NCBI RefSeq assembly: GCF_040938485.1
Contig: NW_027271231.1
Span: forward strand, 1,488,001 to 1,552,000
Origin: Diadema antillarum
Taxonomy: Eukaryota
Direction of reading: 5' to 3'
Length of the DNA stretch: 64,000 nt
Shown: positions 1-64,000 of the stretch, one piece after another
How positions within the stretch are numbered: position 1 is the first letter of the stretch
Layout: each line of letters begins with the position of its first letter
Translations under genes and position numbers: made by a program
The notes under the pieces: generated by a model
Seen by the model: only the letters and a program-made list of their open reading frames with translations
Told to the model about the DNA's origin: nothing
Database searches by the model: none

Positions 1-660
1 GAAATAATAATAGTAATATATTCATGGGGAATATAAATATAACATGTATGTAACCTGCAGAGTGTTTGAATGTGTGACACAGCTATGACTGCTTGCTATA
101 CAAGCGGAAGGCAATGCGAAGTGAAGCTTGAGGAGAGAAAAATACTTTGCATGGTGGTTTTCTGGACGTACTGTTCACTACACTGCACTCACGCCCCAAG
201 AAGATGGCCATATCTGATATTACACAGCACTGATAGCATCTACCGGTAGTCACATTGGGGACGCACTTGCGCCCATCCCTGTCTTTGCTGTCGACATATC
301 ATTATCAAGGACACATCCTTGCACAGTGATAATAACATCAACCTTGTTTCCTTCTGCCTGACGTGATCATCACACAAGTTCTTGATGTGCCTACTCTTCA
401 TGTCACACAAAGCCAGAGGCTACACAAGATCGAGATTTTACCGTGCCATTCTGACATATCCATCCATCCATCCATGCTCCTCACACACATTGGAATAAAA
501 AAACATCATAAAAGGGGTTTGCTGCATGTGTAAATGCAGTATTTCACCCCGAGCACGTAATGAGGAAACCAGCACAGTTCCTGAAGACGACGCATTCAGA
601 GTGCATTAGTTATCCATGTCCATTTGCACAATGATGATGATGAAACGGGCTACTTCCCTG

Positions 661-3600
661 TCAGATGAAATTCCACCAGTTGTCGATGCCGACCACGTCG
701 ACGAGCTCGTTGGGATCCAGGTCTTCCTGCTCGTCCTCGGTATCAGCGATGCCTTCGAAGAGGCGGTTGCCGCATTGCCCGCCGCCGCGGAAGTGGCTGT
801 ACGGGTCAGAGCGGGGCAGTACCGCATAGCAGAGCCAGCAGAAGTAGCAGTGACATTTTGTGCACGTCATTTTGTTGCAGCCGTCGTATTTCTGCCGAAA
901 TGAGAAGATGAAATTGTACACATGAAAAAGGCAACTATGCTTCCTACCCCTGCTCACTTTTATGTACGTACACACTCAAACAAGAACCAATCAACATGTA
1001 GGTTTCATTTTAATGGGTCAGTTTTGTATGTTTTGCCGTCTATTTTCATCACGGCTACTACTAAATCACTAAATAATTTGTGTTTATTTACGTCAATGAA
1101 GAGTAATCTGTCGATCAGTTGCAATTTGGCTTGTTTTCCACCAACTCATGACAGACCCTAATGACAAGCAGCTTTCAAGATACAGCTGTATCACACACCA
1201 CTTGTATACACATTGAAAATACTGCAGTGCATCAACATCATGGACAAAGTAAAGCTTTCAGAAAGCCGATCCACTGAGACCAAACATGTTCATTATTTCA
1301 CCCTACTGTTCAATGCCTAATAAGCAATCGGGTTCATCAAACATCAGTGTTTGTCCATAGTCACAGACACACACACTGGCGTAGCCAGGGGGGGGCGATG
1401 GGGGCGGTCGCCCCCCCCTAAGATTTGGACCGGGGATTTGGGAGGCGGAAAAAAAAAATGCGTGTATACTGTATGCATGCACATGAAGCGGGTCTCCTTT
1501 GCAACCTTTCATCAAATAAGATATTTTTTTTGAATATTTCACTCAAAGTGTGCACCAGATCGTTGAATTTCAATTCAAAATATGCAAAATCTCTCGTGCT
1601 TGGGAGGGGGTATCCCCCTCCCAAACCCTCCCCCTCTGTGCCTCTTTCCCTAGCTTAGTACACTTTTTAGATTTACAAAAAAATTATGAATAATTCTGAG
1701 TGCACAAGACTTATCACATACCTTCCAAAAACTCAAGGTTCCCTCATGTATAAGGGGAATTTCCCCTTTTAATCGACCCTTTCCTCCCTCAGTCCCCTCC
1801 CCCCATCAGTTTTTTTTTTTTTTTTTGATTTCCCAAATGTTGATTCCATCAAATATGCGTATACGAGATATCTCAATTTCAACCTTAAAAAGGCAAAAGC
1901 TCCATCGGAAGGGAAAGGTGGAGATAACACTCGCCCACGCCTTCTCCCTGCTCACCCGCCCCTCCACCCCCCCCCCTTCCGCCATGCATATAAGTAGACT
2001 GTGGCTATACCCAGATCGCTTTATTTCAATTCTAAAAACGCAAAAGCTCCGCGAGCGGGAGGCGGAATTCCCCTTCCCCTAAGCTCTACCTCACTAGACT
2101 TTATACACTGACACACAGATGGTGCACATTCGGAATAAGAGCTAAATTCCGTGATTTTAACACTTCGATGAAAAAGTATTGCACCAAAAATTTGCACCAG
2201 ATCGCTGAATTTCAGGTCTGAAAACGCAAAATCCCCTTCGTGTGGGAGGGGATATGCCCCTATCTCATACAACCTCGTGTGCATGCTTTTTCTGTTTGAT
2301 TGCTGAACAGACAGCGTTCATGATATTCAGTGTAAGAATTAATACAAGAAGTGTATTTAAATATAGGCAAATTGTTCAATAATAATCTACACTAAAATAT
2401 ACTGCAACCTCAAACAAGTGGGACTGCTTCAACTCGTTAAAACACGCAAAAACATGCATCAAATTGCACCATTTTGCAACATCAATATGCAAAAAGTTCT
2501 CACCGTGGGAGGGGGGACACCAACCTCCCACACCCTCCCCCTCCCCCTTCGCTCGCTCCGCTCGCTCGGGTTCAGTCGCTTTCATGATATTCAGTGAAAA
2601 GAATTCATACAAGAAGATTATTAAAAAATGATACCATTTCATATGCAAATTGTTCAATAATAATCTACATCAAAATATACTGCTACCTTACACTAATGTT
2701 ACTGTTTCACGTCGATAAAACGCGCAAAAACATGCATCAAACTGCATCATTTGCAACATCAAAATGCAAAAAGTTCTCACCGTGGGAGGGGGGACACCCC
2801 CTCCCACACCCTCCCCTCTCCCTTCGCTCGCTCCGCTTGCTCGGGTTCAGTCGCGTTCATGATATTCAGTGAAAAGAATTAATACAAGAAGTGTATTTAA
2901 ATCATACCATATTATAGGCAAATTGTTCAATGATAATCTACATCAAAATATACTGCTGCCTTACACTAATGTTACTGTTTCACGTCGATAAAACGCGCAA
3001 AAACATGCATCAAATTGCACCATTGCAACATCAAAATGCAAAAAGTTCTCACCGTGGGAGGGGGTACACCCCCTCCCACACCCTCCCCCTCCCCCTTCGC
3101 TCGCTCCGCTCGCTCGGGTTCAGTCGCGTTCATGATATTCAGTGAAAAGAATTAATACAAGAAGATTATTCAAATTGATACCATTTTATATGCAAATTGT
3201 TCAATAATAATCTACATCAAAATATACTGCTACCTTACACTAATGTTACTGTTTCACGTCGATAAAACTCGCAAAAACATGCATCAAATTGCATCATTTG
3301 CAACATCAAAATGCAAAAAGTTCTCACCGTGGGAGGGGGGACACCCCCTCCCACACCCTCCCCTCTCCCTTCGCTCGCTCCGCTTGCTCGGGTTCAGTCG
3401 CGTTCATGATATTCAGTGAAAAGAATTAATACAAGAAGTGTATTTAAATCATACCATATTATAGGCAAATTGTTCAATGATAATCTACATCAAAATATAC
3501 TGCAACCTTAAACAAGTGGGACTGTTTCAACTCGTTAAAACACGCAAAAACATTAATCAAGTTGCACCATTTGCAACATCAAAATGCAAAAAGTTCTCAC

Positions 3601-6600
3601 CGTGGGAGGGGGTACACCCCCTCCCACACCCTCCCCCTCCTCCTTCGCTCGCTCCGCTCGCTCGGGTTCAGTCGCGTTCATGATATTCAGTGAAAAGAAT
3701 TAATACAAGAAGATTATTTTAATGATACCATTTTATAGGCAAATTGTTCAATAATAATCTACATCAAAATATACTGCTACCTTACACTAATGTTACTGTT
3801 TCACGTCGATAAAACGCGCAAAAACATGCATCAAATTGCATCATTTGCAACATCAAAATGCAAAAAGTTCTCACCGTGGGAGGGGGGGACACCCCCTCCC
3901 ACACCCTCCCCTCCCCCCTCGCTCGCTCCGCTTGCTCGGGTTCAGTCGCGTTCATGATATTCAGTGAAAAGAATTAATACAAGAAGTGTATTTAAATTAT
4001 ACCATTTTATAGGCAAATTGTTCAATAATAATCTACATCAAAATAAACTGCTACCTCAAACAAGTGGGACTGTTTCACGTCGATAAAACGCGCAAAAGCA
4101 TGCATCAAATTGCACCATTTACAACATCAAAATGCAAACAGTTCTTACCGTGGGAGGGGGGACACCCCCCTCCCACACCCTCCCCCCCTCGCTCGCTCCG
4201 CTCGCTCGGGCTCGGTCACTTCGCTCTCTCGCAGACTAACCGCCCCCCCTAAGATGAAATCCTGGCTACGCCGTCGGACACACACATCTTCATATGCCCT
4301 CATAAGGAAGGACTGAACTTTATTTCCTACCTACCTCATTCAGCATAACACGTACAGCAAAGGTGTATCAATAGTCAGTTTGCATTTTCTGGCATTATTC
4401 TCACTTGGGAGATATTAACAGTACACAAACACACAGAAAACTCACACACACAAACACATATATGAATACACATGTATGAATAGTGTGTGAAGGGAGGATA
4501 AAGACCAACATACCTGGATGGCGCAGGAGCACTGGGGGCAGTACTTGCTGTGCTTGCGGATCCATTCCTCACTGTTGCAGTCGTCGATGACCTGCCGTAG
4601 TGTCCGCTTGCCGAACTTCTGCTCAAGGATGGACTTCTCTTCTGACGATGCATTCTCATACTCGTCCTTTAACTTCCGGTACTCCTCTGATAAAAACAAA
4701 CCAACAAACCAACATCCAAATTGAGGGTGAGGATAGTATCGGACGCTTCAAAAACATTTTTTGCATGCCAACTTTTAATCAAAACCTGCATTACAAGGAC
4801 CAGTGAAAGAGAAGGCCAAAGATGTGGCTCAAGTCGTCTTCAATTGTAATATGAAGTCTCTGTATCCATGTTGAACTCCACAGCATATTGCTCACTGCAA
4901 ATTGTCGTTAACACTGCATGAACGTGCAGCTGCTACAGGAGTTTAGGCTTAGATCAGTGCTTCCAAATTTGGAAAGGTAGTGAAATACAACTGTTACATT
5001 GGTGACACTTTTCCATATACTGATGTTTTTTTACTGTCATACATTCTTGTTCTTCAAACTTTCAGATCAAATGATATCCTCAGTGGAAAATGAAAAATGA
5101 CAGACATTCCCATGAATATACTGTAAAACATGATATATTCGCGGCATGAAATTTTCACGCATTGGAGCCGACAGCCATTTTCGTGGCATGAAATTTTTCG
5201 CGAATTGCCACTGGCGTTCAATGCATGTAGTGTAGACAAAAACTTTCATGTGCATTTTAATTTCGCGAATTTTGGTGCTCGCAAAATTCGCGAAATTCAA
5301 ATGCACGCGAAACTTCCTCGTTTCACAGTACCCTTCCATGCAGTTTGAAGTTTCCACACAAATGTCACTTTCTGAACATAGAATTGTGAAAATATCACCT
5401 TGTCGAATTTTCACAAATTTCGCATGCCACTTAAATATTACAAAAATAATGCACAAATATATTTTTGAGTCATGAATTCATCTATTCACACAAATATCCT
5501 TATCAGCAGAATTGTCACTACATGCTGTCACTGATATCGGCATAGTGAAAAAAAAAAAATTGCTTGTATGAAAGCTTCTCAATTTATGGTACAGGACAAG
5601 GCTTAGCTTTGTGCAAGAGAGCTGGTTTCTCTTGGGCACCTAACTTCCACATGCTCGCTAGAAACACATGTACATCTCCCACAAGTGTGAGAGACTGATT
5701 TCTGGATTGAAAACAACATAAATATGCTCTCTGGATAGTAAAACCAGATATTGCAAGATACCTGATATAACAAAGTCATATTGCAGGTCCCACTTGTTTT
5801 ATATCCTTCTGATTTTGTTTTTGTTTTTGTTTTTCCCTGATATAATGAGGTACTTGACATAATGTGGAAATTTCAGTGGGTGCAAGCAGCTTGTTATATA
5901 GAGCAGGGCTTGATAGTAACTTTTTTCTCTGGTGGCCCCTTCCAGCATCTAAAATCTTTAAATTTGAAAGTTTGGTGGCCCTAAATAATAGGAAATATAA
6001 AGAATTCATTTTGAGTTTTAGCTGCCCAATCTGGCCACCCACAAGATAACCTTTTTTTAATATTTAGTGCCCAATCATCAATTTCAGTGACCCTACGCCA
6101 CCATGTCACCCGTAATGTTGAGCCCTGTATAGAGGTTTCCCTGTACCATAACTGGCCACAAGTTAATGCACGAAGTGAAGCAAAATACAGCTGCTTGTAG
6201 TCAGTCGAACTTGTTTCATGCCTGTGACTCACCGTGACTGATTTTGCAAGGGGCCAACCCATGGAAGGTGTTCTTACACAGGATGCAGAAGGCAAAGCGG
6301 CACTGGGGGCACAAACCCATGTTGGTCTTCTCGTCACGGATCACCGGACACTGACACGCCTTCCTCGGACAGAAGACGATGTCGCCCATCTCGCTCAGGG
6401 ACAGGTCCAGCAGGCGTGCATCGTACTTCTCAAAGACTTCGCGATCGACAAGTTCCTTGACCTGTGGTCAAGAGATATTACAGTAATGATTGATGAAATT
6501 CTGTTATCACTAAAGTCAAGACCAGAAACACTCTGAATATATCCAAAACTTCAACTTTAAATTTAACATAATACCTACGGGAATATGGAATATCATGTAC

Positions 6601-9600
6601 AAAGTATTTGAGGATTTTGTAACCTTGCCTATAAAGGGTTAGAACACTTCGTGTTATTTACATTATAAAGTGGCAACTTTGCTTACAAGTACACTAAAAT
6701 ACCTGAAATAATAGCTGTTCTTACTATCTTTTTTTTCAAACTGCGATACTAAAATGCTCCACAACATATATCTTTTTACCTTGCTGTAGAATGTAATTGT
6801 AATTTATGTGCAATTCTTTGCTTTTTTATATCTGGTTGTTTTCAACAACATTTCACGAGCTTCATACACACTCTAGAAGGAGTGAAGTGGTTCACTGCAT
6901 TGGGAATTTTGTGACAAGGGATGCTTCTCACCTGTGGGGCCAGTGCCTGGGACGTGCAGTCGTTTTCGGGACACAGCAGGCCCTTCACGTCCCCATCCAA
7001 GATCTTGACCCGAAAGTGCTCAGCCATGCAGGCCTTGCAGTAGACATGGCCGCAGCCTGAGAACTGGAGGCAGTCGCGACCAAACTTGTCCTCGTAGCAT
7101 ACCCCGCACGTGTTGAAGGAGGTATCGAAGATGCGGTCCCGCATTAGCTTGTCATGGGCCACAATTGTTGGGGTGAGATGGGTGAGGGCAGCGGTATCCT
7201 GCATCGCTCGGACGCCCAACCTCATCACTCCACCAGTGGGCTTCAATTTCGTGGGAATTTTAGAAGAACACCAATCACATTGTTTACAAGCTAGAATGTA
7301 GGACTTAGCATTTTCAAATGATTATGGACTTTTTCAATGCAAGATCATGGGCCTTTGACCCTTGACCTTGTCCACCTTCATCAATTTTCCTAGAATGTAG
7401 GACTTAGCATTTTCAAATGATTATGGACTTTTTCAATGTAAGATCATGGACCTTTGACCTTTGACCTTGTCCACCTTCATCAATTTTCCAGCTTGATAAG
7501 CATATTTAGGTGACACATCAGTGGTGTAAATTTTGTGGTCACTGCTTAAAGCTGTGGAAAGTTATTTTTATCTAGAGTATACTTTATGCATTTCAACCTT
7601 TGACCTTGTCAGAATTCATCAATATTCCAACTTGACTAGCATTTTTTTGGTGCTGTACCTGTGGTGTGAATTTAGTGATTATAGCTCACAGCTGTGAAAA
7701 ATCACATAGAATACAGCAAATTGTTGAAGACAATGCAGCTGCTGCCAGCAATGACAGAAAAATGATGCCTATGAAGAAAGTGTCATGAGAAGATATGGCA
7801 TTTGTTACAATCTCCATTGATAAAGCATTAATTGGAGAAAAGCAGGTTGCCTCTCACTGATAAGGGCAGACAATTTGATTTTTCTCTGTAAAGAAAGGCA
7901 GGAGAAAAAAAAAAAAGGAAGTGGAAGAGATTGTTAACTCACCTGTTGCATCAGCCCGACCCCACCCGTAGCTCCCTCCAGTGCCTCCCCACCATCTCCG
8001 CCCGGTCCCGCCCTTGGTCCTGCCTGGTATCCCTGCCCTTCCATCATGGAACGCTGCCTCAGGGTGCGGGGCAGGTCAGAGACGTCCAGGTCAATGGGGG
8101 AGGTGATGCCCAGGTGGGAGAGGGTCTCTGTCTTGAGGAACTCCGTCCACTGGTAGATGACCACCTCATTAGCGTTGCTCTCCCATATTTCATCCAGCTT
8201 CTCACAAAGTCTTGTCAGCTGAAAATGAAACACACACATACAAGGGATTTGATTGCCAATCACTCTATGACAAGGAACATTCAGTCAACCCCCCCCCCCC
8301 CTCTTCTTCCATACTGTTAACTCCTTTTCAGAGTGGACCTTTAAGTGCAATTCTACAAGAAGTTCAGATCAATTTTGATCAATAGACTACAAGTGCAACA
8401 TCTACATGCAGTGTAGGTTGACTGCAATGAATAGAGGGCATAAAGAATCAGTGGCATAGAATGGTAGAGGTTTCAGCAAAGGCAAATTTACAAACCCAGG
8501 AGCATGGGAACACCACAAGGGTGGGAAGGTGGGCCTGGCTCAGATATACAATGTATTTGAATATCCCTGTAATGAAATGTGTACAGCTTTATCACTTATC
8601 TCCATCAAAGTGCACACACAATTGGAGTATCTTGACTGGAGTTGACCACTACCACTGAGCATAAGCTTTGATGCACATATTTGCCAACACATGGCCAACA
8701 CAACACAGTTTTCTTTCGCTATATCAAAATTTCGTTATAACCAAACAAATAACCAATGAAAATACTTAGAGTGGATAATGTTGCAACCAAAATTTGTATT
8801 TCGCTGTCACTGAAATTTCGTTATAACCATGTTCGTCATAACAGGAGTGCAATGTATAGAATCACATGCTTCACTTGTTCTCACTGAATAGTGTAATCAG
8901 TCATAACTTCAAATGTAAAATTAATCGCGTTGGCCATAATTCTATATACTGTAACTGTAGGGTAAGAAATGTTTGCAGCATGAAATTTTCACAAATTGCC
9001 ACTAGCATCCAATGCATGAAGTGTAGACAAGAACTTAAAAGCATGCATTTTAATTTTGTGAATCTTGGCTCTTGCAAATTAAAATGCACGCAAACATTTA
9101 CTGCTTTTAATTTACAGTATAGGTCTCTCCACTTTTGCAAAGTGGTGATAGTGTATACTAACATCTCTTTGCATCCTGAAGGTAATTTTCCCATACAATC
9201 AATTATTTGGCACATCACCTGTGCCCTAGAGAATCATTGCTCACTGGGGCGTGAAAATGTGCAGTACTGACTTCATGATAGAGCTGTCCATATTTCTGTT
9301 AAGTGACAGCAGTTGACAAAAAATCAGAAGGGTAAGTCAAAACACTCTTTTCTAGGCAGGACAGCACAGCATGGGCAGCAACACCAGCATTTACACGGCA
9401 GTAGCTAGATCTCACCTGGTTCACAGAAAGCCACTTCGAGGAGAGAGTGAAGTCGGGGGCACTCTTGGACGGGTAGTCCCGAGGGTACTGGAAGTTGAGC
9501 TCTATAGGGGGCAGCGAGACGACGGGTAGGAGCCAGGAGTTCTCCCCATTCTCCCTCAGAGTGGCACCTAGATGGGGGTCATCGGTAAAACCGAGCAGTT

Positions 9601-11182
9601 CAATGTGCTGCTTTTTTATTTTTAATTTGATTTTGATCTTATTTATAATTTCCACATTCAATCGAATACAAATTGAATACAAATTTCAAAGACAAGAATA
9701 ACAAGTGCAGTGAAATAAAACTATAACAGTACACAAATAGACACACACAAGTAATTACATGGAGCAGTATACATACACAGAAACATAAAATAAAATACAC
9801 AATATTCTTCAGCAAATAACAGAGATAATAAGCCAGTTCGGAGATAGCTCATGTGCACATGGGTACAAATGACCTTTCATTTTTCTCAGTTGGTTAGGCA
9901 CTTCACTCATTTCAAAGCAACATAATGCAGCAGCTTGCCCAACATAGCAATTTATGGAACTCGTATTCTCACAAAGAATGAACCTGTGTAGATGAAGTGA
10001 CCGGAATGTTTCGTCAATCAACACTTTGGGAAGCATCTATTTCATTGTGCTGTTTTGAATACATTAACAAACTTTTTCTGTTAACATTGCCAAATACTAG
10101 GCTTGCTGTCAGGTGGATATACTGGCAGACACCATTTATAAGGATTCCATGAATAATCACAGCATTACAGACGGTTATCTCGGTGAAATTAAAAACCAAC
10201 CTGTCTCTCGGTACAAATGACCTTTTTCTGCTCATGCTCAAACTGGAACCCCGAACTGGCTTATTGAATGCAGGAGACCGCATTCATGAGTGATTGAGCT
10301 TGAAATGGATGGGGCCTCATTAAAAAAAAAAGAAAAAAAAAAACTCTCATGGAGGAAGTTATGTGATCAGGTGGGTGAAGTGCAGTTGCAGGTGTGGGTG
10401 CAAAATGCCATTGAAGGAAAAAAATAGTGATTGAATAAAAATAACAATCATTTGCCAAAAATTATGTTATCATAACGTAATGAGTGGGGAAGCACATGAT
10501 TGTATCGAATATCACTTTAGTGAAGCTGTTATACAACAAATAGTTGAGCAAGACTTGATGTTATCTGGAAGATTATTCCAAATACTATATCCGCACCTGA
10601 ATGTCCTATAGATGTGTGAGTCACTAATAATTTTACGGTCATGCAAAATGTACTCTTCATGAGAAGGCACAAGTACCAGAGAAGACTGCTGCATCATAAT
10701 GCTCCAGCAATTATATAAGCACAACAAGTATGTAAACATATACACCCTGATTAATGTTCTTTTCCTCTAATTTCCAGTTTAAACCTTTGAGGGTTCTGAG
10801 TATGCTCAGGCAAATATCTAAGGGAAATGCACGTTATAGCAAAATCAACCCGTCCTCAACAGGTAAAAAAAAAAGAAAGAAATATATTCAGATATATTAA
10901 TCATCTGCCTCTCCCATTCAAATGGGTTTGAAATTGACAAAATAGAATCAATGCACAATCACTATCAATGGCGATTTGTTAAGTAGTCAACCCACCAAGT
11001 GCTCTCGCTTGCTGTACCATGGTCCCACTCAGCTTGACACAGCAGTCATCGGGGAGCTCGACAGCAGCATAAAAGCTACCTCCGGACTGGTCCTCGAGAG
11101 CCGCGAACGTATCCTCATCTTCGAAGATGCTGGCAAGCGCCAGCAGCTCATCGGCTTGGTTCTCCTTGTCGTCCTCATCCAT
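661..11182 (-). CDS. RNF14: RBR E3 ubiquitin ligase RNF14 (RWD-RING1-IBR-RING2), 7 coding exons, 518 aa
   Basis: Exons (minus): 11182-10996, 9567-9416, 8218-7943, 7240-6932, 6461-6233, 4686-4514, 891-661. All junctions are GT-AG and the phases join into 1557 nt. Motifs: RWD (ENQADELLALASIF; LPPIELNFQYPRDYPSKSAP), RING1 (CGVCYEDKFGRDCLQFSGCGHVYCKAC...CPENDC), IBR (CPRKACQCPV...GLCPQCRFAFCILCKNTFHGLAPC) and RING2 with catalytic Cys (CPQCSCAIQKYDGCNKMTCTKCHCYFCWLC). The exon1/exon2 boundary (donor GTGGGT at 10995) and the 7240 acceptor are the least certain. Confidence 0.95.
1374..4276. mobile_element. hAT-like non-autonomous DNA transposon (2.9 kb) in the last RNF14 intron
   Basis: Imperfect 16-bp TIRs: CACTGGCGTAGCCAGG at 1374-1389 and CCTGGCTACGCCGTCG at 4261-4276. 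An identical 8-bp direct repeat GACACACA flanks both ends (1366-1373, 4277-4284). An 8-bp TSD is typical of hAT. No transposase ORF. Confidence 0.75.
2319..4215. repeat. Tandem array of 7 x ~274-bp units inside the hAT-like element
   Basis: The anchor CATGATATTCAGTG recurs at 2319, 2583, 2858, 3131, 3405, 3679 and 3953 (spacing 264-275). Confidence 0.95.
5121..5328. mobile_element. Tc1/mariner-type MITE (TA TSD, CTGTAAAAC-type termini)
   Basis: TA|CTGTAAAAC...GTTTCACAG|TA, with internal TTTCGCG/CGCGAAA motifs. The same family recurs at 8949, 31200, 32668 and 45339. Confidence 0.7.
5904..6127. mobile_element. Small hAT-like MITE
   Basis: Termini CAGGGCT...AGCCCTG are flanked by the direct repeat TATAGAG on both sides (5897-5903, 6128-6134). 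Confidence 0.55.
7286..7775 (+). mobile_element. Degenerate Helentron-associated (HINE/pearl-like) repeat with a 99-bp tandem duplication
   Basis: Starts ACAAG and has TGACCTTTGACCTTG motifs like the revcomp core of the element at 44021. Near-identical 99-bp tandem copies at 7291-7389 and 7390-7488. Termini are eroded. Confidence 0.45.
8949..9117. mobile_element. Degenerate TA-TSD MITE, same family as 5121-5328
   Basis: TA|CTGTAAC...TTTACAG|TA, with internal similarity (CATGAAATTTTCAC, AATTAAAATGCACGC) to 5121-5328. Confidence 0.55.
9827..10265. mobile_element. Inverted-repeat-bounded element (probable MITE)
   Basis: Perfect 15-bp inverted repeat AATAAGCCAGTTCGG (9827-9841) / CCGAACTGGCTTATT (10251-10265). 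Internal direct repeat GGTACAAATGACCTTT near 9862 and 10211. TSD unclear. Confidence 0.45.
10512..10700 (-). mobile_element. 3' fragment of a CR1/L2-group LINE ORF2
   Basis: The translation ...CGYSIWNNLPDNIKSCSTICCITASLK* resembles the G-x-x-W-N-x-L-P C-terminus seen in the LINE at 53844-54119 (TGPNYWNSLNHDINSAPS). Confidence 0.5.
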
Positions 11183-11280
11183 TGACGTTGGCTATAGGGC
11201 TGTGCAGCAGTGGGAGGCTGGTCCAAGCATTAAAGCCAATGTCATCTCATGGTATGCCTCACAGTTCTGCCATTCATAGT

Positions 11281-11324
11281 GAAGTAATAATAATAATGAT
11301 CGTGATGACAACAGTAAATATTAA

Positions 11325-11359
<35 letters not shown>

Positions 11360-11470
11360 CAGTGTAGTAGTAGAAGTAGTAATAATAGTAGGAGTAAATG
11401 TACTTACCGGTAGTAAATTAGTAGTAGTAGTTTTGATGATGGTGATGGTGATGATAATCACAATGACAAT
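11281..11470. repeat. Compound trinucleotide microsatellite (TAA/GTA/TGA)
   Basis: Runs of gtagtagta, taataa and tgatgg/tgatga are directly visible. Confidence 0.9.
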
Positions 11471-11941
11471 AATCATGAGAAAGAAAGATATTATTCAGAG
11501 GGGTGAAGGTTAAGGTGTGAGTTCCTTCACTTTGTCTCCCTCTACAAATTAAATTTAAGATCGCAACTGCGCCCCCTCCCTCCATAGGTACACGTATTAA
11601 ATACACATGAATTTCACAGTCATGCATCATTACTGAGTAGATGTGTAATTGAACTGTGTTTAGGTTGGTTTGTTAGTCTGTTTCTCGTCTCTTCGTTTTT
11701 ATTATTTTCATAGCTAATAATGCCTAATGGCACTTAATCCCACACATACCTTTTTGCTCTATTGTACACAAACAGCCGTGATATGCAGGGTGCCAATGTC
11801 AAGGGTACCCTGCTGATACGTGGTACCCTTACCATACCATTAATTACATCTCAATGAATGTGTGCTGCATTCACAGCTTACACTAACAGGTTGCCCACCA
11901 TAAAAATGCCACTTGTCTTGCGAGCTTGCTCAGTCAGCTGC

Positions 11942-12676
11942 AGCTCAGTTCGGGAAACCCACTCACAAGGGGGGCCCCTCCTTATAAGTAACCCGTCCCC
12001 CTTATAAGTAACCCCGTCCCCCTTATAAGTAACCCCCGGGGCACCCCTTATAAGGAGTCTCCACGCTTTTTTGCAATGCAACGCGAAAATGAAAGGACTG
12101 CGGCAATTCGCTTGATTATGTCCATAAAGCTTCACAAGTTTCCTACTTACTCACGAAATTTGAGCAAAATCGGTTTGAGGCATCATATCTAAAATCATGG
12201 ATTTAAATGTGATGTCAAACGACCCATGCGAATGCTGAAATGCGAGCGATTACTGGCGCGAGTGTCGCCAGGCGCGGCGGCGCGGCAATGCTTGAGTACG
12301 TACTCAGTCGCCACGTCTGCACTCAAGCATTGCCGCGCCGCCGCGCCTGGCGACACTCGCGCCAGTAATCGCTCGCATTTCAGCATTCGCATGGGTCGTT
12401 TGACATCGCATTTAAATCCATGATTTTAGATATGATGCCTCAAACCGATTTTGCTCAAATTTCGTGAGTAAGTAGGAAACTTGTGAAGCTTTATGGACAT
12501 AATCAAGCGAATTGCCGCAGTCCTTTCATTTTCGCGTTGCATTGCAAACAAGCATGGAGACTCCTTATAAGGGGTGCCCCGGGGGTTACTTATAAGGGGG
12601 ACGGGGTTACTTATAAGGGGGACGGGTTACTTATAAGGAGGGGCCCCCCTTGTGACTGGGTTTCCCGAACTGAGCT
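11942..12676. repeat. 735-bp near-perfect palindrome (foldback-like element) in RNF14 intron 1
   Basis: Arms 11942-12297 and 12321-12676 (356 bp each) are reverse complements with about 4 mismatches seen by eye, around a 23-bp spacer. Each outer arm has 4 copies of CTTATAAG (left copies at 11981, 12001, 12022, 12047). Confidence 0.95.
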
Positions 12677-13209
12677 TATCTCAGTCATGTTTGCTTATTT
12701 AGTCAGTAATTCCAAAGCTGATTTGGAACTGAACAATTATTCATTTCTATTCTGTTTGAAGAAGACTTTGGCTATACTAAAATTTACAATGGTTTTTTCC
12801 TATGCAAACAAGATGTTGACTCAAGATATTGAAATGGTCGCACATAACCATAACAGATGATAGAGGTAGAGGTTTCTATTAATTTACATACAAGCTTAGG
12901 TCATCGCACTACGCGAGCACATCATTGCTAGTGATGGTACATTTATTTCATCAAGTTTAACAGTTCCAGATATTTAACATAACTTCTATGTAGAATTAAA
13001 AGACCACCTACAAATAGAACCTCTAACTGTTAGGCCTACGGCTCGAGACTCCTGTGAACATACAAAATGCCCGGCGGCCTGCCTGCCTGCCAACATGACA
13101 ACAGTCCCACATACTTTCGAACATGTTAGTGGATTCTAGGATGTGAAAGGCAAAGTAATTTAAACGGAATATAAATTCAGGAAACAAAGTCGATAAAAAA
13201 CAGACTCAC

Positions 13210-13560
13210 CGACCACTTTAATTGCACTTGTAAACTCGTGCACACAACCGTAGACTGATTACTTCTGCACCAGATCTCCCTCACAGTAGTTGATATACAT
13301 GTAGGGCCTACGATATAGTGAGTTTTCTACTGACAATTCGCCTTTCCGCTTCCCGGCTAACGTTACAGCGTGATGTCGCAATGCTGTACGCGTATTACAC
13401 AACCGGCCGACTGATGCCCAGCTAAAGTAGCTAGAGATTCGAGTCCCGAGCTGAGTGAACAGGCGCGGCGCTACTTGGCAGGCGCTAGAGGCAGCGGCAG
13501 CTGTGTTGCCAAGGCGTCAATCGTGGGGGAGGGGAGGGGCTGGTCTCCAGCAAGAAAACC
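13210..13560 (-). promoter_or_regulatory. Probable RNF14 non-coding first exon and CpG-rich promoter
   Basis: Consensus donor GTGAGT on minus at 13209-13204. CpG-rich stretch at about 13330-13560 with ETS-like TTCCG/CTTCCCGG motifs. Candidate acceptors (cacag/ctatag) lie just upstream of the RNF14 ATG. TSS not determinable. Confidence 0.5.
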
Positions 13561-15687
13561 TGGAGGTCAGTGGATTACAGACGTCCGCTTGACGAAGGTA
13601 TTATTTGCCATTTACAAATGACACAAAAACCCAGCCCTTGTGCTTCACTGACAATAGTTCAAAATGTGAGTTAGGGATAGAAACAACCAAAGTAAAAAAA
13701 TTAAATCAGTAGGCCTATACTTGTCAATAGGTACCAGGTACCTAAACGAAATGTGAAAAATAATTATTAGGCCTATAAAAATGTTTCGAGATTAAACCGT
13801 CTACAGTTATGGTTCAGAGGGGAAATAGTGATATCTTCCTGTATTTTGGCTTTATTACGAACTTTTTATAGGGTAGGATGTTTTGTGATACAACTGACCT
13901 ACACATATGCATCAAATGTGATATCTCGAACATTTTTTTAATCACTGCTCCCAACGGTAAACAATACCTTAGATCATCACAGTGATAGGCCTATTTCGAC
14001 CAGGGCGGTAAGACGAAACGTCTCCCTGGTATGACATATAGGGCCTAATCAGACTAGTTTCATGAATTCTAGTGTGAACTATTCTTCTGTGTGTTCTGAT
14101 GTCAATGTATGCAATAAATCCTGCAATTCATCTCTCCCACATTAACATTCAAGTTTGGGGAATAGCTTTGATGAATAGAGTCAAACCATACAGAGTGGAA
14201 GAAGTACTATAGTAGGCCTAGTAATTAGATCTAAAAATGTTACAGAATTTCAGATTTATGCATTTCACAACTTACTAGCAATAATCAAACAGAACAATGT
14301 TCGCGTGTTTTTCGAATCGGATGTGGTAGACCTTGTGTTGTCTTGACCTCACAGTACATGTCTGCCAATAGGCTATACCATCGGCCTTGAATCCGGTAAA
14401 AGCTAATCTTCGCCCGTAATGTCCTTCATTAAAATCATAAATCAAAGAAAAAAAGAAGGTAACTTACTCTTTGCAATAAAAAAATATATTTAAAAAACCT
14501 CGTACAACTGTGTTGCAAATGAGACTTTGAGGGAGGGATTCGGTCTTGGATCGTATACTAAGTAGTTAGCTGTTTATTGTTTATGGGCCAAAGCAAAATG
14601 ATCTCTTAAAATTTGTATTATGAAAGTGTGTTGAGGTGACATCATCTTTCTATCCTGCAAACGTGGTTTCAACAATTTTCATTGTTTCTTGAAATTCGTG
14701 AAAACATTTAGATTGTTAAATCCACATAATTTACTTAGTTTATGCAGTTCATTTTCATTAATTTGTTATTGTCGATCCGACCCTTATGGAACATGGTCAC
14801 ACAGTGTGGTTTATGTGGTAGACCTAATGTCCCAATTTCAGAGAGTAATATGCGAATTTGGGACATTACCACATAAACCACACTGTGTGACCGTGTGCCT
14901 GTTCGCTATTGGTTGGTTTGTTTTTCTCCTTTTTTATTGATACTAACTCTAGGTCAGAGTGGCAGTAATGTATTGTAAAACCCGTTTAGGCCTACAGTTT
15001 CCCTTTCCACGAAACCAGAGATTCTTCACTGTCTAGCTGTTATGTCTATATATAAGCCTAGTAGATAATGTCCACTTTAATCATGGTCTCGGAGATGGGG
15101 TCTAGGGTGGGGATATTGAAGGGGATATAGAGGAAGTTGAGGTAAAAGAAATGGGTGACACAGTGGACAGGACTGGACAACCCCCCCCCCCCCATGAATG
15201 AATGAATATAGTATTTCAAAACGTGCGATGCTAGCTGAGTTCTTATATTGGAGGAATAAACACATGATGCATTTTTCATGCGCGCCCTAAAATCATACGT
15301 CACAATAACGCAATGTAATAAATATACGCTTCACCGTTCCTAGGCAAAGCCCCCCTCAATAGTCACCATCAAAGAGAGTACTGTATATAGAGGACCATCA
15401 CTTTCGTTTGCTTCGCTGCATTTGGCACCATGGAGCGGATAAGATAGGATATTAACATAGAAGACTAAGAGCGATGTTATAACTTATCCATAATAGATAT
15501 TTATAAACACGCTGGAAAAGATAAGAAATACGTCACCAGACTTAGGCTGTATTTTCTCTCCAACGTTCAACTCCCATAGACAAAGCGGTACATTCTTCTT
15601 ACATCAAAACATTTAAAAGCATCACCAAAGTGAGAATCCTTTATCTACACCGAACTCCATCGCCTTATACCTAATACTTGTAGATTC

Positions 15688-18519
15688 ATGGCAATTCCAT
15701 ATCGAGATGTTGGGGGAGACGTCCAGAGCCACTCGAATCATGCTGGGATCCACTCCAAGTAAGTGCAAACAGGAACTTTGTACGAATTCAACAGCTAGTC
15801 CACATGCACATACCAAGTTTTTGTGGAGACTGCGTCTCCATGTATTTAATCATTGCTATTACCAACTTCTTCGCGATATATCCTTGTACATGTATTTTGC
15901 TAAATAAAACTGAATTTGCGAATTGTCACATTGTTCCAAATTGTACTGCGTTGCGCATTCTCTCACCTGATGATTAGGTTTTTACGAGACTAGAAACCCT
16001 GTAATGGGTTAAATGCCTTATAGGAATATATTTTCTTTGATATAGCCCAAAAGCTTAATCACTACGACTAACGGCCTTGAATCCATTTAACATTATATCT
16101 TGCTAATATAATTCTTTTGAGAGACTTTATTTGGTACAACAGATGACAACCCCGAGATAGAAACATTCTTCAAGGTACAGTATTAGTATAATGTTCATAG
16201 TACATGGCATTGTTGTGGATTTTGTCGATTCATTTCGGATACTCATGTTCATTTTGTCAATTAATACTCATTTGCCTATGATATTCGTAGAAATAGGATA
16301 TATTATAATACACAATATAAAACGTCATTACGTACTAGATATCTATCTCTACGTGAACATTAACATTGCTGTAAAATGTAGCCATGCAGAGTAGACGTAT
16401 TTTTCTCATATGAGTTTCTTCCCTTGCCCTGCACAATATCAACATGCAATGACAGACAGTAATCCATTCTTTTCTATGTCTCTGACCCAGTCGCCACGTT
16501 CATTTTAAATACACGAGCTTATGATTGAATAGTATACTAATAAGCATAGATGGTCATGCTTTTTTTCCCCAAACCTCACTCTGTAACAGATACATTCCAC
16601 AGCAGTTAACCCGTTCATTTTGGTCGTTCGATGTACATTAAATAATCTATTCCATACATTTTGACATGCCTGCTTATGCCATGATCTGTTTGTGCTGCTT
16701 GTAAATCACAGTTGTTATGTCAAATCTGTAGGCCTGTGTTAAAATATTCAAGGGTTTTATTTTATTATTCCATAGTATCGAGTACAGAAACGTGATTACT
16801 ACCATTGTTACATCACTAGTCGGAGAAATGATAAAAAGTGGTCACAAGACGTGTCTACTTCTAAGTGAGTTTTACAAACTCTTTCTGGTACTGTATTTTG
16901 CTGATTCATACAGCTATCACAACGATGACAACAACTCATTTTCTTCGTACTTCTCGTCCGACGTCGGCGACGCGTCGGTCGATTCGGCCATCTCCTCGAC
17001 GGACCGACAAGGCAAGTGGCAAAAGCTTCGTACCTGGTGGTCTAAGAAGAGGCACATCAGCTGCATAACCTCTCCCAACTCGAGCGACGACAGCGACGAC
17101 GATTGCCTAGATGATGAGGAAGACGACGACGGAAACGCGGCGATCTTCACAAGAGCACGATGTCGTATCATGCGAGTAGTTTGCAAGCTCGATGACGTTT
17201 ACAGAGGAGTAGAGAGCGTCTACCGGGCAAGATATGGACAGATCGGCGACACGGTTGCTGATGACGCTTCGGCCGCCGTTCGGCTGCCCGAAGAAAAAGC
17301 CGAGTGTGTGGATCCCCTCCAGTGGGATCAGATTACACTACTCAGTGCTGTGGATGTCTTGCAGGCCAAGATTCGTGCAGTCCGGAAATTGTTCACTAGT
17401 TACAAGATGAAGGTGCCTTCCCGAAACTCTGATACAAAAGAGCAGAATAATCAAGATGAAGATGAGCTTTATTCATCACAAACGAAGCCTCGGCACAACG
17501 ACTTGAAATCGACTTGCAAGGTCGAACGAACCAGTGAGCATTTAAGTCTCATTTTCAAACTGCTCCAGGCGGCAAAAAGCTGCGTCTTTGACGCGGGCGC
17601 TTGCCCTTTGATGTCGGTTGGTAAATTCGTCCAGGCAGTAAGAGATGAGATGGTGGGTGCTGTCAGAAATGATATGATCATGAGAGCGTTTGGAGGCCAT
17701 GCTGTTGAAGGGTTGCCTTACTTTCTCACTGAAGACGATTGGACAGTTATTGATCTTAAACCGCAAGACCAAAAACGCAGTATCATAGAGCGTTGTGTAG
17801 AGTCGTCATCCAATTGTGAGGACACCGTTTCAATCACGTCAAGCGGATCGGGATGGGGCGCCTTCTATGGGAACTGCGGTGTCACGCCAACTTCCTCGAC
17901 CTCGGTCGAACACTACCACAGAATCGTAGCGTACTTCCGCAGCACTGCCCTGATTTGTGCGTATGTCTTCAAGCGACTGAAGGTCATCGACCAAGAGCTG
18001 GGTCGAGTGCAAAGGATGCTGGGTGAAATGCGGGACAAGCGCGTAAGGCACTGCAAGCCGTACAGCGACCGTGATGAGCTCCTCCGTCGCGTCATGCTGA
18101 AGGGCGAGACGCATCTCGACATGAGGAGAATCGCCATCACCAGCCTCAGCCCCGAGGAGTGCCGCGCGAAGCGCTTCATGATGAAGCTCGTTCTGCGCAT
18201 CGAGAAGAGGGCAGAGTGCGTACAGCAGCGATACGACGGCTGGCGACGCGCACGCGAAATTCCACAAGTACAGCGCCCTCTGGCGGACCGCAATAGCCAT
18301 GCACTTCGTGACCAGGATGTATCATCATCATCCTCCGAACGTTACGTGTGCTTCAAGATTAACGCTGGTGGCGCTGTAGTGAGGAAATATTGTGACATGA
18401 ACAGTTCTTCCTTTATCCAGAAAGCCTTCGGATCCCGCGCCATTGTAGGATTTAATGTAGTCGCTTCGAATTTCCGCTGTCAACGGATTTTCACACATTG
18501 CCACTTCGAAACAAACTGA
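15688..18519 (+). CDS. Uncharacterised protein (558 aa), 2 coding exons
   Basis: Exon 15688-15758 (attcATGg, donor GTAAGT, phase 2) joins in frame to exon 16914-18519 (acceptor ...ctgattcatacag). The 1.6-kb open frame is GC/CpG-rich against AT-rich flanks, and AATAAA lies at 18618-18623. No family recognised. Confidence 0.7.
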
Positions 18520-20177
18520 TCGCTGAACACAATGTTATGCAATCCGTCGGATATTCATTCATTTTTAGAATCCTTATTTAACAAATAGCCCATGTTCTCT
18601 CACGAAAATTAATGATCAATAAAGAATCACCCTTACAAAGCAGTAAAGTCCTCTCTACTTCAAATGTTTTACGATGGTGTCCAAAGATTACCTGGAAATC
18701 CCAATACCTGACAACGCAAATTACTTGAACTTCACGGTGACTCAAACTCCCAAGACAATAATTGGATCATACCAAAATCTGAAGTCCGAAAGTATGCTTT
18801 TTTTGTATTTGTGGTTTTTTTTTCAATTATCATGTGTTTATGATGTGATAAGTTTAGTGTTTTAATTCTATGTGAAAATACATCTTGATAAATCTGCACA
18901 CGTCAGCTTTAATCAACACAAAACGCCGGTTTAATGAAATACGGAATATAAAGGGACAACAATTATGATGAGTGTAATTCACTTTCCAGTTTTAATTATA
19001 GCACAAACCAATATTTATAATGGATATATGTTTGTATGTGTGTGAACAAACACAACCAAGCAGGTTTCGAAGTATAATGTATCCAGTAAGCAAGTTCTCT
19101 TCTTTTTTTTTTTTAAAGTGGGCATGGTAATACACCACAAAAGCTTTAAAAAAATTCTATGTACAGCCCCTTCCCACGACTTATCGGTACTCTATTGCAA
19201 GGGGTGTGGATAACTCCTTCCTTTGACTAAGAAACTTCTTATCTATAGAGTGTAGTATAGGCCTAGCATAAGCGCGAGGTTATTATTGAAAGCCGGTAAT
19301 CAGTCGGCACAATGTCCAATCTCTGCGGAGTGGTGGCGTGAAAGGGGTTTTAGGACACGATTACAGACTCAATTCGGCACTGAGCAGTTTCCTCTGAATT
19401 CTGCACCGCAGACAATAACGGGGGAAAAAAGAAAGAAAGATGAGCCATATTCACAGCTATAGTCGACCACCACTGAGGCAGGACTGACAGCGTGCTTTTT
19501 TTGTCCTCCCAAACAATAATTTCTTATATTCCACGTAGGGTTAGCCTATATGCCGTCCTTCTCGCTCGATCCTGGTACATACTCGTCATGGATAGTCCGT
19601 CAGGTGACATGACGTTTACTTCATCAAGGGAAGCTCACACCTCCCTGTTTTATATCACTACACCATATTGAATATGACTCTATTAAGGAACACACGTATT
19701 TCCCAAACTTTTGATAACTTTATTCTGCTTGAAGTACGCGCTAATGTAAGACTGGCAACTTTTCAATGTACTAAGCATGTTACAAAGTACTGTATCATAC
19801 TTTCTTCAGAACGCAAGATTATAAACATTTCATCCTATAGCTCCCTATCATTCGTCTGGGATGGAGGTATACTACACAGTCAATAAACATTCCGTGTAAT
19901 ACTCGAAGTAGAGAGTTAGGAGGAAAAAAAAACATTGTAATATGAGCTGGGAAAGCGTGAAAAAAAAAGCAATTATACAGAAAGTAAGACATTCAACTGA
20001 CATACAGACTGAGAAGAAATATTGTGGTGTGTGGCTAAAAAATCGAGATGTGGTTGCACCCTGAACAAAACAAATCAACACAATCACTTTTCGGGAACAA
20101 TTCACCTGAAGAGGAAAATCAACACGCACCCTCACAGTTAGAACACTGTGCACCCTTTTCACCGTAATGTGCTTTAA

Positions 20178-20319
20178 AGGGATGGTACAGTATTGGTGGA
20201 GATGAGAATTGGGCTTTTAACTTTTTGCGAGATACCAAGAAAACACTTATGATATAGTACAGAGCATACCATTTTAAGAGGAATTCAAAGTTTATTTGAT
20301 AAAAATCGGGTTTTGAATT
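20178..20319. mobile_element. Truncated terminal fragment of a Kolobok-like MITE
   Basis: TTAA|AGGGATGGTACAGTATTGGTGGAGAT... is the reverse complement of the right end of the element at 21522-21902. It is flanked by a 55-bp direct repeat (20124-20178, 20320-20374). Confidence 0.7.
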
Positions 20320-21521
20320 ACGCACCCTCACAGTTAGAACACTGTGCAACCTTTTCACCGTAATGTGCTTTAAACAGTGCTGCTGCTTGTCCGGCATCTC
20401 AGAACTTTAATTCTCTTCGCAAACTTTGGTCAAAAGTCTTCTTTTCTTTTCCCTCTCCCGAACTGAAGCGGAATGCTTGGAATTTTGTTCCAGTATCATC
20501 TCCTGTTAGTGCCTATTCTGTTCTTTATTCTGGCGCGTTGGTCCAGGACAGATGCATTGTCAAGCACACTCTCTCGTTTCGCCCAATGAGCAACAACGCT
20601 ATGAGCTTGATTAGCATGATAATACAACCAAGAAACTCCTTTTGTCAGTGGTTTCCCATTGAGCAAAATGTTCCTAAACTTTTGAGTGGTCGTTTGTATT
20701 CTTGGCGAGAGTTTGGTTTCTCCTCTCACCACGCTTGTTTGCAGTTCACCAGCATCGGAGTTTGTGGATCAAAGACGGAGAGAACGCTGCATGGCTCTAT
20801 AGTCTTCCGAAATTGTTGTTTAATGACTCCCTCGCATTTTCGATTGAACGTTAATTCGAGGGTCAACAAACGCAGGAGGACGCGGGCGCCAATTACTATA
20901 GTATCCGCGCTGATGACTGACCTGTTCCACTTTCCACGGTTCCTCGATAAAAGAGAACACAGTTTTGAAGTTCGGCTGCAGCGACTGATGAGGATACCAT
21001 GCTTGATTGTAACAAACTGTGGAGGTAACTTGTCATATAGGCCCTTGACTGCTCTGCTTCAAAGAGGTATGAATCTTTTTCATCCATTTTATTGCGATAT
21101 ATGCAGTGAAACTTTTATTCCAGTCCTCCACGGAATAGAACTGTACACCTGGTATGATGCATCTTGATTAGTTTGTGCCACGATCAAAAATGAGAACTCG
21201 TTTAAAGACGCTACGGATGAGCTACATTTTGATAACTGTACACATAAAAGTCTGAACAAGTCGTGCAAAAGAAAATGTGGTGGGGAATCTCGTATTCATT
21301 GTTGCAGAGATGCCACTGGATATTTCAAAATTTCGTTTGTTTTGTTTTTTAACACGGAGTCGTGCAGTTTCTCGGAATAAGTGTGCACCGAATACTCTTC
21401 TGGGCAAGAGTTTCATATGTACCCCCTGCTGTGCGTTATGTATAGTAACATGATTAAGTTTATAGGTGGCTTTGGGATTAGGATTAGAGTTTACTCAGTT
21501 TAGGATCAGGGTTAGGGTTAA

Positions 21522-21902
21522 AGAGATCGTATAGTTTTGGTTGAGACCTAATCATAGGTTTCTAACATTTTTTGGTGAGACAATGAGAAACCTCTTATGA
21601 AATATGAAAGAGCATGTAATTCCATGAGGAATTCAACGTTTATTTGCTGAAAATTGGCTTTGAAATGGCCGAGATATCCAAAACAAAGCGATTCTAATAA
21701 GTGTGGGACCCACACTTTATTACTATCGCTTTGTTTTACTTTATTTTTGGATGTTTCAGTCATTCCAAACCCGATTTTCATCAAATAAACTTTGAATTCC
21801 TCTTAAAATGGTATGCTCCGTACTATTTCATACGTGTTTTCTTGGTATCTCGCGAAAAGTTAAAAGCCCCTTTCTGATCTCCACCAATACTGTACTATCC
21901 CT
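21522..21902. mobile_element. Kolobok-like MITE (TTAA TSD, AG...CT termini)
   Basis: TTAA at 21518-21521 and 21903-21906; termini AGAGATCGTATAG / TGTACTATCCCT; loosely palindromic interior. A related copy lies at 51395-51776. Confidence 0.7.
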
Positions 21903-24242
21903 TTAAAGTTAGGGTAACATTGATTTTGGTGTCCTAGGGTAATGCAGACTTCAGAGGAAGCTCATATAATGTAGGTCTATTATAGTGGGGGTACATATGG
22001 AACTCTTTCCCTCTTCTGAAAGTTGACATCGATAAACTTCAACATGTACATGTATGAATTAACCTTGTGTGTGTATTTTGATATACATACATGTATATTC
22101 AAGATGTGTTGAATTTTGCAGCTATACCAGTACTTGTTTTCTCAGCATAGTTTAACGTGGACCTACAGTATTTGTTGTATGTTTCCTCGTTTTGTTTTGT
22201 TTTGTTTCACTTTTTTTTTGTCACACACGCTGCCACACATGTGACAGGAGCAGAGAGTAGTTAAAGTACCACCCTCTTTGTAATGGTCACACCTATGCGA
22301 TTTAAATCTATATCGACAGATCAGAGGGAGACTAAGAAGAGTGTGACTGCCAAAGCGAAGCGAAGGAGCGTTTTACGCATTAACACACTAATGCTCATGG
22401 AATGCGTCGAATGGATACCAGACAATTCAGACGCAATATCGCAACTATAAGGGGTTCACTGTTCAACACTTTCTCTCTCTGTAGATACCCCTATTGGCCT
22501 TTGATATACAGATCTAAAGCGGCAGAAATCGGAACAGCCGCTGATTCAGTAGGCTAACATCTGCTTTAAGAGGAAACGTGGCTGGAGGAGCAATGCCTAT
22601 AGTACTCAGTTGGGCAGTGCAGCCGTGAACATTTAAAGATTGAGAGATTGACCCTTCAGAGTTTAGTGTTAGTTTATGATACTGTATACACTTTATACGT
22701 TCTTGTTAATAGATCCGATTGATAAGTTAGCTTCATCGAAATTGTACCTCGAACAACTCGTAACAAATTAGTCAATGCACGTGTTCCCTCTAAACAAATT
22801 ACATCTTACTTTGAACAAAACTTACTATCTTGTTGGCTGGCACTAGAATTGTGTGTGTGAAATTTGCTCATGATTGTCAGCCAGTCTAACCACCTACATT
22901 ATCTACTTTTTGTTCTTTTTAGGAAGCTGGAATAATCCGTACAGTGAAAAAGAAATGATGTTCATTCACTGGCGACTCGATATACAGAAAGCGATGTAAA
23001 AGGAGCGGTCGAGTGTCTATCAACTTGATGACGTCATGTAGGAGAGGGTCTTCAGGGCACGCATCTCCTGTGACACATCGCTTGCTTTGAAATATCGACA
23101 AATCGAGAAGTGAGTAAAGATCAAACTACATCCTGGCTATAAGCATTAGTTCTCTTTTCTAAATTCTATAGCTCCCATTAGAAAGAATTCTTTAGAATTA
23201 TTCGCCCAACTGAAACCGAACTGTCCAACCCAATAATCCCAACCTCATCCCAAGCCTAAAACCATGACTCGGGATTACCACCAAAAAAAAAAAGAAAAAA
23301 GAAAAAAAAGACCAAGCTCCAACCCTAACCCTAGCTCTATACCCTAGATGTATGTATATAATATTCGGGTTCAGTGGTGGTACTGTACTTTTTGTATAGT
23401 ACAATGTATCATGGTCTTATTTACTCAGAGAAGCTATTTTCACAGTTGCCATAGACCCTTGCCATTATGGTTCCTTATTATGACCCTGCGAGGGACGAAG
23501 TGGATGAGAACACGTATATTTTTCAGGAAGGTTTCTAACCCAGGATTTCGTGTTCTTGAGTCCTCGGTCTTATTCATTCACTGTATCATTTCGTCTGTGT
23601 ACCTCTATTCCCTATGCACTTGATTATGTTTTATTTACGATCATGATGCACCAGATATCCTTGGTAAATCATTTGCATACATATATATATATATATATAT
23701 ATATGACAGTGTGTTTGAACGTCGCTCAAAGTAAAAGAATTTCATTCAGTGATTTTTTTTTTAAAACAGCTCCTCAAAAATTCTAGGTAAAATTGTACTT
23801 GTGAATGTTTCTTAATGCTTTTCTTCGTTGTCATTTTCGCCGACGCTGTGTTGTGTTACCCTTTGTACTATCTCAAGCTGTAACGCAATCTTGGGGGTCC
23901 CCCATGATGATGAGAGACAATATTTGTCACTCTCATATTCGCAGTATAAGAGACGATCTACGCCCACTCCAGAGTGGTGTCATGAGGTACCACTGTTTAA
24001 AGCGTAATTATGCAATCGCCCTTGTTCTTCCAAGTCAGACAAAAAGAGAGAAAAATCCTAACGCATTCCCCACATAATACTCCATAAAATTATGAAAATT
24101 ATGAAAAAGTCACGACCAATGGCTTACTCTCATAGATTATTCATGATACAAGATGTACATGTAACTATAATTTCTCATTGTTGTCCTTGTCATATCCGTT
24201 CTTGTTTTCTCTCGAAGCTCATCGCACCGTTTACAGATAATC

Positions 24243-25595
24243 ATGGATGCGGATAAAATCCTGACGATCATCAAGAAGAACAATATCTCCATGATCCGCT
24301 TTGAGATGCCCGACGTCTACGGCATCTCGCACTGCCGCCTCTTCCCCGCGGCCGCCTTCGCGAGGAGGGTGTCCGACGGCGTGAAATTCGGCATCAGTAC
24401 CGTCATGTCCTCGGATCCGATGGGGAACCTGGCCGAAGGAACCGGTTGCGGGGAAGAGATCGGCTATGGCGACTGCCTCGCGTTCCCCGACCTGGACAGC
24501 TTCCAAATCTTGCCCTGGACGCAGATCAACACCGCTAGAGTGCTAATGAACCCAACAGTCAACGGACTCCCGCTGACGGGCTACCCGAGATTTGTGGCGC
24601 GGCGGCAGGTGGCGAAGCTGAACGCCGTCGGGTTCTCGCTGTTGTCCACGCACAGCTTCGAATTCCACGTAGAGAACTTGCAGGACAGGAACCCGATCTT
24701 CTCCGGGAGGAACTTCGGCGCCACCGTCAGACTACCCTCGGCGGAGGGAATTCTGGAGCCGCTCTGCGAATATCTCCCTCAGGTCGGACTAGAGCTGGAA
24801 AACATGGACACCGGCCATGGACCAGGTCAACTCAGTATATCATACAAACCTGCATTCGGTCTCAAGGCAGCCGATAATGCTTACACGTATCGCACGTCGA
24901 TCAAGGAGATTGCTCGTAGGCATAACTACATGGCAAGTTTCATGACAAAACCGTATGGAGACATGGGATGTGGCTCTTCCGGACACTTCATTCACTCTAT
25001 ATGGGACACAAAACGCAAGGGGCCCTTACTTTTTGACAAGGAGCATCCAACGGGACTATCGAAGAATGGCCGGCACTGGGTGGCGGGGATTCTGGCACAC
25101 GTTCCTGGTCTAACCATTCTTATGGGTCCAACCATCAACTGTGTGAAGCGATACATTCCAAACGAGCTCGTGCCGGTCAATGCGACCTGGGGTTATGACA
25201 ATCGCAGCACGGCGGTGCGTGTGCGCATTGCGGGTGATCGAGGCACGTTCATCGAAAATCGTCTGCCCTCCAGCGGTTGTAATCCATACATCGTGATGGC
25301 GGCAACTATTGCGGCGGGCTTGGATGGCATCGCCAACAAGCTCCCCCTTCCGCCGCCCATAAAAGGCGACGTGAGAGACGAGAAAGTCGTTCCTCCGTAC
25401 ACTGCCAGCGTGCCAAACAATCTCCACGACGCTTTGAGTGCGCTCGTTGCGGACACAGTTCTCTGCGACGCCCTCGGCGACGATTTCATCAACTGTTTTC
25501 TCGCTCTCAAGCAGCAAGAGGATCGGCTGCACACGAAAGCCATGGCAACGGGAAACTCGAAATGGGAGTACGATTACTACTTTGAGTACATGTGA
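24243..25595 (+). CDS. LGSN: Lengsin-like class I glutamine synthetase family protein (450 aa), intronless CDS, probably catalytically dead
   Basis: GS beta-grasp N-terminus (IRFEMPDVYGIS; GYGDCLAFPDLDSFQILPW) and catalytic-domain motifs (PGQLSI, ASFMTKP, GSSGHFIHS, TWGYDNRSTAVRV, IENRLPSSGCNPYIVMAATIAAGLDGI). An acceptor ...tttacag at 24235-24236 indicates a 5'UTR intron. The symbol denotes the lengsin-like subfamily, not proven orthology. Confidence 0.9.
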   Translation: MDADKILTIIKKNNISMIRFEMPDVYGISHCRLFPAAAFARRVSDGVKFGISTVMSSDPMGNLAEGTGCGEEIGYGDCLAFPDLDSFQILPWTQINTARVLMNPTVNGLPLTGYPRFVARRQVAKLNAVGFSLLSTHSFEFHVENLQDRNPIFSGRNFGATVRLPSAEGILEPLCEYLPQVGLELENMDTGHGPGQLSISYKPAFGLKAADNAYTYRTSIKEIARRHNYMASFMTKPYGDMGCGSSGHFIHSIWDTKRKGPLLFDKEHPTGLSKNGRHWVAGILAHVPGLTILMGPTINCVKRYIPNELVPVNATWGYDNRSTAVRVRIAGDRGTFIENRLPSSGCNPYIVMAATIAAGLDGIANKLPLPPPIKGDVRDEKVVPPYTASVPNNLHDALSALVADTVLCDALGDDFINCFLALKQQEDRLHTKAMATGNSKWEYDYYFEYM

Positions 25596-28587
25596 CGAAA
25601 GTCGAGAAGTGCACCCTCTGTGTCAGCAGACAATCTAGATCTAATCGCATCGTGCGTTGATTAAACAGAAGACAGCATGTGAGGTTGATTTTAAACCCAA
25701 AACCAAACTCACCTTCCACGCTAATGCTCCTTTGAAATTGTCTCTGCATTCGATTCCAAGTCCCTACGGGTGATCTTCAGAAGTGCATATGATTTGACAA
25801 CTGTATTGTGACAGTTGGAAAAGAAAAACGTCGTATTGTTCTCTCCCGATCGCCGGACAATGATCACGAAGTATGCACCAACTTACATATACATTCTGTC
25901 ACACTTAATAACTTTCAAATTTTGATTAAGACGACTTCGTAGAACTCCAAAGCAAGATATCTGTGGGGTCTTTTATTCATAGAACGCAAAAGTGAACAAA
26001 AGTGTATGTAGGCTCTGTTCGGATCCTTGTCATCAGCTTCATCGCACCGTAAATGATCACGTATAACAATCGGAGTTGTTCAGCTATTTTCGCCACAACA
26101 AATAATTCTGAAATTGTGTCACTGCGTCATGTGAAGCGTGCTAATAAGCAAATGAATGCATACGAATACCGCTTTGTGATTTATGAAGAGATAATTATGC
26201 TTGCATCGACGTTACGGAATGCATTCTTTCTTTCTTTTTGTCACTAGGGTTATATTCACACAAGAAAGCAAAAATGCTATGGGTGTAATTGGCGCAGAAT
26301 GTTATAATTATTGGCGTCTTACCAACATTTTTGTACCGTATTCCTGGTAAAGTTGAACTTTGCACTACACTGTTATTTTCGAGATAGCTCAAGTATCAAT
26401 TCCACCACAGAGAATGAATGAAAGTACTGCACAAGCAGTAAACATTCCTGTCCACAATTGTCATTTGCGAAATCTTCATGGCAAAGAGACGGGGAGCTGG
26501 AACAAAAATGGTTCAACATTGCTTCAATGATGACATAGGTAGACATCTGGCATTATAATACTGGTTACTACTTTAAAATATTCAGTGCTCTTGAGACATT
26601 TTCCTCCTTAACAACGCAACTGTCAAGAACAACTTTAGAGACGCTTCGATATTAAACTGAAATGTAAACAGGTAAAGGAAAACATACATTACAGTCTAAT
26701 TGCTGAGCGTTTCAGTAATTCCGGATGAAAACACGACACATGAAGCATGTGATGTTCTCAGGCCAAACGTAGTGTTTAGGTGTGGTAAACTTTGGTGTGA
26801 CTCGACAGTCCCATGTCAACTCGTGTTTAGGCCCATTGAGACAGTAAACTGTGATGTCTATCCACACAACTCTCAAACGTGTTTCAGTTTGTTTGTTTGT
26901 TTGTTTTTTCTTCCAATCAGCTGCTGTTTATGAAAGGTTAAAAGGGCAATTAATGAAAGGAAGATGGAAAGTGCAAATTGGCAAAATGATGTTGATGATG
27001 GTTGCCATGGTGACAGTGCAGCTGGCGAGGATGAAAAAAAAAAGTGATGTCTAAAAGAGGGCTGATGGCCGATAAAACATTTCTATCAGCACTCAACCCT
27101 CATACTTGACATAAGAGTTTGTATGTACATTTGTGTATCAAATGCACCTATGAGAAGAGACAGAAAAGGAAGAAATACTGTTTATCCAAACATGTGTACA
27201 ATAATTTGATGTATTAAAGGCATATTGACTTTTATATCACAACCAAAAGGACAGTCAGGAAAACTATTTCAGTGGCTCTTTCCTCGGGTGTACCTCAGAT
27301 ATATGTATAATCTTCACATTTTAGAAGTATAATCCTTTTGAAAAGATAATAACAAAACTAGTGATAAAAATATAGATTTTCTTGAGAATAAAGAGAGAGA
27401 GGGAAGTACCTAATGGAGGGGGGGGGGGGGGCTCCATCCACTCTAATCAGGTAAGTGAGTGGGGGCAAAATGTGTTATCATCTGTACTCTCAGAACAGTT
27501 AGGAGCTGTATACCTATCCAGTAAAGCATTTCGCAGGTCTTATGTGTTCAAACCCAATGTACCCTTGAAAAATCAGTCAGACAATCAGTGTACACTCTTT
27601 TTTGACACTAGATCTTTCGATTATTTAGCGTAAAAAAGTAATACATGTATGTGTTTCAGACTACTGTGCTGACTCACCTAGAACCCCTTGCTTTTTGTCA
27701 ATTATTGTCACACCAACAAAAGTGAAGTAGATTCATGTCTTGTGGTTGAAAATATGTACTCTACATACATGCAATTTATTTACAATTCGACAACAAAAAT
27801 AAACTGTAAAGAATGTACAATTCATAAGATTAAATCACATTTGTCTATAGAGATAACATCTCTGAATATACTGTGTATCACATGGGTAACATTTATACCA
27901 TTTTCATCAAGTTGGAAAAAACACAAAAACAAATCCTGATTCCCAAGCAGTCTGAATAAATACACATAAATCTGACTTGACCTTCTCTCAACAGTCTGGA
28001 CCGGTTGAATGCATTATTACTGCAGCATTTGCTGTCATACACTGAAAGTCACTATTTATGTCCCCTTAAAAAAAAATAAAAAAAAATAAAACAAGTAAAA
28101 AAATCAGATGACATTGTTTTCAAAGGGCAATATCCTAAATCAAGCCAAAATTAATTAAACAGGATGTATTGATCCGCAAAAGGACTAGACAAATATCAGT
28201 TGAATATCTGGCGTGCATGCAAATGAGAAGTTGTTTTGTAAACACTGGCATATCAGAAAATTGTTTCAAATTTCAGCTCAAGAGTTGAAGTAAGCATCTG
28301 TATGACTTTCGAGGAAGAGCTATTACAGCCCTTCTCACCTACAGGCATCATGGTATGTGCATTATCCACCTGTTTGAGAAGACAATATGATTTTCACGTC
28401 ATAACACATGACAAACACAAACAACATAGTTGTTCAAATTTCGTTGACTTAAAAACTAGACAGCGTGCAATATGTAAATAAAAAGACATATGAAATGACA
28501 ATGTCTCAAAACAAAGTTTAGCTATAGATTCATCTCGTCAAATTTTCATTTTGCCTGTTTCAGCTCAGAACTATAACGGATATCAAT

Positions 28588-28993
28588 GGGTGCGTTCGAG
28601 CACTCTCCTAAAGCGAACTGTACCGCACCGTACCCGCGCCAGAGGAGCGCTCGAACGCTCCTAAAGTTTACCGTACCGTACCGAGCCAACAGTGGACCAC
28701 TTTCCACTGTGCTTCAAAAGCGTACCAAAAGCGTACCAAAAGTTCTGTGTAAAGCATGCGCGTATCATGCGGAGCCCATACATCACAATGCAAAGACATC
28801 ATTCTCTTTGTTCGGAACAGGTGCGAGTAGTTCTTCAAGCGCCAGGTGGATGACATTCTTGCTACAAAATGCGTGACCTTTCCTAAAAATTACTCGTGAG
28901 GTACGCTTTCTCGACAGAGCGCTCGTACACTTCAGATCTGGCACAGTTCGGTACGGTACGCTTTCGTTCGCTTTAGAGCACTCGAACGCACCC
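28588..28993. mobile_element. PIF/Harbinger-like palindromic MITE
   Basis: TIRs GGGTGCGTTCGAG / CTCGAACGCACCC, 3-bp TSD AAT on both sides, internal GTACC repeats. Confidence 0.75.
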
Positions 28994-29690
28994 AATGTTT
29001 CGGTGTGGAGTGATCAATGTGTGGTCTTAATGTGACTGAACGGATTGCCTTCCTCTCCCTTCAGGGATTAATTGTGGAACGTGAGTCACCCAAACCAAAT
29101 TAAACTTATTAATTTTGACTTGATGTGAAAAATATATGCATGAAAGGGGAACAAATATTTATTGATAAGTTATAAAGTAATAAACATACATGTACACACA
29201 GCTGGATATCATTTATGAAGAATGAATAATGGCAGCAAATTATTAAAATGAGCCAAAATGTAATCAGACAGAGTTGTTAATCTCCCTTCTGTCTAGAAAA
29301 GTTTAGCTAACTACATAACAATAATCTGAGTGTGGCAAAGATTGAAGAGTATTAATTAATTAAACATGTGATGTTACATTGGCCTGCTTTAGGGATAATC
29401 GAAGAGAGTGGCAGCAAGTAAATCGGCGAACCAAATTACATGCACTTCATATGTAGTTTACTTTAAAGGAAATCTACGAGGGTGGCGACAGCCAAATTGC
29501 AAACTAACACACAAGACTTTACCCTCCAAGAAGGTCTCTGGGTGTAGCAAATAATGATGGTAACGTAGAGTCCAAACGCATGACATAAGTCTGGTCTCAA
29601 AGCATACAAGCCATTCCATCTCGGTGGAACAGATATCCAAACAATGATCACCCTGTCTCTGCAAGCCATTCCACTGGGCGTCGGTCACTG

Positions 29691-32600
29691 TCAGGAGGGT
29701 TGGGTGCCGTTGGCGAGGTGGTTGCATATGTGGGGCATGTCGTGGAGCTTCTCTCGGATGTGACTTGGCAAGGAAGAATTGTGGCCATAGCTAGAACACA
29801 CCAACAGAGAAATATGCTCTACATAAGCTCTACATAAGGTGGATCCTCATTGCAAAGAAAACTGATACAATAATCTCTGGCTATAACAAAGCGATTTTTG
29901 TACTCATAGTTTCAAATTCCTGTTTATTTGATCTCACATACTGACATAAAATGCACTCACAGTGTGACAAGCGGAGGACAAAAAACAAAATACAACAGAA
30001 AATCATGAATGATTGTAGGGCACATGTACATCTATTTCACTGTCTATTTCTGCAAACATTTTTAAAATGAACACACAAGCAACATTTTCCTGAAAATAAA
30101 GACGAAATATACTCCACCATCCTTACACGGAAACAGCACAGTTGATGATAATGCATAAAAATACTAATCTTACGGGTCTACCTATTGCTGAAAAATCTCA
30201 AAATACCTCATTTCCCTGACATCAATTGTTAGTGGCCCCAGGTTATCACTTACAAGCCCTGTATTATGGCACACTGTATTAAACTACTGGTATGATAGTA
30301 CAGTATGCAAACGCTAGGTACCACATGTTTTGTACAGTGTATCAACAAGTGAGTTTGACTTCGATGAGAATGGTTAAAGGGGAAGGCTAGTAACTGATCA
30401 GTGGGAATCAGTGCGAATGCTGGGGGATGATTGTTCCGATTCTTGTGGGATTCATTTAAGAGTACATTATATATCTATTGTTGTGTGAAAATTATTTGCT
30501 TCAGAACGGTCTCATATTCAAGTAATGCGCAGCTTAATGCCCCGTCACTGACCAGGCATGCTCACCTGGAAACATTAAACTGCACATTACTCGAATATGA
30601 GACCATTCTGAAGCAAATAATTTTCACACAACATTTGATTATATAATGTGCTCTTGAATGAATCCCTTAAGGATTGGAACAATCATCTCCCAGCATTTCC
30701 TCTGATTCCCACTGATCAGTTACTAGCCTTCCCCTTTAAGTAGAGTAAAGATATGATACCTCTCAGCCTTGCCATTAGCTGGAATAAACCGGACTGCTGA
30801 GGATGAGGCTGGGAACTGGATCTCTCCGCCATCACTATATTGGACTCGCACCTCCCCAGATCTCATCTTACAAGGGAGAGAGATAGAGGCAGAAAATGAT
30901 GGATGGATAATAAGATAGAAAGAGAAGAAAGCAAAAGATGTAAACTATTTCATCTTTGGAGTAGGATCACAAATCTATTTCATTATGTGAATGATCAAAT
31001 ATATAGCTGCAAACACGAACACTCTGAATGTGATTTTCTTAGTTTTGATATATTTTTTAAAATAGTTAATAAAAATAATCATGAAAGTGATGACGATAAT
31101 GACAAAATTTTGCCTTAAACTCTACGTCAGCTATACATGGAACACACTTTTGGTATACAATAGACAGTATAGAATACAAAATGCTTTTAGTTCTGAGTAC
31201 TGTACAACCTAAAATACTCGCCACATGAAACTTTTGCGAATGGGAGCCAACAGCATTTTTCACAGCAAGAAACTTTTGTGAACTGCCGTCGGTATTCAAT
31301 GCATTACGTAGATAAAAATCTTTCGTATGCATTTCACTTTTGTGAATCTTGGCCCCTCACAAAATTCACAAGAATTTCATGCACACACACACACACACAA
31401 AAATCTGGTTTTACAGTAAATATAATTACCTGACTTCTCATCATCTCCAAAATTGCTTGAGAGCGTGAAATTCACTGGTATAATACGCCACACAGGGTCA
31501 AAGTACTCAAATTAAATGCAGTGAATGACTTTTCCATATTGCGTATTTGGATTTAATTCACAAGATTGTGGCTTACCCGTGATGCCCACCCTACATTAGG
31601 GACGTAGACAGCTTTCAGGACTTCATCCTTCCCTCCAATGTGTGGCTTCATAGAAGAGTTTGACCTGCCCTTGACATTGACCGCTAAAAGTGAACAGACA
31701 TGAGGACACAGCATAAGATGACAAACACAGGAGACTGCTTGAAACAGGGCATGAATGGTTTGCTATATCCCAAATCAAACTAGATGTTAATGAATTAACT
31801 GAAGTCTTCAGGAACAAAATGCTTTCCTGCCATGATACAATTAAAATACCTAATACATAGTTTATTTAGATTGTGAATTGGGCATAAAAAAGAAGAAAAC
31901 TCTAATCCTTGTTGCCTTTTTGTACAATTCAAACTAATGCTTCAATTTTGCACTTCAATGTACAATTGATAGAACAATCAAGACACCAGCTGAAATCAAT
32001 AGCAGTCTTTTCTGTTAAATCCTTCTTTAAATAGGTCTAATAGGCTCGACCATCACAGTCATGAAAGATTGACTAGTTTACTGACCTTGGTCAGTCTTCT
32101 TGCGTTGTGACCGTCCATTGCCTTCCTTGACGCTCTTGGTCGTGCTGCATATTGTGCCATCGAAGGAGCACACAGAGGTGGAGGGTGGGGCGGCCGTGCT
32201 GGGAGAGGTGACAGACCCCAGGGGAATGGTAGAGCTGGGGTCACTGAAGGTCGGTGCGGGTGCACGATTAGAGTTGGCCGACGTAGAGGTTTGTTGATTG
32301 TGAGCAGCAGCGGGTGCTGTTGTTGCTGTTGTAGCTGGAAGTTGCTGCACACTAGACACTTGATGTGGTTTTCTGAGGAGTCAAAACGTTTTTGTTTTTG
32401 TTGATGATTAATCTACTCTCTTCTTTAAAAAAGTTTTTAATGTCGAGATAAGTAAGGTTTCAATGTAAAACGCCTGTTCTATGAGAAATACACTAAATTT
32501 TCTTGGAATAACTGTCTGCTTTAGATTATGAAAACTAATCACATCAACACGAATCAAGATACATGTTAAAGGCTAATGTGTGAAACTTCACCAAATAAAG

Positions 32601-35600
32601 ATGAGCATGTGAATACAATCATATCATGTTCAAAAGAAATCATGTACAAGTACAGAGTAGACTAATACTGTAAAAGTGGTTTCTTTCGCGTACAGATACT
32701 TTCGCAGTTTCCATCGGTGCTGACTTTTTTGCGTGTGTTTAAATTCGCGGTCGGCAAAATCTGTGAATTCACAGACGGCAAAACCTGTTTTATTTTGCAC
32801 ATGAAAACCCAAACTACAGTCCAATTAGTCTTTTATTTATTACATAGAAATTAAAATTAAATGCAGGCTTACCTGAAATCCTTCTCTCGAGTACTTTATA
32901 ACATGCTTGTACCTACTAGTACATGGGCGGTATCGCTGTGTGTGTGTCGACCATCAATACACTCAATGCACAGAATCTTCATGTGTGCATGTGCGCAATA
33001 CTACAGCGTTGTAACAAGTGGCAAGTTCAAACTAGAAATATCACTGAAGGTGATTAATACCCCCGCCCCGTGACGACCAGTCTTACCATAGGAATGATCT
33101 TTACTTGATCTTCTGCCATTTATATGCCGTTACCATGGCAACGCAGTTTCCGACACGTCCGAAAAATATGTCTTCCACATCTTCCCACCAAGATCAAGGT
33201 GTGTGCCACATTTCATAAGCTTTGGTCAAAAAACTGAGGAAGTAGTTAAATCCGCAAGATCTTTCCTTGATCTTCTGCCATTAATATGCCGTTACCATGG
33301 CAACGTACTTTCGGGTACTGTCAAAAAATGCGTCTTGCACATCTACAACCAAAGGCACACATCTGTACCAAGTTTCATGGAAATTGGGCAAAAACTGAGG
33401 AAGTAGTTTGCAACACAAAATTTTCCATCATTTTGGCTCATAATATGTGAGCTGTTACCATGGCAACATACTTTTTGTCACTGTCAAGAAATGTGTCATG
33501 CTGACCTATATCCTAAGACAAACATTCAATATGAATTCCATGAGAATTGGAAGAACACTGATGAAGCAGTTTTGCCATGAAGCATTTTGCCCTATATTTT
33601 ACCAATAACATGCCGTTACCATGGCAACGCACTTTTTGCCACTGTGGAAATATGTGTCTTGCACATTAACATATTCAGATGAACATCTGTACCTAATTTC
33701 ATAAAAATTGATCAAAAACTGTGGGAGGAGTTCGCGACGCAAGATTTGTACCCATTTTTGCCCATAATATGCCGTTACCATGGCAACGTACTTTTGGGTA
33801 CTGTCAAAAAATACGTCTTGCACATCTACAACCCAAGGCACACATCTGTGCCAAGTTTTATGGGAATCGGTTGAAAACTGAGGAAGTAGTTCGCGACGCA
33901 AGATTTGCAACGGACCGACCGCCCGACCGCCCGACCGACCGCCCGACCGCCCGACCGACCGCCCGACCGCCCGACCGCCCGACCGCCCGACCGCCCGACT
34001 GCCCGACCGCCCGACCGCCCGACCGTCCGCTGATTCCTATATACCCCCTTCAAACTTTGTTTGGCGGGGGTATAAACATTTCCTTGCGTGATTAATTTTG
34101 CTTGACTTTTCAAAATATTTTCGCGTGATGTTGAATTCGCAGTTCAACCTCAAAGCGCAAAAATAAAACCACCGCGAAAGAAACCACTTTTACAGTAGTC
34201 AAAATTCTGGTCTCACTCTGATTCTCTCATCTATGTATTCTTTGCAGATAGGGTATGTGACATCTCTTTTCAAACTATATATAAGACACATACCTACAAT
34301 ACATACAATCACAATAGTGACAATCAAAGTGTATCCATCAAATGGCAAACACAAACTTTTATAGATAATGTGGAGTTGGGAGAGGTCACCATTAACATTC
34401 ATCAACTGCTCTCTGTATTCAAGCATGGGTATCAACCTTACTACAACCTCCCTGCCCCTACATCAATCATTTGTAAAACACAATCTGATGCAGAGTATTG
34501 TGTTGGATAAGGCAGACTCATTTTATCACAGAACATTTAAACATCAAAAGTCTGTGGTATTCTTTTTTTTAATACTACACTGAACTTGAAATACTGTTAC
34601 ATAAGTACCAACCTGGATAACAAGATTGGAAAGAAAGGTCCATAACCGTGCCTGGATTCAAGGCTAGCAATAGCTGTCTCCACGTCGACGCAATGCTGTT
34701 TCCACTGAGAAATTTAAAGACAGTATACTGTGGTAAAATGAGCACAAGTAGATCCTAAAATACATCATCAATCGTTATATGATATCAAGATATCATTTGA
34801 TTTTTCATTAGAAAGTATGTCTACAATATATATCATGTACGCTATTCATACTATCTGTGATTAAAATCTCCATGATTAGCAAGTAATAAATAGAAAGTGA
34901 AATTTCACAAATCACTAAGGAAGCCGATGAGGTGGAGACACCTACGATCACCCTTTGAAATAGAAGATACCGGTAATATACACTGCCAATCTCTGATGAT
35001 GAACAACACAGTCCTACTACTACTATTACATTCCTAAATTTCACAAGATATACAAAGATAGGCTGCAACCAGTTGAGCCTAGCAACTTTCACATTTGCCT
35101 TTGTGTGTTTTCTTTCTTTCTTTTTTTTAACCCCTCGACAATACAGACAACACAGAAATGTAGGAGAAAGGAAAAAACATTTGTTATTGTGAAATTTAGA
35201 CATCACACAGCAAGCAAAGAACAAAGAATTTTTTAGACTACTCTCGTGGTAAAACTCCATGCAGTACAATTTGAATTGAAACATCTTATTCCAGTACACA
35301 TGGTCTAAAGAAAACATTCTGCGGCCAGGGAATATTTCACGAGATAGATTATGAGTAAGGACTACCATCTCACCATGAGAAAGCTGTTGATGAGAGGTCT
35401 CAGGTGGCCAGGTATCCTGGTATCTTCCCCATTCAGTGGATGTTTACTGGTCTGCCCGCCATCTTCAACAACCACCAGCTCGTTCGCCGTCTGGTAGATC
35501 TTGACCCCTTTGACCAGAGCAAACATATCATATCCCATTCACCATATCACGTATCATAGTATATTGTTTATTTTTCCATGACATAGCTCATCAAGATACG

Positions 35601-38600
35601 CATCTTCAGTATCAACTTTCCACCCCATGAGTGAGAATGTACAGTATTTGGTGTCAGAAATTCACCTGTTTAATCCGTCTAATGTAAGTGTCAGAAAGGT
35701 GCATGCACGACTAATGACTTTGTAATCCGTCTTATGGAACCGTCGGAAATGTGCGTACATGACTAATGAATTCATGAATATCCACAAAATTTTTGGATGT
35801 GCCCACTTTGTCATCAAGGGAAATGCATAGAACAGATAATATTTTGATTGTCTCTTTTGGGCAGAGTAAAATTTGTCTGTTATATGTTACTCAAACACAC
35901 TTACATGTAACTACACGCTTTGCTTTCACATTTCAAACCATATCTATTTATTCTGTTTTCTTTTAGCAGGGTAGCCCTGCTAAAAGAAAGCCAACTGGAG
36001 ATAGCAGTGAAAACAAAATGTAGATTATGATGATCATCATCATCACAATCTTAACCATTACCACTACCATCTTCATCATCATCTTCATCACCATTATCAC
36101 CACCACCACCACCACCATCGCCATCATCATCATCGTCATCATCATCATCATCATCATATTCCAGACAACTCATACTTACAGGCATATACTCTTATACATC
36201 CCATACTCAAAGTGATGGCACAATATATTTCAGATTTCTAAAGATGCTTCACTCGCGTGTTCAGTGAATCTACGGACACAAATGACCAACACACCAGGCA
36301 TTTCCCCTTACCCGAGTAGAAGTTAGCCTCAAAGTCAGCCGAGGGACCATTCTCCATCAGCATGCACTTGGCCTGGTCCGTGTACAGCGTGACCTTGGGC
36401 GTCTTGGAGCGGACCAGCTGAATGAAGCGGGCGGCGTACTGGTACTTCTTCCAGTAGCGCGAGGGCAGGTTGTGGTAGCTGTGGGTGGCTGTGCCGCTGT
36501 CCTGGGGCGGGGACGGTGGGTCCTCCATGAGGGGGAATCCCTTGCCCCCGTTGGGCTGGTAGATAGTAACCTGGGTAAAACAAAGACAAAGGCTTTGTGA
36601 TGATGGGACCATGGTTATCCAGGGAAGGATTAGCAGACTTACTATTAGTGGTGGAGATTCGTAGGACAACAGTAGCAAGACACGCTGGTGACAAACCCTG
36701 GGTTCATCGCATATGTCTCGTACTTCACTTGTACTTCATGGGAACAAGTCATTGGGAATATAAATGTAAGTCAAGGCCTGAATAAAGAAGTTACGCTAGC
36801 TAGTGGATTCCTGCATTTTTTGTCTCATTATGCTGTTGTGTAGCTAAGAGAACAAAATACAATAGATCATTAAACAATATAATTCAACCAAGAATCCATT
36901 TCTGTCATTAAAATTGGGTGTGACAAATACTGGTATCCTAAACATTATTTCAAATGAACATGCACATTGGACGTAAGAGTCCATCAATGATTTGCATCAT
37001 GTGCACATGAAATAGTAAATGTGTATGTTGTAAATTCCATGTTTAGCAAGAAATATATTCAAGTTGTGTCTACATTGCAAACCTTCATTCCATCTTGGGA
37101 TATTCGGATGACTTCCACCACCCGATCTTGCCCCTCTCTGCTCTTCAAGAACTCGAGGCAGACCTCCCCGCGATTCATGATGCTCACCTGGGAAGCAAAC
37201 ATCAGGACCAGATAAAAAAGTCAGAATACTCTCAAGATTCTATACGATGACACTCTCCACTGTTCCTATTACTATGAGGGTAAGGAAAAAGAGATATTTT
37301 TGGTGCCACCAGTACATATTTTCTAGTCTGTATAATACTGACATCATGTGCCAAATGTGCCTGGTGACTTTTTGTGGCAACTTTTTGTGGCAAGAGCCAA
37401 TTAGGAAGCAGGATTCTTTGTCATTACCATGACACTTGCCATTGCAGTAAAAGTTGCGACAGTGGACTCCTATTATAACGAAGTCCTTGGGGACCGGTAG
37501 TTTTCTTCCGTTATATTGAAATTTTGTTATAACCCAACAAATAAACAATAAAAGCACATAGAGTGGTTAATGCTGCATCCTGAATTTTTACTTCGTTCTA
37601 ACCGAATTTTGTTATAAGCATTTTGTTATAATGGGAGAGCACTGTATCATAGCAACATTTTCATGAAATTGAGCCTACAATGTGATTCTGTCCAAGGGAC
37701 AGCATGATTTATAAAGGAAAAAGTGTGCTGATAAATGGCATTTGGCATCACAAGGTTCCTCCACAAACTGAGCCAGTGGATCTAGCATTTATCGATCCAA
37801 CATGTTGTTCACTATGCCATTTCATCACTGTGGTATCCTCACCACTGAAATCAGAGTTTGCTGTACCCCTCTTCATTCACTAAGCCTCACTGCAGTCAAG
37901 TTTCCCTCAAAGAAATACAGATTTTGTATTGGCACTGCACTCAAGACAGAGAAGCAAGGATGCATTCTAATCTATGTTCACTCAAAGTGCTCGTGCATAA
38001 TTATATTTGAGTTTTGAATTGTGTTTTGAGGCCAGTTTTAAAATTTAAATAATAAATCCACATCACTGTCAGACAACATTGCATTTGTATGAAGATGGTG
38101 CTACTGAGAATTTTTCACTGCCTTTCTTTAAAGCAGTAAGCAAGCAGAAACTTCAAAAATTCATAACTTTTGAATGGGCTGTCCAATTTTCCTCAAACTC
38201 TCACTGGTGTTTTACTAATATTGCTGCATTCACTCAATCCACATGTCTATGAAGGTCGACTTGTCCTTTAACCCTAACTTACCGGGGGGGGGGCATTATG
38301 CCCCCCCCCCCTCGACGAATTCCGCGACCATTCCGGTGCGCAAAATTTTTTTGACCGCGCCGCTCGCTGACTTTTTACTTTCAAGTCTCACGCAACTTTT
38401 GAGACCAAATTTGTCGCGCCCTGGCATACCGTTCCGAAGCCACGCCCCTTCAAAAAATTTTTGTCAACCCTAAAATTGCTCAAAAACGTGATTTTGTGTA
38501 CAAAGTCAATACAAATTGTGTTTTTTCAATTAATTCATATAAAAATTCATATTTTTAATTTTAATGGCTGAAATCAATTTATTTTAGTATAACTATGCTT

Positions 38601-41600
38601 CAAAAAATGTGAATGACAAATTCTGCTGAAAAAAACAACAAAAACAAAAGTTCGAAAAAACAAAGAAATACATAAAAAAATTGATAAAACAATAAAAAAC
38701 ATAAAGAAATCGATTTTGATACTGAATTTCTTTTTACGCACGAATGTTCGGAATGTCACTAGGAATATTTACACCAAAAATCAGCATTCCATAAGCTTTT
38801 ATAAGCCAATTACAGACGAAAATGAGGTTTTTTGCATATATTTGCATAATTAATTAATCTAAAATAGAAAATGTAAATTTTTTGAAAATTTAACTGAACA
38901 GTCTTGTAGATTACATCCGCCTTTATGTTCATGCAAATTTTTGCGGCGATCGCGCGATCAACGGCCGAGATCTGAAGGGGGGGCCATAATGGCCCCCCCA
39001 GGAATTCAAGCTCGCTAAATAGCCCAGGTAAGTTAGAGTTAAGATGAGATTGCCCATGGAAACCTTTCTGCTAGTTGGTGTACACAGATTTTTTTTTTTT
39101 TAAGCACTCCATAGACTCACCACAGCATTCCTTGTACGCTGTCTGATTGGTCGAAGTCTGCTTGCGTTCAGAGGCGGGGTTAGCTGAACCAGGTTCTGGG
39201 CTCCCCCAGGCCCTTCCCTCTTCTCATGCTTTCGGGTGTGTCTGTGCGCCACCTCCCCGGCCCTCTCCCCATCGAGCATGCTGCTCTCATTGCGCTTGTG
39301 GCTGCCACTGTGGCTGCCACTATGGCTGCCACTCGATTCCCCGGTCTTTCCATCCCTGTGAAGCTGCCGATCACTCTGTTTGGTCAACTCTCTGTCAATG
39401 GGTGCCCCGCAGCCTGGAGCAGTTGGCACATCGGGATGGTTGAGTGAGGAAGATTGGCCACTCTGGTGCGCCTCCCTCGATTTTCCATCCTCGGAAGTGC
39501 TGCTAGGTGTCGTGCGCTGCTCTCTACCCGTAAAGTCCGATTCGGAAAACAGTCTGTGCTTTGCCGCATCCACGTTGTGATACAGATGCCCTGACATGTC
39601 AGTCCTACTTCTTGCATTAACATTATGTGCTTCCTCATGCAATTGTGATGTCCACTGTCCACTGCGATCGGTAGGTTGTGCTATCAATCCATCACCATTT
39701 GGACACAAGTACGAGTGGCTGTCACCTCCTCTGTCCGCATTTACCTGATAGTTGTTCACAAGGGTATCATTGGGATTACCAGCATTCTTGAGTGTGTCTC
39801 CATAGAGACTACTGTTGCTATGGCTACGATGGACATCACGGTTGCCACCCTCCCGGAGACAAGTGGATGAGTGAGAAGACGATGATGTGGTCCTGCTAGT
39901 GTGAGTTGATCTTAAATCTTGGACATTCAACACCTTGCTAGTACACCCTGAAACATCAGTATAACAAAGAGAAATACAATAACAACTAAAGATCTGTCAT
40001 AATTCCAAATGAGACAATGAGCATTGTGGCAACTAAGAACAATGAAAATCGATATTCCCTGGTGAAACATTTTTATGAAATGAGGCAATCATTGTCTTCT
40101 ATCAAATTGAGACATGATGTGACATCTTGCAATGAATTGTCACCCAAAATAAAATATCCTTGCAATTCTTGGAAATCCGCATGATTATCAGAAATTTATA
40201 CTTACTTCTTGGATGGCACAATGTGCCTGGTTGATACTGTTTGCCGACTATTGTCAGTCACTTGGGGCGAACCACAAGGTTTCAGCATCATTCCTTCGGC
40301 ATCATTCTTTCGCCCATTTTTCTTGTTTGTTAGGTGGACCATTTCTCCAGGTTAGCACCCTGCTCTTTGTGATGAATGAATGATGTGGGTTCTTTTATGT
40401 AAGTGAGTCAAGTGTAACTCACACTCAGGTCCTCCATTTAATGCTCTATCTGAGGGACAGAGCTTTTGCCTCTTACTAGAGGGGTTATGATTACACACAT
40501 TTCTCAATTAGACTTGGGAATGGGTCCCAAGTCATTTGGATTGGGGGGCAAACCTGCTACTGACTGAGCCAAATCACCTCCCTATCAGAAATATATAAGA
40601 TGAATATGGTGCTTGTCAATGAAATCTAATCATTTTTCAGTGAAAACATACCTGCAGGTGATATCTTTGAATTCAGCTCTTCCGTCAATCCGTACCGATC
40701 AGCTGACTGCGAGAAGGCACTGTGATTGGCCCGTTGCCTGACTGGAGGTGAAGGCGGGTGTGTCTGGTAGCTATTCCAGCTGGATCCCACGCCACCTCTC
40801 TGGTACTGATGAGGATAATGCCGGTGATGACAATCAGTAGTGAAGCTACTAGGGTTGATGTTCTCCTTGTTGGCTTGACCCTTTGACCCATCCCCCTGGG
40901 AGATGACGGGGGTGAGCGACTGGATGGGCAGGGCTCTCATCGGTCGGCTGCGAGATGATGCACGGCTGGTGAGGTGAGAGGATGATGCAGTTGCCATGGT
41001 AGCCATACCACTGTCCATTGACATTTCAACTGGTCTCTATCATCATCAAATAGAAACACATGTTAGGATGGTAACTCACTGCATGGCATCTACATACAGA
41101 CAAACTGAATAAAATTGGCTAGACCTGTTGCTAAAGGGAAAACATAGTTCTCATATGCCTGCAGAAACTGCTGATTTTTGCTCCCCCAAATGCAAACATG
41201 TGCAAAAATAACGTGTGAAATAACATGGTGATAACACTTTTTCAGTTGGGTAATGATGAAAATGGAAAATATCAGATAAAGAGCAAGCTCAAAATGGTGG
41301 AAGATGAATTTTAAGCCCTTCTGCAAATTACGCTTTGCCTTTAACTTTGTAACCTCTTTGCATACAAGTGAATCACAACTTGACTAAGTCCTTGCATCAA
41401 GAACATTTGCACTCTCCATACTTGAAATAATTCATATTCTCACTCCCATGAACAGTGTCCTGAACGTATTCCAAGCAAAATATATGACCCGCTACAACAA
41501 AAAGGTCCTAAAGTCGCGCACGGTCGAAGCCGTGAAAATCGAGTTTGAAGTCAGAGCATTAAAATTGGTCAATACTTATGATTTTCTGATTTTGATATAT

Positions 41601-42620
41601 TATTGGAGTCTAACATGTCTTCTATCATCTGTCGAAATTTTGAAGCAAAATGATCAAAGGAAAGATAAAAAAATAGCGTTTTTCTGAGCCATGTTTTTTT
41701 GGTGTTTCAACGAAGCAGAAACTGGTTCGAAAATTTGGATTGAGCGCCACAGATAGGTTCCGCCCCTAACAACGACCAGAGTGATCTCATTGGTCAGTTT
41801 GCTGCTTGCTGCTAACTGAAGCGTGAAGCTCGCACACTGCCCAGTCGACTGGTGTGTGCGGGCGGGGTGCGCTATGCTCAGCTGCTTCTCACATCCTGGT
41901 CACTGATTGGTTGGTGAGGAGACCGCTGACGCTGATGTGCTTGAATGAACTCTTCGGGGTTGCTAGGGCTGACCTTCTATTGTCCAGAGGTGAAAACTGA
42001 CTTGCGTGTCCCTTGGTCGCGATTGCGTCGAAAGGAAGACTTTTAGGGCGCTTTTCTCGAAACAGTGATTTTCCAGACGTCTCAACATGCTCTCTTTTAA
42101 ACATCGATATCTCCGCAGCCGATTACTTTTATAAAATGTGTTATATATCAATTTAAAGCAGAAAGATTAGGGGATTATATCATGCAATTTTCGAAATATC
42201 GACCTCGCTCGACTTTAGGATCATTTTGTTGTAGCGGGTCACATATGTTCAGAGCATAGCAGATTTTCATATATGCAAACATCTCTTTTTATCACACTAA
42301 TTACTTCTGCTTCATATTTTCTTTTTGTGTGTGTGTGTTCCCTCCAATGCATACTTCATTCATCTGCATGCATGTAAAAATCACTGCAACATTTCAGATT
42401 TAAATTTCTTACATGTATATGAGGTGAAAAAAATGACTTTCTGTTTCTTTCTTACTTTGACTTTCTGCCCTTTGAGAAACACACACAATTAAACACATAA
42501 TAATACAATAATGATAATTGAGCTTCTATTGTGCTTATAACAAATTAGTGTTCCCTATGCGCTTTACAATAATTCCTATCCATTTTACACGCACATTAAT
42601 TATCACAAAAGCAAATACAC

Positions 42621-42666
<46 letters not shown>

Positions 42667-45600
42667 GCACCCACGGTATTAAAAAAATCAATTAATAAGA
42701 AGGGGAAATTAGCAAAAAACAAACAAACAAACACATTTTTGGCTCTACCTGAGAAGAGAGCTGTTTCTTGGAGACCATGGACTTAGTCCTGTCCATGAAA
42801 GGGTGGTCTAGGACACTTGACAAGTTGATCCTGTCCGACGGGTTCTTCCTCAGCATCTTGCTGATCAGATCCCTGGCCTCCATCGAAATGTGGGGAGGCA
42901 TGACATAGTCCGCCAGCACAACCTGCCAATTGGAAAAGTGTTGACGTGCAAAATTATGTATGGTATCGCTTCAAAATCCTATGTACATTGCTGAGTCAGA
43001 TAATGAGAAAAGAACACTGTACGATGACAAAAGTCAGCAATTGTTACCTCACACTCTACATTTTCCTGAAGTAGAAATACACTGCATACAAGCAATGGCA
43101 GTATACTCTGTTTCACACACTTGTTTCATAATTTGATACACACTAAGACATACCACACACAGCCAATGTATGGTAAAACACCAAGCATGGTGCAAGTGTC
43201 TGGTACACTAAACAAAGATATGCTGCCTCAACCTTAAAAGTCTAAAAAGTCTTTTTCGGGGGAGGGAATCTCTTTTTTAAACTGTCAACACCAAAGTCAA
43301 GCTACTCATGAAAGCTTCACCCAAGAGCCCTTTCCATTGTATTGTTAGTCCATCAAAGTGCTCAGAGTACCTGTGGAATACCATGAGTGTGTAAACACAA
43401 TGCAGACACCTTCAACATCTGGATTAGAAAGCATATTTTTTCACCACTCCCATAACTCGCCAGCAATGGGAACCACACTGAGAAGGTGCACCTTGGCATA
43501 GTCATAGCTCAAAAATGTTCGGAGACATAACCTCCATAGTTCACGGGCATAAAACAATACCTTGTTCAGCGTCTTCTTGACAGCCTCTGTGTCAAAGGGG
43601 GGCTTGCCGCTCAGGAAGGTGTACAGCATGCAGCCGAGGGACCACACGTCCGACTGCAGACCGTGGGGACTCCTGGTAGCGATCTCCGGCGAGATGTAGT
43701 TCGGTGTGCCACACATGGTGTAGTGCTTCTCTTCCGGAATCTTCAGCCGAGTGGCCAAGCCAAAATCAGCAATTTTCTGTGGATCGAACAAGCAAATTCA
43801 TCAGAAAGAGGAGATATGATATGGCAAGATGTTTTATCATCCTGTGGGACACAACGTATCACAATCATTTGCCCCTACAATGAACAGAGATTCCTTTACA
43901 ATCACAAGTACAATGCACTCCTATACCAGCAAATTTTGCAATTACAATTTCAGTGAGCTACTGTACAATTTCAGCGAGCTACTGTGTTTTTTGCATATAT
44001 CATTTATACACATTTAGATAGAACAAGGAAAAGTAGAAATCACGCGGTGCGTAATATATGTCCCCGCCGGAAGTAGCATTTAGTAGCAAAATGTACAATA
44101 TAGGTAAAAAGATCAAGGTCAAAGGTCAAAGAAGTCAAAGGTCAAAATTCTGTGTAGAAGTTTTGAAGCCCTCACCTAGTGCCATCACATAAAGCAAACG
44201 GAATCGAAATCGTGTTAGAAATGGCGAAGGAGTAGCATTTTGTAGCCAATGTACAATATAGGTAAAAAATCAAGGTCAAAGGTCAAAGAAGTCAAAGGTC
44301 AAAATTCTGTGTAGAAGTTTTGAAGCCCTCACCTAGTGCCATCACATAAAGCAAACGGAATCGAAATCGGGTTAGAAATGGCGAAGGAGTAGCATTTGGT
44401 AGCAAAATGTACAGTGTACAATACAGGTCAAAAATCAAGGTCAAAGGTCAAAGAAGTCAAAATTCTGTGTAGAAGTTTTGAAGCCCTCACCTAGTGCCAT
44501 CACTTAAAGCAAACGGAATTGAAATTGGGTTACAAATGGCGAAGGAGTAGCATTTTGTAGCAAAATGTACAATATAGGTAAAAAATCAAGGTCAAAGGTC
44601 AAAGAAGTCAAAGGTCAAAATTCTGTGTAGAAGTTTTGAAGCCCTCACCTAGTGCCATCACATAAAGCAAATGGAATCGAAATCGGGTTAGAAATGGCGA
44701 AGGAGTAGCATTTTGAAGCAAAATGTACAATATAGGTCAAAGGTCAAGGTCAAAGGTCACAACTGAAATTCTGTGTAGAAGTTTCAAAGCTCCCATGTAG
44801 TGCTATCATATAAAGCAAACAGAATCAAAATCGGGTTAGAAATGGCGAAGGAGTAGCATTTTGAAGCAAAATGTACAATATAGGTCAAAGGTCAAGGTCA
44901 AAGGTCACAACTGAAATTCTGTGTAGAAGTTTCAAAGCTCCCATGTAGTGCTATCATATAAAGCAAACAGAATCAAAATTGGCTCATAAATGACAGAGAA
45001 GTAGCAAATTGAACACTTTGATCACACACGGACGCACAGACGGACGGACGGACGGACACACAGACACACACACGTACGGAGCCCGTTTCATAGTCCCCTG
45101 CTCGAACTCGTTCGGCGGGGACAATAAATCTGAACTGAGTGAAAGGAAGATGAAACTTTCTGACTTACACAGTGCATATCTCTTGTCAGAAGGATGTTAG
45201 CCAGAGTCAAGTCTCGGTGTAGGATGAAGTGTGCGTGGAGGTACAGCAAGCCAACAACTATCTCTTCAAGGAAGCGACGAGCTGCGAGCATGGTAAAAAT
45301 AAAATAAACAAACAAATACAGATGTATACTCCAGAGTACTGTAAAACCACACATTTTTGCATGCATGAAACTTTTATAAAATTTGCAAGGAGCCAAGATT
45401 TGCAAAAGTACGATGCAGGCAAAAGTTTAAGTCTACACAATGCATTGAATTCAAGTGGCAATCTATGAAAGTTTCATGCAGCAAAAAGAAAGGATGTTGG
45501 CTACAATTCGCATGAAAATTTCATGCTGCGAATATGTCTGGTTTTACGGTACCCTAAACCCAGTGTGTTCAGTGTGTGATATATATCAGCCTGATCTCAG

Positions 45601-48209
45601 CTAGTGCTTAGTATGTCACTGATGTACATGAGTCATGACTCTTCTCACAAAGTTTTTGCACACCTCTGTAATCCACAAGTCTACATAATTCAGAACAAGT
45701 GAAATTCCGCATCAAAACCTGGTGTCGCTTGTATGCACAGTCCACCAACAATCAAAATGTTCTCATCCACTGTACAGCTCAATACTTACCCTCCTCCTCC
45801 GTGAAGACTTTATCCTTCTTTTTCAGATAGCGGAGCAGCTCCCCATTCTGGCAGTACTCTAGCACAAGGTAGACGTAATTGCTATTTTCAAAGTAGCTGT
45901 AGAGCTGCCACATAAAGGGAAAGGAAAAGGTGATTTAAATTTGGTCATGTAATACTATAGGAATTAAATGACTGTCACCCAAGTGAGCGGTGCACATAAT
46001 TTGTGAAGCACTTTTTTGGTTCTAAATAGATTAGAGTATTTATAAACAAATTATCATGACCTGAACCACAAACAGACTGAAACAAACTGAAATGTAATAA
46101 TTCATAATGTAAGCTTTTCACAAGAAGATGGCCTTCAGAAGCAGTTGTGAAAAAAAAGTACAAAAAGACATTTGATAAGAAACTAAACATGTCTATAAAT
46201 ATGGATCAACAAAGTTGGCACACATATCAATGGTTGGGAATTGGAGACTGTTACCAAGTCCAGACACAACTGCAGAACTCAAATCAGTAATATGATACAT
46301 CATTAGAACTGTAAGATTGAGTACAGGCAAAAGGTATAAACTACAGGTGAATAGGATTACCAGGTTATAGAACTCTGTGATGTTTCTGGAGAACTGAATC
46401 TGGCTCATTCAATGCCTGTCCAAGACATGCTTGCTTTTTATGCGTGTGTGTACACACATGCTGATTATGACATAAAATAGACTTCCCACTTCAACAACCT
46501 TGATTTAATGATGAATATTTGACAATAATCAATCAATGTCAAACAGCAGAATTACCTCAAGAATGGAAGGGTGCTTTAGCTGGCAATGAATCTCAACCTC
46601 ATTCTTGACTCTGGTCACCATCCCACGTGAATGCATGAGCTTCTTATCAATCTAAAATAACAAACATAGGAAAAAGAAGTGTGTGATTCTTATATTTCCA
46701 TGAATATTTATCAAAGCCAGTATAAAATAAAGATCAATCAAATTCTGAGTACAATAAAAAAAATATCAAATTTACATCTAATCTAATATAAGCTCTACTA
46801 CACATTTCCATTGCAGTTGGGAGCCTTAACTTACAATATTTCCAGTGTTTTTCAGTACAAAACAAAATGAGAACAGGGACCTGTTGCATAAAAGTTACTA
46901 TTGTGGTAACTTTGCCATCCAATAGTAACTACCATGGTAGCAATACTCAACTGTTAATTAAAATCAAGAATTCCATAGAAGTTACCATTGGATGGCAAAG
47001 TTACCATAATAGTAACTTTTATGCAATGGGCCCCAGAAAAATTTCTCTAAGGATTACAAAGTTACTGACTTCCTGTTCTAACTAAAAATACCTATACTAC
47101 ATGTATCCTTAACATACAGTATCTTGGGTACAGTAATAGAGAAAAATTTCCTCGTTAAAACAAATAAAAAGTGCTTTTCCCAAGCTTTTCCCACAGGTAT
47201 GAATTCTTTTGAGAATGGATATAATATGAAGTTATTACATTTCCTATTCCAAATTGTCTGAACTGCAGGGCAAAAAAAACAACAAACTAAAAAACAAAGC
47301 GAGCAAAGCAGTCAAGATTTTGTTCTGCACAGCCTAATGTAAAAACTCATGGTCATAATTGCGCCATTCCAAGTCACTGGATCTGTTAGTACACTGTACG
47401 TTACGATGTCTCGTCATCTAATAGTTTTACAAATTAGTACTAGGAGACTAGTTAACACAACATGCACATCATAATGATCCTGGAACAACTACAATTACCA
47501 GCACTCTGTAAAATTATACAGTTCTCATGTCTAATGAACAAACTTTCCTTCCCTCGCGCTCTGTCTTACCATCTTTATTGCCACCTCCTGACCTGTGCTG
47601 ATAATCTTTGCCCTGTAGACACATGCAAATCCACCCCTACCAAGGAGGTTCAGCACTTGGTAATTCTGTGGACACAAAATATTTTTAGACCACAGTCATC
47701 AGTTGTTGCCATGGAAAAGGTAAATTGTCATCAGTCTTGTTGGCTGACTTCTTGTATTCTTAGATTTAATTGTCTGTTCATAACTACTGGGTAGTTGCTT
47801 AAGAAACACACAGCCAAAAGCGGAACATTGAACTGGTTAAACTATCCTGGTAGTAATACTGCAAATTTCAATTGACATTGACAATTGACAAGGTAATACA
47901 GTGGATAATTATTGTCTTCTGTACACACCATTGCAATAGGGAAGGGAAAACCGAACATCCAAATGTATTTTTCTCTTCTCCAAAGAGTTCATATTCTATG
48001 AAATGACAAATAATGTGACCCACAAGTTATCTCAACAAACAAAACATATAAAATATATTCTAAATGCATTTGATTTAGGGTCTAGGCCATACTGTGGTAT
48101 TTTTATTTAAAGAAAAAATCTTAAATCCCAAGAGCACTTGCAAAGAGTGCATCAAATACACATATATACAGATAATGTGCACAAATCTCACCTTAATGGT
48201 ATCCTCCAT
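29691..48209 (-). CDS. PLK4: Polo-like kinase 4 (SAK), 17 coding exons, 1076 aa
   Basis: Exons (minus): 48209-48192, 47665-47570, 46651-46556, 45904-45790, 45281-45169, 43776-43561, 42922-42749, 41036-40652, 39947-39121, 37187-37083, 36570-36312, 35507-35374, 34704-34613, 32372-32086, 31683-31577, 30866-30760, 29790-29691. All are GT-AG and phase-consistent (3231 nt). Kinase: [53 protein letters not shown]. Degron DSGMAT. Cryptic polo box: [44 protein letters not shown]3: [15 protein letters not shown]. Confidence 0.96.
30378..30735. mobile_element. Kolobok-like MITE
   Basis: TTAA|AGGGGAAGGCTAGTAACTGATCAGTGGGAATCAG ... CTGATTCCCACTGATCAGTTACTAGCCTTCCCCT|TTAA. The 34-bp TIR is perfect and continues with mismatches. 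Confidence 0.8.
31200..31416. mobile_element. TA-TSD MITE (5121 family)
   Basis: TA|CTGTACAACC...GGTTTTACAG|TA, with family-type interior (CATGAAACTTTTGCG, CACAAAATTCAC). Confidence 0.55.
32668..34195. mobile_element. TA-TSD MITE (~480 bp) split by a nested Helentron-type insertion
   Basis: Perfect 23-bp TIRs CTGTAAAAGTGGTTTCTTTCGCG (32668-32690) and CGCGAAAGAAACCACTTTTACAG (34173-34195), each flanked by TA. Confidence 0.75.
33030..34076 (+). mobile_element. Non-autonomous Helentron (HINE/DINE-1/pearl-like) element
   Basis: Subterminal inverted repeat ATACCCCCGCC (33057-33067) / GGCGGGGGTAT (34063-34073). Five ~161-bp core repeats, a (GACC/GCCC) tetranucleotide array at about 33912-34027, and a 3' stem-loop TATACCCCC...GGGGGTATA. 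Inserted in an A-run. Confidence 0.8.
36021..36160. repeat. (CAT/CAC)n microsatellite
   Basis: Directly visible trinucleotide array in a PLK4 intron. Confidence 0.9.
37460..37644. mobile_element. pogo/Tigger-like MITE
   Basis: CAGTGGACTCCTATTATAAC...GTTATAATGGGAGAGCACTG|TA with internal TTGTTATAA repeats. A related degenerate copy lies at about 8705-8855. Confidence 0.55.
38272..39038. mobile_element. piggyBac-like non-autonomous element
   Basis: TTAA|CCCTAACTTACC ... GGTAAGTTAGAG|TTAA (12-bp TIR, 1 mismatch). It appears inserted at the TTAA end of an older Kolobok-like repeat (about 38130-38267, ending CTTGTCCT). Confidence 0.7.
41484..42242. mobile_element. Non-autonomous DNA transposon with 4-bp ATAT TSD (Sola1-like)
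   Basis: ATAT|ATGACCCGCTACAACAAAAAGGTCCTAAAGTCG ... CGACTTTAGGATCATTTTGTTGTAGCGGGTCAC|ATAT. The superfamily is inferred only from the AWWT TSD. Confidence 0.6.
42617..42663. repeat. (AC)n microsatellite
   Basis: Directly visible. Confidence 0.9.
44021..45126 (+). mobile_element. Second-family non-autonomous Helentron (HINE/pearl-like) element
   Basis: Subterminal inverted repeat TGTCCCCGCCG (44059-44069) / CGGCGGGGACA (45113-45123). Six core repeats (4 x ~158 bp, then 2 x 148 bp), an (ACGG)n/(AC)n microsatellite at about 45024-45075, and a 3' stem-loop GTCCCC...GGGGAC. Confidence 0.8.
45339..45549. mobile_element. TA-TSD MITE (5121 family)
   Basis: TA|CTGTAAAACC...GGTTTTACGG|TA. Confidence 0.65.
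46877..47033. mobile_element. PIF/Harbinger-like palindromic MITE
   Basis: Long inverted arms TTGCATAAAAGTTACTATTGTGGTAACTTTGCCATCCAAT and their reverse complement; 3-bp TSD CAG (46874-46876, 47034-47036). Confidence 0.7.
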
Positions 48210-50242
48210 CGTATCATGTGAAGACCTAGGAAGTACATCAATATCCTACATCATTGGGAAGCAAAGTAGAGCACATTACTGGTAAAAAGCAGGTATTTGT
48301 GAGCAATGAACTGGAGTGATATTGATAATAATATAAATTAGGTTTCTCATGGTTTCTAGACTTCTAGTAGATCTATTGAGTAGTAGCAGATTTAGATCCA
48401 TAAAGGCATAGATGGCAGTGTGGTGGTAATGTACGCTAGACAGAAAGGTCTGTCTGTCCAGAGGAGTCTTTTATCTATTTTTTAATGTTATTGCTCTCCT
48501 CCGTAGAAAGATGGAAGGCTGTCCCATACCTCACTGTATTGAAGCTCTCAACGACTGTAATTCATATCCCGAGATCGGCAAATTTAAACTTGTATAGCAA
48601 AATTAACATTTCAAGAATGCATTGAATTCACCAAGTGATTGAAATATCCAAGATTTGGGTGAAATTTTTATGGAAAAAGACACAACTACCAGCCCATCAT
48701 ACGGTCGTACATGTATCAGCTCTTCAATCATACGAATTGCGTCAGCCAATCAAATGTGATGTACGTACTTGTTTTAAATGGCAACTTACAGCCAGCAGAC
48801 GGCGATGTTGCGATATGCACACAAATTTCTGCTATGTAACGAGTTACTGTGAGTATTTTGATTGCACAACGTGAGAAAGTTACCCCAAATATTAATGCAA
48901 ATGTGTCAAGTCATGTCAAACTTGTTTGAACGTCATTTGGGTTTATGGTAACATTTGGTCTGTGCGTGACCGTAGAGCATCAATACAGGAGCCAGTAGGA
49001 TAGCCTTCGGTCTGTATAGGAGAGGATTCCGTGAAGCTAAACGCAGTCTCCGCGGAACATATCCCCGACAACCAGATACACTATACAGACTAATCTTTCT
49101 GTCAAGTGCTGATCTGGATCTGGATCTGGATGAATACGCTGAAAAACTCTGGATAGAGTATCACTCAGCACTCAGTGGTACGCATTATGCGTACTTCAGC
49201 AATTGCGCAATTCAGTGTGGTAACCCTACTACATATCGACCGCCCTTATTCATTGAAACCGACCGCGTAGTATTGGCGCACAGAACGCTTAGTACGCACT
49301 TAACTGCGCGCAGAGCACATAAAAATGGATTGCCTTTGACTGTTGATAAGGATGTGTGGGAAAACGAGACGCGGAAATTCACTGTTCATTGATGGTTTGA
49401 ATCAAGGACAAAATTTCGAATGAATATTTTAACCGAATCATAATGTAATGTCATGGAAGTTTCTAAAAAGCTTCGTACAACATGGTGTTCAATACAAGCA
49501 ACTCGGTTTGTGTGCATTGTCAATGAAAAAAGAGCAGTTGATCTAAATAAGGAGCGGCACTGCGGGGAGCTGAGCAGAGGCCACACAAGTTCGACGGCTA
49601 TATCTTTGCACTGAAACTTCGAATTGAAAAGGGAACAACAGCATGCAGCATTTGAAAGTGCTGGATTTTCTCAATCACGTAGAGTTACTAGAGGTCAAGT
49701 TTTTACGTGAATTTCAGTGTTAAATATTCTTATCAAGCAAATACACATTAGGTGGTCGATGAGTAGTAGTAGGTCCAACCTATTACCATGCAATACAACT
49801 TCTACAAGTACACTAACGTTACAATACAATTAATAAACGTTACAAGGAATATCATTCAAATCAAACAAAAGCTAATTCAACACGAGATCTACACTGCCAA
49901 CATTATAAACAGTTCATTCCGTAGAATCTACTTACAAACGAACTAAGCAGAATAGAAGCCTAAGAAGGAATACTGGTGCCATTATTTTGCCCATCGCTTG
50001 TATCAGGCCATATTGATATGGCATGAATGAGGTTGATGAAAACTTTTTGGAGAGCCTGCACCTGTATACCTACAATACACACAAGTAAACGTGTGGGACA
50101 CAGGCGGCGATAAATCGTAACGTTCAAAATTGGTAGTCATTTTCTTCCGCATGTTCTACCTTATATAAGAACCTAGCCCAGTTGGCGACATGCATGAAGT
50201 TTATGCATGCATAAAACTTGTCATATAATATCAACTTACCAT
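48192..50242 (-). promoter_or_regulatory. PLK4 spliced 5' leader: exon ending at 50240, 25-nt exon 48554-48530 and 34-nt exon 48225-48192, carrying two upstream ORFs
   Basis: Consensus splice sites: aaaATG|gtaagt at 50240, ttacag|...gag|gtatgg, and cttcctag|...aag|gtgaga. Upstream ATGs at 50242 and 48217 are out of frame with the kinase ATG at 48209. Confidence 0.6.
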
Positions 50243-50360
50243 TTTAAGTGCGAGTCAATTCAATCTGAAATAAGTTGTTTATGTTACGCAGACGGCTCAG
50301 CTTTTGAATATGGCGGTGATGAATCGATGTCATTACATTACTCCAAGAGAGGGCGCTAGA
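50240..50360 (-). promoter_or_regulatory. Probable PLK4 core promoter
   Basis: CpG-enriched region upstream of the first donor. YY1-type CCGCCATATT (minus, about 50307-50316) abuts a CHR-like TTTGAA (plus, 50303-50308). A CTCF-like CCAAGAGAGGGCGCT lies at about 50343-50357. Motifs are short and could be chance matches. Confidence 0.4.
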
Positions 50361-50767
50361 CGATTTTCTTTTTCTTTCTCTCTTTCTTTTATTATTTTAT
50401 GTCTTTCCCGTAGTCTGAAAGCCATATACAACGATACAGAATGATTAAATGAGAAGTGAGATCAAGATCAATCTTCCTGGGGTGGTGTCTCTTCACAGTA
50501 TCTGCGAATTTCTGCGTAGGTTCTACAGCATTTCAAATGAATGCTAAGCATTTCTCTGCCGTTGATGTTCCATGCTCGAGCCGCTCTTCCATAGAGTTAT
50601 GGATCGAAGTAGTGGCTATTTCAGAGGAAATGTTGAAATCCGGTATGGGAACCTGATGATAGGCCCTTATCTGAACAAATCGTTCCATTTTTTTTTTTTT
50701 TGTGAATATTTATTGTTATCATTTATCTATGTATTCATTTATTGAGCTATTTATTCATTAATCTAGT

Positions 50768-50945
50768 NNNNNNNNNNNNNNNNNNNNNNNNNNNNNNNNN
50801 NNNNNNNNNNNNNNNNNNNNNNNNNNNNNNNNNNNNNNNNNNNNNNNNNNNNNNNNNNNNNNNNNNNNNNNNNNNNNNNNNNNNNNNNNNNNNNNNNNNN
50901 NNNNNNNNNNNNNNNNNNNNNNNNNNNNNNNNNNNNNNNNNNNNN
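50768..50945. other. Assembly gap (178 N)
   Basis: Run of N. Confidence 1.
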
Positions 50946-63650: not shown

Positions 63651-64000
63651 GGCTAAAACGCCTTCTATATGGAGAAAAAGAAGTTGGGTGGAAATTATTT
63701 TTTGACTCCTGTTTTAGTACAGTAGGAGGTAGATTCCTGTTTATGTGTGACTTTGATTCATCTATTATGACAGATAATGTACCACCTTTTTATTCGGAAA
63801 TATTGAAGGTTTGGCTCGATATCTATAAATATAGACAATTGGAAAATGAGGTTGTAAATCCAATAATATTTAATAATAGGAGTGTACGCATAGTAGGTAG
63901 GATGTTTTTTTCATAGAGATTTATTTGATGCAGGAATAATTACAATACAAGATATATTAGATAACGGTCATTTGAGATCTCAGTCACATTTTCAAAGCTT
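63650..64000 (+). mobile_element. 5'-truncated L1/Tx1-clade LINE ORF2 fragment (post-RT region)
   Basis: WLKRLL...WKLFF...GGRFLFMCDF...PPFYSEILKVW...IIFNNRSVRI...(frameshift) DLFDAGIITIQDI resembles the W-x-K-R-L / P-x-F-Y-x-x-I-L-x-x-W / W-N-N region of Tx1/L1 ORF2. Runs off the window end. Confidence 0.65.

Follow-up and report, generated by a model that had tools for sequence, protein, structure and literature searches.

How is the 5' end of the PLK4 gene of the sea urchin Diadema antillarum built, and do small upstream reading frames stand before its start codon? Centriole number is set by PLK4 dosage, with excess PLK4 leading to centriole amplification. The question was raised by a first-pass annotation of a stretch of 64,000 nucleotides (the window, from whose first letter all positions below are counted), which proposed that splicing assembles two upstream open reading frames (uORFs) from very short exons. 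In this study, the idea of splice-assembly was found to be mostly unsupported and that of tuning by splicing as yet unsupported, and small upstream reading frames probably precede the PLK4 start in D. antillarum, as judged from the DNA. The reading that we prefer, at a probability of about 0.55, is that the start exon begins at 48278, that its leader carries the uORFs, that the best candidate for the upstream exon is the one ending at 50240, and that no micro-exon takes part. What we infer here, from genomic letters and their comparison among echinoderms, is where splicing occurs, where transcription starts and whether translation is affected.

The PLK4 gene and its start codon

An exon-by-exon Pfam scan disclosed an N-terminal kinase domain (Pkinase, 2.5e-20) followed by the cryptic polo boxes PB1 (Plk4_PB1, 2.5e-14) and PB2 (Plk4_PB2, 8.6e-17), which is the arrangement that characterizes PLK4, and the nearest proteins to the product of this gene are sea urchin entries named PLK4. 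The gene call made in the first-pass annotation is thus borne out by the Pfam domains together with the orthologous N-termini. The features on which the rest of the analysis depends are as follows.

48207..48209, minus strand: PLK4 start codon, acgATGg, in a strong context
48192..48278, minus strand: start exon as proposed here, comprising a 69-nt leader and six codons (MEDTIK) between an acceptor AG at 48280-48279 and a donor GT at 48191-48190
47570..47665, minus strand: second coding exon, where the kinase domain starts (Pfam Pkinase positions 1-31)

The start codon at 48209 was rightly placed from the beginning, as the N-terminus, MEDTIK plus 19 residues, matches the PLK4 of Diadema setosum (MEDTIE..) and of Strongylocentrotus purpuratus (MEDRIE..). 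The second coding exon is 74% identical in DNA to that of S. purpuratus, and the intron following the I-E/K codon of the start exon is also found in sea stars and a crinoid.

The start exon and its upstream ATGs

By sequence comparison, the start exon probably begins at 48278 and not at 48225. In the camarodont urchins S. purpuratus, Lytechinus variegatus and L. pictus, similarity ends abruptly at a common acceptor lying 73-82 nt before the PLK4 ATG. The CCAG of Diadema falls 1-2 columns from this acceptor in a MAFFT alignment, with the next ATG aligned in all five urchins, in a Diadema-camarodont leader alignment that is short and weak except at the acceptor and the ATG. The acceptor of the 48278 exon also has a pyrimidine tract of 65%, the best among the candidates. 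The acceptor at 48226, which had been taken as the exon boundary, is probably not one, since homology with the three camarodonts indicates 48279; it is usable as well, and may be the real acceptor or an alternative. Because the start exon has an acceptor, a non-coding exon must exist upstream, and if it starts at 48278, a conserved uORF absent from the first-pass annotation is included and the reading of the exon 1 ATG would change. An N-terminal extension encoded by the start exon is ruled out by an in-frame TAG (at 48246..48254) and a TAA at 48278-48276. Word searches at several lengths for echinoid transcript contigs with PLK4 N-terminal fragments found none, and the annotated PLK4 range of D. 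setosum covers the coding sequence only, so it holds no UTR information.

The leader contains these upstream elements.

48238..48276, minus strand: uORF1, 12 codons plus TGA (MCSTLLPNDVGY), its ATG 2 nt inside the proposed exon
48246..48254, minus strand: two ATGs in the PLK4 frame, ATGATGTAG, closed directly by TAG
48236..48238, minus strand: upstream ATG at -29, weak context ttgATGt, sharing its frame with the -8 ATG
48215..48217, minus strand: upstream ATG at -8, weak context cacATGa, opening a 13-codon ORF out of frame with PLK4

Altogether, the 69-nt leader carries five ATGs, against 1.2-1.6 expected (Poisson P ~0.02); the leader of about 120 nt in the first-pass annotation has 2 ATGs, equal to the expectation from composition (about 2, at P(ATG) 0.018 per position). 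uORF1 has 12 codons in both Diadema species, D. setosum differing at one residue, and the uORF of S. purpuratus and both Lytechinus species has 18-21 codons and begins 3 nt into the exon; a 9-nt indel among them leaves the frame intact, and the stop is common to them. An upstream ATG therefore lies 2-3 nt inside the start exon in five of the five urchins (D. antillarum, D. setosum, S. purpuratus, L. variegatus and L. pictus), given the inferred acceptors. If these acceptors are correct, this is a 5'-proximal uORF conserved in position and poor in peptide conservation, of the type described for vertebrate PLK4, as the peptides of Diadema and the camarodonts share few residues only. A closed uORF of at least 8 codons occurs in 15-26% of random non-coding windows of the same length from urchin loci, with thresholds chosen post hoc. 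The proximal ATG has a purine at -3 in the camarodonts (aatATGa, gagATGa); that of Diadema has T at +4, and its -3 base is supplied by the upstream exon, being G if that exon ends at 50240.

The stop of uORF1 (TGA, 48240-48238) overlaps the following ATG as TGATG, the ATG at -29, which opens a 20-codon ORF across the PLK4 start in D. antillarum. In D. setosum, a 15-nt insertion closes this ORF ahead of the PLK4 start, so the overlap from -29 is not conserved; one of the two PLK4-frame ATGs at 48246..48254 is retained there. The ORF from the -8 ATG spans the PLK4 start at 48209 and ends at a TGA (47652-47650) in the next exon. The first-pass annotation had pointed to this ATG at 48217 as the start of an overlapping frame; the ATG is indeed there, out of frame with PLK4, and both the second haplotype and D. 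setosum retain it. The conservation in other echinoderms by which it was to be checked holds only in part, as the ATG is present in D. setosum and absent from S. purpuratus and Lytechinus. A second uORF overlapping the PLK4 start out of frame, as in vertebrates, is thus provided by the ATGs at 48217 and 48238. For uORF1 to be part of the mRNA, the exon must start at 48278; under every splice model considered, the -8 ATG shares the exon of the start codon. Among the sea star and crinoid PLK4 leaders, counts of upstream ATGs are at chance level. Asterias has an out-of-frame ATG at the same -8 distance from its PLK4 start.

The mature leader would comprise at least the 69 nt of the exon from 48278. 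By analogy with vertebrate PLK4, most scanning ribosomes would initiate at uORF1 and terminate 31 nt before the PLK4 ATG, too near for efficient re-initiation, and ribosomes initiating at the overlapping ATGs 48238 and 48217 would be lost to PLK4. Only the leaky fraction passing all upstream ATGs would then reach the strong-context PLK4 ATG, which may keep the output of this dosage-sensitive kinase low.

The candidate upstream exon and the intronic repeats

Between the start exon and the region where an upstream partner is sought, the following features were recorded.

50240..50320, minus strand: 3' part of a candidate non-coding first exon, with ATG 50242-50240 as its last letters and donor GTAAGT at 50239-50234
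50321..50365, minus strand: conserved flank upstream of the candidate first exon, possibly a core promoter, with GCGCCCTCT and CCGCCAT motifs
49214..49780, no strand assigned: copy of dispersed repeat family 1, in the presumed first intron
48435..49106, no strand assigned: copy of dispersed repeat family 2, in the presumed first intron, including the 25-nt piece
48530..48554, minus strand: micro-exon of the first-pass annotation, judged here a non-exon, a 25-nt piece bounded by AG and GT inside the family 2 copy

The best candidate for the upstream non-coding exon is the conserved block ending ATG|GTAAGT at 50240, and its role as first exon is plausible from its conservation. It is 100% identical to the corresponding part of a paralogous block that is otherwise about 80% identical, identity drops to 0.68-0.75 directly past the donor GTAAGT, and the ATG|GTAAGT is kept in D. 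setosum. Of the earlier statement that exon 1 ends aaaATG|gtaagt, the letters and the conserved element stand and the exon status is that of a candidate; the in-frame TAA just upstream of its ATG is present at 50246-50244, in the kinase frame under the earlier model. Were the block spliced to 48278, a TAA would come right behind its ATG, so that start and stop codons adjoin (ATG-TAA).

The other haplotype lacks the paralogous copy of the block; the perfect identity may therefore reflect gene conversion and not selection, which weakens it as proof of selection on exon 1. Stretches of at least 95% identity between D. antillarum and D. setosum are common even in introns and repeats, and consequently conservation between the two cannot separate exon from intron. 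The flank at 50321..50365 shares 93% identity with the paralogous block and is well preserved in D. setosum; the two ATGs that it contains (50338 and 50333) are deleted there and so are not conserved. Considered as a small RNA gene, 50240..50320 matched no Rfam family, and neither strand gave a significant fold. The Diadema leader did not align in any part with the 10 kb upstream in S. purpuratus, and footprinting between S. purpuratus and Lytechinus for a camarodont first exon yielded AT-rich blocks only, with no donor signature. Two resemblances spotted by eye, of CCGCCATATTCAAA to sea star and crinoid leaders and of TTTTGAACGTTACGA to sea-star TTTTGACRACGTTCGAA, were dropped, being no better than shuffled controls (P 0.2-0.96). 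Directly downstream of the proposed exon 1 lies a TATA-like palindrome (50169-50160) followed by TTTGAA (50128-50123), a rival start site.

Among the alternatives, the one that survives best, though we consider it unlikely, is that the block is not the PLK4 first exon and is instead a regulatory element, or an exon of another transcript, tied to the neighbouring TIMP-like genes, which are duplicated in tandem, with the PLK4 transcript starting elsewhere, for example at the TATA-like palindrome and TTTGAA, or further upstream. The block does lie within a duplication of at least 2.8 kb (52908-50103), to which the 5' end of the TIMP-like gene belongs as well; near the paralogous copy, which the other haplotype lacks, there is no PLK4 start exon; the TATA/TTTGAA stretch is 90-97% identical in the paralog and at least 95% in D. 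setosum; and no similarity to other echinoderm leaders was found. Against these points, a perfect and conserved G|GTAAGT stands on the PLK4 strand exactly where paralog identity collapses. The best donor on the opposite strand, GCG|GTGATG, is weak, and the three copies differ in it at +5/+6. On the strand of the GTAAGT donor the next gene is PLK4, whose start exon requires an upstream partner. If the block were not a PLK4 exon, its terminal ATG would play no part in PLK4 translation, and the uORFs of the start exon would still stand.

Somewhat less probable again is a direct junction from 50240 to the acceptor at 48226, under which 48278-48226 would be intronic. The leader would then hold only the 13-codon overlapping uORF and a junction uORF of four codons, MVFT-stop, with a TGA that overlaps the ATG following it (ATGA); the first-pass annotation had correctly read MVFT-stop from the letters for the case in which the micro-exon is skipped. 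The sequence CTTCCTAG|G can be used as an acceptor, its tract being 55% pyrimidine, and D. setosum would keep the junction uORF as MIFT-stop or ATG-TGA, depending on the AG chosen. However, the 15-nt insertion of D. setosum falls exactly at this acceptor, and the camarodont start exons, with their leader of 73-82 nt and an upstream ATG 3 nt inside, fit 48278 and not 48225.

The 25-nt piece at 48554-48530 is a generic fragment of a dispersed repeat that occurs throughout the genome. The family 2 copy that contains it has at least 94 matches at 65-92% identity, many across most of the interval (40 scored of 2560 first-look candidates), and aligned copies elsewhere include the piece together with both flanking AG and GT. 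Of the other intronic repeat, family 1, the same genome has at least 40 copies at 82-87% identity, and D. setosum has it at the collinear position too. In D. setosum, the piece shows differences at 4 of 25 positions, which is the background level, and an indel of about 46-48 nt adjoins its acceptor. The MSLRASIQ-stop frame claimed for it can be read in the letters, with TGA at 48533-48531; that TGA arose by a CpG-to-TpG change in this copy and is absent from the repeat family and from D. setosum. Pyrimidines make up 45% of the acceptor tract of the piece, and a lenient splice filter that it fails is passed by 10 other AG..GT pairs of the same 1961-nt interval. The constrained, functional splice sites of a genuine cassette micro-exon are thus not seen, nor is any excess conservation, and the micro-exon was rejected. 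The model in which exon 1 (to 50240), this piece and an exon from 48225 combine to give MSLRASIQ-stop and the overlapping 13-codon uORF, with skipping as a tuning switch, fits all the letters, the AG and GT are present in D. setosum too, and repeat fragments are known to be exonised in animals, but with a lineage-specific stop, an indel at the acceptor and ten chance pairs that do better, it is highly improbable. A convincing-looking micro-exon built by eye from AG..GT pairs therefore proved to be a repeat fragment.

Comparison with known systems

With reference to exonised transposon fragments and micro-exons, the 25-nt piece is similar in lying within a repeat copy between AG and GT borders. 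It differs in that the known exonised fragments have transcript support and usually strengthened splice sites, whereas its acceptor region is weakened and the piece shows no constraint. Start-stop elements, in which an AUG is followed directly by a stop codon, are known from leaders; the putative 50240-48278 junction would read ATG-TAA, with the ATG of uORF1 2 nt further on.

In vertebrates, the translational repression of PLK4 by uORF1 and uORF2 rests on ribosome profiling, reporters and knockout mice, and the leader uORFs are a proven brake; when they are lost, mouse primordial germ cells are depleted (Phan et al. 2022, Genes Dev, PMC9296005). The remark of the first-pass annotation that uORF damping of PLK4 is known in mammals was therefore well founded, the documentation covering vertebrates with a similar two-uORF layout (PMC9296005). 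The gene is the same, and in both systems a short 5'-proximal uORF stands at a stable position across species, with poor conservation of its peptide. A second, less conserved uORF overlaps the start out of frame, restricted there to mammals and here to Diadema. The urchin uORFs are shorter, with 12 and 13-20 codons against 30 and 74 in human (PMC9296005), and the likeness is one of layout, known here from DNA comparison with a putative transcript structure. In the literature searched, the sole paper devoted to PLK4 uORFs concerns vertebrates, and none combines PLK4, uORFs and sea urchins.

The PLK4 of D. antillarum is likely a new invertebrate case of this known theme. That echinoderms and vertebrates share the damping of PLK4 by short uORFs as an ancient deuterostome feature, to which Diadema adds an ATG-TAA assembled at a junction before the conserved uORF and a TGATG feeding an ORF over the PLK4 start, is a speculative and rather doubtful extension. 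If a uORF is conserved in position in the PLK4 leaders of sea urchins, this would suggest a brake that predates vertebrates or arose repeatedly, and sea urchin embryos, in which mRNA injection and centriole counting are routine, offer a convenient test system.

The PLK4 start codon and its exon

A Pfam scan of the minus strand matched Pkinase, Plk4_PB1 and Plk4_PB2, identifying the gene as PLK4, the centriole-number kinase, with sea urchin PLK4s as the closest proteins. Identity was set exon by exon with Pfam, and leader pieces were joined only for reading frames. The D. setosum locus is 78-87% identical to the window in non-coding DNA, so the window presumably derives from a separate but related Diadema lineage. 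The matching N-termini of Diadema setosum (MEDTIE..) and Strongylocentrotus purpuratus (MEDRIE..) confirm 48209 as the start codon. The following features are considered here:

48209, minus strand: PLK4 start ATG (acgATGg, strong context), followed by six codons and a GTGAGA donor
47665, minus strand: beginning of the next PLK4 exon
48227-48226, minus strand: acceptor AG proposed in the first-pass annotation, preceding the segment with the ATGs at 48217 and 48209

In the camarodonts (S. purpuratus, Lytechinus variegatus and L. pictus), leader similarity sets in sharply at a polypyrimidine-CAG acceptor that all three have in common, 73-82 nt ahead of the PLK4 ATG, and the start exon, which holds this ATG, is therefore internal, with a sizeable leader. 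In a five-species alignment, the Diadema CCAG (AG 48280-48279) falls within one or two columns of this acceptor, and an ATG lying 2-3 nt into the exon is a fully conserved column. The pyrimidine tract of this acceptor (65%) is the best among the candidates, against 55% for that at 48226, where D. setosum carries a 15-nt insertion precisely at the proposed AG. The start exon, placed at 48225 in the first-pass annotation, thus probably begins further upstream, at 48278, the boundary that homology favours. Sea stars and a crinoid also have the intron that directly follows the I-E/K codon, so that the start exon is ancient. An N-terminal extension of PLK4 from this exon is excluded by the in-frame stops TAG (48248-48246) and TAA (48278-48276). 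Annotated sea star proteins begin at non-conserved in-frame ATGs upstream of the conserved MGESIE, and so may be annotated too long at the N-terminus.

No echinoid transcript fragments turned up in protein word searches, and the recorded D. setosum gene range covers the CDS only; we infer all splicing of the PLK4 leader from DNA comparison. The letters quoted in the first-pass annotation were all found on the minus strand; the exon structure drawn from them is putative.

Probable upstream ORFs in the leader

Under the proposed 48278 model, the 69-nt leader part of the start exon contains five ATGs where 1.2-1.6 would be expected (Poisson P ~0.02):

48276-48238, minus strand: uORF1, ATG at -67, 12 codons, MCSTLLPNDVGY; D. 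setosum differs by one residue
48254-48246, minus strand: ATGs at -45 and -42, ATGATGTAG, in the PLK4 frame and immediately closed; one ATG left in D. setosum
48238, minus strand: ATG at -29, a 20-codon ORF reading over the PLK4 start; in D. setosum the 15-nt insertion ends it early
48217, minus strand: ATG at -8 (cacATGa, weak), a 13-codon ORF over the PLK4 start, stop at 47652-47650

The stop of uORF1 overlaps the -29 ATG as TGATG. At the place of uORF1, the camarodonts have a uORF of 18-21 codons, MTPKMNCLTGTSSSEKLY in S. purpuratus and MTSTMSCLSETC(M/T)GCISEKLY in Lytechinus, with a frame-preserving 9-nt indel and a common stop 13 nt upstream of the PLK4 ATG. The weak ATG at 48217 and its out-of-frame ORF over the PLK4 start had been read correctly; this ATG is kept in the second haplotype and D. 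setosum and is missing in the camarodonts, and an out-of-frame ATG at this -8 distance also occurs in Asterias.

A closed uORF of at least 8 codons occurs in 15-26% of random same-length non-coding windows from urchin loci and in 23-45% of those from sea star and crinoid loci, with thresholds picked after the data were seen, and outgroup upstream ATG counts are no more than chance level. Consequently, there is a reasonable case for uORF conservation among echinoids, and outside this group it is no more than suggestive. It is likely that the Diadema PLK4 leader carries uORFs, and to this extent the earlier interpretation is supported.

The sea stars Patiria miniata and Asterias rubens have in common a 17-nt motif, GTTTTGAC(A/G)ACGTTCGAA, upstream of PLK4, ~145-190 nt before MGESIE. 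Both also have an upstream ATG in the identical context acaATGc, opening a short out-of-frame uORF.

Candidate upstream exons

The start exon, having an acceptor, requires an exon upstream of it. Two pieces had been proposed:

50242-50240, minus strand: ATG ending exon 1, followed by GTAAGT
48554-48530, minus strand: micro-exon of 25 nt between AG and GT

The exon 1 block, the conserved stretch ending in this ATG|GTAAGT, is a genuine conserved element, almost invariant in D. setosum, donor included. A paralogous block ~21 kb off on the same strand is 100% identical across the 80 nt leading to the ATG, possibly via gene conversion, and identity falls to 0.68-0.75 directly past the donor. The other haplotype lacks this paralog copy owing to a 542-nt indel, and the copy is hence dispensable there. 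The duplicated segment (window 52908-50103, mean ~84% identity over aligned bases) also includes the 5' end of the adjacent TIMP-like gene. Joined to 48278, the exon 1 ATG would read ATG-TAA, and joined to 48225, MVFT-stop. The block has no known RNA family match and no significant fold. The absent paralog copy, the TIMP-like content of the duplication and the possible start site described next count against the block, and the chances that it is the first exon of PLK4 are about even.

Alternatively, PLK4 transcription could start just downstream of the block, inside the presumed first intron, at a perfect TATA-like palindrome, CTTATATAAG (50169-50160, minus strand), which is followed ~35 nt on by TTTGAA (50128-50123), a cell-cycle-homology-region-like hexamer. 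Identity of this stretch is 90-97% to the paralog and at least 95% to D. setosum. Its similarity to a motif conserved in sea stars is not significant.

The micro-exon fared far worse. A search of the window's own genome placed two dispersed repeats inside the presumed first intron (49780-49214 and ~49106-48435), the second of which contains it, and alignment with eight other copies revealed the 25 nt, together with the dinucleotides on either side, to be an ordinary internal segment of the repeat family, with the same AG..GT arrangement in four genomic copies elsewhere and in the D. setosum ortholog. Placed after the exon 1 ATG, the piece reads MSLRASIQ-stop; the closing TGA arose in this lineage by CpG decay (GCGAG to GTGAG), at a place where neither D. 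setosum nor the repeat family has a stop. The acceptor of the piece, whose tract is 45% pyrimidine, adjoins an indel of ~46-48 nt, and 4 of 25 positions differ from D. setosum, equal to the surroundings. The piece fails a lenient splice filter that is passed by ten further AG..GT pairs within these 1961 nt, four of which would likewise close the ORF begun at the terminal ATG. Given this repeat origin, unconserved stop, lack of excess conservation, adjoining indel, weak acceptor, failed filter and the chance pairs, we rejected the micro-exon, which is very improbably a real exon; splice-tuned uORF assembly is likewise unsupported.

Several further observations concern the surrounding region. 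Of 200 dinucleotide shuffles, 198 fold more stably than the RNA of 50231-50365 (minus strand; z = +2.0); the exon 1 block is thus unusually unstructured, which might suit a leader that ribosomes scan. Immediately upstream, at 50604-50479, lies a ~125-nt dispersed repeat with dozens of genomic copies (74-86% identity). The tandem duplication, at least 2.8 kb long on the same contig (paralog C343:1559331-1562460), comprises the TIMP-like 5' end and ~2 kb upstream at 74-83% identity per segment, making the TIMP-like genes a local family. At ~52035 there is an NRF1-like palindrome, GCGCATGCGC, and the stretch around it is conserved in both D. setosum and the paralog. Both haplotypes of this region are evidently represented in the assembly (1.75 Gb, 2963 contigs): these differ by ~8-9% across the paralogous block (C343 copy versus C4:2171500-2176500) and, in addition, by the 542-nt presence/absence that removes the paralog's copy of the exon 1 block, and the PLK4 leader is 97-100% identical between C343 and C4. 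Compared with the window, D. setosum has ~4.9 kb extra between the TIMP-like gene and PLK4 (1620-6536 of its locus), mapping near the window's N stretch (50767-50945).

Comparison with vertebrate PLK4

The library searched contained no paper on PLK4, uORF and sea urchin together, and its sole paper devoted to PLK4 uORFs is on vertebrates. In vertebrate PLK4, initiation takes place mainly at a uORF1 of 30 codons, a uORF2 of 74 codons runs over the start, and removal of both raises reporter output ~9.5-fold (PMC9296005). By analogy, uORF1 of the urchins would catch ribosomes as they scan and let them go 31 nt (Diadema) or 13 nt (camarodonts) ahead of the PLK4 ATG, a spacing presumably too short for efficient re-initiation there; the weak overlapping ATGs would draw off a further fraction, and PLK4 synthesis would hang on leaky scanning to its strong-context ATG. 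If true, the urchin leader would be a new instance of the known PLK4 uORF theme.
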